DNA from: Myxococcota bacterium
Lineage (GTDB): Bacteria > Myxococcota_A > Polyangia > Nannocystales > Nannocystaceae
Direction of reading: 5' to 3'
DNA: 64,000 nt
Assembly: GCA_039028615.1 (NCBI GenBank)
Contig: JBCCHT010000007.1
Coordinates: forward strand, 192,001-256,000
Shown here: positions 1 through 64,000 of the stretch, one piece after another
How positions within the stretch are numbered: the first letter of the stretch is position 1
How the letters are laid out: the number at the start of each line of letters is the position of its first letter
Program-made: the position numbers and the translations under genes
Notes under the pieces: model-generated
Database searches by the model: none
What the model saw: the letters and a program-made list of their open reading frames with translations, nothing else
Told to the model about the DNA's origin: nothing

Positions 1-1
1 G

Positions 2-1471
2 TCCAGCGGGGCGGTCGATTCAACCGGGGACGAATCCACGGGCCGGCCGATCGACGACTGCGGTGCGGGTGACGAGCCCGACCTGCGGGGCCTCGATACC
101 GACGGCGATGGCATCGACGGCTCCGTGCCGTGCTCGGTGTTCGTCGACAGCAGCACGGGCGACGACACCAACGACGGGCTCACAATGGACACGCCGGTCG
201 CCACCCTTAGCCGAGGCATCGAGCTCGCAGCCGACTCGGGCTCGTTCCTGGCGGTCCTGGTCACGGCCGGAACCTACGAGGAGTCGGTGAGCCTCGCGTC
301 CGGCGTCGGCGTGTATGGAGGCTACGCGTCGGGCACGTGGACCCGCGACTTCGACCCCACGATCATCCAGAGCAACGAATCTCCCACCGTCGCCGCGTCC
401 GCCCTCACCCTCCCCACGCGCCTCCAGGCGCTGACCATTCGCGGGCCGAACTTGGAGTCGGGCGGGCAGGCCTCGATCGCGGTGCTGGCCGTGGACATCG
501 ATGAAGGCATGCTGTCCGTGGACGCCTGCACGATCGAAGGTGGCCAGGGAGGCGACGGAGAGGATGGGTTCGACGGCGCCGCCGGAGGCGACGGCAGCCT
601 CGGAGGAGACTCGGCCTGCGGCATCATCGGCGGCAACCGAGGTACCGGCAACGTCTGCCCCAGCACCCCGGGTGACCCGAGCACGGATGGAGGACCGCTG
701 GCCTCGGGAGGCCTCGGAGGAGCGCCGGGCATCAGCCACTGCGACGACGAGTGCAATGACGTCGGCACCGACGGCACCGAAGGCTCGCCCGGCACCGACG
801 GCCCCCACGGCGTCGGCGGGACCGCGCCCGACGACTCGCTCGGGGCCTTCGATGTCGACGCGGCGTGGCTCGGCCCGCTGGGCAATCCGGCCACGGTCGG
901 CGGCCACGGCGGGGGTGGTGGAGGCGGAGGCGCGGGAGGTCACGACGACGACCTCGACTTCGGCTGTGCCACCGTCGGCTTCAAGGTCGCGTTTGGTGGC
1001 CCGGGCGGCATCGGAGGTGGAGGCGGCTGCGGAGGCGAAGCAGAAACCTCCGGTACGCCGGGTGGCGCATCGATAGGGCTCGTGGCCGTGCGCTCGTTCG
1101 TCATCGTCGACGGCAGCTCGATCGTGCTCGGCACCGGAGGCGCGGGAGGCCACGGCGGTCACGGAGGCCACGGAGGCGTGGGCGGCAACGGAAGTCCGGG
1201 GGCGTCGGGCTTCAACGACGGTGGTGATGGGGCCGACGGCGGTGATGGAGGCGTCGGCGGAGGCGCGGGAGGCTGCGGCGGTGCGGCCATCGGCTTCGCC
1301 CGCGTCGGCTTCTCTAGCGTGATGGACATCGGCACCGACCTATCGGGCGGAACGACGGGCGCCCCCGGGCTCGGAGGCTCGGGCGGCACCGCGGGCGATG
1401 GCCAAACGACCGCGCCCGCGGGGGCCGATGGTTGCCCGGGCCTGGTCGAAGAACAGGCGGCCTATCCCTGA
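2..1471 (+). CDS. Gly-rich secreted/surface protein with DUF1565-like beta-helix start; 5' truncated at the window edge
   Basis: Frame is open from base 2 (SSGAVDSTGDE...DTDGDGIDG) into the track ORF; VFVDSSTGDDTNDG...ATLSRGI motif, then long GG(x)G repeats. Confidence 0.75.
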   Translation, partial: SSGAVDSTGDESTGRPIDDCGAGDEPDLRGLDTDGDGIDGSVPCSVFVDSSTGDDTNDGLTMDTPVATLSRGIELAADSGSFLAVLVTAGTYEESVSLASGVGVYGGYASGTWTRDFDPTIIQSNESPTVAASALTLPTRLQALTIRGPNLESGGQASIAVLAVDIDEGMLSVDACTIEGGQGGDGEDGFDGAAGGDGSLGGDSACGIIGGNRGTGNVCPSTPGDPSTDGGPLASGGLGGAPGISHCDDECNDVGTDGTEGSPGTDGPHGVGGTAPDDSLGAFDVDAAWLGPLGNPATVGGHGGGGGGGGAGGHDDDLDFGCATVGFKVAFGGPGGIGGGGGCGGEAETSGTPGGASIGLVAVRSFVIVDGSSIVLGTGGAGGHGGHGGHGGVGGNGSPGASGFNDGGDGADGGDGGVGGGAGGCGGAAIGFARVGFSSVMDIGTDLSGGTTGAPGLGGSGGTAGDGQTTAPAGADGCPGLVEEQAAYP

Positions 1472-1508
1472 CCCGACCGCCGCCTGTCCTGCGTGCTAGC
1501 CTCGTCCA

Positions 1509-2762
1509 ATGGCTTATCGTTGGATTGTCGTAGGGCTCGGGCTGGTGTGCGGAGGTGGGTGTGGCAGCTCTGCGCCTCCGCTGGACTCGGGTGGTAGTGG
1601 AGGCACGGAAAGCGACACCGGGGACCCTGGGGCCACGCTGGCCGACGAAACGGGCGACGACGACGGCGACGCCGAACCAGGCCCCCCGCGGCCCGTTTGC
1701 CAGCTCGAGAGCAGCTGGCACGAGACGGCACCGATGGTCGCGCCCCAAGTCAGCCCCGCGTTGATCGGCTGGCCGGAGGGCGGCGTGCTCGCGACGGGGG
1801 GTCACGGAGACACGTGCGACTCCCTCGACGAGGTCCCCACCGCCGCGGTGCAGCACTACGACCCCACGACCGACACCTGGTCCGCAATGCCCGAGCTGCT
1901 CGGTCCGCGAGTCCGTCACGCGGTCGTCGACGTCGAGGGTGTGATCATGGTGCTTGGAGGCTTCGATGGCCGTGGCTCCGCGCTGGCGACGACGGAGCGA
2001 CTCGACCCCGTCGCCGACGCGTGGGTGGCCGGTACCCCGCTGCCCCTCGCGATCGAGCATCCCGTCGCGCTGGCCATCGACGCGCGCGTGCTGGTGATCG
2101 GTCGCTCGGTCGACGACGGCTACGTCGCCTTTCGCTCGTCCGACGGGGGCGAATCGTGGCAGCCGGCCGCATCGGCACACAGCTTTGCCGCGCGGCTACT
2201 GCCGTGGGCCGACACGATGATCCTCGTCGGGACCTCCGTGGGTACCCGAGCCAAGATCTACGACTGGTCCGCGGATGCCTGGGAGGACGCGCCTCCCGAT
2301 GTAGTGCCGCACTCCCAGTGGGACACGGGCGCCAGCAACGTCCTCAACGCATCCGCGCTCATCGACACCGACCAGCTATTCGTCCTGGGCACGACGGGCG
2401 GCTCGCACCCGGAGATCGGACAGCAAGGCTACGCCGCGTTGCTCGAGCCCCCATCGAAGGCGTGGGTGGGCGGCGCCGAGGGCCCGTTCCTCGGCGATAG
2501 CAACTTCGCGACGGGGATCGGCTTCGCGCCGGGCTGGGTGCTCGTCCACCGCGGCAGCGACTGGACGTGGGCCGACGTCTACAGCCGCGATGACGATGCG
2601 TGGTGCGGCACGGCGAGCAACGAATCGCCCCTGCGTCGCCACCGGGGCATCGCATTGGGCGATGGTGCGGTGCTCTTCGCCGGAGGGCGGCAAGTCGATT
2701 CCAACTGTGCCTCCGACCGCGCTTTCGTGTGGACGCCGATGCTCGAGACGACTAGCGAGTGA
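1509..2762 (+). CDS. Kelch-repeat beta-propeller lipoprotein
   Basis: Signal peptide ending GGGC; Kelch-like repeats (VLATGG...YDPTTDTW, MVLGG...LDPVADAW, LFAGG). Confidence 0.75.
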   Translation: MAYRWIVVGLGLVCGGGCGSSAPPLDSGGSGGTESDTGDPGATLADETGDDDGDAEPGPPRPVCQLESSWHETAPMVAPQVSPALIGWPEGGVLATGGHGDTCDSLDEVPTAAVQHYDPTTDTWSAMPELLGPRVRHAVVDVEGVIMVLGGFDGRGSALATTERLDPVADAWVAGTPLPLAIEHPVALAIDARVLVIGRSVDDGYVAFRSSDGGESWQPAASAHSFAARLLPWADTMILVGTSVGTRAKIYDWSADAWEDAPPDVVPHSQWDTGASNVLNASALIDTDQLFVLGTTGGSHPEIGQQGYAALLEPPSKAWVGGAEGPFLGDSNFATGIGFAPGWVLVHRGSDWTWADVYSRDDDAWCGTASNESPLRRHRGIALGDGAVLFAGGRQVDSNCASDRAFVWTPMLETTSE

Positions 2763-3924
2763 TCGGCTCGCGCGAGCAATCGCCTTCGCTCCACACGATC
2801 GGTGTCCCCGTGTCGATCACCTCGAAATCCGTCCACGACAGCGCCTTGAGGTCGTGAGGGCCGAACTCCACCTCTGCCCAGCTCGCGGTGGTGAAGTCGT
2901 CCGAGGCCGCGGTGAATGTGATGTTGCCGGCATCCGCCAACACGATGCCGTAGCGCTGCATCGCCTCGGCCACCACCGTCGCCGCAGGAGACAGCCCGGA
3001 CAGATCGGCATCCGCGCGGAGGCGCAGCCGGGCCGAGTAGGGTGGAGCCTCGGCCGGACCCGAGGTCGCGGGGGTGGAGTGCGTCCCCGGGCGTACGTAG
3101 ATGTCGTCGCGGATGTTCGCGTTGGGCACGATGAAACGAATCGCGTGGGCGATCTCGCCGCTGGCCACCTCGTCGGCGGTGAAGGTCAGCGCGGCGATGG
3201 GCAGGCCCGATGCGTCGGCGCTGGTGCAGTAGTCACCGCGCAGCGTCTCGTCGTAGTCGCGATCGAGGTCCCACACCGCCAGGCATCCGCCCTGGTACGC
3301 ACCCGAGCCCGCAAAGTCGGCCCGCCACTGCTCGTAGAGCCGACACTCTTCGCGGTCGATCACGATGAGGTGGCAGTCGCCGCCGCCATCGCAGGTGTAG
3401 CCCTTCTCCCCCTCGAGGTGCCCGCCCTCGGGTACGGGGACCGGGGCGGGGTCGCAATCTGGGCTGAAGAAGTCCCCCGTGGGCGTGAACATCTCGCGCG
3501 GGGTCTCGGAGTCCGCCTCCTGGATGGTGAGCGAGAAGTCGACCTGAAACCCCACGTCGGGATCGATGTTGGCCTCCAGGTAGTTCACCACCGCCTCGGA
3601 ATCCGCGGCGACCGGAGCCTCGGTGATGTCCGTGTTCCACGGCATCGACGGCCCGAACAGCTGCCCCGGCGCATTGCCGCATGCATCTCCCGGGACATCC
3701 GTGTCCGTGCCTTCGTCGGAGGTGGCGGGCTCGGTGCCCTGGGAGGTCGAGGTGTCGTCGGCCACATCGGAGGTGGACGCGGTGCTCGAATCTGTGGACA
3801 CGGGCTCGGTCCCGTCGGTGGCCGTGGAAGAGCCGCCCGCGGTCGTGCCATCGCCCTCGGTACCGCCTCCGCATCCGAACGAAACCACGACCACGCACAC
3901 TACGGTGTATCGACGCCAAGCCAT
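2752..3924 (-). CDS. Uncharacterised lipoprotein with Ser/Thr-rich linker
   Basis: Lipobox SFGC, S/T/D linker, globular domain (PWNTDI...GDCHLIV...SADASGLPI...QRYG). Confidence 0.75.
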   Translation of the reverse strand: MAWRRYTVVCVVVVSFGCGGGTEGDGTTAGGSSTATDGTEPVSTDSSTASTSDVADDTSTSQGTEPATSDEGTDTDVPGDACGNAPGQLFGPSMPWNTDITEAPVAADSEAVVNYLEANIDPDVGFQVDFSLTIQEADSETPREMFTPTGDFFSPDCDPAPVPVPEGGHLEGEKGYTCDGGGDCHLIVIDREECRLYEQWRADFAGSGAYQGGCLAVWDLDRDYDETLRGDYCTSADASGLPIAALTFTADEVASGEIAHAIRFIVPNANIRDDIYVRPGTHSTPATSGPAEAPPYSARLRLRADADLSGLSPAATVVAEAMQRYGIVLADAGNITFTAASDDFTTASWAEVEFGPHDLKALSWTDFEVIDTGTPIVWSEGDCSREPITR

Positions 3925-3957
3925 GCGCCCATCGTAGCGCGTCCTCGCGGCGTCGAC

Positions 3958-5148
3958 CTACGGTTCGGGGCGCTGGAACCAGTCGACGCCGCACGCGATC
4001 GCATGGCGCTCGAGCGCCACGTCCAGCGCATCGACATCGAGCTGGCGATCGTCCTGACGCCAGATGCGGTCGATGACCAGGCCTCCGTCGCGCACGCGCC
4101 CCTCGAGCCGCCCCACCAACTGCCCGCGATGGAGCAAGGGACACACGTACCAGCCCCACCGACGCTTGGCCGCGGGCTTGTAGACCTCCCAGATGTACTC
4201 GAAGCCGAAGACCTGAGCGACGAGTTTTCGGTCCCACAGCACGGGGTCCAGCGGCCCCAGGATGCGCATGCGCCCGTCGTCGCGCCGACGCGGACGATCG
4301 AAGGACCCCTGCGGGGCGAGGTAGGTACGGCGCGACCCCGCGACCTGCACCCACTCGAGCTTCCCTTGCTCGATCAACCGATCGGGCAACGAGGACTTGA
4401 AGACCGGCTCGAGCATCGACCAACACGGCCCGGTGGCGCGCGCGAGTAGGCCCGCCGCCTCGACGCGCTCCATCAACGCCCACTCCCCGAACGACTGCGT
4501 CGCCTCGCGGGTGGCCTCGGCGGGCAAGCACCGCGAGGGCAGGTCGTAGCGCTTGGTCCCGCCGCTACGCTCGACCACCACCACCCGGCAGCGATTGCAC
4601 AAGATCTCCAGCGCCATCGAGGTCATGGAGGAAGTGCCCTTCCACCCCGACCAGTCGTTGGGGATCACCGTGCCGTGGTCGCTGAGCTCAGCCGACGTGC
4701 TGGGACCGCGCTGTTCGATCTCGGCCACGATCGCGTCCAGCACCTGCGGTGGGACCTGTCGCGTCTTTCGGCTGAGTCTCCACCAGGGGTTCGCGGCCGC
4801 TTCCTCGCGATAAAACGGAAACGCGCTCGCGGGGAGCAAGCAGCGCTCCTTAGCGAAGTGCTCGAACCCGTGGCCACTCAGGCACGCCCGGTAGACGTCA
4901 CCTCGTTCGATGTCGTCCACTCGCGCCAAGGCGACGAGATCGGCGTTGGTCCCCATGGGGTCGAGCGGATCGAGCTGAATACAGCGCAGGGACTTCAGCA
5001 CCGCACGAATGCCCGCCAGACCACGCCGCGCGTTCATGCGGCGCAGGCCCAGCTGCGTCAGCAAGAAGACACGGGCCTGCTCGGGGCTGATGACGCGAGG
5101 CTTCGACACGAGGGACTCAGTCGGTGGCTTCGGCTTCGCCTTCGCCAT
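3958..5148 (-). CDS. ycaQ: YcaQ/AlkZ-family (HTH_42) crosslink-repair DNA glycosylase
   Basis: IQLDP (QxD) motif near N-terminus; C-terminal DPVLWDR...FGFEYIWEVYKPAAKRRWGWYVCPLL signature. Confidence 0.85.
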   Translation of the reverse strand: MAKAKPKPPTESLVSKPRVISPEQARVFLLTQLGLRRMNARRGLAGIRAVLKSLRCIQLDPLDPMGTNADLVALARVDDIERGDVYRACLSGHGFEHFAKERCLLPASAFPFYREEAAANPWWRLSRKTRQVPPQVLDAIVAEIEQRGPSTSAELSDHGTVIPNDWSGWKGTSSMTSMALEILCNRCRVVVVERSGGTKRYDLPSRCLPAEATREATQSFGEWALMERVEAAGLLARATGPCWSMLEPVFKSSLPDRLIEQGKLEWVQVAGSRRTYLAPQGSFDRPRRRDDGRMRILGPLDPVLWDRKLVAQVFGFEYIWEVYKPAAKRRWGWYVCPLLHRGQLVGRLEGRVRDGGLVIDRIWRQDDRQLDVDALDVALERHAIACGVDWFQRPEP

Positions 5149-7084
5149 CGGCTTCGGCCTCGGCCTTCGGTGCCTCGCCCCAGTCGTTGCGCAGGGTCTC
5201 GGCGTCGACGGTCATCGGGTAGCGGCGCAGGTTCTCGGCCTCGTAGATGGCATGGCTCTCGGGGCCGCCCACGAACGCGATCTTGTCGGCGAGGTCGGGT
5301 CGGTTGTTGGCCACCCAGTTGAACAAGCGCTCGGGATCGCCATCCTCGGGCAAGATCGCGAGCACCAGGTGCACCGAGGCGCCGCCGCCCAGGTGTTGGC
5401 CGGCCACGCCCTGGCCCATGGTCTCGGCGTGACCCAGAGCCCCCGCCGCCTCGAGCACGGGCAGGGCCGCATCCTGCGCGGGGCCGTCGGCCACGATGAC
5501 CACGTCGATCACGGTCTCGGTTGCGCGCCCCCGCAGCTTGTTGGTGATGGCTTCGAACAGCACGCCCATCTGCGAGCGATCGTCGGCGGTGAGGAACACC
5601 CGCCACGCGACGAAACCGAGCACGCCGATGAAGGGCGTGCCCCACAGGACGATGTCGAACAGCGCCCCGTAGCGCGACATCTCGGCGGCACCGTCCTCGG
5701 CCCCGAGCATCTGGCGAGCGGAGTAGATGGCCCCGCCCAGCGTGGCAATGATCCCCATGAGCCAGGGGATCCGCGTGCCTCGGAGATATTCGCCCCAGGT
5801 CATGCCCGCAAAGCGGAAATACGCCCACAGGTACCAGAAGGTACTGAGCGTCTGAGAGACGAGGCGCGAGTAGATGAGGCCCGCGAAGCCGTAGGCGGGC
5901 CCCAACGGGATGACCATCAGCACGAGGATGCCCGTGTTGATCATCGCCCGCGTGAACTCGAGGCCGACCTTGCCCTGCGAGCGTAGGCTCGAGGAGACGA
6001 TGGAGGTCAGCAGGACGACGGCATCGCCGAAGGCCATGGTGCGCAGGGCCCAGGCGGCATCGGGCACGCTCTCGCCCGTCCACACCAGCAGCGCCTCGGG
6101 GGCAAAGAGCGCGAGGAAGGCGAACGAGGTGCCGCCCATGAACGCGTCGGCCTTGGAGCCCTTGAGGAACAGCATGCGCTCGCGCAAGCGCTCGCCGCCC
6201 GCCCGCAGGCTGGCGAACGCGGGCAGCAGCGGCGCGATGACGGCCTCGGATGCGGTCTTGCCCAGGCGGATCAGCTTGTCGGCGAGTTCGTAGATGCCCA
6301 CCCACTCCACGCCCATCAGCCAGGACAGCAGCAGCTTGATGCTCTGCAGCACCACGGTGTTGACCACCGAGAGCATCTGGAAGCGCCCGCCGACCGAGAT
6401 GATCTTGCGCAGACCGTCGCGCGAGATGTAGCGCGGCGAGATGTGTACCTGCGGCAGGCGGCGGCGCACCATCGAGTAGGCCGCGATGTTGATCACCACC
6501 TGGCCCACCCCCACGCCCACCGCGAGGCCGAGCAGGCCGTGGCCCATCAGCAGCAGCGGGAGCGAGACCGCGAACTCGACCATCGAGGCGAGCACGTAGA
6601 GGCGGTAGGTGAGGTCGATGCGCTGGAGCCCGGCGAGCACCTCGAGGGTGCAGCCGACCGTCATGCGGAGCAGGACGGTAAAGATGATCACCACCAGAGC
6701 GATCGCGGCATCCGGGGCGAGCTCGGCCGGGACTCGCAGCGCGAGCAGTAGCGCTTCGCCCCACCACCAGGCGACCCCGAGGCCGATCACCCCAATGGGT
6801 GTGACGAGGGCGATCCCCGATCCGATGATGTGGGTCAGCTCGTCGTAAGTGCCCTTACGGACGCACTCGGCCGTGAACTTCGTGTACGCGAGCCCGAGGC
6901 TTGCGTTCGACATTTGAACGTAAGCCGCAACGCTGAAGACGAGCGTCCAGACACCGTAGCCCGGCAGCCCGATCGCTCCGATGATCACCGGGGTCAGGAT
7001 GAAGCGCGACAAAATGCGCCACAGCTGGGCGGCGCCACCCGTGAGCGAGCTTCGAGCCAGGGTCTTGATGTTGATCGCGGTCAC
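5117..7084 (-). CDS. Wzx/MurJ-like polysaccharide flippase with C-terminal soluble receiver-like extension
   Basis: 12-14 hydrophobic segments; ILTPVII...GYGVW flippase N-terminus; about 130-aa soluble tail. Confidence 0.8.
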   Translation of the reverse strand: MTAINIKTLARSSLTGGAAQLWRILSRFILTPVIIGAIGLPGYGVWTLVFSVAAYVQMSNASLGLAYTKFTAECVRKGTYDELTHIIGSGIALVTPIGVIGLGVAWWWGEALLLALRVPAELAPDAAIALVVIIFTVLLRMTVGCTLEVLAGLQRIDLTYRLYVLASMVEFAVSLPLLLMGHGLLGLAVGVGVGQVVINIAAYSMVRRRLPQVHISPRYISRDGLRKIISVGGRFQMLSVVNTVVLQSIKLLLSWLMGVEWVGIYELADKLIRLGKTASEAVIAPLLPAFASLRAGGERLRERMLFLKGSKADAFMGGTSFAFLALFAPEALLVWTGESVPDAAWALRTMAFGDAVVLLTSIVSSSLRSQGKVGLEFTRAMINTGILVLMVIPLGPAYGFAGLIYSRLVSQTLSTFWYLWAYFRFAGMTWGEYLRGTRIPWLMGIIATLGGAIYSARQMLGAEDGAAEMSRYGALFDIVLWGTPFIGVLGFVAWRVFLTADDRSQMGVLFEAITNKLRGRATETVIDVVIVADGPAQDAALPVLEAAGALGHAETMGQGVAGQHLGGGASVHLVLAILPEDGDPERLFNWVANNRPDLADKIAFVGGPESHAIYEAENLRRYPMTVDAETLRNDWGEAPKAEAEADGEGEAEATD

Positions 7085-7324
7085 GGGTGCACGACGAGAG
7101 TCCCGGGCCTGACGAAGGTCGTCAAGTCGACTCGCGTTTTACCCTTTCAGTGCCAACGAACGCGCGAGTCCTCGCACACGGAAGAGACCCCCTCAGTTGC
7201 CGCAACCGCGTCGTGACACCTCACGTGAAACCGGCTCGCGAAGACGCAGGTCGATGCTGCATCTGTCGGTCCTCATGCTAGGACGTGCGCCTCGGAGCGG
7301 GGGACTCCACCAGAAAGATCCACG

Positions 7325-8434
7325 ATGAAACTGCGTCTGTTTGCGTTCTTGATCCCGGGCCTGATCTCCGTCGGCTGTGCGACCGAAGAGGTCGACAACG
7401 AGCGGCTCGAAAACCGCGCGGCTGCGTTCGGAAGCTGCGTGCCCGATGACTGCGGCGGCCAATCGACCAGCGGCTCCTGCTACTGCGACTCCCTGTGCAG
7501 CTTCTATGGTGACTGCTGCGGCAACTACGAGGCCACCTGCGACGGCGACGATCCGCTGCCCGAGCCCGAGCCCGAGCCCGAGTTGTGCCTGCAGGACGAC
7601 GCCTGCGACGCGGGCGAGGTCTGTGACATGAGCGTCTGCCTGTCCAACTGCCCCGACGGCGGAATCTGCCCGGCGGTGTGCTGGGGCCAGTGCCTCGAGT
7701 CCGACGCCCAGTTCTGCGGCGGCTTCGCGGGCATCGAGTGCCCCGAGGGTCAGGTTTGCGTCGACAACCCCAACGACGACTGCGATCCCGCCAACGGCGG
7801 AGCCGACTGCGGTGGCTTCTGCGAGGACGCCCCCGTGCTCGACCTGTGCCTGCAGGACAGCGGCTGCGAGGCGGGCGAGGTCTGCGACATGAGCGTCTGC
7901 CACTCCAACTGCCCCGACGGCATGATCTGCCCCGCGGTGTGCTGGGGTGAGTGCGTCGAGTCCGACGCTCAGTTCTGTGGCGGCTTCGCGGGCATCGAGT
8001 GCCCCGAGGGCCAGGTCTGCGTCGACAACCCCAACGACGACTGCGATCCCGCCAACGGCGGAGCCGACTGCGGTGGCTTCTGCGAGGACGCCCCCGAGCC
8101 CGCCCCCAACAGCTGCGAGGGTAGCTGTGGCGAGCAGGCGGCCGGCGGCTGCTGGTGCGACGACCTGTGCACCACCTACGGCGACTGCTGCGACGACGTC
8201 GAGGTCGCGTGCAACGGCGGCACCGAGTGTGGCGACGAGGTCTGCAGCGCGAACGAGACCTGCGTGACCAACTACACCCAGCTCGGCCCCAACCGCAGCT
8301 GCGAGACCATCGACGCTTCGTGCGACGGCACCGCGAGCTGCGACTGCATGGGCGACGCCTGCGTGGCGCCGTTCGACACCTGCAGCACCGACGAGCAGAC
8401 GGGCGGCCTCGCCTGCTACTGCATCGCCTGCTAG
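7325..8434 (+). CDS. Cys-rich lipoprotein with two somatomedin-B-like modules and an internal 87-aa duplication
   Basis: Lipobox SVGC; CYCDSLCSFYGDCC and CWCDDLCTTYGDCC; strong GC3 codon bias. Confidence 0.85.
   Translation: MKLRLFAFLIPGLISVGCATEEVDNERLENRAAAFGSCVPDDCGGQSTSGSCYCDSLCSFYGDCCGNYEATCDGDDPLPEPEPEPELCLQDDACDAGEVCDMSVCLSNCPDGGICPAVCWGQCLESDAQFCGGFAGIECPEGQVCVDNPNDDCDPANGGADCGGFCEDAPVLDLCLQDSGCEAGEVCDMSVCHSNCPDGMICPAVCWGECVESDAQFCGGFAGIECPEGQVCVDNPNDDCDPANGGADCGGFCEDAPEPAPNSCEGSCGEQAAGGCWCDDLCTTYGDCCDDVEVACNGGTECGDEVCSANETCVTNYTQLGPNRSCETIDASCDGTASCDCMGDACVAPFDTCSTDEQTGGLACYCIAC
7583..8095 (+). repeat. Intragenic tandem duplication, 261-bp period, 2 copies
   Basis: tgtgcctgcaggac starts at 7584 and 7845; both units encode LCLQD...CDMSVC...FCGGFAGIECPEGQVCVDNPNDDCDPANGGADCGGFCEDAP. 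Confidence 0.9.
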
Positions 8435-8449
8435 TGCGATGAACGACGC

Positions 8450-8478
8450 GGGCCTCGGGCATCGCCTGCCCGAGGCCC
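8450..8478. terminator. GC hairpin between convergent genes (probable bidirectional terminator)
   Basis: gggcctcgggca-tcgcc-tgcccgaggccc, perfect 12-bp stem. Confidence 0.6.
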
Positions 8479-8536
8479 TCGGATGCCCCGCGCGGTCTTC
8501 GGACCGCTCGGGGTTTTCACGTTTCGAAGGCGGCTG

Positions 8537-9133
8537 CTACTGCCCCGACTGCAGGAAGGCCTCGCGCACGCCAGCCATGTAGTGGACCTCGCGCAGGGGA
8601 ATGAGCACGCGGCCCTCGGCATCGAGGATGTTCACGCTCAGCTCGGCCTCGTCGAGGGTGTCGGGGCGCAGCGAAGATCCGCCGTCCTTGGACTCCACCA
8701 CGGGCGCGACCTCGTCGATGACCGCGAAGGAGAAGTAGGACTGCCCGTTGTCGGCGATCTCTTCGCTGTCGAACTCGGTGCGGCGGTAAAAGCCCGGCGC
8801 ATCGAGGATGACGTTGACGTTGCCGAGCTTGTCGCCGTCGGCCGCCTCGGCGAGGAAGTCGTGAATCGAGTGGGCAATGACGAGCACGCGGATCTCGTTG
8901 CCGGTCAGCTCCCAGACCACGCACAGCGGGCAGTCGGCATCGTTGCCGCCCAAGATCGGGCGCACGGACACCGCCGTGGTCGCCTCGTCGTCGTCGGCCT
9001 CGCCAGCGTCGCCGCTGCTGGCTCCCTCGAGGGGATCGAGCATGGTCTCGGCCTCGGGAGCACATCCCGCGTAACCGAGGGCCGTGGTGAACAGCGCAAC
9101 CGCGCAACTGCGTGCAAGTCGAGTCTGGGGCAT
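8537..9133 (-). CDS. Hypothetical lipoprotein
   Basis: Signal peptide with YAGC lipobox; a CPLC motif; coding-like codon usage. Confidence 0.7.
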   Translation of the reverse strand: MPQTRLARSCAVALFTTALGYAGCAPEAETMLDPLEGASSGDAGEADDDEATTAVSVRPILGGNDADCPLCVVWELTGNEIRVLVIAHSIHDFLAEAADGDKLGNVNVILDAPGFYRRTEFDSEEIADNGQSYFSFAVIDEVAPVVESKDGGSSLRPDTLDEAELSVNILDAEGRVLIPLREVHYMAGVREAFLQSGQ

Positions 9134-9199
9134 TCGTGTCTCGAAGATCAGTGGGGGGCTACAGATCAGTTGGCACTCGGTCGGCTCGATTTGACGCAG

Positions 9200-11878
9200 T
9201 CAGCGGGACCAAACTCGAAATTCATACCAGGGGGGCTCGGAACGGCCACGATCGCGAGCTTCACGCCAGATCAAATGCAGGGCTTGGGCCGCATCCAGGC
9301 CGTTCTCGGCCATTTGTTGCACCATGGCGGGGCCGAAGCTCGCCCCGACCCCGCTGCCGATGTCCGTGGGTGCCGCCACCACGTCGGCCGAGCCTGCGAG
9401 CAGCAGGGCCTGGACCAGGTTGAGCCCCCCCGTGGAGGACAGCAGGTCGGGGTTGGCCAGCTCGCAGCCGACGAGCAGGACGTGCCGAGGCACCGACGGC
9501 AGGGCCAAGACCTCGTGCGGACCGAGATAGCCGCCCTCGCCCAGATCGAGTGCGGTGGTGGCCAGCGCCCGCCGTGGCCCCTCGATGCGCGCGACCGGTT
9601 CGGAGCCCTCGCCTCCCATCGCAGAGATCTGAGCGCCGTGCCCAAAGTAATAGAAGAGGTCGAGGCCAGCCAGGCTCGACTCCAGGGGACCGCGGGCGAG
9701 CTGCTGCGGCGTCTCGGCCCGGGTCACCGCCCAGCCCGAGCGTCGTAGCGTCGCGTCGAGCTCCGAGACGTGCTCCGCCCACAGGTCGAGCCGTCGCAGG
9801 CGGTCGACGTTGGCAAAGGCCAGCAACCCGCGAGGCGCCTGCTCGCCGCGAGGTCGCGCAACGGCCGGGAGATCGAGCGAGTACGAGACGGGAAGTCGGG
9901 CGATGAGCGGTTTGCCATCGATGCGACCGCGATGGAGATCGAGGTCGAGCACGGCGGGCGTGGGCAGGATTCGCACCCGCTCGGCCACGGCCAGGGGCGC
10001 CGCCACGGGCTGCACGAGCGCATCGACGACGCCGGGGTCCGCCGACGCCAGCGGCACCCGAACCCCGGTGGACGTGGCCTCGGCCCGGCCGTCGGCATCG
10101 AGCGTCAGGGCCCATAGCTCGCCGCCGATGGGGGTGAACGCCAACCAGACTTCGCCCGCCGCCAGCGTCGCGCCCTGCTCACAGCTCGCCCCCAGATCCC
10201 CGGGGCTCGAGCCGAAGGCGTGCCGCATCATCGGACGTCGATTGGCGCGGCGAAGGGCACACAGCGCGTCTTCGACCCGGCCCTGCTCGACCAGCAGCGC
10301 CGCGAGACCATCGACGGCCGCGCGATGCATGTATGCGATGCGATCGAGGCGAGTCCCAGCGGAGCCCTCGGCGAGCTGGTCGAGCTGAGCCTCGGCTTCC
10401 CGATAGGCGGCTTCCGCCTCGGCCTCGTGCCCTCGCGCGTGCTCAATGCGCGCGAGCAGGACCTGCACCGCCCACTGACGCTCGGGGATGCGACGCGCGG
10501 CGGTGGCCCGGGCCGCCGAGGCGTGCTCGAAGGCTTCGTCGTGCCGCCCCTGCGAAAGCGCGAGACGGGCCAGCAGCTCCCGACGCTGGGTCTCGTACTT
10601 GGTGGTCGCGATGACCTCCGCATCGAGTTCCTCGAGGTGCGTCCGCGCGCGCTCGAGGTTCCCGTCGACGAGCGCGGCATGGGCCAGCTTGATCTGCAGG
10701 TGCGCGCGCTCGACCGGCTGAGCGGACCCACAGGGCGATGCGACTGCGCGCTGGAGCACCGCGGTCGGGTCTCCGAGGTCCAGCCCCCCGTACTCCGCGG
10801 CGAGGAGGCGGAAGTACCCCTCGTCGGACCAGCGGCGAAACGCGTCGCAGTCGTCGGTGGGCTCGGGGAGCGTGCTCATGATGCGCTCCATCTCTCCCCA
10901 GCGACCGCTCAGCGCCATCACCTCGGCCAGGCGGCGCTCGGCCGGGGCCAGGTGGGGATCGCGGGTCTGCGCCGCTCGGGCGATCACGGCGCGAAGCCGG
11001 CTCTCCGCGTGCCCATATCGACCCCGCCGCAGCGCATCGACGCCCGAGTAGTAGTCGAACATCGCATGAGGAGCGCGATCGTTGCAGCGGGCACGCCAGT
11101 CTTCGTGCAGGACCGGCGAAGCCTCTTCGGCGAACGACTGGTAGCCGAGCCAGATGTCGATCGAGACCGCGGTGCACAGCGCCGACCACCGCTCCAACTT
11201 CGCGGCCAAGGGGATCAATCGCTGGATGACGGGGCGGACGAGCGCGAGGCGGCGTTCGGCGGAGCGTCCCGCCTGCCGCGACCGAAGCTTGCGCAAAAGC
11301 TCCAGCGCGGCCACCTGCTCGGACTCCGCGAGGCCACCGAGACCCGCCTCGACCCGGTCGGCCAGCGTGCCGTGCTCGGCCGGATCGAAGCCCAGAGCCT
11401 TGGCCTCGGCCCGCCATGCCGCGACCGCGGTCGATCCCGCCGTCCACCGGATCTCGCCCGACCATCGGATCTCGGACCCCACACGCAGCTCGAGGATTTC
11501 CATCGAGCCCACCCGGGCCGTCGAGACCGGCACGCCGAGGTCATGGTGAGTCCCGCCCGCGACGAGGGCCGAGACCGCTCCCACCGAGCCACCACCACGG
11601 GCCAGGTCCCACTCGCCCTCGGTCGTATCCCCCTCGATCCAGACATCGAGGCCATGGACGTCGCCCTCGGAGGCATCGGGGGACACCACGATCTCGCAGA
11701 CGCCGTCGTCGTCGATGGTCGTGCAGCGCAAGGGCCGAGCCTCGCTGCGTCGCTCGACCAGGGTCTCCCACGTGCGACGGCGCGAGCTCGACTCGGGCTC
11801 GTCGCACGCAATCAGCCCGCAGGTCAGCGCGACGAGGCCGAGCCATCTACAGCGCTTCGGCACCTGCAACCTCGACAT
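9200..11878 (-). CDS. TPR + CHAT (caspase-like, clan CD) protease with predicted lipoprotein signal
   Basis: C-terminal LFYYFGHG and LLVGCE catalytic His/Cys motifs, GLNLVQALLLAG...VVA; helical TPR-like middle; N-terminal LGLVALTCGLIAC. Start set at ATG 11878 (track: 11914). Confidence 0.8.
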   Translation of the reverse strand: MSRLQVPKRCRWLGLVALTCGLIACDEPESSSRRRTWETLVERRSEARPLRCTTIDDDGVCEIVVSPDASEGDVHGLDVWIEGDTTEGEWDLARGGGSVGAVSALVAGGTHHDLGVPVSTARVGSMEILELRVGSEIRWSGEIRWTAGSTAVAAWRAEAKALGFDPAEHGTLADRVEAGLGGLAESEQVAALELLRKLRSRQAGRSAERRLALVRPVIQRLIPLAAKLERWSALCTAVSIDIWLGYQSFAEEASPVLHEDWRARCNDRAPHAMFDYYSGVDALRRGRYGHAESRLRAVIARAAQTRDPHLAPAERRLAEVMALSGRWGEMERIMSTLPEPTDDCDAFRRWSDEGYFRLLAAEYGGLDLGDPTAVLQRAVASPCGSAQPVERAHLQIKLAHAALVDGNLERARTHLEELDAEVIATTKYETQRRELLARLALSQGRHDEAFEHASAARATAARRIPERQWAVQVLLARIEHARGHEAEAEAAYREAEAQLDQLAEGSAGTRLDRIAYMHRAAVDGLAALLVEQGRVEDALCALRRANRRPMMRHAFGSSPGDLGASCEQGATLAAGEVWLAFTPIGGELWALTLDADGRAEATSTGVRVPLASADPGVVDALVQPVAAPLAVAERVRILPTPAVLDLDLHRGRIDGKPLIARLPVSYSLDLPAVARPRGEQAPRGLLAFANVDRLRRLDLWAEHVSELDATLRRSGWAVTRAETPQQLARGPLESSLAGLDLFYYFGHGAQISAMGGEGSEPVARIEGPRRALATTALDLGEGGYLGPHEVLALPSVPRHVLLVGCELANPDLLSSTGGLNLVQALLLAGSADVVAAPTDIGSGVGASFGPAMVQQMAENGLDAAQALHLIWREARDRGRSEPPWYEFRVWSR

Positions 11879-12632
11879 GCACCCGCCGCCGCAGGCAGGG
11901 ACCGGACCCCGCACAGGCGCCCGGTTGCCCGATCTGCACCACGAGTTCCCACCGCCCGATGCTGAGCTGGTCGGCGATCTTGGTGCTCAGCTCGAACGCG
12001 CGTGCGGACTTGCGCTGTGCCGAACCGAGGCCGATCACGCTCATCTCGGACTTCGTGTCGGTTCGCGTGGCCTCCACCGTCGCCACCACGTCCTTCGGCA
12101 GGTCCATGTCGGCATCGATGAACAGCACCAGCTCGTATCCCGGCCGATACACCCGCGTGCGCTCGCCGAGACCCAGTCGATCGGCCGTGCCTCCCACTTG
12201 CACCTCGACCCCCGCCGCGGTCGACAGGGGTGTCGATGCGATCGGCGATGGCGACTGGGCCTGCCAGGTCAACGCCACCCCCGCGGCGGCCGCCGCCACG
12301 ACCCCGTGGGTCAGCACTCGAGCCCCACGCCGTCGCCACGGAACGACCTTGGCCACCGTCGCGGGCGCGGGCGCAGACGCGGGTTCCATCGCCGCTGCCA
12401 CGGCCATGCGCTCGATCTCTGCCATCCGCTGCGTGCTCGGGGGCGCGAACAATTCCGCGTCGAGTTCGACGCCTTCGTCGTCGGCCTGCTGCGCCCGCGC
12501 CTGCTCGACACTGCTGTGACCCTCGAGCACCCGCTGCCACGGCTCGGGGCACTCGGCCTCGGCCTGGTCGATTCGATCGGCCACCGCCAGCGCTTCGAGC
12601 ACCTGCTCGGGGCTCGGCTTCGACTCGCTCAT
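11847..12632 (-). CDS. Putative single-pass membrane anti-sigma factor
   Basis: ATGA-coupled to upstream sigma; acidic N-terminus, KVVPWRRR then TM helix (VVAAAAAGVALTW), extracytoplasmic C-domain. Confidence 0.6.
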   Translation of the reverse strand: MSESKPSPEQVLEALAVADRIDQAEAECPEPWQRVLEGHSSVEQARAQQADDEGVELDAELFAPPSTQRMAEIERMAVAAAMEPASAPAPATVAKVVPWRRRGARVLTHGVVAAAAAGVALTWQAQSPSPIASTPLSTAAGVEVQVGGTADRLGLGERTRVYRPGYELVLFIDADMDLPKDVVATVEATRTDTKSEMSVIGLGSAQRKSARAFELSTKIADQLSIGRWELVVQIGQPGACAGSGPCLRRRVHVEVAGAEAL

Positions 12633-13273
12633 GCCTCGCCTCCGCCGCGCGGCGCCTCGACCCGCTCCACGATCCCCGCGATGCGCTTTTTGAGCCGAGC
12701 CACCCACTGGTACACCGCATCGCGGCTCATCGAGTGCTCGTCGGCCACCTGCTGCACCGGCTTCTCGTCGACGTATAGCGACCAGTAAAGCTCCCGGTCA
12801 CGGGACGAGAAGGTGGCAAACAGCTCCTTGCGGACCTTCTCCACGTACCAGTGATCGAGCACGTCGAGCGACTGTTGAGGCCGCCCCTCGAACCAATCGG
12901 TGCCGGGCAGCCACGTCTGCGAGGGGTCGTTGTTCTTCTTGGACAAGTCGCGCCGACAGATTCGATAGGTGATGACGGCCAAGTACCCGCTGAGGCTCGC
13001 GCCCCGCTGCGGGTCCCACTGCCGGAGCACGCGCCCCTGGTCTTTGAATAGCTCGAGCATCACGAGTTGGATGAGGTCGTCTCGGAGTTCAGCGATGCTC
13101 CCCGCCGACCGCCGAGGCCAGCGACGCAAGCACTTGGCCACATGGCCACGCACGATGCCCCCCACCCGCTTCGCGAGCCGCTCGAGATCGCGACCACCAT
13201 CACGCAGCGCCGCCCGGATCCACGAAGGAGTCGGGGTGTCGCCGTCGCCGGGAGGTTGTCGCTCGTCGGTCAC
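12629..13273 (-). CDS. ECF-type sigma-70 factor
   Basis: Region 2 (DDLIQLVMLELF...WDPQRGASLSGYL), region 4 (LYVDEKPVQQVA...SRDAVYQWVARLKK); GTG start 13273 is more likely than 13621. Confidence 0.85.
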   Translation of the reverse strand: MTDERQPPGDGDTPTPSWIRAALRDGGRDLERLAKRVGGIVRGHVAKCLRRWPRRSAGSIAELRDDLIQLVMLELFKDQGRVLRQWDPQRGASLSGYLAVITYRICRRDLSKKNNDPSQTWLPGTDWFEGRPQQSLDVLDHWYVEKVRKELFATFSSRDRELYWSLYVDEKPVQQVADEHSMSRDAVYQWVARLKKRIAGIVERVEAPRGGGEA

Positions 13274-13439
13274 TACACGCAGATGCGAACAATGATTGAG
13301 CGAGAAGACCGCGAATGGGTAGGGCCGTTGCTCAGGGCATGCGCTGCATACCCAGGGATTGGCGCCCACCTTCCGAAATTTGACGAACCCGGGGATTCTT
13401 TTTTCGCCGCGAGTCCGCGCCCATGGCGCCTTGGCCGCG

Positions 13440-14201
13440 CTACCCGAACTTGGCCAGGGCCCGGGCCTTGGCCAGGCGCAACAAGAAGTGCGGGTTGCCC
13501 AGCAGGTAGCGCTTGGCCTTGTGGGGCTGGCGGACCAACAAGTGCAGCCACTCGTAGCCGAGCCCACGCACCCAGGCCGGCGCCCGCTCGAGGTCCCCCG
13601 ACCAATAGTCGAACAGGCCACCCACGGCGACGGCCAGCGGCACCTTCAGCTGGTCCTGGTGACGATCGATCCACCGCTCCTGCAGGGGGTTGCCCATCCC
13701 CACCAGCAGCATGTGCGGCTTCTTGTCGTTGATGTCCGCGATGACCTCGGCACTGGACTGCGCGTCTTGGACGTAGCCGTGGTGGTAGCCCACCTGCTCC
13801 CAGCCCGAGAACATCTGCCGCGCCCGCTCGGCCGAGCGCCCGATCGAATCCTCGCGGGTACCGAGCAGGTAGTAGCGGTAGCCCTTGCCCCCCGTCTCCG
13901 AGAAGAACAGCGGGGTCAGGTCCGTGCCGTTGACGTTGTCCTGCAGGCGCTCGCCGTACAGGAACCGCGTGGCCCAACGCACGCCGGTCCCGTCTCCGAA
14001 CACGTAGTCGGCCCGCTTCAGCACGCTGCGATAGTCGGCGTCCTCGGTCGCGGTGTTGAGCGTGTGCGTGTTGACGAAGTAGATGCTGCGGCAGCGCTCG
14101 CCCGACTCGTTGATGAGCCGCTCGAGCAGCGCCACCGCGTCGCCCATGGTCAGGTCAGTGACCTCGACGTCGAGGACCGAAAACGTACGTAGCATGGGCA
14201 A
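13440..14201 (-). CDS. WecB/TagA/CpsF-family glycosyltransferase (GT26)
   Basis: FVNTH, DGTGVRWA, NGTDL, LLVGMGNPLQERW, VGGLFDYWSG, RAPAW..GYEWL, KRYL motifs. Confidence 0.92.
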   Translation of the reverse strand: MPMLRTFSVLDVEVTDLTMGDAVALLERLINESGERCRSIYFVNTHTLNTATEDADYRSVLKRADYVFGDGTGVRWATRFLYGERLQDNVNGTDLTPLFFSETGGKGYRYYLLGTREDSIGRSAERARQMFSGWEQVGYHHGYVQDAQSSAEVIADINDKKPHMLLVGMGNPLQERWIDRHQDQLKVPLAVAVGGLFDYWSGDLERAPAWVRGLGYEWLHLLVRQPHKAKRYLLGNPHFLLRLAKARALAKFG

Positions 14202-14385
14202 ATCCCGCTCGGATGCATATAGCAGCGGGCATTGAAAGTCCAGGCGAGCGGCCGCCGACCACCGTTACGCGCCCACCTCATCGCGCCCGCGCAGCATCCG
14301 CGATCGGGAGTGCATTCGCCCCGCTCGACCTCGCCCGCCCGCCGCTTGCTCGGCCCCCGGTCGGCGCGCATCATGAGCCCGCGAC

Positions 14386-15273
14386 ATGAGCCGCACGCCC
14401 GACTTCATCATCATCGGCGCCATGAAGAGCGCGACCTCGACGTTGCATGACCAGCTCGCCATGCAGCCGGGCATCGTCATGTCGGACCCCAAGGAGCCCA
14501 ACTTCTTCAGCGACGAAGAAAACTGGGCCAAGGGCATGGGCTGGTACACAGGCCTGTTCGCCTCCGCGAAGCCGGGCGACCTGTGCGGGGAATCCTCCAC
14601 GCACTACTCCAAGCTGCCCCGCCACCCCAAGGTCACCGAGCGCCTCCAAGAGCACGTGCCCGACGCCAAGTTCGTGTACGTGATGCGGCACCCCATCGAC
14701 CGCTTGGTGTCTCACTATATCCACGAGTGGACCATGCGTGTGCTCGAGATGCCGCTGTCGCGGGCGCTCGACGAGCACCAGGCGCTGCACGACTTCAGCC
14801 GCTACACCATGCAGCTGCGCCCCTACTTCGAGGCCTTCGGCCGCGAGCGCGTGCTGCCCGTGTTCTTCGACCACGTGCTCAAACACTCCCAGGCGGAGCT
14901 CGAGCGGGTCTGCGAGTTCATCGGCTACGAGGGCAAACCCCAGTGGAAGGACATGCGGGCGAGCAACGTCTCCTCCGAGCGCATGCGGGTCAGCCCCTTG
15001 CGCGACCTCATCGTCAACGCGCCCGGGCTGACCTACATCCGCAAGCGCTTCGTGCCGCAGAGCGTCCGCGATCGCATCAAGAAGCTGTGGACCATGCGCA
15101 ACCGGCCGCAGCTCACCGATGCCGAGCGCACCCGCCTCGCCAAGGCCTTCGACGAAGACCTCGCCGAGCTCGGCCGCTGGCTGGGCATCGACGACCTCAA
15201 CTGCGCCAACTTCAAAGAGCACACCCGCGACCACACCTGGAACTGGGTCGAGGGCAAAGACGCCGCGGGCTGA
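14386..15273 (+). CDS. PAPS-dependent sulfotransferase
   Basis: PDFIIIGAMKSATSTL (5'-PSB loop), KEPNFF, GESSTHY, MRHPIDRLVSHY (3'-PB). Confidence 0.9.
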   Translation: MSRTPDFIIIGAMKSATSTLHDQLAMQPGIVMSDPKEPNFFSDEENWAKGMGWYTGLFASAKPGDLCGESSTHYSKLPRHPKVTERLQEHVPDAKFVYVMRHPIDRLVSHYIHEWTMRVLEMPLSRALDEHQALHDFSRYTMQLRPYFEAFGRERVLPVFFDHVLKHSQAELERVCEFIGYEGKPQWKDMRASNVSSERMRVSPLRDLIVNAPGLTYIRKRFVPQSVRDRIKKLWTMRNRPQLTDAERTRLAKAFDEDLAELGRWLGIDDLNCANFKEHTRDHTWNWVEGKDAAG

Positions 15274-15327
15274 TCCCCGAGCCCGCCGGGGTTGCGCCAC
15301 CCCCCGGTCGTGGCCGAGACTCGAACG

Positions 15328-16596
15328 ATGTCTCGTTGGCTTGTGACGTCGTTTGTTGGATTGGGTCTCGTCGCGTGTGGACCCTCGACCTCCCCGACCA
15401 CGGGGGATGGCAGCGGGACGACGGCGACCGATGGGGGCTCGACCCAGTCGGTGCCGGCCTCGGGCTCGGGAGAGTCGCAGCCGGCGACCTCGACCTCCGC
15501 GGCCACCGACACGACGTCTCCCACCACGGCGGCCGACGGCGCTTCGTCCGAGAGCACAGACACCGAGGGGGAGGTTGGCCTCGGCGAGGAGTGCACCTAT
15601 CACTTTCCCAACTGCGCCGATGGTCTCAAGTGCGTGCTCGTCCCCGCCGCCGAGAATCCGATGGCGGTCTGCGTCGAGGTGGTCGACGACCCCGTGCCCT
15701 CGGGAGGCGCCTGCGAGCTGGACCCGAAGACGGGGCAAGACAACTGCGACGCCACCTCGTTCTGCTCCACGTTCATCTTCAACGAGACGGGCTACTGCAC
15801 CGACTTCTGCGAGCCGGGCGACGAAGACGCTGGATGTGCCGACGAGACCAGGGAGTGCACCTCGTCGTCGAACGGCAACTACGGCTGCCTGCCGCGCTGC
15901 AACCCGCCCGATGAGCTGTGCCCCGACGGCCATGCGTGCGTCCTGTTTCCCCTATCGGGCAGCTATATCTGCACGGTCACCAATCCCGTGACCGAGGGGC
16001 AATCCGGGGACGTTTGCTATGCGCCGAGCGAGGCCTGCTCGGGGCAGTGCTATCAGTGCGCCGACGGGACCGCGTGCCTCGACGACCTCGACTATGGCCC
16101 CGGCTGCGACGAGGACCTCGGCTGCTGCGCCGAGTACTGCGACGTGACGGTGGGCGGGTGCAGCAACCCGCTGCACGAATGCATCCCCGTGCCCGGTGTC
16201 GACACGGACTTGCATCCCAACACCGGGCAGTGCGCTCTCCCGGAAGACTTCGACTGGTGTGACGGCACCGTCGAGAACCCTCCGCCCGGCCAGTGCCCGC
16301 CCGACGACGCCGAGCCGAACTACCCCTGGTGCTCCTCCTTCGACACGAGCGCTTGCACCGAAGGCCAGGTAATCCTGGGGGGCGGTGAGTGTGGGCACTG
16401 TTGGTGTAACGACTCCTGCGCCGCCGTGGACGAGTGCCCCGTACCTGCGACGGGCGTGGCCGAAGTGGTCTGCGACCCCGCCGTGGGCTGCTCGTTGCTC
16501 TGTAACGACGACGTCGACTGCCCCAACGGCATGGATTGCCGCTTTCACTCCGGCGAGCTGCGCTGCCTGTGGCAGCCCGACTCCTGCGCGTCGTAG
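15328..16596 (+). CDS. Cys-rich repeat lipoprotein with Ser/Thr linker
   Basis: Lipobox LVAC, S/T-rich stalk, dense Cys array; start at ATG 15328. Confidence 0.8.
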   Translation: MSRWLVTSFVGLGLVACGPSTSPTTGDGSGTTATDGGSTQSVPASGSGESQPATSTSAATDTTSPTTAADGASSESTDTEGEVGLGEECTYHFPNCADGLKCVLVPAAENPMAVCVEVVDDPVPSGGACELDPKTGQDNCDATSFCSTFIFNETGYCTDFCEPGDEDAGCADETRECTSSSNGNYGCLPRCNPPDELCPDGHACVLFPLSGSYICTVTNPVTEGQSGDVCYAPSEACSGQCYQCADGTACLDDLDYGPGCDEDLGCCAEYCDVTVGGCSNPLHECIPVPGVDTDLHPNTGQCALPEDFDWCDGTVENPPPGQCPPDDAEPNYPWCSSFDTSACTEGQVILGGGECGHCWCNDSCAAVDECPVPATGVAEVVCDPAVGCSLLCNDDVDCPNGMDCRFHSGELRCLWQPDSCAS

Positions 16597-16619
16597 CGAA
16601 CGGACGCCGAAAGCGCCGC

Positions 16620-16660
16620 TTGACAGGAGGGCTGCGTTCACTAAGTTCTGTTTTGCAACT
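16620..16660 (+). promoter_or_regulatory. Putative sigma-70 promoter with overlapping imperfect palindrome (candidate HxlR operator)
   Basis: TTGACA (16620-25), 16 bp, TAAGTT (16642-47); AGTT-ctgttttgc-AACT at 16644-16660 just ahead of the OYE gene. Confidence 0.5.
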
Positions 16661-16680
16661 CACTGACTTCGGACGCGACA

Positions 16681-17922
16681 ATGCCAGACTCCGAGACCAT
16701 CGCCCAAACCCTGGCCCAGCCGTTCACGCTGTCCAATGGCCAGGTCATCCGCAACCGGATCGTCAAGTCGGCGATGAGCGAGACGCTGGCCCCGGCCAAC
16801 AATCGGGTGCCCCCCACCATCCCCACCCTCTACGAGCGCTGGGCCCGGGGCGGCATCGGGCTGGCCGTGACCGGCAACGTGATGGTCGACCGCGCCGCGC
16901 TGGGCGAGCCGGGCAACGTCGCCGTCGAAGACGAGCGTGATCTCGAGCTGCTGCAGCGCTGGGCGCAGGCGGGGCAGACCGACGGCGCCCGCATCTACAT
17001 GCAGCTCAACCACCCCGGGCGCCAGGTCCCGCGCTTTCTCAACGAGGAATCGGTCGCTCCATCGGCGGTGCCCTTCGCCCCGCAGATGCAGAGCTTCTTC
17101 GCCACGCCGCGCGCCCTCACCGAAGCGGAGATCGAGGGCATCATCGAGCGCTTTGCCACCACCGCTCGCATCGCCGAGAAGGCGGGCTTCGACGGGGTCC
17201 AGATCCACGGCGCGCACGGCTACCTGGTCAGCCAGTTCCTCTCCCCGCACACCAACCAACGCGAGGACCGCTGGGGCGGCAGCCCGGACAACCGCCGCCG
17301 CTTCGCCCTCGAGGTCTACCGGGCAATCCGGGCCGCGACCGGCAGCGGGTTCGGGGTCGCGATCAAGATCAACTCGGCCGACTTCCAAAAGGGCGGCATC
17401 TCCGACGACGAGTCGAGCGGCACCATCACCGCGCTGGCGGAAGCGGGCATGGACTTCGTGGAGATCTCGGGCGGCAACTACGAGTCCCCCGCGATGATGG
17501 GCGCCAAGGCCAGCACGCGCCGCCGCGAGGCCTACTTCCTCGAGTTCGCCGAGCGCCTGCGCCAGCAGCTCGACTGCCCGCTCGTCGTGACCGGTGGGTT
17601 TCGCTCGGGCGCAGCCATGGCCGAGGCCATCGACAGCGGCGCGGTCGACCTGGTGGGCCTGGCTCGCACGCTGGCCATCGACCCCGACTTCCCAGGGCGG
17701 CTGGTCACCGAAGGAGACATCCGCGTCGACATCACCCCGCGCAAGACGGGCATCAAGCCCATCGACAAGCTGGGGATGCTCGAGCTGACCTGGTACGAGC
17801 GCCAGCTGCATCGCATGGCCCGCGGCAAGGAGCCCCAGCCCGACGCCAACCCGCTGCTGTCCGCCGTGGCGCACTCGTTCACCCACGGGTTCCGGGCCTT
17901 CCGAACCCGCCGCGCCCGCTAG
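16681..17922 (+). CDS. NADH:flavin oxidoreductase (old yellow enzyme family)
   Basis: NRIVKSAMSE, QLNHPGRQ, GFDGVQIHGAHGYLVSQFLSP..NQREDRWGGS, KINSADF. Confidence 0.93.
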   Translation: MPDSETIAQTLAQPFTLSNGQVIRNRIVKSAMSETLAPANNRVPPTIPTLYERWARGGIGLAVTGNVMVDRAALGEPGNVAVEDERDLELLQRWAQAGQTDGARIYMQLNHPGRQVPRFLNEESVAPSAVPFAPQMQSFFATPRALTEAEIEGIIERFATTARIAEKAGFDGVQIHGAHGYLVSQFLSPHTNQREDRWGGSPDNRRRFALEVYRAIRAATGSGFGVAIKINSADFQKGGISDDESSGTITALAEAGMDFVEISGGNYESPAMMGAKASTRRREAYFLEFAERLRQQLDCPLVVTGGFRSGAAMAEAIDSGAVDLVGLARTLAIDPDFPGRLVTEGDIRVDITPRKTGIKPIDKLGMLELTWYERQLHRMARGKEPQPDANPLLSAVAHSFTHGFRAFRTRRAR

Positions 17923-17933
17923 GGCTGCCCGCC

Positions 17934-18365
17934 ATGATCGTCTGCATCATCCCCGAAGGCTCGGTGTCCGAGCCCCATCAGCGTACCCTCGAGTCTTCGT
18001 TACCCGCCATCGTGGCCGAGCACCTGGGCCCGAAGGTGCGACCGGTGGTGGTCTGGAACCCGGTGGCCGCGGGCAACGGCTACACGGGCGGGCAGGCGCG
18101 GCACTGCTCGCTGTGCCACGTCCAGGTCCCCGCCGACACCTCGCTTCCGCAACGGGCCGCGCTGATGCGAGCCGTCTGCGAGCAGTGGTGCGAGACCACG
18201 GGCATGAGCCGCTACGAGCTGATGGTCACCACCCCCGACAAGGCCACCGTGCGGGGCACTCTGCGGGCTTTGCTCGCGCCGATGCGGCCGGGGGCCAAGG
18301 CCTCGTATCTCGGCCGCCTCGCGACCCAAGCCGCCCGCCAGCGCTGGCAACGACGAGGAGCCTGA
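17934..18365 (+). CDS. Small tautomerase-superfamily-like protein without catalytic Pro-1
   Basis: Apparent beta-alpha-beta duplication pattern (QRTLESSL...QRAALMRAVCEQW); tightly spaced in the operon. Confidence 0.5.
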   Translation: MIVCIIPEGSVSEPHQRTLESSLPAIVAEHLGPKVRPVVVWNPVAAGNGYTGGQARHCSLCHVQVPADTSLPQRAALMRAVCEQWCETTGMSRYELMVTTPDKATVRGTLRALLAPMRPGAKASYLGRLATQAARQRWQRRGA

Positions 18366-18367
18366 GC

Positions 18368-18784
18368 ATGCCCGTCTACAACTTCGTCGTGGCCCCGGAC
18401 CTCGACGCCGACACCCGACACGCGCTCGCGCTGTGCATCACCGAGGCCCACTGCTCCACCACCGGGGCCCCGCCCGAGTTCGTGCACGTGTTCTTCCACG
18501 ACGGCCGCCGCGCCCGAACAGATGCCGTCGTCGACCTGCGCATCGCGGCCAGCGTCCGTGCGGGGCGCCCCGACTCCGTCAACCGAGCGATCGAGCAGCT
18601 CTTCATCGAAGGGGCCCGTCGTACCCTGCCCGATCAAAACATCGAGGCTCGCTTCACCTTTCGCGACACCCCGGCCGCCTGGGTGATGGAGGGCGGCGCC
18701 GTGCTGCCCGAACCCGGCGACGAAGCGGCGTGGATGCAGACGCACTGGAAACGAGAGCACCATGAAGTGGACTCAGGTCGATAG
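18368..18784 (+). CDS. Tautomerase-superfamily (cis-CaaD-like) protein
   Basis: Starts M-P-V-Y (Pro-1); ITEAHCSTTGAPPEFVHVFF, VRAGR, MEGG..LPEPGDE motifs; start ATG 18368, not 18113. Confidence 0.8.
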   Translation: MPVYNFVVAPDLDADTRHALALCITEAHCSTTGAPPEFVHVFFHDGRRARTDAVVDLRIAASVRAGRPDSVNRAIEQLFIEGARRTLPDQNIEARFTFRDTPAAWVMEGGAVLPEPGDEAAWMQTHWKREHHEVDSGR

Positions 18785-19217
18785 CCAGTACTGCTCGGTG
18801 GCCCGCAGCCTCGCTGAGGTCGGTGAGCGCTGGACCCTGCTCGTGGTGCGCGATGCGTTCCTGGGCGCGCGACGCTTCAGCGAGTTCGTGGCCGGCAGCG
18901 GGGCCGCCCGCAACATCGTGGCCTCGCGCCTCGAAAAGCTAGTCGAGGCCGGGGTGCTCCGCAAGTCGCAATACCAACAGCGGCCCGCTCGCTACGAGTA
19001 CCGGCTCACCCGCAAGGGCGTCGAACTGTGGCCGGTCATCATGGCGCTGGTGCAGTGGGGCGACCAATGGCACGACGGCGGCGCGGGTCGACCGATGGAG
19101 CACGTCCACGAGGGCTGCGGCCAAGCCTTCCACCTCGAGTATCACTGCTCGGCGTGTCACGAGCCCGTGCGCCCCAACGAGACCCGCGTTCGCCCTGGGC
19201 CCGGCTCCCCGAAGTAA
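18762..19217 (+). CDS. HxlR-family winged-helix regulator
   Basis: CSVARSLAEVGERWTLLVVRDAFLGARRFSEF...EYRLTRKG; C-terminal HxxC...CxxC. Confidence 0.92.
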   Translation: MKWTQVDSQYCSVARSLAEVGERWTLLVVRDAFLGARRFSEFVAGSGAARNIVASRLEKLVEAGVLRKSQYQQRPARYEYRLTRKGVELWPVIMALVQWGDQWHDGGAGRPMEHVHEGCGQAFHLEYHCSACHEPVRPNETRVRPGPGSPK

Positions 19218-19236
19218 CGAGCCCCCCAAACGAGCA

Positions 19237-19273
19237 GCACCGCCCCGGGATTGCTCCCGACGCGGCGCCTTTT
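19237..19273 (+). terminator. Probable intrinsic terminator
   Basis: Imperfect gcaccgc-cccggga-ttgc-tcccgac-gcggcgc hairpin followed by TTTT, between convergent genes. Confidence 0.45.
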
Positions 19274-19297
19274 CGAGCCGGAACGCTCGCGCGTCGA

Positions 19298-21226
19298 CTA
19301 GATGATCTCGCGGGCGCGCAGCAGTTCGACGATGGCGTCCACGCTCTGCTGCACGGAGACCTCGGCCGTCTTCAGCGTCAGGTCGGCGTCCTCGGGCGCT
19401 TCGTAGGGGAACGAGACCCCCGGGAAGTTCTGGATGCGCCCCTCATCGGCCGCACCGTACAGCGCCTGCGCCCGCTCGCGGCAGACGTCGATCGGCGTGT
19501 CGAGGTGGACGACGATGAAGTTGTCCTTGCCGACCACGCTCGCCGCCTTCTGGCGGATCTCCTCGGAGGGAGAGACCAGCGCGCAGATGCACAGCAGGCC
19601 AGCGTCGTTGACCACCCGCGCCAGCTCGGAAGCGCGACGCAGGTTCTCGGAGCGCTCCTCGGAGGTGAAGCCCAGGTCCCGGCTGATGCCGCGGCGCAGG
19701 TTCGACCCGTCGAGCACGTTGACCGCCCGGCCCTCCTCGAAGAGGCGACGCTCGAGGGCGTAGGCCACCGTGGACTTGCCCGAGCCCGAAAGCCCGGTGA
19801 GCAAGATGGTGGTGGGAGTCTGGCCGAAGCGAGCCTTCCGCTCCTCGACCGTGACCCGGCTGTCGAGCGTCTCGAGGCTCTCGGCCGGCTCGACGTCCCA
19901 CTTGTCCGCGCGCTCGCCCGAGTCCTTGCGGTCGGTGATCATGCCCGCCGCCACCGTGCCGTTGGTGATGCGGTCGATGACGATGAACGCCCCCGTGGAG
20001 CGGTTGCGCGTGTACGGGTCGTAGGGCACGGGCGCGCTCAGCTTGATGCTGACGCGGCCGATCTCGTTGAGCTCGAGCGTCGGCGCATCCGTGCGGTGCA
20101 GGGTGTTGACGTCGACGCGGTGCCGCAGCGTGGTCACCGAGCCGGTCACCTGCTTGGGGCCGAGCTTGAACATGTACTCGCGGCCGGGAACCATGCCCTG
20201 CTCGCTCATCCACACCATGGTGGCGTCGAAGCGCTCGCCGCTCTCCGGCACGTTGCCCACGCGAGTGAGCATGTCGCCGCGGCTGACGTCGATCTCGTCC
20301 TCGAGAGTGAGCGTGACCGCCTGCGGGGGGAAGGCCTCGTCGAGCTCGCCGTCCTGAGTCACGATGGAGGCGACCTTGCTCGTCTTGCGCGACGGGAAGG
20401 CCATGACCTCGTCGCCCTTGCGGACGATGCCCGAGGCCACCGTGCCCGCGAAGCCACGGAAGTCGAGGTTCGGGCGGAGGACGAACTGCACCGGGAACCG
20501 GAAGTCCCGCAGGTTGCGGTCGGCCCCGATGTACACGGTCTCGAGGAAGCGCATCAGCGTGCGCCCCTCGTACCAGGGCATCTTGTCCGAGGGCTCGACG
20601 ACGTTGTCGCCCTTGAGGGCGGACAGCGGGATGAACTCGAGGTCCTTGACGTCGAGCCGGGTCGCGAACGCCTTGTAGTCGGCGACGATCTCGTCGTAGC
20701 GCTCCTGGCTGAAGTCGACCAGGTCCATCTTGTTGATGGCGACGAGCACGTGCTGGATGCCCAGCAGCGACACGATGAAGCTGTGCCGCTTGGTCTGGGT
20801 GAGCACGCCGTGGCGGGCATCGATGAGGATGACCGCCAGGTCGCAGTTGCTGGCCCCGGTGGCCATGTTGCGGGTGTACTGCTCGTGACCCGGGGTGTCC
20901 GCGATGATGAACTTGCGCTTCTCGGTCGAGAAATAGCGATAGGCGACATCGATGGTGATGCCCTGCTCGCGCTCGGCCTTGAGCCCGTCGGTCAGCAGGG
21001 CGGGGTCGAAGTCCCCGTCCACGCTGCCGTGGGTCGCGGACTCCTGCTTGATGGCGGCAAGCTGGTCTTCGTAGACCATCTTGGCGTCGTAGAGCAGGCG
21101 CCCGATGAGAGTGCTCTTGCCGTCGTCGACCGAGCCGCAGGTCAAGAAGCGAAGCAGCTCCTTGCGCTCGTGCTGGTCGAGGTAGGCCTGAATATCGGTG
21201 GCGATGAGATCCGACTGGTGAGACAT
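19298..21226 (-). CDS. cysNC: Sulfate adenylyltransferase subunit 1 fused to an APS kinase domain
   Basis: [35 protein letters not shown] GTPase motifs; C-terminal [11 protein letters not shown] kinase P-loop. Confidence 0.95.
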
Positions 21227-21244
21227 GGCCGGTTCCTCGAGCTA

Positions 21245-22156
21245 CTAGAAGTAGCCTTCCTTCTTTTTCTCTTCCATGGAGCCCGCGGAGTCGAAGTCGA
21301 TGACTCGACCTTCGCGCTCGGACTTCGTAGCGAGGAGCATCTCTTGGATGACCTCGGGCAGCGTGGTCGCGTCGGACTCGACGGCGCCCGTGAGGGGGTA
21401 GCAGCCGAGGGTCCGAAAGCGGACCATCTTCATCTCGGGCTTCTCGCCCTCCTCGAGCGGCATGCGGTCGTCGTCGACCATGATGAGCACGCCGTCGCGC
21501 TCGACCACCGGTCGCTTCGCGGACAGGTACAGCGGCACGACCGGAATCTTCTCGAGGTGGATGTACTGCCACACGTCGAGCTCGGTCCAGTTGGACAGCG
21601 GGAACACCCGGATGCTCTCGCCCTTGTGGACGCGAGCGTTGTAGATGTTCCACAGCTCGGGGCGCTGGTTCTTGGGGTCCCAGCGGTGGTTCTTGTCGCG
21701 GAACGAGAACACGCGCTCCTTGGCGCGGGACTTCTCCTCGTCGCGTCGGGCCCCGCCGAACGCCGCGTCGAAGCGGTGCTTGTTCAGCGCCTGGCGCAGA
21801 GCCTGGGTCTTCATCACATCGGTGTGCACCGCACTACCGTGGGTGAAGGGACCGATGCCCTGCTCCACGCCGTCCTGGTTGATGTGAACGATGAGCTCGA
21901 GCCCCAGCTCTTTGCGAGTCCAGCTGTCCCGGAACTCGATCATCTGCTTGAACTTCCACGTCGTGTCGATGTGCATCAACGGGAAGGGCGGCTTGGCCGG
22001 ATAGAAGGCCTTCATCGCCAGGTGAACCATCACCTGGGAGTCCTTGCCGATCGAGTAGAGCATCACCGGGTTGTCGAACTCGGCGGCGACCTCTCGAATG
22101 ATGTGGATGCTCTCCGCCTCGAGCTGCTTGAGGTGGGTGAGGTTGTATGCCGTCAT
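21245..22156 (-). CDS. cysD: Sulfate adenylyltransferase subunit 2
   Basis: [56 protein letters not shown]. Confidence 0.97.
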
Positions 22157-22347
22157 GCGCTGGCCTCGGTTGGCGCTCCCAGGCTTCGTTCCGGGCCCGA
22201 AAACGAGCGGGCGGTCCCGGCAAATGCGGTCGCCCGATCTCGCGCGAGAGAGGCGGGCGAAAAGGGTTGGGAGCGCTGCCGAGGCATACCATGCCCGGCC
22301 GTGCGCGGGTGGCAGGGGTGGGGGCCCTGATCTATGCTCACGACCTC

Positions 22348-23295
22348 GTGAAGGTCGTCTCCATCACCGTCAACTTCCGTACCGCCGATCTCGCGCTACG
22401 GGCGCTAGAAAAGGTCAGGGCGGACATCGTGCCCATGGGTGGCCGCTGCATCGTGGTGGACAACGACTCCGGCGACGGCTCCTACGAGAAGATTCTCTCG
22501 ACGGTGCGCGAGCGCGGCTGGGAGGACGACGTCGACGTCATCGCCATGCCGCGCAATGCGGGTTTTGGGGCCGGCAACAACGTTGCATTCCGCCATGCGA
22601 TGGCGTGGGACGACCCCCCCGAGTACTTCTACCTGCTCAATCCCGACGCCTATCCCGATCCGGGCACCGTGGCTCACATGGTCGAGTTCATGGACTCCAA
22701 CCCGCGGGTGGGCCTGGGCGGGACGAAAGTGCGCCATCCGGGGGGTGAAATCCGACGCTCGGCCTTTCGCTTCCCCTCGGTCCTGTCCGAGCTCGAGCTG
22801 GCCATTCGCGTGGGCGTGGTCACTCGGCTGCTCGACAACCACCGGGTCGCCCAGCCTCCGCCCGAGCACACGGGCGAGGTCGACTGGGTCTCGGGGGCCA
22901 GCGTCATGATCCGTAAGGCCATGATCGACGAGATCGGCATGTTCGACGAGAACTTCTTCCTCTACTTCGAGGAGACCGACCTGTGCATGCGCGCGAAGCG
23001 GGCGGGCTGGACCACCAACTACGTGCTCGAGGTCGAAGCCGAGCACATCGGTCAGGTCTCGACCGGCATCAAGAGCAAGCAGAAGCGTCGCCCCAAGTAC
23101 TGGTTCGAGTCGCGCTCCTACTACCTCCGCAAAAACCACGGCGCGCTGGGTCTTTTCGCCGCCAACTCGGTCTTTGCCAGCGCGTACTTCCTCCGCGAGC
23201 TGCGGAAGCGCTACGCCGGGCTGCAAGACGAAGATCCGCCCCACTTCTTCCGGGACTTCGTCGACTTCAACTTCCGCGGTCGTCTCGAAGACTGA
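22348..23295 (+). CDS. Glycosyltransferase family 2
   Basis: [49 protein letters not shown]; start GTG 22348. Confidence 0.9.
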
Positions 23296-23328
23296 GCGGA
23301 CCGGCTCCGGGCTGACCGCGGGTGCGGC

Positions 23329-24330
23329 TCAGCCCCAGCGAGCGAGGTTCTCGCGCCAGAACGCGGCCGGCTCGTTCTCCGGGAACAAGCGCTTGATCTC
23401 GTTCAGCCCGTTCTCGGCCAGCTTCGTCCGAAGCTGAAGATCTTCGAGCTCCACCAGGCACTTGGCGGCCTCGGCCGGGGTGTCGCCGATCATCGCGGTA
23501 TCACGGTGACGCATGCCGAAGTTCGCCCCGCGGGCGTTCTTGCCGACCACGATCATGCCCGAGGCCATGGACTCCTGCGGCGGCAGAGCACAGCCCTCGA
23601 TGTCGGCCGAAGCCAGCATGGCCTGGGGCCGCGAGAACGACTGGGCCAGCTCGTGCAGCGTGAGCCCGTCGACCAGCTCGAAGCGCCAGAACTTGCCGCC
23701 GAGCTTGCGATACTCCTCTTCCGTCTGGGCGATGTAGTCCTTGCCCTTGCGGGGGAACGCGAAGATCAGCCCCTCTTCGCGATCCTCCTGCGGGATGAAG
23801 GGGAAGACCTTGTTGTCGATGACGTTGGGGACGATGGGGATGTCCTTGCCCGGATAGACGTCGTGACAAAGGTCGAGCATGAACGGCGAGTCGGTCCAGA
23901 TCGTGACCCGGTCGGAGCGCCAGTTGAAGTCGTCGTAGATCCGGGTGGGGTTCTGCTCGTAGGCCACCGCGGGGCCCTTCACCTGGTCGATGTAGTGCGT
24001 GCCGATGTCGGGCAGGATGCACACGTCGTCCGGGCGTCGGTCCTTCCAGCGAATGAAGGGCAGGTCGTGGATCCGCAGGTCGCCGTAGTCGTCGCGACCC
24101 CACAGCGTCGACATCACCGCCTCGGCGCCCACCGAACGCGCCACCCAGCAGTGGCGCATGATGTTGAGGCTACCGCCCGAGATCGTCTTGGCCGCGAACA
24201 TCAACGGCGGCCGAATCATGCGACTGAGGAGCTTGCTGTGAAGCAACCGACCGCGCCCATGCCATTCCCGCATGAGCCTGGCCTTGACCGGGGAGGCGAG
24301 AAAATCCGGGATGAGAAAGACGAATCGCAT
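23329..24330 (-). CDS. GT-B (GT4-like) glycosyltransferase
   Basis: N-terminal ISGG and C-terminal EGCALPPQESMASG (EGFGLPPLEAMA-like); start ATG 24330. Confidence 0.7.
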   Translation of the reverse strand: MRFVFLIPDFLASPVKARLMREWHGRGRLLHSKLLSRMIRPPLMFAAKTISGGSLNIMRHCWVARSVGAEAVMSTLWGRDDYGDLRIHDLPFIRWKDRRPDDVCILPDIGTHYIDQVKGPAVAYEQNPTRIYDDFNWRSDRVTIWTDSPFMLDLCHDVYPGKDIPIVPNVIDNKVFPFIPQEDREEGLIFAFPRKGKDYIAQTEEEYRKLGGKFWRFELVDGLTLHELAQSFSRPQAMLASADIEGCALPPQESMASGMIVVGKNARGANFGMRHRDTAMIGDTPAEAAKCLVELEDLQLRTKLAENGLNEIKRLFPENEPAAFWRENLARWG

Positions 24331-24485
24331 GGACGAGTGGGCTCCGTTGAAAGCCAGTGAGGTTGCACACCCGTGGTGCAACCGAGGCCGTCTTTAGTAC
24401 CACGAAATTCGTGCCGTGGACCGGGCCCGACGCGGGCCCATGGCATCTCGTGCGGCGACGCGAGTGGGGTACGGTGCCCACCGCG

Positions 24486-25286
24486 ATGAACGGCAAGATC
24501 GGCGGAATGCGGGCCCTCGTCACGGGAGCGAGCAGCGGGATCGGAGCGGAACTGGCCAAGGTCCTCGCCGAGCACGGCACCCACCTCGTGCTCGTGGCTC
24601 GACGCGAGGAACGACTTCGCGCGCTGGCCGAGGAACTCGAGGAGCGTTTTGGCATCGAGACGCGAGTGGAGGCCTGTGACCTCGCCGACGCAGCGGCCAC
24701 CGAAGCATTGCTCGAGCGCTTGGGCGACCTGCCCATCGACATCGTGGTGAACAACGCGGGGCTGGGCCGCTACGAGACCTTCGTGGACACGGAGTGGGCC
24801 GAGCTTCAGACCCAGATCGCGGTGAACCTGGTGTCCCTGACCCGGCTCACCCACCACTTCGTGCCGAAGATGATCGAGCGCGGCCGCGGCCACGTGATGA
24901 ACGTGGCCTCCATCGGGGCCTACACGCCCATCCCCAACTTCACCGTCTACGCGGCGACCAAGGCCTACGTCCGCCACCTCACCGAGTCCCTCGACCACGA
25001 GCTGAGCGGTACGGGCGTGCGAGCCATCTGCGTGAACCCGGGCGGCACCAAAACGGAGTTCGTCAACCACGCCCAGCAGGTGCTCAAGCAGTCCGGTGAG
25101 AAATTCATGATGAGCGCGGAGGAGTGCGCCCGCATTTCGGTGCAGAAGATGATCGCGGGCCGCCGCAACGTGGTGACCGGCCGGATGAACGCGCTGGGGA
25201 TGTGGTTGCTGCGATTTTTGCCCCGCAGCGTCTATCCAAAGCTCGCCGCCAAGGCGATGAGCTCGTCGGTCGCCAAGGCGAGCTGA
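24486..25286 (+). CDS. Short-chain dehydrogenase/reductase
   Basis: TGASSGIG, VNNAG, YAATK. Confidence 0.92.
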   Translation: MNGKIGGMRALVTGASSGIGAELAKVLAEHGTHLVLVARREERLRALAEELEERFGIETRVEACDLADAAATEALLERLGDLPIDIVVNNAGLGRYETFVDTEWAELQTQIAVNLVSLTRLTHHFVPKMIERGRGHVMNVASIGAYTPIPNFTVYAATKAYVRHLTESLDHELSGTGVRAICVNPGGTKTEFVNHAQQVLKQSGEKFMMSAEECARISVQKMIAGRRNVVTGRMNALGMWLLRFLPRSVYPKLAAKAMSSSVAKAS

Positions 25287-25380
25287 ACGAAACGTCACCC
25301 TCCGGCCGCGCAGACCGCGAATTGTCGGCCGAATCCGAGGTCCCCCGCTTGCCAGGCCCCCGCCTCGCCTGCGAGCCTGC

Positions 25381-26025
25381 GTGCTCCCCGAGCGAAGAGC
25401 GTTCGCCTTGGCCCGCCGTAGCTTCGAGTTCTCCTCCAATCACGCCTACTGGCTCGTGGTCTTCGCCCTGACTGCGTGCACGGTGTTCTTCGCGAGCAAC
25501 GTGCAGCAGCGCCGCAAGGAGCTGCGCTCCGATCGCTCCGTGCAGATCGAGAGCGGAGCCACCGTCGAGCTGGTGCGGATCATCGACGGCGACGAGGTCT
25601 CCGTGCGCGGCGAAGGGGGCGGGACCTTCGTGGTGCGGCTTTTGGGGGTCAAGGGCTTCTCCACCGCCGTCAACGAGCCGGGGCTGTCCGGGCTCGGCCA
25701 GATCGCGGTGCAGGCCATGGAAGGGATCGTCGAGGACAAGGAGATCCACGTGGTCTTCGACGAGCTGAAGTTCGATCGCTCCGGTCGATTGCTGGCGTAC
25801 CTCGAAGCCGAGGATCACGACATCGGCGAGCTGATGATCCGGCGCGGGCACCTGGTGGCGTATATCCGCTACCCCTTCTCCCGCGAGGAGCTGTACCTGG
25901 GCGCGCAGGCCGAGGCCAAGACGAGCAAGAAGGGCCTGTGGGGTAACTACAAGGCCGTCTCGCGGGTGCAGGGCTGGCAGGACACCTGGAAGAACGCACG
26001 GCAGCAGGGAGGTGCGGGCCAATGA
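25381..26025 (+). CDS. Membrane-anchored thermonuclease (SNase-like) domain protein, probably degenerate
   Basis: TM helix; IIDGDE, VRLLGV, DRSGRLLAYL, AQAEAK..KKGLW. Confidence 0.8.
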   Translation: MLPERRAFALARRSFEFSSNHAYWLVVFALTACTVFFASNVQQRRKELRSDRSVQIESGATVELVRIIDGDEVSVRGEGGGTFVVRLLGVKGFSTAVNEPGLSGLGQIAVQAMEGIVEDKEIHVVFDELKFDRSGRLLAYLEAEDHDIGELMIRRGHLVAYIRYPFSREELYLGAQAEAKTSKKGLWGNYKAVSRVQGWQDTWKNARQQGGAGQ

Positions 26026-27074
26026 TTCGGCTCTTGCTCGTCCTGTTCCGGCGCGTGGTGGTGCAGCGCCGCAACGAGCTGCTCAAGGTCGCCCTGCTCA
26101 CCCTGGTGCTGGTGGCGTTCTCCTCGTCGGGCTTCATGTACTTCGAGCTCGCCGACAAGCCGGACCTCATCTGGGCCGACGCGGTGTGGTGGTCGATCGT
26201 CACGATGACCACCGTCGGCTACGGCGACTTCTTCCCCACCACCCCCGGCGGCCGCTACATCATCGGCTTCCCCACGATGCTCTTCGGCATCAGCATCCTG
26301 GGTTACCTGCTGTCGACCCTGGCGACCTTTCTCATCGAAGAACGCTCGAAGGAACTCAAGGGCATGAGCGAGAGCAAGCGAAGCGACCACATCCTGCTCA
26401 TCCACTATCCGGGGCTCGCGCGGGTGCAGGGCGTCCTCACCGAGCTTCGCACCGACGAGAAGACCGCCGGCTGCCCGGTGGTGATCGTCGATGCCTACCT
26501 CGACGAGCTCCCCAAGGCCCTGGCCGCCCAAGGGGTCGAGTTCGTCAAGGGCGACGCCTCCAAGGAGAGCACGCTGGACCGGGCGCACTTCCACGAGGCT
26601 CGCTTCGCGATCATTCTGTCGCAGGACCCCAACGATCCGGGCAGCGACAACGCCAACCTGGCCGCCGCGCTGACCCTCGAGCACCTGCACCCCGGCATCT
26701 TCACCGTCTCCGAGTGCATCGACCCCGAGCGCATCGAGCTCTTGTACAAGGCCGGCTGCGACGCGGTGGTGTGTCTGACCGCGCTGGCCACCAACCTGGT
26801 GGTGCACGAGCTGCTCGACCCCGGCGTCCAGAAGGTGATCGGCGAGGCCACCAACAACCTCTCCGGGCAGAACATCTACATGGTCGACGTCACGGCCGGC
26901 GACGGCTCGACCTACGTGAGCGCCCGCGATGCCATGGAAAACCGCGGCTGCGCCGCGATGGGGCTCGAGCGTCAGGGCAAGGTGATCCTCAACCCCGACG
27001 CCGAGACCGAGCTGAGCGAAGGCGACCGGCTGATCTGCATCGCCCCCTCGCGGCCCGAGTCGCTGCGCCTTTGA
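26022..27074 (+). CDS. Two-TM potassium channel with RCK (TrkA-N/TrkA-C) domains
   Basis: WWSIVTMTTVGYGD selectivity filter; FVKGDAS..TL, ILNPD..L..GD RCK motifs. Confidence 0.93.
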   Translation: MIRLLLVLFRRVVVQRRNELLKVALLTLVLVAFSSSGFMYFELADKPDLIWADAVWWSIVTMTTVGYGDFFPTTPGGRYIIGFPTMLFGISILGYLLSTLATFLIEERSKELKGMSESKRSDHILLIHYPGLARVQGVLTELRTDEKTAGCPVVIVDAYLDELPKALAAQGVEFVKGDASKESTLDRAHFHEARFAIILSQDPNDPGSDNANLAAALTLEHLHPGIFTVSECIDPERIELLYKAGCDAVVCLTALATNLVVHELLDPGVQKVIGEATNNLSGQNIYMVDVTAGDGSTYVSARDAMENRGCAAMGLERQGKVILNPDAETELSEGDRLICIAPSRPESLRL

Positions 27075-27149
27075 GCCGGGGCTGGCCCCTGGCTGCGAAA
27101 AACTTGCCCGATCCTGCGCTCGAGTACGAAAGCGTGCTCCGAGTGCGGT

Positions 27150-28139
27150 ATGCCCAGTGACATGGGTCCTGCCCCGCCGACCGAGCTGCCCCGCTGGGAC
27201 GAGCTGCGCGCGCTCGTGCTGCGACTGGCGCCGGCCGAGGGCCTCAACCAGACCGCGCTGCCGGGCGTTCGAATCTCCCGCTTCGATCGCCCGCAGAGCT
27301 GGCAGTTCTTCTCGACCCCCGGGCTCGCGATCGGGGTGGTGGTGCAGGGCCGTAAGCAGACCCGCGCGGCCGATCAGGTGCTGTGCTACCACCCCCCGCA
27401 GTTCCTCGTGCTGACGGGCGAGCAGGACTTCCAGTCCGAGATCCTGCAGGCGAGCCCCGAGTCTCCCTATCTGTCGGTGGGGATCTTCATGCCGGCCGAG
27501 GTGGTCGCCGAGACCATGATCGAGCTGGGTAAGGTCGACGATGCGCCGACGGGACGGGCCGAGCCGGGCCCGAACGCCTTCGTCTCCACCGTGGACGAGC
27601 GCCTGCTCGGGACCGTCATCCGCCTGCTCGCCACCGCCGAGGACCCCGCCGAGCGACGAGTCCTGGCGCCGCTGGTCACCCGCGAGCTGGTGTTCCGGGT
27701 ACTGCGCTCCGACGCCGCCGCCTCGCTGCGCCACGCGGTGGGCCGCGACGGCAACGAGCACCGCATTCAGCAGGCCATGGCGTTCATTCGCGAGCACGCC
27801 GAGCAGCCACTCTCGGTCGAGACGCTCGCCCGTCGGGTCGCCATGAGCCCCTCGCATTTTGCCCATCGCTTCGCCGCCATCGCCCGGACCTCTCCGATGC
27901 GCTACCTCAAGCAGGTCCGGCTCCACCGCGCCCGCGCGCTGCTGGTCGACGGCTCGGTACGGGCGAGCGAAGCGGGCGAGCGCGTGGGCTACTCGAGCCC
28001 CTCGCACTTCTCCCGCGACTTCAAAGGCCTGTTCGGCGTCCCGCCCGGCACCTTCGCCAGACGGGCGCGCTCCAACTTCGCAGGATCGGACAAGACTCCA
28101 GCAGCGACCGCCCTGGGGCATGCCTCCGACTCCTCCTAA
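27150..28139 (+). CDS. AraC-family regulator (AraC_N type)
   Basis: VVQGRK, LARRVAMSPSHF...TSPMRYLKQVRL, VGYSSPSHFSRDFK..FG. Confidence 0.92.
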   Translation: MPSDMGPAPPTELPRWDELRALVLRLAPAEGLNQTALPGVRISRFDRPQSWQFFSTPGLAIGVVVQGRKQTRAADQVLCYHPPQFLVLTGEQDFQSEILQASPESPYLSVGIFMPAEVVAETMIELGKVDDAPTGRAEPGPNAFVSTVDERLLGTVIRLLATAEDPAERRVLAPLVTRELVFRVLRSDAAASLRHAVGRDGNEHRIQQAMAFIREHAEQPLSVETLARRVAMSPSHFAHRFAAIARTSPMRYLKQVRLHRARALLVDGSVRASEAGERVGYSSPSHFSRDFKGLFGVPPGTFARRARSNFAGSDKTPAATALGHASDSS

Positions 28140-28148
28140 GTTGAGCGC

Positions 28149-29141
28149 ATGGACAACACCACGCTTGGAACCCGCGGCCCCGCAGTCTTCCCCATCGGCC
28201 TCGGGTGCATGGGGATGTCGGAATTCTACGGCGAGAGCGACGACGCGCGCTCGATCGGGGTCATCCACCGCATGCTCGAGCGCCTGCCTGGGCGGGCCCT
28301 GCTCGACACCGCAGACATGTACGGCAGCGGCCACAACGAGAGCCTGATCGGCCGGGCGATCGCCGATCGGCGCGACCGGGCGGTCATCGCCACCAAGTTC
28401 GCGATCCTGCGCGGCGAAGGGGGCTCGTTCGCGGGCATCTCCGGTCGGCCCGAGTATGTCGCCCCCGCCTGCGACGCGAGCCTCAAGCGCCTGGGCATCG
28501 AGACCATCGATCTGTACTACCAACATCGCGTCGACCCGCAGGTCCCCATCGAAGACACGGTGGGAGCGATGGCAACGCTGGTCGAGGCGGGCAAGGTGCG
28601 GCACCTGGGCCTGTCCGAGGCCGCCCCCGCCACGGTCCGCCGGGCGCATGCGGTGCATCCCATCGCGGCGGTGCAGACGGAGTACTCGCTGTGGAGTCGT
28701 GACCCCGAGGGCGAGCTGCTCGAGACTTGCAAGGAGTTGGGCATCGCGCTGGTCGGCTACTCGCCGCTGGGCCGCGGCTTCCTCAGCGGCACCATCCGCA
28801 GCGTGGACGATCTGGCGGCCGACGACTTCCGTCGGGGGATGCCGCGCTTTTCCGCGGACAACCTCCCTCGCAACCTGGCGCTGGCCGACGCCGTCCAGCA
28901 GCTCGCCCGAGCCAAGGGGTGCACGCCCGCTCAGCTCGCGCTCGCTTGGTTGCTGGCGCGGGACGAGTCGGTGATCGCCATTCCGGGTACGCGCTCGATC
29001 GCCCGGCTCGAAGAGAACCTCGATGCGGTGAAGGTCGAGCTGAGCACCGAAGACCGGGCGCGAATCGATGGCGCCCTGCCCCACGGCGCAGCGGCGGGCG
29101 ACCGCTACTCCGCCGCCCAGATGGCCGCCGTCAACGGATAG
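28149..29141 (+). CDS. Aldo/keto reductase
   Basis: [47 protein letters not shown]. Confidence 0.95.
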
Positions 29142-29144
29142 CGG

Positions 29145-29759
29145 TCACGCGGGGGCGGCCGCGGGCTTCGGGCGCGACCGCTGGGGGCTCGGGGATCCGG
29201 CCACGGGTTTGTTGAAGGTCGGCGAAGACCCCGGGCTCGCGCCCTGCTCGGGGACCTTCGCGGCCGGCTCGGACTCGGCGACCTCGGCCCGCGGGGTCCC
29301 CATGTGGCAACGACCTTCGAGAATTCCTCCTTCGTCGATCACCACCGCCGTGGCCGTGACGTCCCCGTCGACGCTGCCGCTGGTGCTGATCATCAGCTTG
29401 GTCGCCTCGACGTCGCCACGGATCGAACCCTCCACGACGACCTCGGTGCCCTGTACGGCGCCGACGATCGTGGCGCTGCTCCCGAGGGTCAGCTCGTCGA
29501 CTTCGACGTCGCCTTCGATCGATCCGGCCAGCTCGAGTCCACTGGTGCTCGACAACGAGCCGCGGATCGTCATGTCGTGGCCGATGACGTTGACCGGAGC
29601 GCGCGGGGGTTCGGGTGCGGGTGCGGGTACCGGTGTGGGTTCAGGGGCGCGTGGTCGTTCGGAGGCGGCTTCGAGAGCACGCCTGGGCGCGGGCTCCGCG
29701 GAGACTTCGGGTTCGTCGACCTCGACCTGACGACCCAACAAACGCTGAAAGAAGCCCAC
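29145..29759 (-). CDS. Bactofilin (polymer-forming cytoskeletal protein)
   Basis: VIGHDMTIRGSL...VVVEGSIRGDV...VDGDV...IDEGGILEGRCHM; N-terminal MGFFQRLLG membrane-targeting-like peptide; Pro-rich flanks. Confidence 0.9.
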   Translation of the reverse strand: MGFFQRLLGRQVEVDEPEVSAEPAPRRALEAASERPRAPEPTPVPAPAPEPPRAPVNVIGHDMTIRGSLSSTSGLELAGSIEGDVEVDELTLGSSATIVGAVQGTEVVVEGSIRGDVEATKLMISTSGSVDGDVTATAVVIDEGGILEGRCHMGTPRAEVAESEPAAKVPEQGASPGSSPTFNKPVAGSPSPQRSRPKPAAAPA

Positions 29760-29870
29760 ACCTCATCTTCCCATGAAGCCCGTGCGCGATTCGTCGAAAC
29801 ACCGGCCAGATCTGGGCCTTGGAATTGGCGTTACAAACGTCGCTCGGAGTCCACAAAATGGTGTGGGGGA

Positions 29871-31400
29871 GTGGTTTCCGATTCTCAGCTCGAGTGTGCC
29901 ATCCATGGCCGCCTCGTCGGCGACGCCACGGGCGATACCGTGCTGTCGATCGGCCCCGCCGGACATGTCGTCGGCAATGTCAGCGCACCGATCCTGATCG
30001 TCGCGGGCACCATCCGCGGCAATGTGCGGGCGCGGTTGTTGCTCGTTCGAGCGACGGGGGTCATCGAGGGCGACGTCGCCTACGAACGGATCAGCGTGGA
30101 CGATGGCGCATCGATCATCGGACGCGTCGGTAGGCCTTCCCTCGATGACTTGCCCGTCGTGCCGCGACCGGCCGAGCTCACGCCGCCCCTTCGGCACACG
30201 CCTGCGCCGACGGCCCGGGCCCGCCCGCAGCCCGTCGACGTCACCCCCCCGACTGGGCCCACGCCGTCGCCAACGCCGGAGCTCCGTCCGCCGCCATCGC
30301 AGCACCCCGCGTCCGAGTCGGCCGAAGTCTTCGTACTCGAGCCCGGTCGCCGCCGCCCCCCGTCGCGCGCCACGGGCCGCCGTTCCGTCCGCATGGGCAA
30401 GCAGTGGTTCGTGGCCGCGGCCGCTTCGATGCTCACCGTCACCCCGTTGCACGCCGATGGCCCCAAGGCCAAGGCCGCCAAGGCGGACGTCGAGGTCGTC
30501 GAGTCCAGCTCCGCCAGCCCTTCCCTGCTGGCCCTGCCGAGCATTCCGTTCCTGCGCCCGCCGACCGACGACTCCGAGGTGGTCGAGGCCAGCCCCGCCA
30601 TGGACGTGGCGTGGACCCTCGACAAGGCCGCCAACCTCCGCATGATGTCGTTCCGCTGGGGGCTGCCCGAGTCCGAGCTCGCCCAGCTCAACCCTCAGCT
30701 CGAGCGTCGCACGATGTACCCGGCGGGCACCGAGGTCTGGGTGTTCCGCAGCGACCCCGAGGCCATCACGCGCTCGCTCGGCTATCCGAACCGGGGCTCG
30801 CTGGTGCATGGCATTCCCATGCCGCAGAGCGAGCACTGGACGATGCGAGGCGGCCGACGACGGGTGTACGGCACCGCCACCACCATCGCGACGCTCTCCA
30901 ACGCGTTCGCGGCGTATGCCGCTCAGTTCCCCGATGCGGACCCGATCCGCCTCGGAGACATCTCCGCCCGACGCGGCAAGCACATCAGCCCCCACCAGTC
31001 ACACCAAAGCGGCCGCGACGTGGATATCGCCTACGTGCGGCTGGCCCCGCCGACCGGCAAGCGGCGCGGCATGTGGCAGACCGCGGTCGAGAACCTCGAT
31101 GCCACCCGCACCTGGTTTTTGGTGCGCACGCTGATCGACTCCGGCGTCGTACAGTCGATCTTCGTCAACCAAGAGGTCCAACGCCCGATCCGCGAGGCCG
31201 CGCTGGCCGATCTGCCGGCCGCGGAAGTCGACGAGTACATGGAGTTCCTCTCCCACGAGGATGGCCACAAGGGCCACATGCACGTCCGTTTCCTCTGCGA
31301 GCACGGCAACCTGCAATGCCGCCCGCACTCCCTCCCCACCCCCACCACGAGCCGCGCCGCCCAGTCTCCCGAAGCGGGCCTGGCCGACGACGGTGACTGA
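29871..31400 (+). CDS. Bactofilin - Pro linker - TM/signal - LysM-like - MepA (M74) murein endopeptidase fusion
   Basis: Bactofilin repeats (IGPAGHVVGNV...IEGDVAYERISVDDGASIIG); MepA motifs SLGYPNRGSL, YGT, GDIS..RG, HQSHQSGRDVDI, HKGHMHVRF; start GTG 29871 is more likely than 29304. Confidence 0.8.
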   Translation: MVSDSQLECAIHGRLVGDATGDTVLSIGPAGHVVGNVSAPILIVAGTIRGNVRARLLLVRATGVIEGDVAYERISVDDGASIIGRVGRPSLDDLPVVPRPAELTPPLRHTPAPTARARPQPVDVTPPTGPTPSPTPELRPPPSQHPASESAEVFVLEPGRRRPPSRATGRRSVRMGKQWFVAAAASMLTVTPLHADGPKAKAAKADVEVVESSSASPSLLALPSIPFLRPPTDDSEVVEASPAMDVAWTLDKAANLRMMSFRWGLPESELAQLNPQLERRTMYPAGTEVWVFRSDPEAITRSLGYPNRGSLVHGIPMPQSEHWTMRGGRRRVYGTATTIATLSNAFAAYAAQFPDADPIRLGDISARRGKHISPHQSHQSGRDVDIAYVRLAPPTGKRRGMWQTAVENLDATRTWFLVRTLIDSGVVQSIFVNQEVQRPIREAALADLPAAEVDEYMEFLSHEDGHKGHMHVRFLCEHGNLQCRPHSLPTPTTSRAAQSPEAGLADDGD

Positions 31401-31430
31401 ACCAACCCCCGTAGCCTTGGAGCGAAAGCC

Positions 31431-31850
31431 ATGCCCGAGTCCAGCAACTTCATCACCGAAGACACGACCGTCAACGGCGACATCACCACCGCGTCCTCCC
31501 TGACCATCGCCGGCACCGTCAACGGCGACATCGAGGCGGAGCAAGACGTCACCATCCTCAGCACGGCCACCGTGACCGGCAACGTGTCGGGCCCCGGGAT
31601 TCAGGTGCAGGGCAAGGTCAAGGGCAAGGTCGCCGCCAGCGGCCGCCTGGTCATCGGAGCGACGGGCGGCGTGTGGGGCGACATCTCCGTGCGGGCGCTC
31701 CTCATCGAAGAAGGCGGCGTCCTCGAGGGTCAGTGCAGCATGCGGAGTGCGGAAGCCGAGGCCCCCGCGCCGAGTCCCGAGGTCCCGCGCCCGAACCTTC
31801 GGCCACCGCTCAAGCCCCCGGGTGGTGGCGACGCGCGGCCTTCGGCGTAG
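31431..31850 (+). CDS. Bactofilin
   Basis: ITEDTTVNGDI...VQGKVKGKV...VWGDI...IEEGGVLEGQCSM; GGAG SD upstream. Confidence 0.92.
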   Translation: MPESSNFITEDTTVNGDITTASSLTIAGTVNGDIEAEQDVTILSTATVTGNVSGPGIQVQGKVKGKVAASGRLVIGATGGVWGDISVRALLIEEGGVLEGQCSMRSAEAEAPAPSPEVPRPNLRPPLKPPGGGDARPSA

Positions 31851-31856
31851 ACGGGC

Positions 31857-32414
31857 TCAGGATCGCGAGGCATCGCGCGGCGGCGCGGCACAGGGCTGCC
31901 CCGTCGCCCACGTGTATACGACGCTGGTCACCGCGCCTCCGTGGAAGTCCTCGGGCTCGCGTTCGGCGAGTACGCCTCCGCGGGCTTCGTAGAACGAGCA
32001 GCAGCGAAGCTCCGCAAGCGTGGCGACGTACATCGAACGCAGCTCGTCGCCCCTGAGTGCATCGCAGGCCTCCGTCCATAGGCGCGCACCGACGCCCGCG
32101 CCGCGATGCTCGGGCAACACGTGGATGACGTAGACCTCGAGCTCGGTGCCGAGCTCCTTCCTTCGCGGGCGGCCCACGGTGATGAAGCCGATGATCTCCC
32201 CCGCGCGCTCGGCCACGAGATCGACCCGCTGCGGGTTGCCCTGCACCGCCGTCAGCCACTCGCGCCAATCCGCCGTTCGCTTGGCCACATCGGGCGCGTC
32301 CCAGACCGCGGCGAGCGGTGCATAGGCGTCGTCCGAAGACTCGACGTGCACGCGAGCGATCCCGCCGACATCGGCCAGGGTGGCAGGCCGAACGCGAAAC
32401 ACTTGATCGCCCAT
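31857..32414 (-). CDS. GNAT-family N-acetyltransferase
   Basis: RPATLAD, IHVLPEHRGAGVGARL (motif A), FYEARGG. Confidence 0.88.
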   Translation of the reverse strand: MGDQVFRVRPATLADVGGIARVHVESSDDAYAPLAAVWDAPDVAKRTADWREWLTAVQGNPQRVDLVAERAGEIIGFITVGRPRRKELGTELEVYVIHVLPEHRGAGVGARLWTEACDALRGDELRSMYVATLAELRCCSFYEARGGVLAEREPEDFHGGAVTSVVYTWATGQPCAAPPRDASRS

Positions 32415-32458
32415 GCACCGACTGTAGCCCGCCGCGTCTCATCGGGCGCCCGATAGAC

Positions 32459-32487
32459 GAAAACCGTCGCGGGGGGCGACGGTCTTC
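32459..32487 (-). terminator. Intrinsic terminator downstream of the ECF sigma gene
   Basis: Minus strand gaagaccgtcgc-ccccc-gcgacggttttc. Confidence 0.6.
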
Positions 32488-32514
32488 GCTGGTCGGTCGG
32501 TGTGCGTTGAAAAC

Positions 32515-33183
32515 TCAGGCGGGGCTCGATGCGACGCCCTGCTCGGACGCGGGCACCAAGATGTTGGCCAGGGCCTTGTAGGCCCGGTGGGCGCGGACCC
32601 GCAGGGCGCCGGGGCGCACGCCGAGGCGCTCGCCGATGTCGGCCATGCTCATGCCGCGAAGCTTGTGGAGCTTGACCACCTCGCGCTGTCCCGGAGGAAG
32701 CTGCTCGATGGCATCGCGGACGCGCTGGTTGAGCTCGTCGCCGTTCTCCCGCGACATCTGCAGCTCCTCGGCGTTCGGCACCGCCTCGGGCACCCCCATG
32801 CCGGAGATATCGCCCTTGGCGATCAAGGTCTCGTGCCGGCGATCGCGACGGTAGTCGTGGCGAAGGTGGTCGAGCGCGACGTTGCGGGCGATGGCGAGGT
32901 ACCAGCCCTCGACGGCCCGGTCGGCGCGCTGGGGAAGCGAGGCGAAGCGATCGCGCGCGGCATGTGCGCGAAGGAAGGTCAGCTGGACCAAGTCGTCGAC
33001 CACGGCCGCGTCCCGCACCAGCCGGCTCAGCCGCGCCCGAAGGCGCGGTTGAAGCGCCGCATGGAGCTTCGTGAACGCGTACTCGTCACCATCGACATAG
33101 GCCTCCATCCAGCGATGCAGCTGGCCCCCGGGGTTCTTGGGGGAGTTGGAGGAAGCAGACAGATTGGCGTGATGCTCGGTCAT
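32515..33183 (-). CDS. ECF sigma-70 factor with no adjacent anti-sigma
   Basis: DDLVQLTFLRAH, WYLAIARNVALDHLR, LPPGQREV...VRAHRAYKAL. Confidence 0.92.
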   Translation of the reverse strand: MTEHHANLSASSNSPKNPGGQLHRWMEAYVDGDEYAFTKLHAALQPRLRARLSRLVRDAAVVDDLVQLTFLRAHAARDRFASLPQRADRAVEGWYLAIARNVALDHLRHDYRRDRRHETLIAKGDISGMGVPEAVPNAEELQMSRENGDELNQRVRDAIEQLPPGQREVVKLHKLRGMSMADIGERLGVRPGALRVRAHRAYKALANILVPASEQGVASSPA

Positions 33184-33226
33184 GATGAACCACCCTTCTC
33201 GGAGGGGTCGCTGAGGCTCAGCTTGG

Positions 33227-33246
33227 ATAGTTGACTGGTCGGTAAA
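33227..33246. promoter_or_regulatory. Candidate TetR operator upstream of the ECF sigma gene
   Basis: atagttgactggtcggtaaa, 17/20 identical to the reverse complement of 33989-34008. Confidence 0.6.
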
Positions 33247-33267
33247 GTTTCTTGGCCGAAAAAAAAC

Positions 33268-33939
33268 CTACTGCAAGGACTCGGCGGTCTGACACGCGTT
33301 CGTGCACTCTTCTTCGAGCACGACGGGAGGGGCCGCGGCAGTAGGCAGGTCGGCTTGGGCCAACACGACCGCGCCGTGCGCCAGTCGTAGGAAGACCTCG
33401 GGATCGTTGTTCGTCTTGGCGAGCAGGGTCGCGCCCTGGATGAACGCGATGATCGCCTCGGCTGCGCGCTTGGCGTCGGGCACAGCGAGTTCGCCTCGCG
33501 CGTCGGCCGACTGCAGCATCTGGGCGATCTGCGATTCCCACCGCTTGAAGATCGTCTCGAGCTTGGCTCGGATATCGGCGTCGCGATGCGCCATTTCCTG
33601 GGCGAGGTTGCCGAGCGGGCAGCCGTGCGCGGAACCGAAGCTGCGCTGAGCCCGCACATAGCCCGCGTACATCGCGGTCACCATGCCGACCAGCTGCTCG
33701 CGGCTGGGTCGGTTGCCGGCCATCGCGGCCTGCATGCCCATTTCCTGGTGCTCGGCGAAACGGTCGAGCGTGGCCAGCACCAGCGCATGCTTGCTGCGGA
33801 AGAAGTGATAGAAGCTGCCCTTCTTGAGGCCAGCCGCGTTGCAGATGTCGGCGACACTGACCGCGGTGTACCCGCGCTCATGCAGCAGCAACGACGCCGT
33901 CGCGAGCAGACGATCGCGTGCATCGCTACAGCGACCCAT
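33268..33939 (-). CDS. TetR/AcrR-family regulator (NemR-like)
   Basis: RGYTAVSVADIC..AGLKKGSFYHFFRSK HTH; GCPLGNLAQEM; start ATG 33939. Confidence 0.92.
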   Translation of the reverse strand: MGRCSDARDRLLATASLLLHERGYTAVSVADICNAAGLKKGSFYHFFRSKHALVLATLDRFAEHQEMGMQAAMAGNRPSREQLVGMVTAMYAGYVRAQRSFGSAHGCPLGNLAQEMAHRDADIRAKLETIFKRWESQIAQMLQSADARGELAVPDAKRAAEAIIAFIQGATLLAKTNNDPEVFLRLAHGAVVLAQADLPTAAAPPVVLEEECTNACQTAESLQ

Positions 33940-33988
33940 GATCGGCTCCTTCGGTGGTGACGGCGGTGTGCATTGTGCGCTGCTTTTC

Positions 33989-34008
33989 TTGTCCGACCGG
34001 TCAACTAT
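33989..34008. promoter_or_regulatory. Candidate TetR autoregulatory operator
   Basis: ttgtccgaccggtcaactat, an imperfect TTGACC-N4-GGACAA palindrome 50 bp upstream of tetR. Confidence 0.6.
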
Positions 34009-34220
34009 AGGGACGGGTCCCCACCCCCACAAGTTACGACGAGCATTTTTCTCGCCGATCGAGACGAGCGTCATCTCTCTGCGCGCTTCACGCAGTGCGA
34101 GTATGCCGCGGGCCACTCGCGTTCGACGGCCCACGGGCTGGTCACCTTCCGGCCTCGCGACTCGATCCTTTCCCCGGCCACACCCGTCGGTTCGAGGGGG
34201 CGCGCTGCTAGGCTGCTTTC

Positions 34221-34760
34221 GTGCTCGGCAAGCTACTGCTGTTGTTCACGGTCGTCCCGGTCGTCGAACTGTATCTGCTCATCACGTTGGGGCAGGCCTT
34301 GGGCGCCGAGCTGACCATTGGGCTCGTGCTCGTGACCGGCTTGCTCGGTGCGTCGCTGGCCAAGCGCGAGGGCGCTCGCGTGCTCCGCAACTGGCAAGAG
34401 TCGGTGCAGCGTGGCGAGCTGCCCAAAGAAGGCGTCATCTCCAGCCTCTTGGTGCTCGTGGGTGGCGTCTTGCTCGTCACTCCGGGTGTCGTCACCGACG
34501 CGACTGGCCTGCTGCTGCTCGTGCCGTGGTCGCGACGCATCGTGGCCAACATCCTTCGCAGCCGCCTCGAGCATCGCTTCCAGCTGCAAGGGATGTCGGC
34601 CGGTCCCGCCGCGTTCATGAACATGGGCGCGCCCATGGGTCAGGGACAAGGACCGGTCATCGACGTCGACGCGGTCGAGACCGATGCCCACGACGCCGAA
34701 GCACAGCCGGCTCCGTCGAGCTCGACGCCCATCGACACGACCGCTTCGAACGCCCGCTGA
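34221..34760 (+). CDS. fxsA: FxsA-family membrane protein
   Basis: LLFTVVPVVELYLLI, GGVLLVTPGVVTD..GLLLL.P. Confidence 0.9.
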   Translation: MLGKLLLLFTVVPVVELYLLITLGQALGAELTIGLVLVTGLLGASLAKREGARVLRNWQESVQRGELPKEGVISSLLVLVGGVLLVTPGVVTDATGLLLLVPWSRRIVANILRSRLEHRFQLQGMSAGPAAFMNMGAPMGQGQGPVIDVDAVETDAHDAEAQPAPSSSTPIDTTASNAR

Positions 34761-34772
34761 CGCCCGACGGGG

Positions 34773-37067
<2,295 letters not shown>

Positions 37068-37188
37068 GACGAGGGTTCCTCTTTGGGTCCGTGTAACGTA
37101 TCGCCGTCTGCGAGGAAAGCATCCCTACGCCTCGTGCGGCGGAACACGCGCCTCTTTCCCTGCGGCGTGGGCCCTGCGACGATGGTCG

Positions 37189-37908
37189 ATGATGGTGTCG
37201 CTTCGCCTCAAGGCGGCCGTACTCGGGCTCGTGGCGGGTCTATGGGCAAACACCGCCCTGGCCGCGCCGGATGGCTCCGACACCAATCGCTGGCGCGCTC
37301 ACGTGGGCGCGGACCTCGGGTCTTGGGTCCGGCAGCAGCCCTGGCCCCGGGTCGCGGACGGCCCGGCGGGCAGCCGTGACCACTTCGGGTTCATTGGTTT
37401 CCGGCGACTGCGGCTCGGCCTGGGCGTGGGGCACGGCTTCGGCGACCGCTTCGTGGCCGGCCTGCGGCTCGACTACGAGATCAGCCGCGGCGTTCAGCGC
37501 AGCCTCGTGCCCGACGGGGACGCCCGCGCGATCACCATGACCGCGATGCCGTATTTCACGGTCATGTTCGACGACAAGCACGTGGTGCGACCGTACCTGT
37601 CGGTGCGCATGGGCATGGGCGGCGGGTTGCTCACCGTGCTCGAGCCCAGCCCCATCGATCGACCGGAGCGCTCGTCGTCGTTGCTCTTTCCCGCGATGGG
37701 GCTCGACCTGGGGGCACACGCGTTCGTCTCGCCCGAGGTCTCGCTCGACGGGATGGTCAGCCTCGACCACCGCTGGGAGTACCTGCGCGGCACGACGCCG
37801 AGCACCGTGCCCGAAGGCACCGCGCAGGTCGAGTCGAGCGCAGGCCACCAGAGCTTCAACCGACGGTGGAACCTGTCGGTCGTGCTCGCGGTGTCGCGGT
37901 GGTTCTGA
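37189..37908 (+). CDS. Outer-membrane beta-barrel protein
   Basis: Signal peptide (..TALA), alternating amphipathic strands, C-terminal ...VSRWF. Confidence 0.7.
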   Translation: MMVSLRLKAAVLGLVAGLWANTALAAPDGSDTNRWRAHVGADLGSWVRQQPWPRVADGPAGSRDHFGFIGFRRLRLGLGVGHGFGDRFVAGLRLDYEISRGVQRSLVPDGDARAITMTAMPYFTVMFDDKHVVRPYLSVRMGMGGGLLTVLEPSPIDRPERSSSLLFPAMGLDLGAHAFVSPEVSLDGMVSLDHRWEYLRGTTPSTVPEGTAQVESSAGHQSFNRRWNLSVVLAVSRWF

Positions 37909-37920
37909 GCGCGAGCCGGC

Positions 37921-38820
37921 CTAGGACTCGGCCTCGGGCTCCGGCTCGGCGTCACCGAAGCCGAACTTGGTGAGCACCTCTCGTTGTACGCGACGGTGCG
38001 CGTCGTTGAGGCGCAGCATCTCCCCAGCGTCGAGCGCATCGACCACGAAGCGATCGGGCCGGCTCCCGGGCGCGAGCTCGATGAGCATGGTGATGGTGTC
38101 GGCGACGATCTGAGGATTGGGCGCAGGCTTGCTGCCGCTGATGCGCTGGCGGAACTGCGCCCCCATGCGATCGAGGGCATCCGACATGGGGCCGTAGCCG
38201 GGATTGCGATCGAAGTCGTCGCCGACCTCGAGCCGGTCGACGAAGCCGGTCGGGTACTGGCCGGGCTGCACCAGGGTCGACTCGATGCCCAGCGGCGCGA
38301 GCTCGTAGCGATAGGCGTCCATCAATGCCTCGAGACCGGCCTTGCTCGCACAGTGCACGCCCATCGTGGGCAGCACCATGCGCCCCAGCGTATCGGACAC
38401 GTGGATGAGCAGGCCCTGCTTGCGCGCACGCATGCTCGGCAGCAGAGCCCGCAGCACCCGGTGCGGACCCACGAGGTTGACGTCGAGCTGATACAGCAGC
38501 TGCTGGTCGGTCATCGTCTCCGCCAGCCCCATGGTGGTGAGCCCGGCGTTGTTGACCACCACGTCGATGTGACCGGCGTCGCTCAAGACCTTGGCGCAGG
38601 CCTCTTCGACCGAGCTGCCCGTGGCCAGCTCCATCTCGTACACGGAGATCGAGCCCGGCATCGAGGCGCTGGCGTCGACCAGGTGCGCCGCCTCGGCTTG
38701 GTGTGCAGTCTGGGGCGAGCGCATCGTGGCGAAGACTCGATGGCCTCGCTGCGCCAGCGTGAGGGCGGCAAGGCGCCCGATCCCACTATTGGTACCCGAG
38801 ATGAAGACGTGGCTCGGCAT
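37921..38820 (-). CDS. Short-chain dehydrogenase/reductase
   Basis: SGTNSGIG, VNNAG; catalytic YxxxK appears as HCASK. Confidence 0.88.
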   Translation of the reverse strand: MPSHVFISGTNSGIGRLAALTLAQRGHRVFATMRSPQTAHQAEAAHLVDASASMPGSISVYEMELATGSSVEEACAKVLSDAGHIDVVVNNAGLTTMGLAETMTDQQLLYQLDVNLVGPHRVLRALLPSMRARKQGLLIHVSDTLGRMVLPTMGVHCASKAGLEALMDAYRYELAPLGIESTLVQPGQYPTGFVDRLEVGDDFDRNPGYGPMSDALDRMGAQFRQRISGSKPAPNPQIVADTITMLIELAPGSRPDRFVVDALDAGEMLRLNDAHRRVQREVLTKFGFGDAEPEPEAES

Positions 38821-38891
38821 GTCCGGTGCTCGTAGTCGTCGCGGTCGAAGCGTAGTCGGTCCGCGGACGAAACGACAGTGAACTCGAAGGT

Positions 38892-38917
38892 CCCCGGCCC
38901 TGTTTCGCGGGCCGGGG
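38892..38917. terminator. GC hairpin downstream of the PLD gene
   Basis: ccccggccc-tgtttcgc-gggccgggg. Confidence 0.45.
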
Positions 38918-38944
38918 CGTCAGAGGCACTTTTGGGGGGAGGCG

Positions 38945-41272
38945 TCAGCGAGCGAAGGTGATCGGCAGCTGCACCAAAACGCCGTAATCGTTGTCATCGT
39001 CGCTACTCGCGCGAGGCGTGATGCCGACCGGAGTCACCAACACCCGGCACAGGACCTTGGCCTGATGGCCCATGGCCAGCTGCTCCCGCAGGCGCGCCGC
39101 CGTCTTCGAGGGGATGTACACCGAGTTCTCCGGGCCGTAGTGCCGCGTCACCCGGTCGGTGCCCACCGCTCGCAGGTCCCAGCGCTGGCCCGCGTCGTCC
39201 TCGAGCACCCAGCGATAGTGCCGAGTGAAGGCCGAGCCCGGGTTGAAGGCGTCGCAGGTGAAGCCCGCGGCCGAGTCGGGCGCCAGCGAGACCGCCCCCG
39301 GCTGCGACTGCACGATGCGGGAGCCGGCGCGCATCTGCTCCATCACCAAGCGCGGCACTCGGCGCATCGCGTCGCTGCCCTTGTCGATGGCCTTCTCGAA
39401 CAGCACCGCGGCCTGAACCCGGCTGTCGGGAGAGCCCGACTTCTCGCGGAACTTGTCGGCGGCCGCCGGCACCGAGCCGGGCAGGTCGCCCTCGAGGTGC
39501 TCCTTCCACAGCGCCTCGCGCATCTTCTTGCCGAAGGCCTTGTCGTACACGGCCACGCTGAGCTCGGTGTCGGGGGCACTGCCGCGCCCGGTCGTGAACA
39601 CCTTGCTCAGGTCGGTGACGCCGAGCAGCGAGATGCCGCCCGCGTTGGCCGAGCCGATGAGCGACCAGCGATCGTCGACGATGAGGCACTTGGAGTGGAT
39701 GTAGATCTGCGCCGAGTCCTTGCCGAACTCCTCGATGTCCGCGTCGGACAGCGCGACGTTGTCCTGCCGCGACGCAGGCAGCGGCGCCACGGCGCAGTAC
39801 ATGCCGAACTGATCTGCGCTCTTGGTCTGCGCGATGACCCGGTCCACGTGCGGGCGCAGGTCGATGTCCTGGTCGGTGCCGTAGCCCGCCGCATCGAGCG
39901 GACGCCGCGGCAGCATGATCACGATGCGGAAGTCGGGGTTGTCGGCGTTCCGCTTCATCGACTCGACCAGCTCGGCCCAGATGTGCTCGTCGCTGATCCA
40001 CTGGTTTTCGAGGTAGATGTACTCGCGCGCGGCCCGAATCGCGATGAGGTACGCGTCCTTGCAGGAGCGCTCCCAGGTCTCGTCGGTGAGGTTCCATTCG
40101 GGCTTCTGCTCGTCCCGGGTGTAGCGCCCGGCCGGCATCGAGCGCACGACCTGGATCTTGGTCCCCGACAGGTTCGGCACGGAGTCGATGCCACACTTGT
40201 CGACCAGCTCGGAGGTTCCCTCTTCGTCGTCGTCGCGAACGTGGATGTCGTCGGTGTTGCGCATCCGGTCTTGGTAGACCTGCGGATCGATGGTGATGCG
40301 CGAAAATTTGTGACGGTCGTCGCCGTCGTCGGCCACCACGTTGAAGTTGAGCTCCTTGAACTCGCGGCGCACCAGCTGCTTGCCCTTGCGAACGTAGCGG
40401 CTGGTGACCTTCTCGACCCGCGACATGTCCTTGTACAGGACCCCGTGGTTCCAGCGAGCGTGGAAGTTGTCGAGCACGAACTGCACCGCGGGCCCTTCGA
40501 CCTTGCACTGCACGTCGTGCCAGAAGTGCTCGGGCAGCGAGTAGCGGCGGTCGTCTTGCGGGCCGTAGGGCTCGTAGACCTCGTAGGTCTCGACGTCGTC
40601 GTAGGTGAACCAGCGGCTGACGATCCGCTCGTTCTCCATCTTGCCTGGCGCCGCGGCGGGAATCTCGTGGTCGATGTTGTCCCAGCGGTCGCCGTCGACG
40701 AGGGTGAGGTCGATGCCGCCCACGAACGCGATCTTCTTGTCGATGATCACCGTCTTTTGGTGATGCGTGGACATGAACACGCCCTGGTGGACATCGGTTC
40801 GGCACATCACGTTGGGATAGTCGGCCAGCCCCGTGAACAGGTCGGAAGTCTCGGGCAAGTACCAGTCGAGGTGCCCCGCCTTCTTGATCGCCCCGCGAAT
40901 GGGATTGACCGTCGTCCACTCGTTCTTCCAGAACTGATTGACGAGCAGGTAGACCTTCACTCCGCGCTGGGCCAGCCCGCGCAGTGTATTGAGCAGGTTG
41001 TCGGGGTGATCGAGGTCGGCGTTCGCACTGCCCCCGCCCCGGATCAGCCGCCACGTGGGCTGGAAGTGCAGCCCCGTCAGCATGACCTCCTCGGTGGCGG
41101 TCGCGAGCGCAGCGTGCAGGGACTTGCCGTAGTCGTCGCCGTCGACCAGCAGCTCGATCGTGTTGTCCCCGGTGACCGGCAGGTAGTCGACGAACCACTG
41201 TCGCGGAGGCTGGCGCAGCACGTTGGTCGACCGCCGTGCGACGGGGTGATTGGTCTTGGTCTCGTCTACCAT
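38945..41272 (-). CDS. Phospholipase D with two HKD motifs (eukaryote-like/Tle5-like)
   Basis: THHQKTVIIDKKIAFVGGIDL..RWD, WHD, YIYLENQW, IYIHSKCLIVDDRWSLIGSAN; start ATG 41272 (alternative 41335). Confidence 0.9.
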   Translation of the reverse strand: MVDETKTNHPVARRSTNVLRQPPRQWFVDYLPVTGDNTIELLVDGDDYGKSLHAALATATEEVMLTGLHFQPTWRLIRGGGSANADLDHPDNLLNTLRGLAQRGVKVYLLVNQFWKNEWTTVNPIRGAIKKAGHLDWYLPETSDLFTGLADYPNVMCRTDVHQGVFMSTHHQKTVIIDKKIAFVGGIDLTLVDGDRWDNIDHEIPAAAPGKMENERIVSRWFTYDDVETYEVYEPYGPQDDRRYSLPEHFWHDVQCKVEGPAVQFVLDNFHARWNHGVLYKDMSRVEKVTSRYVRKGKQLVRREFKELNFNVVADDGDDRHKFSRITIDPQVYQDRMRNTDDIHVRDDDEEGTSELVDKCGIDSVPNLSGTKIQVVRSMPAGRYTRDEQKPEWNLTDETWERSCKDAYLIAIRAAREYIYLENQWISDEHIWAELVESMKRNADNPDFRIVIMLPRRPLDAAGYGTDQDIDLRPHVDRVIAQTKSADQFGMYCAVAPLPASRQDNVALSDADIEEFGKDSAQIYIHSKCLIVDDRWSLIGSANAGGISLLGVTDLSKVFTTGRGSAPDTELSVAVYDKAFGKKMREALWKEHLEGDLPGSVPAAADKFREKSGSPDSRVQAAVLFEKAIDKGSDAMRRVPRLVMEQMRAGSRIVQSQPGAVSLAPDSAAGFTCDAFNPGSAFTRHYRWVLEDDAGQRWDLRAVGTDRVTRHYGPENSVYIPSKTAARLREQLAMGHQAKVLCRVLVTPVGITPRASSDDDNDYGVLVQLPITFAR

Positions 41273-41370
41273 CGGCTCTGTCCGGCCCCGCAAAGGCCGT
41301 CGCTCATCGTATCGCTCCTCGACGCGCCTGACCACGGGCCAACTCGCGCCCTGCTAGCCTTGGCCTCGGC

Positions 41371-43137
41371 ATGACGGTCGATGTGGCGGCATGGATCTTG
41401 ATAGCGCTCGTCGCCGGGCTGCTCATCGTCCACCGCAACCTCGTCCGCGCCCTGTGGTTCCGCACCGAGGACCCTCGACCGGTCGCGCTGTTTCGCATCG
41501 CCACAGGAGCGCTCGTACTGGCGTGGCTCGTCGACCTGGCGCCTCTGTACGACTACTTGTTCACCCCCCAGGGCCTCGTCGACGGCCCCGAGGCCCACCG
41601 ACGCTGGGGCCGCATGGGTCCCGTCTCACCGCTCTACGTGCGGGACGACTCCGCCTTCGTGCACGCCTACCTGGGGGCTTTAGGCATCAGTGCCGCCGCG
41701 TTGATGGTGGGTTTTTGTACCCCGGTGAGCGCATGGCTGACGTGGGGCTTGTTCGTCGGCCTGCTCGGTCGCAACGGGGTTTTCACGGGCGGCGAGCAGA
41801 TCTTCACCTGCTTCCTGTTCTATCTGAGCCTGTCGCGCTGCGGTCATGCCTTCAGTGTGGACGCCTGGCTTCATCGGCGGCGCGGCGGACAGCCCCGCAC
41901 CATCCCTGCGTGGCCGCGCAACCTGATGCTGCTGCAGATGCTCGGAGTGCTGTGCGCCAACGGCTTCGCCAAGTACGGCCGCAGCTGGCAGCAGGGCGAC
42001 ACGCTGCACTTCGTCCTCAACCATCCGCACTTTCGCGCATTCGAGGCGTACGGCATCTCGGCCTTGCTCGGGACCACCGCCCTGCGATGGATGACGTGGA
42101 TCACCCACGCCTTCGAGATCTTGTTCTTCCTCGTGCTCGTGGGCGTCGTCGTGAAGCTCGTGCGGAGCCACCCGGTGGAGCCTCCCCGGGGACGTGCGCG
42201 CTGGCTGGGTCGCGCCCTCGGGGTCGCCATCGGCATGGACATCGTCGTGCTCGCGAACCTTCGCCTCACCGATTCCGCCCGAGCCTCGATGTCGTGGAGC
42301 TTCGCGATCGCCCTGGGGGTCGTCATTGCGCTCGGACCCGTGGTCCTCCGGGTCGCCCGACGCCTACCGCCCGTGGTGCTGCGCTGGGCATTGGGGCGTC
42401 GGGTCTGGGTTTCGCTGTGGCTGTTGTTCACCGCGCAGCTGGTCTTCGTCTTGCGCATCGGGTGGTTCACCGCGCTGACGATGTGTGCCGCCGTGTTGAT
42501 GTTCGAGGGAGAGGAGCTTGCCCGGGCCCTGGCACGCATCGGCATTCCCTTCGGGTCGACCCCCACCGAAGTGCCTCGTCCACCCCGCCCCTGGCGACGG
42601 CGCTTCATCGGGGCCTTGTGCGCGTTCCATGTCGTCGCCGCGGTCGCCCTGTGCTTGCCCGCCGAGCGCCCCGTCTCCCCGTGGCGCAAGGATCTCGAAC
42701 GGCCGCTACGGCGATGGATCCGGCAGACCAACTACGCCCAGGTCTGGCGCATGTTCGCGCCGTCGGGCTCGATCCGAGTGCTCGACTTCGAGGCCGTGAT
42801 GCGAGACGACAGCGGGCAGGTCCTGCCCCTTGGAGCCGGCATCGTCGCCCCCGAGCATCTCGCCTCGCGGTGGGGCTTGGACAAGCGAGAGAAGATTCGC
42901 CGCCGCCTCGGAAGCCCCAAGATCGGCCCCAACTACTGGCCCGCGCACGCGCGTTGGGTGTGCCGCCAGTTCGGCGCGCGTGTCGATGGCCCCTCGGTCG
43001 TCGAGCTGTACCGCACCCTCACCCCCATCCCCACGCCGCGAGCACTGCAGACACTCGGCGTCGAGCAGGCGGTCGCCCAAGCCGAAGCCTCTCGCGAACG
43101 AATCTTGGTGTTCTCCGAGACCTGCAGTCCCAACTGA
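41371..43137 (+). CDS. HTTM-domain membrane protein
   Basis: ALFRIATG, FSVDAW, PAWPRNLMLLQ, K..RSWQQG, QVWRMFAP. Confidence 0.8.
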   Translation: MTVDVAAWILIALVAGLLIVHRNLVRALWFRTEDPRPVALFRIATGALVLAWLVDLAPLYDYLFTPQGLVDGPEAHRRWGRMGPVSPLYVRDDSAFVHAYLGALGISAAALMVGFCTPVSAWLTWGLFVGLLGRNGVFTGGEQIFTCFLFYLSLSRCGHAFSVDAWLHRRRGGQPRTIPAWPRNLMLLQMLGVLCANGFAKYGRSWQQGDTLHFVLNHPHFRAFEAYGISALLGTTALRWMTWITHAFEILFFLVLVGVVVKLVRSHPVEPPRGRARWLGRALGVAIGMDIVVLANLRLTDSARASMSWSFAIALGVVIALGPVVLRVARRLPPVVLRWALGRRVWVSLWLLFTAQLVFVLRIGWFTALTMCAAVLMFEGEELARALARIGIPFGSTPTEVPRPPRPWRRRFIGALCAFHVVAAVALCLPAERPVSPWRKDLERPLRRWIRQTNYAQVWRMFAPSGSIRVLDFEAVMRDDSGQVLPLGAGIVAPEHLASRWGLDKREKIRRRLGSPKIGPNYWPAHARWVCRQFGARVDGPSVVELYRTLTPIPTPRALQTLGVEQAVAQAEASRERILVFSETCSPN

Positions 43138-43214
43138 GTCACTCGCCCCCACTGGCACATTTTCTCCCACTGCACGCCTCGGCTTTTTCCCGCTACGGTC
43201 TTCGCGTTCTCTCG

Positions 43215-44228
43215 ATGGTCAGTAGCAATCGGATCACCGTGCCCCACGACCGTCTGGTCAAGTGGGTCTTCACTCGCCCCGAGGCGGCCGCCGTGCAGCT
43301 ACGGCAGGCGCTTCCGTCCGTGCTCGTCGATCGGCTCGACTGGAGCACGATCGCCGTGCAACCGGGGTCCTACGTCGACCAGGAGCTCGAAGAGCGACAC
43401 AGCGATGTCTTGTATTCGGTGAACTTCCGCGAGTCCTCGAGCTCCGCTCTCGTGTACGTCCTCGCCGAGCATCAATCGTCGCCCGACCGCATGATGGCCT
43501 GGCGGTTGTTCGAGTACTCGAGCCGCGTGTGGTCCCGCTACGTTCGGCAGCAACCCGAGCCCGTGCGACACCTGCCGCTGCTCATCCCGTTGTTGCTGTA
43601 CCAGGGGCCGAACGGCTGCACCCAGCCCCGACGCCTCTCCGAACTCATCGACATGCCCGACTCCTTGCGGGGGTGCTTCGAGTCGCCGATCGAGCTTTCG
43701 TTCGAAGTCGATGAGTTCAACGCCTCGGTGTTGTCCGATCGGCGAGGCCGCGATGGAATCGCCGCCCTCGTGGAGATTGCCCGCAGTCTCTTGCGTCTGG
43801 CGTTTCATCCCAACGAGATCACTCGAGAGCGTCTAGCGCCTCTTGCGCCTCTTTTCGACGAGGTCATGTCGGCGCTCGGCGTCGACGACATCCACGCGCT
43901 GTGGACCTACGTCATCAGCGTTTTCCCTCCCCAATCACCGATGCGCAGTATACTGAGCACGATCACCAGCCCGGAGCAGCAACACATGTACGCCACGATC
44001 TACGACGAAGCCATCGCGAAGGGTATCGCCAAAGGCGTAGAGCAGGGCAGAGTTCGTACCCAGGTCGCGATGGTGCTTCGGGTGCTGGACAAGCGTGGGC
44101 TGGCGCTTTCCGACGCACAGCGACAACGCGTGCAGGCGTGCTCGGACGAGACCCAGCTCGACGAGTGGTTCGACCGCGCCCTCACGGCGACGACCGCCGA
44201 CGAGGTCTTCAGCCCGGCCGGCGAGTAG
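43215..44228 (+). CDS. Rpn (YhgA-like) recombination-promoting nuclease
   Basis: PHDRLVK, LDWSTI..PGSYVD..L.ERHSDVLYSV, YVLAEHQS, MAWR..EY, PLLLYQG; C-terminal GIAKGVEQG and LDEWFDRA. Confidence 0.9.
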   Translation: MVSSNRITVPHDRLVKWVFTRPEAAAVQLRQALPSVLVDRLDWSTIAVQPGSYVDQELEERHSDVLYSVNFRESSSSALVYVLAEHQSSPDRMMAWRLFEYSSRVWSRYVRQQPEPVRHLPLLIPLLLYQGPNGCTQPRRLSELIDMPDSLRGCFESPIELSFEVDEFNASVLSDRRGRDGIAALVEIARSLLRLAFHPNEITRERLAPLAPLFDEVMSALGVDDIHALWTYVISVFPPQSPMRSILSTITSPEQQHMYATIYDEAIAKGIAKGVEQGRVRTQVAMVLRVLDKRGLALSDAQRQRVQACSDETQLDEWFDRALTATTADEVFSPAGE

Positions 44229-44306
44229 CTCACCCCACGATCGCAAAACGGGCTCGGCAGCGCGTGTGCGCCGGCGAGCCCGCTTCGTCCCGAACGCGAA
44301 ACAGCG

Positions 44307-46430
44307 TCAGTTGTTCGTGGGCAGGAACGAGTAGCGGTCGGCGTACTCGAGCATCTGCAGCACGAAGTTGTCGGGATATTCGACCTTCACGTCGACGATC
44401 TCGCCGCCCTCGGTCACGGGGACGAGCCGGGGGTTGATGAATCCGGCGTAGGGCGCGATGGACAGCGACTCGTACCGCTTCAGGACCTGCTCGTGGATCG
44501 TGCGGTCGACCTTGACGCCGTAGTCCTCGACCAGCTTGCGACCCGCTTGGTAGTCGCCCTCGGACTTGATTCGCTGGACCTCGCGGAGCAGCTGGCCGAA
44601 CAACTCACGGAGCTTCACGTAGTCGTTGACCACGAAGTAGGTCTTGCCGTCACGCTCGACCTGCTCGACGACGTTGTCCTTCTTGCCCTTCTGAAACACC
44701 CACTGGGCGATCATCTGGCGGTTGCGCATGTGGGCCTCTTCGAGGTCCTCGCCCAGCTCGAGGCGGGCCAGCTGCACGAGCATGCCGTTGCGGATGTAGT
44801 CGTCGTAGCCGGCCATGCCCACCTCGAGGCTCGGCATGACGCCGATCTCGATGAGCTTGGGATCGAGCATGTAGTAGAGCGCTACGAGGTCGGCTCGCCC
44901 CTCCTCGAGGGTGGAGGCGTAGCTCTTGAGCGTCTCCTTCGGGGTCCCTACGCCCTTTTTGATCGCGCCCGAGGCATGGCCGATGACCTCGTGCATGTCG
45001 GTGTGCAGGGTGTCGGCGAGCCCGTTGTACTGCCGTGCCCGCGAGACCTCCTCCTCGGAGGCGGCGAACTCCTCGAGCACGCCCGTTTGCTTGCTCGACT
45101 CTTCGTAGGCGGCAACGATGTTGCCCAGGTTGACCGACTTGGAGCCGTGCTGAGCGCGGATCCAGTTGGCGTTGGGCAGGTTGATGCCGATCGGCGTACT
45201 GGGCGAGGCGTCACCCGACTCGACGACGACGGTGATCACCTTGGCGGAGATGCCCTTGACGTCCTTCTTCTTGTAGGCGTCGGGAATCGAGCTGTTGTCC
45301 TCGAACCACTGCGCCTCGCGGCTGATGGCGTCGATGCGCTTGCTCGACTCCATGTCGCGAATGGACACCACCGACTCGAACGCGCCACGGTACCCGAGGG
45401 GGTCGCCGTAGACCTCGATGAAACCGTTGACGACGTCGATCCGCGAGCCGGTGTCCTTGACCCACGCGATGGAGTAGTCGTCGAAGGCCCGTAGGTCGCC
45501 GGTCTCGTAGTAGACCACCAGCTTCTCGAGCGCATCCCGCTGCGCGTCGTTCTCGGCCACGGTGGCGGCCAGCTTCAGCCAGTCGACGATCTCGGAGATG
45601 GCCTCGCCATAGAGCCCGTCCGCCTTCCAGACCCTCTCGACCAGCTTGCCCTTGTTCTTGACCAGCTGCGAGTTGAGGCCCCACGAGATGGGCCGCGGGT
45701 CTTTTTTGTCGATCTTGCGCCCGTAGAAGCGCTCGACGTCCTTCTGGGTGACGCCAGGCCCGTAGAAGTTGGTCGCGGAGGCGACCACCATGTCCTGCTT
45801 GGAGTCGAGGACGACGCGCTTGGGGTCGACCTTGGGGTCGAAGAGGATCGGAGTGAGCTCGTCGATGAGCTGGTCGGCGGTCTGCCCCTTGTCCAGCGGC
45901 AAGGTGCTGGCCTTGGTTCCCCGCACCGCCGTGCCCAAGAACTCCTTGGAGAACTCGGGCACGATCTTCTTCATCGAGTAGTGGTGGTGGATCCCGTTGG
46001 AGAACCACACCCGCTTGGCGTACACGGTCAGCGCGTCCCAGTCGGCGCCTTCACGCTCGCCCTCGTAGCCGCGCATGATGGCCTCGAGCGTTCGCCGGAC
46101 CTTGAGGTTGTGCCGATTGTTCTGGTCCCAGATGATGTCGCGCCCGCACAGCGCCGCCTGATAGAGGTAGTAGGCGAGCTTCTTTTCCTGGAGCGACAGC
46201 TCGTTGAACCCGGGAATCCGGTACCGAAGCACGCGAATGTCGGCGAATTGGTCGACTTGCACCTGGAACTCGTGCGAGACGGCTTCGCCGACGACCGTCG
46301 ACGGCGCTTCGGTGGGCGGCGGCGCGGGGCTCGTGGGGGTCTCGGTGGGAGGAGGCGCCGTGCTCTTACCCGGGCAAGCGGGGAGCGACAGCGCGGAGAC
46401 GATGACGAGAGCGCGACCAAGGCGACGCAT
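44307..46430 (-). CDS. Dipeptidyl peptidase III (M49), lipoprotein
   Basis: NGFIEVYGDP, GINLPN..WIR..HGSKSV, HEVIGH, EEGRAD, EAHM; lipobox LPAC; start ATG 46430. Confidence 0.92.
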   Translation of the reverse strand: MRRLGRALVIVSALSLPACPGKSTAPPPTETPTSPAPPPTEAPSTVVGEAVSHEFQVQVDQFADIRVLRYRIPGFNELSLQEKKLAYYLYQAALCGRDIIWDQNNRHNLKVRRTLEAIMRGYEGEREGADWDALTVYAKRVWFSNGIHHHYSMKKIVPEFSKEFLGTAVRGTKASTLPLDKGQTADQLIDELTPILFDPKVDPKRVVLDSKQDMVVASATNFYGPGVTQKDVERFYGRKIDKKDPRPISWGLNSQLVKNKGKLVERVWKADGLYGEAISEIVDWLKLAATVAENDAQRDALEKLVVYYETGDLRAFDDYSIAWVKDTGSRIDVVNGFIEVYGDPLGYRGAFESVVSIRDMESSKRIDAISREAQWFEDNSSIPDAYKKKDVKGISAKVITVVVESGDASPSTPIGINLPNANWIRAQHGSKSVNLGNIVAAYEESSKQTGVLEEFAASEEEVSRARQYNGLADTLHTDMHEVIGHASGAIKKGVGTPKETLKSYASTLEEGRADLVALYYMLDPKLIEIGVMPSLEVGMAGYDDYIRNGMLVQLARLELGEDLEEAHMRNRQMIAQWVFQKGKKDNVVEQVERDGKTYFVVNDYVKLRELFGQLLREVQRIKSEGDYQAGRKLVEDYGVKVDRTIHEQVLKRYESLSIAPYAGFINPRLVPVTEGGEIVDVKVEYPDNFVLQMLEYADRYSFLPTNN

Positions 46431-46602
46431 GGCGCGTACGATGGCGCAGGGTCCCGAGCGCGCGCAACCCCGCCCATGCCCCCGTAGCGTGCGTAGGCGC
46501 CCACACGAACCCGAGCGTGGCCGGATCCCGGCCGCCGCCCGAGGGCGCGGTGGAGTGCACAACGATGCCCCCAACGGCGTACGACCGGGATAGACTTCGC
46601 CC

Positions 46603-47988
46603 ATGCGGATTGGTTCTCGGCGCTCCCGGATTCGCCATCTCGTGCTGCTCGCCACGGCGAGCGTGGCCCTGTCGGCGTGCGGACAAGACGACGACACCGG
46701 GCAACAGCTGGCATCGCGCTGCGGCGAGCCGGGCCAGTGGTCCCTGACGCGAGTCCCGAGCGCGAGCAACGGCGGCGTGATCGGCCTGGTCGGCGACCAC
46801 GTGGTCTCGTGGTCGAGCGACGGCGACATCACCATGCTGCACGGGTCCGATACCTGCGGCGAAGGTTCGGTGGACGTCGAGCTCGACGCGGCCGGACAGT
46901 TCGTTCACGTGGACGATCACGTGTTCGTGCTCGCGGACGCCAGCGCCGTACGCTTCGACCCCGCCAGCGGCAGCACGCACGCCGCGTTCGGGGCCGTCTT
47001 CCCGCAGATGCACGCCACGCCCGCGGGTCTGCTCGCGCTGGGCATCGGCGGCAAGCTGCTGCTGCATCCCAACCCGGCCGACCCCGCGGTCGAGGCCGAA
47101 GTGCTCTCCGAGGGCGTCGCGTGGCTGCCCCGCGCCGACGATGCGGACCCGCCCGGTTGGCCACACCTGTGGACCGACGGCAGCCAAACCTTCGCTCTGT
47201 CGGTCGACTTCGAACTGCTCCGCGTGCCCCTCGACGGCAGCGAGCCGGTCATCGAACTCGAAGAAGTCGAGGAGTTTCACATCGTCGATGGAGGTCGCAA
47301 GGTGCTGTGGCGAGGCCTCGGCGGCGCGATGCTGACGATGACCGACCTCGGCAGCGGCGAGGAGATCTTCACCATCGAGCAGAGCACGGGGCGCTGGAGC
47401 GCCACCGAGGTCGGCCGATGGGTGCTGCTCACCACCGACAAGGGGCGCCTGCTGAACCTCGACGACGGCAGCGTCACCGAGCCCGTCGACTTCAACCCCA
47501 CCGCGATCACGGACACGGGCACCGACAACGTGCTGCTCACGGGCATCGCCAATGGCTCGACCGCTCGCGGCTACTGGCTGCTCTCCCCCACTGGGACGCC
47601 CTCGACGTTCCTGGCCCCGGATGCCTGCCTCGAGTTCGACTCTCAGGTCACGGCCGACGGCGTCATCATCCCGGAGGGGCCCTGCGATCCGAACACGGCG
47701 CTGTTCAACCCGCGCGACACCATGGCGCTGCATCCCTTCGCCGGGGGTGCCCCGCAGACGCTGGGCGAACGCTTCGGCTTCGACTACGCCGCCCTCCAGG
47801 ACGGCTTCATCTTGTCGTGGAACGAGCGCGTGGGTACGGACGAAGGCGAGCTGACCGCGGACTCTCCGGCCGGAGACCCGATCATCATGGGCGACGGAGT
47901 CAGCCGCACCTTCCCCACCGTCGATGGCCTGGACGCCTACTTCTTCCGGCTCGGCGAGGGCGTGCAGCGCTTCGCCATCTCGGACTGA
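46603..47988 (+). CDS. Hypothetical beta-rich (propeller-like) lipoprotein
   Basis: Lipobox LSAC; coding-like codon bias. Confidence 0.7.
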   Translation: MRIGSRRSRIRHLVLLATASVALSACGQDDDTGQQLASRCGEPGQWSLTRVPSASNGGVIGLVGDHVVSWSSDGDITMLHGSDTCGEGSVDVELDAAGQFVHVDDHVFVLADASAVRFDPASGSTHAAFGAVFPQMHATPAGLLALGIGGKLLLHPNPADPAVEAEVLSEGVAWLPRADDADPPGWPHLWTDGSQTFALSVDFELLRVPLDGSEPVIELEEVEEFHIVDGGRKVLWRGLGGAMLTMTDLGSGEEIFTIEQSTGRWSATEVGRWVLLTTDKGRLLNLDDGSVTEPVDFNPTAITDTGTDNVLLTGIANGSTARGYWLLSPTGTPSTFLAPDACLEFDSQVTADGVIIPEGPCDPNTALFNPRDTMALHPFAGGAPQTLGERFGFDYAALQDGFILSWNERVGTDEGELTADSPAGDPIIMGDGVSRTFPTVDGLDAYFFRLGEGVQRFAISD

Positions 47989-48009
47989 GCGAGCCCCGAG
48001 CGTCTCGGC

Positions 48010-49581
48010 TCAGCCGAACACGTGCTCGACGGGACCGCGGCGGTCGGCCACCTGGGTCAGGCCGTCGCGAACGCGAACCCGCGTGCCCAGGTCACCCTCG
48101 TCCTCGTAGACCTCCATCCAGCCTTCGCGGGGGTGTGGACCGGTCAGCGAGTAGACGTAGGCCGCGTCGCGAGGCGAGAGGTTGATGCAGCCGTGGCTCG
48201 CGCGGTGACCGAAGCGGTCGTGCCAGTACGCCGAGTGCAGCGCGATGCCGCCGTGGAAGTACTGCACGTAGGGCACCGCCTCGACGGCGTAGACGTCGGA
48301 CGCCCCGGGGGCGCTGCTCATGCTGCCGTAGGCCTCTTTTTCGTTGATCCGAAACAAGCCCGTGGGGGTGGGGCCCTTGAGGCCGCTGGAGATCAAGGTG
48401 GTGTAGACCGGGGTGTCGCCCTCCATCACCGTCAGGGTCTGCTGGTCGACGTCGACGTCGAGCCACCGCTCGCCCTGCGCCAAGGTCGGGTCGCCGAGGT
48501 CGGTGACCGGCTCCCAGCGACGAATGTGCCGCGAGGAGACGTAGCCCCCATCCACCAGTTCATAGAAGGTCCCGCTGGCGGTCTTCACCGGGGTGGGCTC
48601 GACGTAGATCTCGGCGTGGTAGTCGAGCACCTCGTGGATCTCGGCCTCGGCGTCGGCTGCGACCCGCACGGTGGTCTCCGGCCACTTGGTGGCCCAGGCC
48701 AGGCGCTGCCCCTGCGGCACGGGCTCGGCCCGCAGGTCGTGGCCGGCGAACGAGCTCGGGCGGAAGCGACGAAGGTCGCGCTCGGGCATCACTCGACCGC
48801 GCTTGTCGACGAGCAGGGTGGTGCCCTTGACCGCGCGACGGGTCTTGAACGCGAAGTGACGCCCGGGAGCGCTCACCGTCTGGGGCTCGTCGCCCGCGAG
48901 GTAGCTCTGGAGCGAGGACCAGCGGCGCGCCGTCTTCCCGGCAGGAATGGCCGCGAAGTAGAACGGCATGACCCCGTCGCCCTTGATCGCGGGCATCGTG
49001 CGCGGCGCTCGGGTGGCCTTGCGGGTCTCGGCGAGGCACACGAAGCCGCCGTTGCCGACGTCGGCCCAGCCCTTGCCGCCGCAGCTCTTGCCCTCGACCA
49101 GCTCGAACACGTCGAAGGACTCACCCATGGGGATGCGAGCGCGGCGAGGGGCCCGATGATCGGGCGCGACGCGGATGGTCAGGCGTTGCCGAGCGGTGCG
49201 GGCCTCGATGGGCTCACGCTCGGCGGGAATGGGTGCCAGCTCGACCGGCGCGACCACGGTCTCGGTCGCGGCGGGCTCGGGCCGAGTCGAGGACACGGGC
49301 TCGGATGCAGCCGTGGACCCCTTGCGGCTCAACGAGCTCAGCGAGCGCTCGGTCGCCATGCCCTGCGACTCGGGCATCTCGTCGACCGTCATGTTCATGG
49401 TGGAGGGGCGCTCGCGCGTGGTGGCGTCGTCGAGGGTCTCGACGGCCATCGGCTCGCTGGGCGGCATGGCAGCGGTGGCCTGCTCGCAGCCGGGGGACAA
49501 CAACACCAGGGCGCTCATGCACCCCAGCAAACCCAAGACTGCTCGCTTCGACTCCGTTGCCCTGCCACTGCGGTCGCTCAT
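48010..49581 (-). CDS. L,D-transpeptidase (YkuD) family protein
   Basis: DVDQQTL, TLISSG, TPTGLF, ALHSAYWHDRFG..ASHGCINL; start ATG 49581 with AAGGTGA SD. Confidence 0.92.
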   Translation of the reverse strand: MSDRSGRATESKRAVLGLLGCMSALVLLSPGCEQATAAMPPSEPMAVETLDDATTRERPSTMNMTVDEMPESQGMATERSLSSLSRKGSTAASEPVSSTRPEPAATETVVAPVELAPIPAEREPIEARTARQRLTIRVAPDHRAPRRARIPMGESFDVFELVEGKSCGGKGWADVGNGGFVCLAETRKATRAPRTMPAIKGDGVMPFYFAAIPAGKTARRWSSLQSYLAGDEPQTVSAPGRHFAFKTRRAVKGTTLLVDKRGRVMPERDLRRFRPSSFAGHDLRAEPVPQGQRLAWATKWPETTVRVAADAEAEIHEVLDYHAEIYVEPTPVKTASGTFYELVDGGYVSSRHIRRWEPVTDLGDPTLAQGERWLDVDVDQQTLTVMEGDTPVYTTLISSGLKGPTPTGLFRINEKEAYGSMSSAPGASDVYAVEAVPYVQYFHGGIALHSAYWHDRFGHRASHGCINLSPRDAAYVYSLTGPHPREGWMEVYEDEGDLGTRVRVRDGLTQVADRRGPVEHVFG

Positions 49582-49725
49582 GCTCACCTTTCGCCCTTGG
49601 TCGGGCGGGGTCTCGGGTTGGCGCCTGCGGTGCGAGGCAGACGGACAACGACCCACGCCACCTTTGACGCAGCTTGGGCCTAGCGATTCTCTTTTCAAGT
49701 TGACAGGCCGAAGAAACTATGAGGC

Positions 49726-49929
49726 TGGTGCGACTCCCCCCGAGGTGACGACACGAGTAGCCATGTCACGGTCTCCCGTTCGGGGGTCGAACCTTCGTTC
49801 CGAGCGGGGGTGGCTACTGCGGTAGTCACCGTCCAATCGCGGGACAACGGGCACGCAGAGCGACAGGCCCGTGAGCTTTTCGACATCCGCAGTTCGCACG
49901 TCGTCATCGCTAGTGGGGAGATCCCACCA
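49726..49929. ncRNA. Candidate structured intergenic RNA (rod-like, 6S-like size); identity and strand unresolved
   Basis: Nested complementary segments: tggtg/cacca, ctcccc/ggggag, ggtgacgac/gtcgtcatc, atgtc/gacat, gtcg/cgac, cggt/accg; alternative helices agtagcca/tggctact and ctcccgttcgg/ccgagcggggg. Confidence 0.45.
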
Positions 49930-49973
49930 CGAAGACGAGGCTGCGTGACCCGTTCGTGGCCCGGCCGCGGGGA

Positions 49974-51129
49974 CTACCGCGAGGGGCTCGAGACGAACAC
50001 GGTGCGGAAGTGCGGCGTGTGCCGAGCCGCGTCGTCGGGCGTCCCCGAGGCGTCGGCCAATGTGTCACCAGAGGGGCCGGCGTCGGGAGGCGGAGCCACG
50101 TCCGTCGGCGTGTCACTCGAAGGCGGTTTCGCGGGAGGCGGAGCCACGTCCGTCGGCGCGTCGCTCGAGGGCGGCGGAGCCACGTCCGTCGGTGCGTCAC
50201 TCGAGGGCGGCGGAGCGACATCGGTCGGGGCTCCGCTAGCCGGCGGCGTCTCGGGCGGAGGCGTGACATCGGTCGGTGCACCGCTGGGAGGCGGAGCATC
50301 GGCGGGCGGCGGAGCCACGTCCGTCGGTGCGCCACCGGGCGCGGGCTCGACCGGCGCGGCGGGAGCGGTGCGGGGCGGCGGCGTGGGCTGAGCGGGAGGA
50401 TCGGGCTCGACTGCCTCGTCCATGGGATTGGTGGCGGGCGGGTAGCTGCGCGGGGCCTCACGCTCCCTTCGCTCACGCGCCCGTCGTTCCCGGCGACTCT
50501 CTCGCTTGCCCCCAAAGGCCAGCACCATGCCCAGCTGCGGCCCCCATCGGAACGAGCACAGGTCGAGCAACAGCGGCGTGCCGTCGGGGTCACTGGGGGT
50601 ATAGGTCAGCGCGTCCTGGCACTGGTCGGTAGGGAAGATGCCCGAGAAACCGACGCCCAAGTTGACGTACAGCGGTCCCGCCACATTGAGGAACACCCCG
50701 GGTCCCGCCACCCACTGCCCGTAGGTCCCCGCGCCGTGGTTGAAGAACACCGGACCCGCTCCGCCGTAGACGTAGGGCGAGAACCGGCGACTACGAAAGA
50801 ACACGTACTGCAGCGTCGGCGTGATGTCGAAGACGTTGGTGGGCAGCTGATCTTCGATGCCGGGATAGCGAGCCTTGAACGCGCTCTTGTAGATGAGGAT
50901 GGTGTCCGAAAAACTCAGCCCCGCCGAGAGCCCGTTGACGATGTAGTAGTTGAAACCGAGGCCGAAGTTCAGGGTCGCGATGTCGCTGAACAGGCCGCCC
51001 GCACCGAGGCCGAAGGTGGGCACCATGGTCCCCCGCCCCCACGGGCGATCGTCGCGAGGCTCGGCCGCCTCGGCCGTGCTCGACCACGCCAGGGCCATCG
51101 CGGCCGCGCCCGTGGCCAGCAATCCCATG
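49974..51129 (-). CDS. Outer-membrane beta-barrel-like protein with Pro-rich repeat tail
   Basis: Signal peptide (..TAEA), amphipathic strands (FGLGFNYY, FSPYVYGGAG), Pro-rich C-terminus; start uncertain (51129 or up to 51215). Confidence 0.7.
50086..50337 (-). repeat. Six in-frame PTDV(A/T)PPP repeats
   Basis: Repeated ggcggagccacgtccgtcgg units with codon-phase spacing inside the CDS. Confidence 0.85.
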
Positions 51130-51330
51130 CGCCGACGTCGACGAGAGCGCCGAGTGCGACCGACGAACGAGGCGGACGAATCTCCGGTGGAGCGGGCCAT
51201 TCGCTTCATCGTCAAATAGCCCCGCCCCTAAAATCAACTCGTCAGGGGCCAGCTGCGGCGGGGGCGTGATGCAGGCCTCACCGCGCGGTGGGGCACCGTG
51301 CCACGGAGGCTCGGCGCGAGGTGCCGTACC

Positions 51331-52836
51331 ATGCTCCCAATGTCGACGCTGCTCGATCGCTCGGCCATGGACCTGCTGCGTCTCGTCCGCCAACGCGAGG
51401 TCTCGCCCGTGGAGCTGCTCGAGGCCCATATCGCGCAGATCGAAGCGGTGAACCCCTCGCTCAACGCGATGGCGGCCCCCTGCTACGACGCGGCCCGAAA
51501 CGAGGCGGATGCGGCCGAGAGCCTGATCATGCGCCGCGACCCGGACTCGCTGCCGCCGCTCATCGGCCTGCCCTTTACGGCCAAGGAGTACATCATGGCG
51601 GAGGGCATGCCGCTCACGGGCGGCGTCTGGTCTCGCCGCTCGATTCGGGCCTCTCGCGATGCCACCACCGTGCGAAGGCTGCGGGAGGCGGGCGCGATCT
51701 TGGTGGGGCTCACCAACGTGCCCGAGGGCGGCCTGTGGATGGAGACCTACAACGACATCTATGGGCGCACCGTAAACCCGTGGTCGCCCGCGCACACCTC
51801 GGGGGGCAGCAGCGGCGGCGAGGGGGCCATCGTGGCCGCGGCCGGGGTGGCCTTTGGCCTGGGCGCGGACGTCGGGGGCTCCATCCGCATTCCGGCCGCG
51901 TTCTGCGGGACCGTGGGGCACAAGCCCACCGGGCGCCTCGTCCCCAACACCGGGTTCTGGCCGCCCGCGGGCGAGGGCGACCTGTCGGCCTATCTCGTGT
52001 GCGGACCGCTCACCCGCCGCGTCGAGGACGTCATGCCGATCATGCGCGTGCTGGCCGGGCCCGACGGCGAGGACCCCGTGGTAAAGCCATGGACCCTGGG
52101 TGACCCGAGCGAGGTCGACCTGCGCGACGTGACCGTCTACCCGGTGCCGGGCAACGGCTTCGTGCGCATCAGCTCGGAGAACCGCCGCGTCATCGAGCGC
52201 ACCACCGAGGCCCTGCGGGCCCGCGGGGCCAAGGTCGGCACGTTCGACATCAAGCGGCTCCGCAAGGCCTTTCCCATCTGGGCGGCGATGATGGCCACGG
52301 GCGGCGGGCCCTCGTACAGCCAGGTGCTCGGGGACGGCCGGCCCTTCTCGGCCACGCGCGAGCTGCTGCGGCTGGCCCTGCGACGCTCGCATCACACCCT
52401 GCCCGCGCTGGTGGTCGCCGGTCTCGAAGAGCTCACCGCCAAGCTGCCCGACACCGTCGACGGCGCCATCGCGCAGGGTCGCGCCCTGCAGGCCGAGCTC
52501 GATCGAACCCTGGGCCCGCGAGGAGTCCTGCTGCATCCGCCCTACTCCCGCCCGGCCCCCCGCCACTATCGCTCGCTGCTGACCCCGTTCGACTTCGTGT
52601 GCACCGGCCTGTTCAACGTGCTCGAGATGCCCTCGACCGTGGTGCCCACGGGTTTTTCGAAGGACGGTCTGCCGCTGTCGGTGCAGGTCATCGGAGGGCG
52701 CGGACACGACCACCTGACGGTCGCCGTCGCGTCGGCCGTCGAGCGAGACTTCGGCGGCTGGCAGCGCGCGCGCCCCAGCGGGGTGCTGCCCTCGCGCTTC
52801 ATCGGCCCCGACTCGCCGCTGCACGACCGCACCTGA
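51331..52836 (+). CDS. Amidase signature family (FAAH-like)
   Basis: GLPFTAKE, GLTNVPE, GGSSGGEG, GADVGGSIRIPA.FCG. Confidence 0.93.
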   Translation: MLPMSTLLDRSAMDLLRLVRQREVSPVELLEAHIAQIEAVNPSLNAMAAPCYDAARNEADAAESLIMRRDPDSLPPLIGLPFTAKEYIMAEGMPLTGGVWSRRSIRASRDATTVRRLREAGAILVGLTNVPEGGLWMETYNDIYGRTVNPWSPAHTSGGSSGGEGAIVAAAGVAFGLGADVGGSIRIPAAFCGTVGHKPTGRLVPNTGFWPPAGEGDLSAYLVCGPLTRRVEDVMPIMRVLAGPDGEDPVVKPWTLGDPSEVDLRDVTVYPVPGNGFVRISSENRRVIERTTEALRARGAKVGTFDIKRLRKAFPIWAAMMATGGGPSYSQVLGDGRPFSATRELLRLALRRSHHTLPALVVAGLEELTAKLPDTVDGAIAQGRALQAELDRTLGPRGVLLHPPYSRPAPRHYRSLLTPFDFVCTGLFNVLEMPSTVVPTGFSKDGLPLSVQVIGGRGHDHLTVAVASAVERDFGGWQRARPSGVLPSRFIGPDSPLHDRT

Positions 52837-52892
52837 GGCTCGCGGGGCGGACTTGGCGGGACCCGGCGCGATGCGTCACCATGGAAGGGTCC

Positions 52893-53285
52893 ATGGACGA
52901 GCGCACCAACGAGGAGATCCGCCGACGCCTCAACAAGCAGCGTGAAGAACTCCGCCGCGAAGGCGACCTCGAGATCGCGCCGCTCAAGGACGATCCCACC
53001 AAGAAAGTGGACGAGGACGCGGCCCCCCTGGCGGAGATGAGCCAGGTGATCGCCTCGAGTCGCAACCGCAAGCGCGCCAAGCAGCTCGCGGACATTGCCG
53101 CGGCGCTGCAGCGCATGAAGGACGACCCGGAGGACTTCGGGCTCTGCGAATCCTGCGACGAGCCCATTCCCATGCGCCGCCTCGAGCTCATGCCATGGGC
53201 CCGCCTCTGTGCTCCCTGCCAGTCCGAACAGGACGCGAAGGGAACCCCCGGTGGCAGTCGTAAGCATTTGACTGACTACCGCTGA
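52893..53285 (+). CDS. TraR/DksA C4 zinc-finger protein
   Basis: AALQRM...FGLCESCDEPIPMRRLELMPWARLCAPC; start ATG 52893 (alternative 52881). Confidence 0.88.
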   Translation: MDERTNEEIRRRLNKQREELRREGDLEIAPLKDDPTKKVDEDAAPLAEMSQVIASSRNRKRAKQLADIAAALQRMKDDPEDFGLCESCDEPIPMRRLELMPWARLCAPCQSEQDAKGTPGGSRKHLTDYR

Positions 53286-53559
53286 CGGCCCAACGCAATG
53301 ACGTCGTAGCGCGTTCGTTCATTGCTGTGCCCGTGATCGAAACGAACGCGTCTGCCACTGACTGCGAGATCGGCACGCAATGGAAGTCGATGTTCGAGAG
53401 ACCACGTTCACTGCATGGACGAGCGCTCGGCTGTGTTCGATGTAGTGAAAGATGCGTTGAAAACTACCCTGGGAGCCCAAATTTCGCTGGTTTGGCAGTT
53501 AGAAAACTTAGAGGATGTGTCCGGGCGGTTGGGAGTTTAGCTGGGAATCGGACGGACGA

Positions 53560-54900
53560 ATGAAGGGCACACGGATCAATTGGGTCGCGCTGGGTGGCGT
53601 GGCAGGGCTGTTGGCGATGTCGGGCAACGCGGGCGCAGAGGAGCCCGTCGACGACGTGCGACCACACGGGACCTACGTACAAGTCGACATGGATCCATCG
53701 CGGGTACTGACCGCCGATGACGATCCTCAGGCTGGCGGCGCCCCCCACATCCTCTTTCTCAACCGCTGCGCAGGCGGGCTGACCATCACGCCGGGCAATG
53801 GGGGCTCGGTGGCGAACCAGTCCGGGATCTTGAGCGGCACGGTCAACTTCCCCGAGTTCCCCTACGGCGACGCCGCGTGGGCTCAGGTGATGAACGAGGC
53901 TCGCGAGATTTTCTCGCCATTCAACATCCAGGTGACCGACGTCGACCCGGGCAACGTCTCGCACGACGAGGCGATCGTCTGCGGCACGGGCAGCGGTGCG
54001 GGCTTCGGGGGGGCCGGCGGCGTGGCTCCCTTCACCTGCGGGGTCATCAACAACCCCATCACCTTCACCTTCGCGGAGACCATCGGGAACAACCCGCGGG
54101 TGCTCGCCGAGGTCGTGGGGCAGGAGGCGGCGCACGCCTGGGGCCTCGACCACGAGATGCTCTGCGAAGATCCGATGACGTACCTCAACGGGTGCGGACA
54201 AAAGACCTTCCAAGACGTGGACGCGCAGTGCGGCGAGTTCCAGGCTCGCAACTGCAGCTGCGGTGGAGCCACGCAGAACTCCTACCAGCACATTCTCAAC
54301 ACCTTCGGCTCGGCGATTCCCGATACGCAGTCACCGACGGCGGCGATCACCTATCCCACCGACGGCGAGACCTTCAGCCCGGGCGCGAGCTTCGACATCG
54401 AGGTCAGCGTCAACGACGACGTGCAGGTCACGCTGGTGACGCTGTACTCCGACGGTGATGCGGCCGGTGCCGACGAGACGGATCCCTTCGGGCCCTGGCC
54501 GGTCAGCGGCATCCCCGAGGGCAACTACGAGTTCTATATCGAGGCCGAGGACTTCGCGGGCAACGTGACCCAGAGTCCCACGGTTACCATCCACGTGACC
54601 GCCGACGGCGAGCCCCCGCCCAACCCGGGCGATGACGGGGGCGACGATGGTGGCGACGGCGGCGACGGTGGAGGCTCCGCCGGCGACGACGGAGGTGACG
54701 GTGGCGGCGGCGGCGGCGGTGGCGGTGACGCTGGTGCCGACGGCGACGGCGGGCTGCCCCCGGGCTACGGCTTCGACGAGGATCCCACCACCGACGGCTG
54801 CAACTGCCGCCAGAGTTCGCCCCGCGGCGCCCTGGGCTTCGGTCTGCTGATGTTGGGCCTGCTGGGCCTTCGCACTCACGGACGCCGACGACGACGCTGA
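53560..54900 (+). CDS. Secreted metzincin-like protein with Ig-like domain and MYXO-CTERM-type anchor
   Basis: Signal peptide; QEAAHAWGLDH...DPM; DTQSPTAAITYP Ig-like domain; G/D linker; GCNCR-TM-RRRRR tail. Confidence 0.85.
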   Translation: MKGTRINWVALGGVAGLLAMSGNAGAEEPVDDVRPHGTYVQVDMDPSRVLTADDDPQAGGAPHILFLNRCAGGLTITPGNGGSVANQSGILSGTVNFPEFPYGDAAWAQVMNEAREIFSPFNIQVTDVDPGNVSHDEAIVCGTGSGAGFGGAGGVAPFTCGVINNPITFTFAETIGNNPRVLAEVVGQEAAHAWGLDHEMLCEDPMTYLNGCGQKTFQDVDAQCGEFQARNCSCGGATQNSYQHILNTFGSAIPDTQSPTAAITYPTDGETFSPGASFDIEVSVNDDVQVTLVTLYSDGDAAGADETDPFGPWPVSGIPEGNYEFYIEAEDFAGNVTQSPTVTIHVTADGEPPPNPGDDGGDDGGDGGDGGGSAGDDGGDGGGGGGGGGDAGADGDGGLPPGYGFDEDPTTDGCNCRQSSPRGALGFGLLMLGLLGLRTHGRRRRR

Positions 54901-54929
54901 GAGTTCGCACGCTACCGATCACACGCAAC

Positions 54930-54964
54930 GAGGCCGACATGCACAGCGCATGTCGGCCTCTTTT
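54930..54964 (+). terminator. Intrinsic terminator
   Basis: gaggccgacatgc-acagc-gcatgtcggcctc, perfect 13-bp stem followed by TTTT. Confidence 0.85.
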
Positions 54965-54984
54965 GTTGGTTGCCCGCCGCGCGC

Positions 54985-55779
54985 TCAGGCCGGGTCTTTG
55001 AAGTTGGGCGCCCGCTTCTGCATGCCGGCCATCACCGCTTCCATTTGGTTGGGCTTGCCGAGCACGCCGCGCTGGATCTCCTCCTCCAGTTTCAGCCCGT
55101 CCTCGGTGGAGATGGTGCCCGCGACGTTGAGGATGCGCTTGGCACCGCGGATGGCATCGGGCGAGCGCTGGGCGACCTGACGGGCGGCCTCGAGCGCGGT
55201 CGCCCGTGGGTCGGCGACCACCCGCGTCGCGAGACCGATCTCCACGGCCTCCGTGCCCGGGACGGAACGCCCGGTGAACACCAGCTCCTTGGCGACGTCG
55301 AGCCGCACCAGGTGCCGCAGGGTCTGGGTGCCGGTCATGTCGGGGATGAGGCCCCAGTTGATCTCGCGCACCGAGAGCTTGGCGTCGGCAGTGACGAAGC
55401 GGATGTCCGCGGCCAGGGCGATCTGCAGGCCACCGCCGTACACGTGGCCGTGCAGGGCGGCAATGACCGGCACGGGCACCTCGGCCCAGACCCAGGCCGC
55501 CCGCTGGGCCGTGTTGGCGCTGGAGCCCTCCTGCGGGGCCAGCAGCTGCGCCGGGTTCATGCCCTCGCGCATGAGCGAGGCGAAGTCGAGACCGGCACAG
55601 AACGAGGGGCCCTCACCCGACAGCACGACCGCGCGCAGGCTCTTGTCGTCGATGAGCGAGCTCCCGGCCTCGATCAAGGCCTCGAACATCCGGCGATCGA
55701 GACCGTTGTGCTTGTCGCCCCGGACGAGGCGGACGTCGGCCACGCCCTCCTCGATGTCTACGCGTACGCGGTCGTTCAT
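54985..55779 (-). CDS. Enoyl-CoA hydratase/crotonase family protein
   Basis: SFCAGLDF, PVIAALHG..GGGLQIALAADIR, EINWGLIPDM. Confidence 0.93.
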   Translation of the reverse strand: MNDRVRVDIEEGVADVRLVRGDKHNGLDRRMFEALIEAGSSLIDDKSLRAVVLSGEGPSFCAGLDFASLMREGMNPAQLLAPQEGSSANTAQRAAWVWAEVPVPVIAALHGHVYGGGLQIALAADIRFVTADAKLSVREINWGLIPDMTGTQTLRHLVRLDVAKELVFTGRSVPGTEAVEIGLATRVVADPRATALEAARQVAQRSPDAIRGAKRILNVAGTISTEDGLKLEEEIQRGVLGKPNQMEAVMAGMQKRAPNFKDPA

Positions 55780-55832
55780 GCCTGGTGCTTAGCACGACCC
55801 GGTTGCGCTCGAAACGGCACGCCGCGTCCGCG

Positions 55833-56759
55833 CTACTCCAGGGGCTCCCAGCACAGACACAACAGATTGCGCAGACCACTGCACTCGGCCGTGCCCGTGG
55901 CGAGCCACCCCGCGGGGATCGGGCTGTTGCCCCAGTCCATGCTGCCGACGGTGCCGGGTCCGACGGTGGTCGACCAGTCCGAGCACGAGGCGTCGGGCGT
56001 GCCGTCGGCGAGTGCACCCGTCCAGTACTGGAGCACGCCCCCGGGCGCGAGACCGCTGGCCATGATCTCCACCCGCGTGACCGGCAAGGGTCCGAGGATG
56101 AGCTGGAGGTAGTCGTCGGCAACGACGGTCGTGCCATCGGGTCCGCGAATCTCCAGGTCGATGAACCCGGGCTCGAGCAGCAGCAGCTCCGCCAGCTCGT
56201 AGCTCGGCGCCGAGATGAAGGGCCACACCGCCGCATCGGGCCCGCAGCGCGCGACGGGCAGGCCGAGATCGAGGGCCGCGTCGCACTCGAGCAGCGCTCG
56301 CTCGAGGCCCGTGGCGGGAATGCCCGGAGCGAAGTACCCCGGCATGTCGGGCACGGCGTAGAGCACGGCAAACGGCGTGTCGCCGCCCGAGTCGGTCGAC
56401 TCGTCGAAGGGCCCGTCGTCGAGCACCCCGGTCATCCCGGTCGTGCTCGAATCGACGAGGCCTTCGTCGCTGGCTCCGTCGGTGAAGCCCTGCGAGTCCA
56501 CGCCATCGGTAGTCACCCCGCCGTCGGTGCCTACCGCCTGCGTGTCGCCCCCGCCCATCGAGCCTCCCCGGCCGTCGGCGCCCGAGGTCATCGCCCCCGT
56601 GGTCATCACGCCCATGTCGCCGAAGTCTCCGCCCGTGCCGCCCGCATTGCCCGAGTCGGCCATGAAGGCGGGATTCGGCCGAGAACAGCCGCTCAGCGCC
56701 CACACGGTGCCCACGAACCAGAGACTCGAACTCGACCAACGACGGCGGAAATACAACAA
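55833..56759 (-). CDS. Hypothetical lipoprotein with G/T/D-rich linker and small Cys-containing C-domain
   Basis: Lipobox LSGC; WTG..DG...CSDW...C..LLCLC; start uncertain (TTG 56759). Confidence 0.6.
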   Translation of the reverse strand: MLYFRRRWSSSSLWFVGTVWALSGCSRPNPAFMADSGNAGGTGGDFGDMGVMTTGAMTSGADGRGGSMGGGDTQAVGTDGGVTTDGVDSQGFTDGASDEGLVDSSTTGMTGVLDDGPFDESTDSGGDTPFAVLYAVPDMPGYFAPGIPATGLERALLECDAALDLGLPVARCGPDAAVWPFISAPSYELAELLLLEPGFIDLEIRGPDGTTVVADDYLQLILGPLPVTRVEIMASGLAPGGVLQYWTGALADGTPDASCSDWSTTVGPGTVGSMDWGNSPIPAGWLATGTAECSGLRNLLCLCWEPLE

Positions 56760-56981
56760 GATGGCGAACGACCTGTCGAAGACAATCGCCTCCGCGACAC
56801 GAACACGTCCCAATGTCCGTGTCACGGAGGCGACCGATGGGTGTGGGAGGACACCGCGACGACGCGGTGAGGTACACCTCGGTAGTGACACGGGCCCCCG
56901 GGTGCCACCAGGTCCGCGCGACGAACGGTACTCAGGGGTCGACCAACGGTCTTCCCGAAAACCGAGTGTTGCAATTCGCAA

Positions 56982-58133
56982 CTACGGAGCGTCGCTGCAG
57001 CCCAGGCGCTCGCGGGCCGACTCGACGGCTCGCGCGTATCGGCCCCGCGGGAAGCGGGATGCATGGCGTGCCCAGTGGGCGCATGCGGCCGGAGCATCGT
57101 CGAGATGACGACCCAAGATCTCGCCGAGCTCGTAGCTCAACACTTGGGCGGTTCGAGAGTCCCAACGACGCGACTGCTCGGCCCGCCGCAACACCGACGC
57201 CGCCCGAGCGTAGGCGCCTTCGGACCGCAGCCGAGCCACTTCGTCGATGATCAGCGCCGCCTCGTCCGTCGTGCCACGAACTTTGTTCTGCGGTCGCGCA
57301 CGGGTGCGAGGCGACTCGCCCTCGGTGCGGCGACGCGAAGAACTCGAGCTCTCCGAGGCGCGCTCGGGCGCGTGCTCCGAGGGGGCCGCGTCTAAAGGCG
57401 GAGGAGGCGGTGTCGCGGCGTCGGGCGTGCCCACAGCCTCGCCGACCGCCACCGTCGGACCACGCGCCGCCACCGAGTTCACCGCCATCGCGCCCCAGGT
57501 GTGGCGCTGACCGGGCTCGATGTCGACGACCTCACCGTGCAGGGACGTGAACCGAATCTTGCCCTCGAACAGATCGACGAAGCCCCCATCGGGCCCTTGC
57601 TCGATGGTGAAGCGCGTGCCGATGACGTCGATGGTGCCGTGGGAGACCTGAATCCGCACGGGCTCGGACCCCGCGGGTACGGGCTCGACGTCGAACAGAG
57701 TCTTGCCTTCCACCACCCGGATGCCGCCGTCCTTTTGCAGCACCACGCGCTCCCAGGTCTGCACCGTCAGCTGCGGCGCGACCAGGCGGCACGCACCATC
57801 GAGCACGGTCTCGTCCTGCCGCCCTTGGTGATGACACCCCTCGCCTTCGACGGTGAACATGCCCAGCACGGGGTGCTCGGGAGCCTGGGCCTGCACGGCG
57901 ATGGGTGCCCGCTGAAGGCCCAGGCCCACCACCACCAGCACCAAGGCCGCCCCGGCGGCGAAGGTCAGCGCCGGGAGCCAGCGGTAGCGAAAGCCTCGGA
58001 CCGCGGCACGACGCTCGGCTTCTTTGCGCAGGCGCTCGGCCACCCGAACCCGGGCGCCGGGCGGCATGCCCCGCAGTCGCTGGCGGCGATCGAGCTCACG
58101 CAAGGGCGGAGCGAGGAGGGGTTCGTCAGGCAT
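56982..58133 (-). CDS. FecR-domain anti-sigma factor with TPR-like C-terminus
   Basis: TM helix; VVEG..LFDV, IDVIGTRFTI, VDLFEGKI; C-terminal HASRFPRGRY; GGAGGT SD. Confidence 0.85.
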   Translation of the reverse strand: MPDEPLLAPPLRELDRRQRLRGMPPGARVRVAERLRKEAERRAAVRGFRYRWLPALTFAAGAALVLVVVGLGLQRAPIAVQAQAPEHPVLGMFTVEGEGCHHQGRQDETVLDGACRLVAPQLTVQTWERVVLQKDGGIRVVEGKTLFDVEPVPAGSEPVRIQVSHGTIDVIGTRFTIEQGPDGGFVDLFEGKIRFTSLHGEVVDIEPGQRHTWGAMAVNSVAARGPTVAVGEAVGTPDAATPPPPPLDAAPSEHAPERASESSSSSRRRTEGESPRTRARPQNKVRGTTDEAALIIDEVARLRSEGAYARAASVLRRAEQSRRWDSRTAQVLSYELGEILGRHLDDAPAACAHWARHASRFPRGRYARAVESARERLGCSDAP

Positions 58134-58698
58134 CGCCGACCTCCCATCCCTGGGCCCGTACACGGGCCTCGGCCCGCTTCACGAGCTTGCAGACGTAGCC
58201 CTTGGAGTGACCGAGGATCCCCCCGATCTCGACCAAGGTCTTGCCGTCGATGTGGACCATGCAAAACGCGATGCGCTCTTTGGGCGGCAGGCGCTCGAGC
58301 ACGGTGGAGGCCTGGTCGAGCCCCTCGCGCGCGGCGATGAGCCGCTCGGGGTCGACGGGCGGACGGACCTTCTCGCCCAGCAGCCAGCGCACGGGCGCGG
58401 CGTTGCGGACCCGCTGCCGTCGCAGCCGGTTGAGGCAGTAGTTGCTGGTGACGCGGTAGAACCACCCCTCGAGACCATCGCGCTCGTCGAGCCGATCGAT
58501 GGCATCGAACAGCCGCAGGAACACCTCTTGGGTGACGTCCTCGGCCCAGGCCGCGTTGCCGCTGCCGTAGCGCAGGGCGAGGCGATAGACCAAGTCGTGG
58601 TAGCGACGATACAGGGCGTCGACCTGCAGCGGCTCCGACTTGGGCACTTCGATCTCGCCCAGCTCGGACAGCGCCATGACGTCGCTGGTCTCGCTCAT
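58126..58698 (-). CDS. ECF sigma-70 factor
   Basis: AEDVTQEVFLRL, WFYRVTSNYCLNRLR, LPPKER...EIGGILG; start ATG 58698 with GGAGGA SD. Confidence 0.92.
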   Translation of the reverse strand: MSETSDVMALSELGEIEVPKSEPLQVDALYRRYHDLVYRLALRYGSGNAAWAEDVTQEVFLRLFDAIDRLDERDGLEGWFYRVTSNYCLNRLRRQRVRNAAPVRWLLGEKVRPPVDPERLIAAREGLDQASTVLERLPPKERIAFCMVHIDGKTLVEIGGILGHSKGYVCKLVKRAEARVRAQGWEVGDA

Positions 58699-60035
58699 TC
58701 GATCCTCCAGCCGTGGCTGATGCCGAACATGAAGCCGACCCGCCAGGCGGGGCGGCTCCACACGACGCGACTGTCTTCGAACGCCCCGACCCGATGATCC
58801 CAGGCCGTCGACGCGACGCCCGGATCGATGGTGACGAGCAGGCGGGTGCGCTTGCGAACGGTGAACGCGTAGGTCACGGGCAGCTCGGCGGCGAAGGCCA
58901 TGTCACTGCCCGTTCGATCGCCGGAGTTGAAGGCATGCAGGTCCGTCCCGATGAGCGCAGCGACGTCGATGTGCCCGCGCTCGCCCGCCTGGAACTCCCA
59001 GTCGGGGCCCACCGCGAGCCGGGTGTCGAGCACGGTGTACGCCGAAGCACCCGAGGGGGTCATGCTGACCGACAGCCGCGCCCCCGCGCCGTGGATCTTG
59101 CCCATGCGCCAGCCCGCCTGGAACAGCGGGTCGACCTGGGCCCCCCGCAGGGCGACGCCCGCCCGGCTGATCAAGCGCATCTCGGCGCGCGGCGGGCCTT
59201 GCATGGGCGCGAGCTCGAGGTCGTCTTCGACGACCGGCCGCAGCGGAGGCGGAGCCGCGAGGTCGGCCGCAGGGGGGCCGCCGACGGTGTCGAGATCGAG
59301 GCGATCGGGCTCTTGGTCGGGCGCCCGCATGGCGTCGACGACCGACCGCGCCGCACCGCGGATCACCTCGGGTGAACCATCGCCGAGGTCGAGCACGAAG
59401 CTCGCGGGTGCGCAGTCTTCGGACGCGAGCCCCAAGCCCACCTCGGCCAGGGACCCCACCTGAGTGATGCAGGCCAAGGTATCCGACGGCGCCGGGTCGC
59501 GGGTCAGGGTGACGCCCGAGTGCAGGGTCACCACCGCCATCGCCTCGAGGAAGTCGTCGTGCCGCGAGCCTTCGACGAAGCGCAGGGCCAGGCCGGGCTC
59601 GGGTGACGCCACCGGCTCGCTCGGGTCGCAGGTCTGCTCGACCCCCATCAGCGCGCGGTGCAGAAGCTCGAGCCGCAGCACCGCCTCGGGGCCTTCCTCG
59701 ACCACGAAGCTGCGCTGGCCTCGGCCCACCGCGTCGACGACCAAGCCGCCTTCGGCCCTTCGCACGTGCACCACCCCGTGGGCCCCGCGCTCGTTGGCCG
59801 CGACGTCGTAGCCTTCCTCGAGCAGCCGACGCACGAGCCAGCCCCGCAACGCGGTGAGCTGGGCCTGCTCGGCAGCATCGACGGTGGGCTCGAGGTGCAC
59901 CTCGACCGCGACCGTGGGTCGGGCGGCAAGCATGAGGCTGAGGGCAAGGGCAGACACGACGACAGCGTTGGGGCCGCGGATGCGGCGCTGGGCCCGTCTA
60001 GGTCTGTCACCCCCAGACCCCCTCCAGGTTTCCAA
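58695..60035 (-). CDS. Exported protein with C-terminal beta-barrel-like region, first gene of the ECF-FecR operon
   Basis: Signal-like hydrophobic stretch; amphipathic C-terminal strands; ATGA overlap with the sigma gene; start uncertain. Confidence 0.65.
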   Translation of the reverse strand: METWRGSGGDRPRRAQRRIRGPNAVVVSALALSLMLAARPTVAVEVHLEPTVDAAEQAQLTALRGWLVRRLLEEGYDVAANERGAHGVVHVRRAEGGLVVDAVGRGQRSFVVEEGPEAVLRLELLHRALMGVEQTCDPSEPVASPEPGLALRFVEGSRHDDFLEAMAVVTLHSGVTLTRDPAPSDTLACITQVGSLAEVGLGLASEDCAPASFVLDLGDGSPEVIRGAARSVVDAMRAPDQEPDRLDLDTVGGPPAADLAAPPPLRPVVEDDLELAPMQGPPRAEMRLISRAGVALRGAQVDPLFQAGWRMGKIHGAGARLSVSMTPSGASAYTVLDTRLAVGPDWEFQAGERGHIDVAALIGTDLHAFNSGDRTGSDMAFAAELPVTYAFTVRKRTRLLVTIDPGVASTAWDHRVGAFEDSRVVWSRPAWRVGFMFGISHGWRIE

Positions 60036-60184
60036 GAGTCTGCGGATCGATCACGGCAAATCGCGCAAACGGCCACCAGTGGGCCCACAGGCGCTGTTTT
60101 CCGCGCTCGGGCGACGACCGCGCAGGCTCCGCCCGCGTCTGAATCGGCGGGCGTCCGGCCATCGACCCCGCGCCGCCGCACGGC

Positions 60185-60964
60185 TCACCAGGAGACTTCG
60201 AGGTGCCCCTCGCCGTCGGTCTGCCCGCACACGCCGGGCTCGGTCACCGCCTCGAGCTCGAGGCGAAGACACGACCCGTCCTTCACCAGGCGAGACCCGG
60301 GGCCCGCCGCATAGACCCGCCGCACCGTCGAGTCGCCGTGGATCGTGTGGCGGACCCACGCATCCTCGACGGCCATCGATCCGTCGGCGCCGGGCGGCCC
60401 GTGGCGAACCACGATCCGCAGCGACTGCTCCCCGGAGATGAAGCCGGCCTCGCGCAGGTTGCCGTCCTGGTTGGCCGAGGTGGAGGTCCGGTCGAAGCGA
60501 CCGTCGATGGCCCCTTCGAAGACCGCGTCGTTGGAGCACGAACCGTCGTCGCCGAAAAACCCGGTGACGGTCAGCGTCCCCTCTCGCTTGGCGGACCGCT
60601 CGTCGAGGATCGCCTCGACGCCGCCCACGTCGAGCGAGCCCTCGCGAAAATCGAAGGACCCGTGGTTCACCCGACCGCAGTGCCACACGCCCTCGTCGGC
60701 GGCGCTCCGCGACAAGAACATGCTGCCCTCGAGATGGCGTCCCGTGCGAAAAAGCGAGATCCGACCGCCGCCGATGAGCTCGATGTAGTGCTCCGCGTTC
60801 GATCGGCCGCCCGCCTGGAGGCGCGACCGACCGGAGACGCTCTGCCCCGCCACCTCCCCCGAGACCACCACGAAGCCCCGCGGCGCCAGGGTGAGCCACG
60901 CGATCCCGACGATGGCGGCGAGACCGAGGACCAAGAGGGCGACGTTGCGGAGCCGTGAGTTCAT
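60185..60964 (-). CDS. Hypothetical membrane-anchored protein
   Basis: ATG 60964 lies 7 bp after the aminopeptidase stop; N-terminal TM helix. Confidence 0.6.
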   Translation of the reverse strand: MNSRLRNVALLVLGLAAIVGIAWLTLAPRGFVVVSGEVAGQSVSGRSRLQAGGRSNAEHYIELIGGGRISLFRTGRHLEGSMFLSRSAADEGVWHCGRVNHGSFDFREGSLDVGGVEAILDERSAKREGTLTVTGFFGDDGSCSNDAVFEGAIDGRFDRTSTSANQDGNLREAGFISGEQSLRIVVRHGPPGADGSMAVEDAWVRHTIHGDSTVRRVYAAGPGSRLVKDGSCLRLELEAVTEPGVCGQTDGEGHLEVSW

Positions 60965-60971
60965 TTCTTTT

Positions 60972-62963
<1,992 letters not shown>

Positions 62964-62989
62964 ACACCCAGGTCAACCGACGTTCTAAG

Positions 62990-63230
62990 ACATGTGATCT
63001 GAAGTGTGGCCTAGTGCCCCCAATCTATTCATCTGTCTACGATTGGAAATGTTAGAATTGCAGGAGCAGATCATTCGTAGGGAGATCTCTTAACCGTGCG
63101 CAATTGCGCGTCCCAATCGCGTTTCATGATTTGTTGAGTATTTTCATGGGAAGCACCCCCACAAATATTTTCAGTGCGGAGCAAATTTTCACTTGAACTA
63201 AAAAGCGTAATCTAGCTTAATGGCCAGCGT
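62990..63230. promoter_or_regulatory. AT-rich divergent regulatory region
   Basis: Visibly the lowest-GC stretch in the window; ATTTTCA repeated at 63140, 63167 and 63185. Confidence 0.55.
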
Positions 63231-63248
63231 CGAAGCGAGACGCCCGCC

Positions 63249-64000
63249 ATGACCGCCCTTCTCCGCCACGTCGCCGCCGTCGCTGCTCTTTCCACCACCG
63301 CCATCCTCGGCAGTGGCTGTGACTTGCTCGAAGCCCTCGAGAACGAGGTCGATGGGACCACTTTGGTCCAGCTGATGGTCACCCATCACGCGACGCCCGA
63401 GGACGGGCGCTTCCCCGATCTCTCCGACGGCGAGCTTCGTACCTTCGAGACCGACGAGGGCTGGACGGTCTTCTTGCAGGCGGCCTACGTCACCACCTCC
63501 CACGCGACTTTGGGCAACTGCAACGGCAGCACCGTCGAGTTCGACCCGTACTGGGGTCCGCTTCCCGAGAACATCGGGCACCAGGATCTCGACCTGTTCT
63601 CCTTCGCGGCGGCGGAGGTCGAGGGCGGCAACTACTGCGAGCTGAGCGTCGAGTACGGTCCCTTCGTCGCCACCCCGGAGGCCGCTGGCCGCACCGACAT
63701 GGGCGAGCACAAGGCGGACGTCGAGGGCAACACGTACTTCTTCAAGGGCGTCGCGCAGAAGGGCGAGCAGGCGGTCGAATTCGAGCTTTCGAGCAACGCG
63801 ACCATCGACGTCGACCTCGACATGAGCCAGGTGATGAACGGCGGCCCGCTCCACGTTCGCGCGGACGAGGCCTTCCCCATCGACCTCACCCTCTCGAAGA
63901 CCTACGACCGCCTCTTCGACGGCATCGACTTCGAGACCGCGGAGGACGAGGACCTCGAAGGCAACATCATGGCCATGCTCGAGCTCGAGACCCGCATCGC
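63249..64000 (+). CDS. Acidic hypothetical lipoprotein, 3' truncated (absent from the ORF track)
   Basis: ATG 63249: MTALLRHVAAVAALSTTAILGSGC-DLLE...; frame open to the window end with strong GC3 bias. Confidence 0.8.
   Translation, partial: MTALLRHVAAVAALSTTAILGSGCDLLEALENEVDGTTLVQLMVTHHATPEDGRFPDLSDGELRTFETDEGWTVFLQAAYVTTSHATLGNCNGSTVEFDPYWGPLPENIGHQDLDLFSFAAAEVEGGNYCELSVEYGPFVATPEAAGRTDMGEHKADVEGNTYFFKGVAQKGEQAVEFELSSNATIDVDLDMSQVMNGGPLHVRADEAFPIDLTLSKTYDRLFDGIDFETAEDEDLEGNIMAMLELETRI

Follow-up and report, generated by a model that had tools for sequence, protein, structure and literature searches.

A bactofilin domain and a zinc endopeptidase domain of the M74 (MepA) family are joined in one gene of a Nannocystaceae genome, and this fusion was confirmed to be real and recurrent. 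The gene lies within the 64,000-nucleotide stretch of DNA analyzed here (the window), for which the original prediction had described two stand-alone bactofilin genes flanking one uninterrupted open reading frame; all of these genes were found at the predicted positions and are supported by Pfam (Table 1). Translation together with Pfam assignment revealed no stop codon between the bactofilin and M74 parts, and the 509-residue product has an exact match among NCBI and Logan gene calls, in which no record was found of the 335-residue product expected from the internal ATG at 30393. Furthermore, positions 28000-32668 are spanned by a single Logan contig with one differing letter and no gaps, and an assembly artefact is thus not supported as the origin of the fusion; as this contig may share its source sample with the assembly, it excludes an assembler frame error and does not provide independent biology. 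A 698-residue ORF starting at 29304 was also discarded, as it overlaps the divergent gene and contributes no extra domain.

Table 1. Features of the bactofilin-M74 locus (positions in the window).
Feature	Position	Strand	Description and basis
Lineage-specific block	27071..32547	.	AraC, aldo-keto reductase, three genes, GNAT; between K+-channel and ECF sigma genes
Stand-alone accessory bactofilin 'BacA-prime'	29145..29759	-	204 aa; Pfam E 2e-20; domain aa 58-151 (29307-29588)
Divergent intergenic region	29760..29870	.	111 bp; GGTG 7 nt ahead of the GTG start of the fusion
Bactofilin-linker-hydrophobic segment-LysM-like-M74 fusion	29871..31400	+	509 aa; P0001/P0002; ORF, Pfam
Fused bactofilin domain	29892..30128	+	Five windings, first missing; Pfam profile 18-97, AF2, Foldseek, alignments
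Linker	30132..30392	+	Pro-rich, predicted disordered, Arg-rich end; pLDDT, GC3, codon bias
Internalised signal-peptide-like segment	30393..30455	+	M175-A195; h-region W179-L193, ends P-L-H-A
LysM-like module	30603..30746	+	Beta-alpha-alpha-beta, aa 245-292; AF2 pLDDT 95, weak Foldseek matches
M74/MepA zinc endopeptidase domain	30777..31337	+	Pfam, alignment, Foldseek
Stand-alone accessory bactofilin 'BacB-prime'	31431..31850	+	139 aa; Pfam E 7e-24

Four other proteins, 40-45% identical in the LysM-M74 part, were identified as carrying the same fusion, which brings the full-length examples to five; it is present in 3 of 73 genomes of the family. Because linker DNA shuffled 5000 times stayed free of stop codons in 23-56% of cases, a single open linker is weak evidence of fusion; five proteins with linkers that differ in length and are all in frame represent strong evidence that it is real, and no relative was found in which a stop or frameshift separates the two parts, the outcome against which the original prediction had been staked. 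Trees of both domains lend moderate support to a single origin of the fusions, with which they are compatible. In the M74 tree, computed from 147 rows (matches scoring at least 110 and covering the domain, with duplicates merged), the fusions fall into one group (SH-aLRT 86) along with two unfused-looking proteins; P0006 and P0017/P0176, which lie within the fusion clade, are without a bactofilin part as annotated. In the bactofilin tree the fusions also constitute one group (98/89), with an SH-aLRT of 87 once two outliers were removed; L104 and L105, weak bactofilin-HMM matches regarded as false positives, were left out of this second tree. The fused domains occupy long branches, which indicates fast evolution and makes long-branch attraction possible. 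Outside the family, no fusion was detected among 329 genomes of the class at E<=1e-45 (a stricter first look) or among 43 listed matches to 401 genomes of the phylum. No bactofilin was found in the best 80 of 460 metagenome loci or in 19 genome-contig loci, a search with residues 1-100 returned the protein itself as the sole match, and the ESM Atlas yielded M74/LysM clusters only, with scores below 0.8 and no fusion. The architecture, of which the original prediction knew no published example, was not found in the literature searched.

The M74 domain was assigned to residues 303-489 (Pfam E 1.4e-17), and Foldseek matched it to MepA 1u10 with an E value of 6.7e-14 and a TM score of 0.60. Residues H375, H378, D383, D385, H466, H469 and H471 are the same in all 79 aligned sequences, and H378, D385, H469 and H471 align with residues H94, D101, H190 and H192 of the 1tzp chain (H-x6-D and H-x-H motifs); we take His113, Asp120 and His211 (full numbering) to fill the zinc-ligand roles in MepA. 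The pair C476/C483, kept in at least 90% of the aligned M74 sequences, matches the MepA Cys pair. Judged by these likenesses, the M74 part would cut peptidoglycan cross-links like MepA, a soluble, periplasmic enzyme. The preceding module displays a LysM-like fold (E7-10, H17-24, H28-34 and E49-53, at pLDDT 83-98) in a separate domain model with an overall pLDDT of 95, which superseded a poor whole-protein AF2 model based on 4 sequences (pLDDT 55). Foldseek matches of this module to the LysM proteins 3zqd, 5jce and 8rhf are weak (E 0.02-0.07); Pfam LysM (PF01476) produced no match in the window fusion protein at E<=1, and was matched at E<=0.05, anywhere in the sequence, by 29 of 79 aligned relatives.

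Of the domain order originally predicted, the bactofilin domain, the Pro-rich linker, the LysM-like fold and the intact M74 zinc motifs were upheld, while the full solenoid was not, since its first winding is missing. Residues 8-86 match Pfam Bactofilin (PF04519; E 3.7e-15) at profile positions 18-97 only, with 56.4 bits against a curated cut-off of 27.9, compared to 73.2 and 84.4 bits for the two neighbours, which cover positions 2-97. Five windings of the six-winding beta-helix were modelled (AF2 pLDDT 72-88), and no frameshift or longer start that would regain the first was found in three frames, nor does any in-frame start upstream supply it; all six windings are present in the fusions P0014 and P0009. 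Comparison with the TtBac structures 6ria and 6rib by Foldseek returned a probability of 1.00 but E values of 0.03-0.13, and I82 aligns with TtBac F105 of the C-C interface, so that a hydrophobic residue is kept at the C-end; bactofilins polymerise independently of nucleotides by way of N-N and C-C interfaces. A terminal winding is missing or eroded in three of the five fusions, and identity between fusions amounts to 28-52% in the bactofilin domain versus 49-72% in M74. The fused domain is thus degenerate, and is better explained as a docking or capping tag than as a polymerising subunit of the ordinary kind; the earlier notion that the hydrolase carries its own polymerising subunit is retained as to the presence of the domain and weakened by this degeneracy. 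A complex model of the fused domain with BacB-prime scored 0.70, while the best of three controls, none of them a non-cognate bactofilin, scored 0.01; of 157 solved complexes 116 come up to the mark applied, as do 2 of 215 mismatched pairs, counts that hold roughly here, with our own alignments used. The contact is head-to-tail, with at least 98% of contacts shared between runs and a partner pLDDT of at least 84. The co-assembly that had been predicted therefore gains a modelled contact with the downstream bactofilin, although the score may reflect likeness to solved TtBac filaments. The fusion suggests that docking on bactofilin filaments guides the enzyme to sites at the wall.

The N-terminus of BacA-prime, MGFFQRLLGR, resembles the bactofilin membrane-targeting motif, for which the available text of PMC12448750 gives the consensus MFSKKKK, and its relatives begin with MFGFKK, MFEFLRRK or MFSKRRK. 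BacB-prime starts 30 bp past the fusion, with a GGAG 8 nt upstream, and only 5-6 residues precede its domain, which leaves no membrane-targeting peptide; close orthologues (57-65% identity) occur in 21 other family genomes, one of these matches being partial. No sigma-70-like promoter was found in the divergent intergenic region. All three bactofilin domains of the window fall outside the core bactofilin group in the tree and are patchily distributed, and the source genome encodes four core bactofilins elsewhere (one single gene and one triplet), which from gene order we take to be BacM and BacNOP. The three-gene cluster is an insert seen here only, a Ser/Thr kinase gene occupying the place of the block in 4 of 4 congeners checked. 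Synteny, to which the original prediction had looked for support, was not borne out: the three-gene locus is not conserved, and in the other two fusion genomes the 17-kb stretches contained no second bactofilin. An accessory bactofilin is encoded in all three fusion genomes.

The linker has a pLDDT below 50 over most of its length and a GC3 of 0.87-0.93. Synonymous codon bias is -0.02 in the bactofilin part, 0.01 in the linker and 0.21-0.35 in the rest of the protein, the linker value being not above that of shuffles and in the bottom 2% for pieces of real genes. The hydrophobic segment that follows comprises ~15 residues, with a Kyte-Doolittle value of 1.55 over 15 residues and 0.94 over 19, and the anchors of tail-anchored relatives are stronger (2.15-2.89 over 19 residues in 19 of 20). 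All five fusions possess such a segment between the two halves, with 3-5 K/R in the preceding 15 residues; in P0009 it contains only ~7 residues of pure hydrophobics, and several fusions carry RR pairs ahead of it, though without the Tat consensus. The window segment is short, with positively charged residues N-terminal to it and a possible signal-peptidase site at its end, and unfused relatives have a comparable segment at their N-terminus. What had been called a transmembrane segment is present, but appears closer in character to a signal peptide.

The explanation that we prefer, with a probability of roughly one half, is a membrane-spanning endopeptidase that carries its bactofilin domain as an address tag, i.e., a fused analogue of BacA-LmdC. 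The fusion would be a single-pass inner-membrane protein (N-in, C-out), with LysM-like and M74 domains that act in the periplasm, binding peptidoglycan cross-links and cutting them as MepA does, while the degenerate cytoplasmic bactofilin domain would dock, probably at the ends, on accessory-bactofilin filaments with a BacB-prime core and BacA-prime as the membrane-binding subunit. Such docking would confine wall cleavage to the bactofilin patch and thereby permit local remodelling.

An unlikely alternative is that the full-length protein docks on bactofilin and is then cut by signal peptidase I after the internal segment (e.g., LHA/DG), so that soluble LysM-M74 is freed on the periplasmic side, close to the filament, and the bactofilin remains as a stub anchored by its C-terminus. 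The Arg-rich n-region, the h-region of 12-15 residues and the Pro/Ala c-region, all like the N-termini of the unfused relatives P0006-P0010, argue for such cleavage, but no common cleavage motif is apparent in the alignment of the five fusions, and the related SGWxW subfamily has a genuine membrane anchor. It is similarly improbable that the gene is a read-through remnant, in which a bactofilin gene was left without its stop just upstream of an ordinary secreted LysM-M74 gene and the main product now arises from an internal start (here ATG 30393), with the bactofilin part in decay. This ATG lies precisely where the signal-like segment begins and was the start favoured by the codon model, and the weakly biased codons of the N-terminal part, the missing or eroded terminal windings in three of five fusions and the unfused-looking members of the fusion clade are consistent with decay. 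On the other hand, ATG 30393 has no Shine-Dalgarno match (as is the case for 3 of 20 neighbouring starts), no ATG precedes the segment in the G024 and G009 fusions, where GTG codons alone are available at its start, and the beta-helix pattern and frame are kept between proteins with no more than 49-72% identity in their M74 cores, which would hardly be expected in the absence of selection. Highly improbable is a cytoplasmic store, with the weak segment unused and the bactofilin domain keeping the enzyme in cytoplasmic polymers until release by lysis or contact (autolysis or prey lysis), for although the segments of the window protein and P0009 are of low hydrophobicity and the 17 M74 genes of the source genome would make a specialised copy affordable, the hydrophobic segment and basic n-region are retained in five of five fusions and the conserved MepA Cys pair would suit an oxidising compartment.

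An unfused M74 subfamily, joined to the fusion group at SH-aLRT 98, possesses a clear transmembrane segment as well as a cytoplasmic SGWxW tail that is conserved in 20 of 21 loci; its occurrence largely coincides with that of the same accessory bactofilins. Outside the fusions, bactofilin and M74 genes are adjacent in 1 of 21 tail-anchored loci; in G014 the tail-anchored M74 gene is divergent to a BacA-prime-like gene, an arrangement as in the window. Among the proteins of the source genome there is also an FHA-LysM-M74 protein that has a hydrophobic segment, which sets a precedent for M74 enzymes with cytoplasmic domains. A broader proposal, tentative and on balance doubtful, is that the Nannocystaceae remodel their wall with a so far undescribed bactofilin-M74 system whose two adaptors are interchangeable: in most lineages the SGWxW tail on a membrane-anchored LysM-M74 enzyme, and in a few a truncated bactofilin that would cap the end of an accessory filament by joining it in parallel, head to tail, so that a filament otherwise without polarity would acquire a defined enzymatic end.

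That bactofilins guide hydrolases is an established principle, and the fusion is rare (five proteins). The manner in which bactofilins select and place their clients is described as poorly understood in the available text of PMC12448750. As a natural fusion, it represents gene-fusion evidence for bactofilins working with a second hydrolase family, M74 besides M23, and points to co-assembly via a degenerate bactofilin domain as an enzyme-recruiting route; five-winding domains could also be natural filament caps.

As described in the available parts of PMC10945521, the BacA-LmdC system of Hyphomonas neptunium and Rhodospirillum rubrum likewise pairs one or more bactofilin genes with an adjacent gene for a zinc endopeptidase of peptidoglycan, which has a cytoplasmic part at its N-terminus and a membrane segment, and recruitment through the cytoplasmic part, by which LmdC binds BacA via its tail, is what is proposed for the fusion. 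The fusion, however, combines M74 with a LysM-like module (no M23 Pfam match) where LmdC combines M23 with coiled coils, and its cytoplasmic part is a bactofilin domain instead of a beta-hairpin tail; the survey of 226 species in that paper covered adjacent M23 genes only. The M74 partner domains tabulated in the available portion of PMC6403190 are LysM, PGB1, amidase and SLT, without bactofilin. E. coli MepA (1tzp, 1u10) shares its fold, H-x6-D and H-x-H motifs and Cys pair with the M74 part, but is a single-domain enzyme, unlike the multidomain fusion. The Myxococcus xanthus BacM/BacNOP proteins (PMC12288465, as available) are myxobacterial bactofilins too, whereas the three patchily distributed domains of the window lie outside that core group. 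According to the accessible text of bioRxiv 10.1101/617639 and PMC12448750, TtBac (6ria, 6rib) and Caulobacter crescentus BacA (2n3d) share the beta-helix and the hydrophobic F105-equivalent with the fused domain, BacA-prime shares its membrane-targeting-like N-terminus with canonical bactofilins, and membrane-anchored bactofilins, e.g., Proteus CcmA, account for ~3.2% of entries and possess N-terminal helices, with no catalytic domain reported there. Canonical bactofilins have six windings, whereas the fused domain has five, followed by a C-terminal membrane segment and an enzyme.

The bactofilin-M74 fusion of the window, which lies on contig C7 of a 12.3 Mb genome with 68% GC, is real, rare and apparently undescribed. 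All three genes of the originally predicted locus were recovered at the proposed positions, and the claim that bactofilin and M74 parts share a single ORF was borne out by Pfam matches above cut-offs to Bactofilin (aa 8-86) and Peptidase_M74 (aa 303-489). Furthermore, a Logan contig, possibly derived from the source sample, spans positions 28000-32668 without indels.

Features of the fusion locus and of related loci
Feature	Location	Strand	Basis or content
Stand-alone bactofilin (BacA-prime), 204 aa	window 29145-29759	-	Pfam
Fusion ORF, 509 aa	window 29871-31400	+	Pfam Bactofilin + Peptidase_M74
Stand-alone bactofilin (BacB-prime), 139 aa	window 31431-31850	+	Pfam
Six-gene block	window 27071-32547		
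Long ORF	window 38945-41335	-	HKD-like motifs HHQKTVIID, HSKCLIVD
Tail-form locus L072	G014:C12:2624894-2626289		membrane-anchored LysM-like-M74
Tail-form loci L054, L069-L071, L113-L127, L305			membrane-anchored LysM-like-M74
L304	G000:C10:133949-135802	-	FHA + hydrophobic segment + LysM + M74
L109	G014:C2:1545911-1546546		accessory bactofilin

The same architecture is present in P0014 and P0015, which were also obtained from the genome loci L021 and L022, and in P0009 (Logan) and P0016 (ENA). Searched with a profile built from four fusions, 3 of 73 family genomes, that of the window included, gave full-length matches, while 329 genomes from other families of the class gave none at E<=1e-45, with a stricter first look. 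Of the 150 top matches from 1.84 billion representatives, four extended over the bactofilin part, and a bactofilin HMM run on the M74 proteins collected by then detected the domain in none besides the fusions. A single open linker is unremarkable, as 23-56% of shuffles of the window linker DNA are stop-free; the five linkers, being of unequal length yet all in frame in proteins this divergent, indicate selection for one polypeptide. In a LysM-M74 tree of 147 rows the five fusions fall in one group (SH-aLRT 86), which also takes in P0006 and P0017, whose annotations show no bactofilin part. The five fused domains likewise cluster, on long branches, in the bactofilin tree (support 98/89, or 87 after removal of two false hits). 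Both trees would fit a single origin, with moderate support.

By sequence, modelled fold and motifs, the catalytic half belongs to M74. Its model, based on a 79-sequence alignment, has a pLDDT of 95 and matches MepA (1u10; E 6.7e-14). The zinc motifs predicted to be intact are so: H375, H378, D383, D385, H466, H469 and H471 are invariant in that alignment and align with the MepA motifs, as does a Cys pair. The proposed LysM-like stretch holds as a fold, aa 245-292 being modelled as LysM-type, but not as a Pfam LysM match, which the fusion protein does not give. The fused bactofilin domain is a bactofilin by profile, not by winding count, and is degenerate. TtBac has been described with six windings (bioRxiv 10.1101/617639), the first of which is absent from the window domain and eroded in P0016, while P0015 is missing the last. 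Fused bactofilin domains are 28-52% identical, versus 49-72% for the M74 cores of the same fusions; between G009 and G024, the other two family genomes with a fusion, they are 42% identical, as against 52-77% for the stand-alone bactofilins of these two genomes.

In all five fusions, a basic stretch between the halves is followed by 12-15 hydrophobic residues. This segment resembles the signal peptides found at the N-termini of unfused relatives and probably arose from an ancestral signal peptide that ended up inside the protein. Our main reading, to which we assign a probability of about one half, is that the protein would sit in the membrane as a single-pass endopeptidase, docked by its bactofilin domain on accessory-bactofilin filaments (accessory denoting the BacA-prime/BacB-prime kind), and that docking would confine cross-link cleavage locally. 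It is unlikely that the main product instead begins inside the gene, behind a decaying N-terminus, although the window ATG sits exactly at the first position of the hydrophobic segment, the codon model picked the internal start, and synonymous bias is -0.02 in the bactofilin domain and 0.01 in the linker (reached by 27% of shuffles) versus 0.21-0.35 in the LysM-M74 part. That test is blunt, however, since BacA-prime, the divergent bactofilin, scores equally low (-0.28) in its N-terminal tail, and at the segment start the G024 and G009 fusions offer no ATG, only GTG codons. The internal ATG is without an SD match, as are 3 of 20 starts in its neighbourhood; the upstream GTG is preceded by GGTG at 7 nt. 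The shorter product from ATG 30393, which as the only one made would by the original prediction's own terms have undone it, is absent from the database gene calls, which are not expression data, and the 509-aa product is on record. Cleavage of the protein after export is similarly improbable, and its serving as a cytoplasmic store more doubtful still.

With respect to docking, a complex model of the fused domain (aa 1-92) and BacB-prime scored 0.70, the best of 3 controls, with no non-cognate bactofilin among them, reaching 0.01. Of solved complexes, 116 of 157 attain the mark applied, against 2 of 215 mismatched pairs; this calibration is only roughly valid here, where our own alignments were used. 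Runs share at least 98% of contacts, with a partner pLDDT of at least 84. In the model, the fused domain meets the last winding of BacB-prime (89-107) with its truncated N-end (7-23), the two being joined in parallel. This contact would be a capping junction, or else the model is simply extending the beta-solenoid. Because the TtBac filament, a like complex, is already solved, the pass may reflect that likeness alone.

BacB-prime, whose orthologues are 57-65% identical, has no space for a membrane-targeting peptide, while the BacA-prime N-terminus, MGFFQRLLGR, resembles both the consensus MFSKKKK (PMC12448750) and the starts of its own relatives. Of the 73 family genomes, 26 have accessory bactofilins; the 5 other genomes of the same genus have none, with only the four core ones exceeding the cut-off. 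In 4 of 4 congeners checked, the place of the window's six-gene block, between a K+-channel and an ECF sigma gene, is taken by a Ser/Thr kinase gene, and all six genes are missing there; the three-gene cluster therefore represents an insertion particular to this lineage. In each of the other two fusion genomes an accessory bactofilin is encoded away from the fusion, with none within 17-kb stretches around it. Two profile matches overlap in the accessory bactofilin L109, which suggests that it has extra windings.

In the M74 tree the fusion group is adjoined (joint support 98) by an unfused tail-form subfamily, possibly its counterpart, whose members combine a clear TM with a short tail in the cytoplasm. 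SGWxW occurs in this tail at 20 of 21 loci; the remaining locus is truncated by a contig end. The tail form is found in 20 of 73 family genomes, all of them without the fusion. Accessory bactofilins are present in 22 of 23 genomes with either form, and either form in 22 of 26 accessory-bactofilin genomes; these are non-independent counts from a small number of related genera. The G014 tail-form gene is divergent to a BacA-prime-like gene, in the same layout as the window; the remaining 20 loci have no bactofilin in stretches of up to ~4 kb per side. By analogy with LmdC, the SGWxW tail may bind bactofilin. L114 and L116 (G044:C5, C17) are a near-identical pair, through duplication or assembly duplicate, and L305 (G084:C52) is apparently frameshifted in the LysM-to-catalytic region, perhaps by sequencing error.

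Because the M74 family of the window genome is expanded to 17 genes (at 17 places; the same search matched E. coli alone among 14 control genomes), the role of the fusion enzyme, be it in shape, sporulation or predation, is probably accessory. In family genomes, searches with P0001, the window fusion protein, returned 6-21 matches, a number that includes bactofilin matches. L304, with all its parts in a single frame, is a second cytoplasmic-domain/wall-hydrolase fusion, possibly controlled by phosphorylation, and P0106 and P0126 join a YkuD L,D-transpeptidase to M74. The long minus-strand ORF of the window presumably encodes a phospholipase D-family protein.

The literature searched, largely open-access, gave no description of a bactofilin-M74 fusion, and one review's table of M74 partner domains has no bactofilin (PMC6403190). 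Loci of this kind might nevertheless appear in the source data for Figure 7 of PMC10945521, and the architecture may be present, undescribed, in InterPro. Although the M23 feature that defines the BacA-LmdC module (PMC10945521) is not shared by the fusion, the latter is proposed to work alike.
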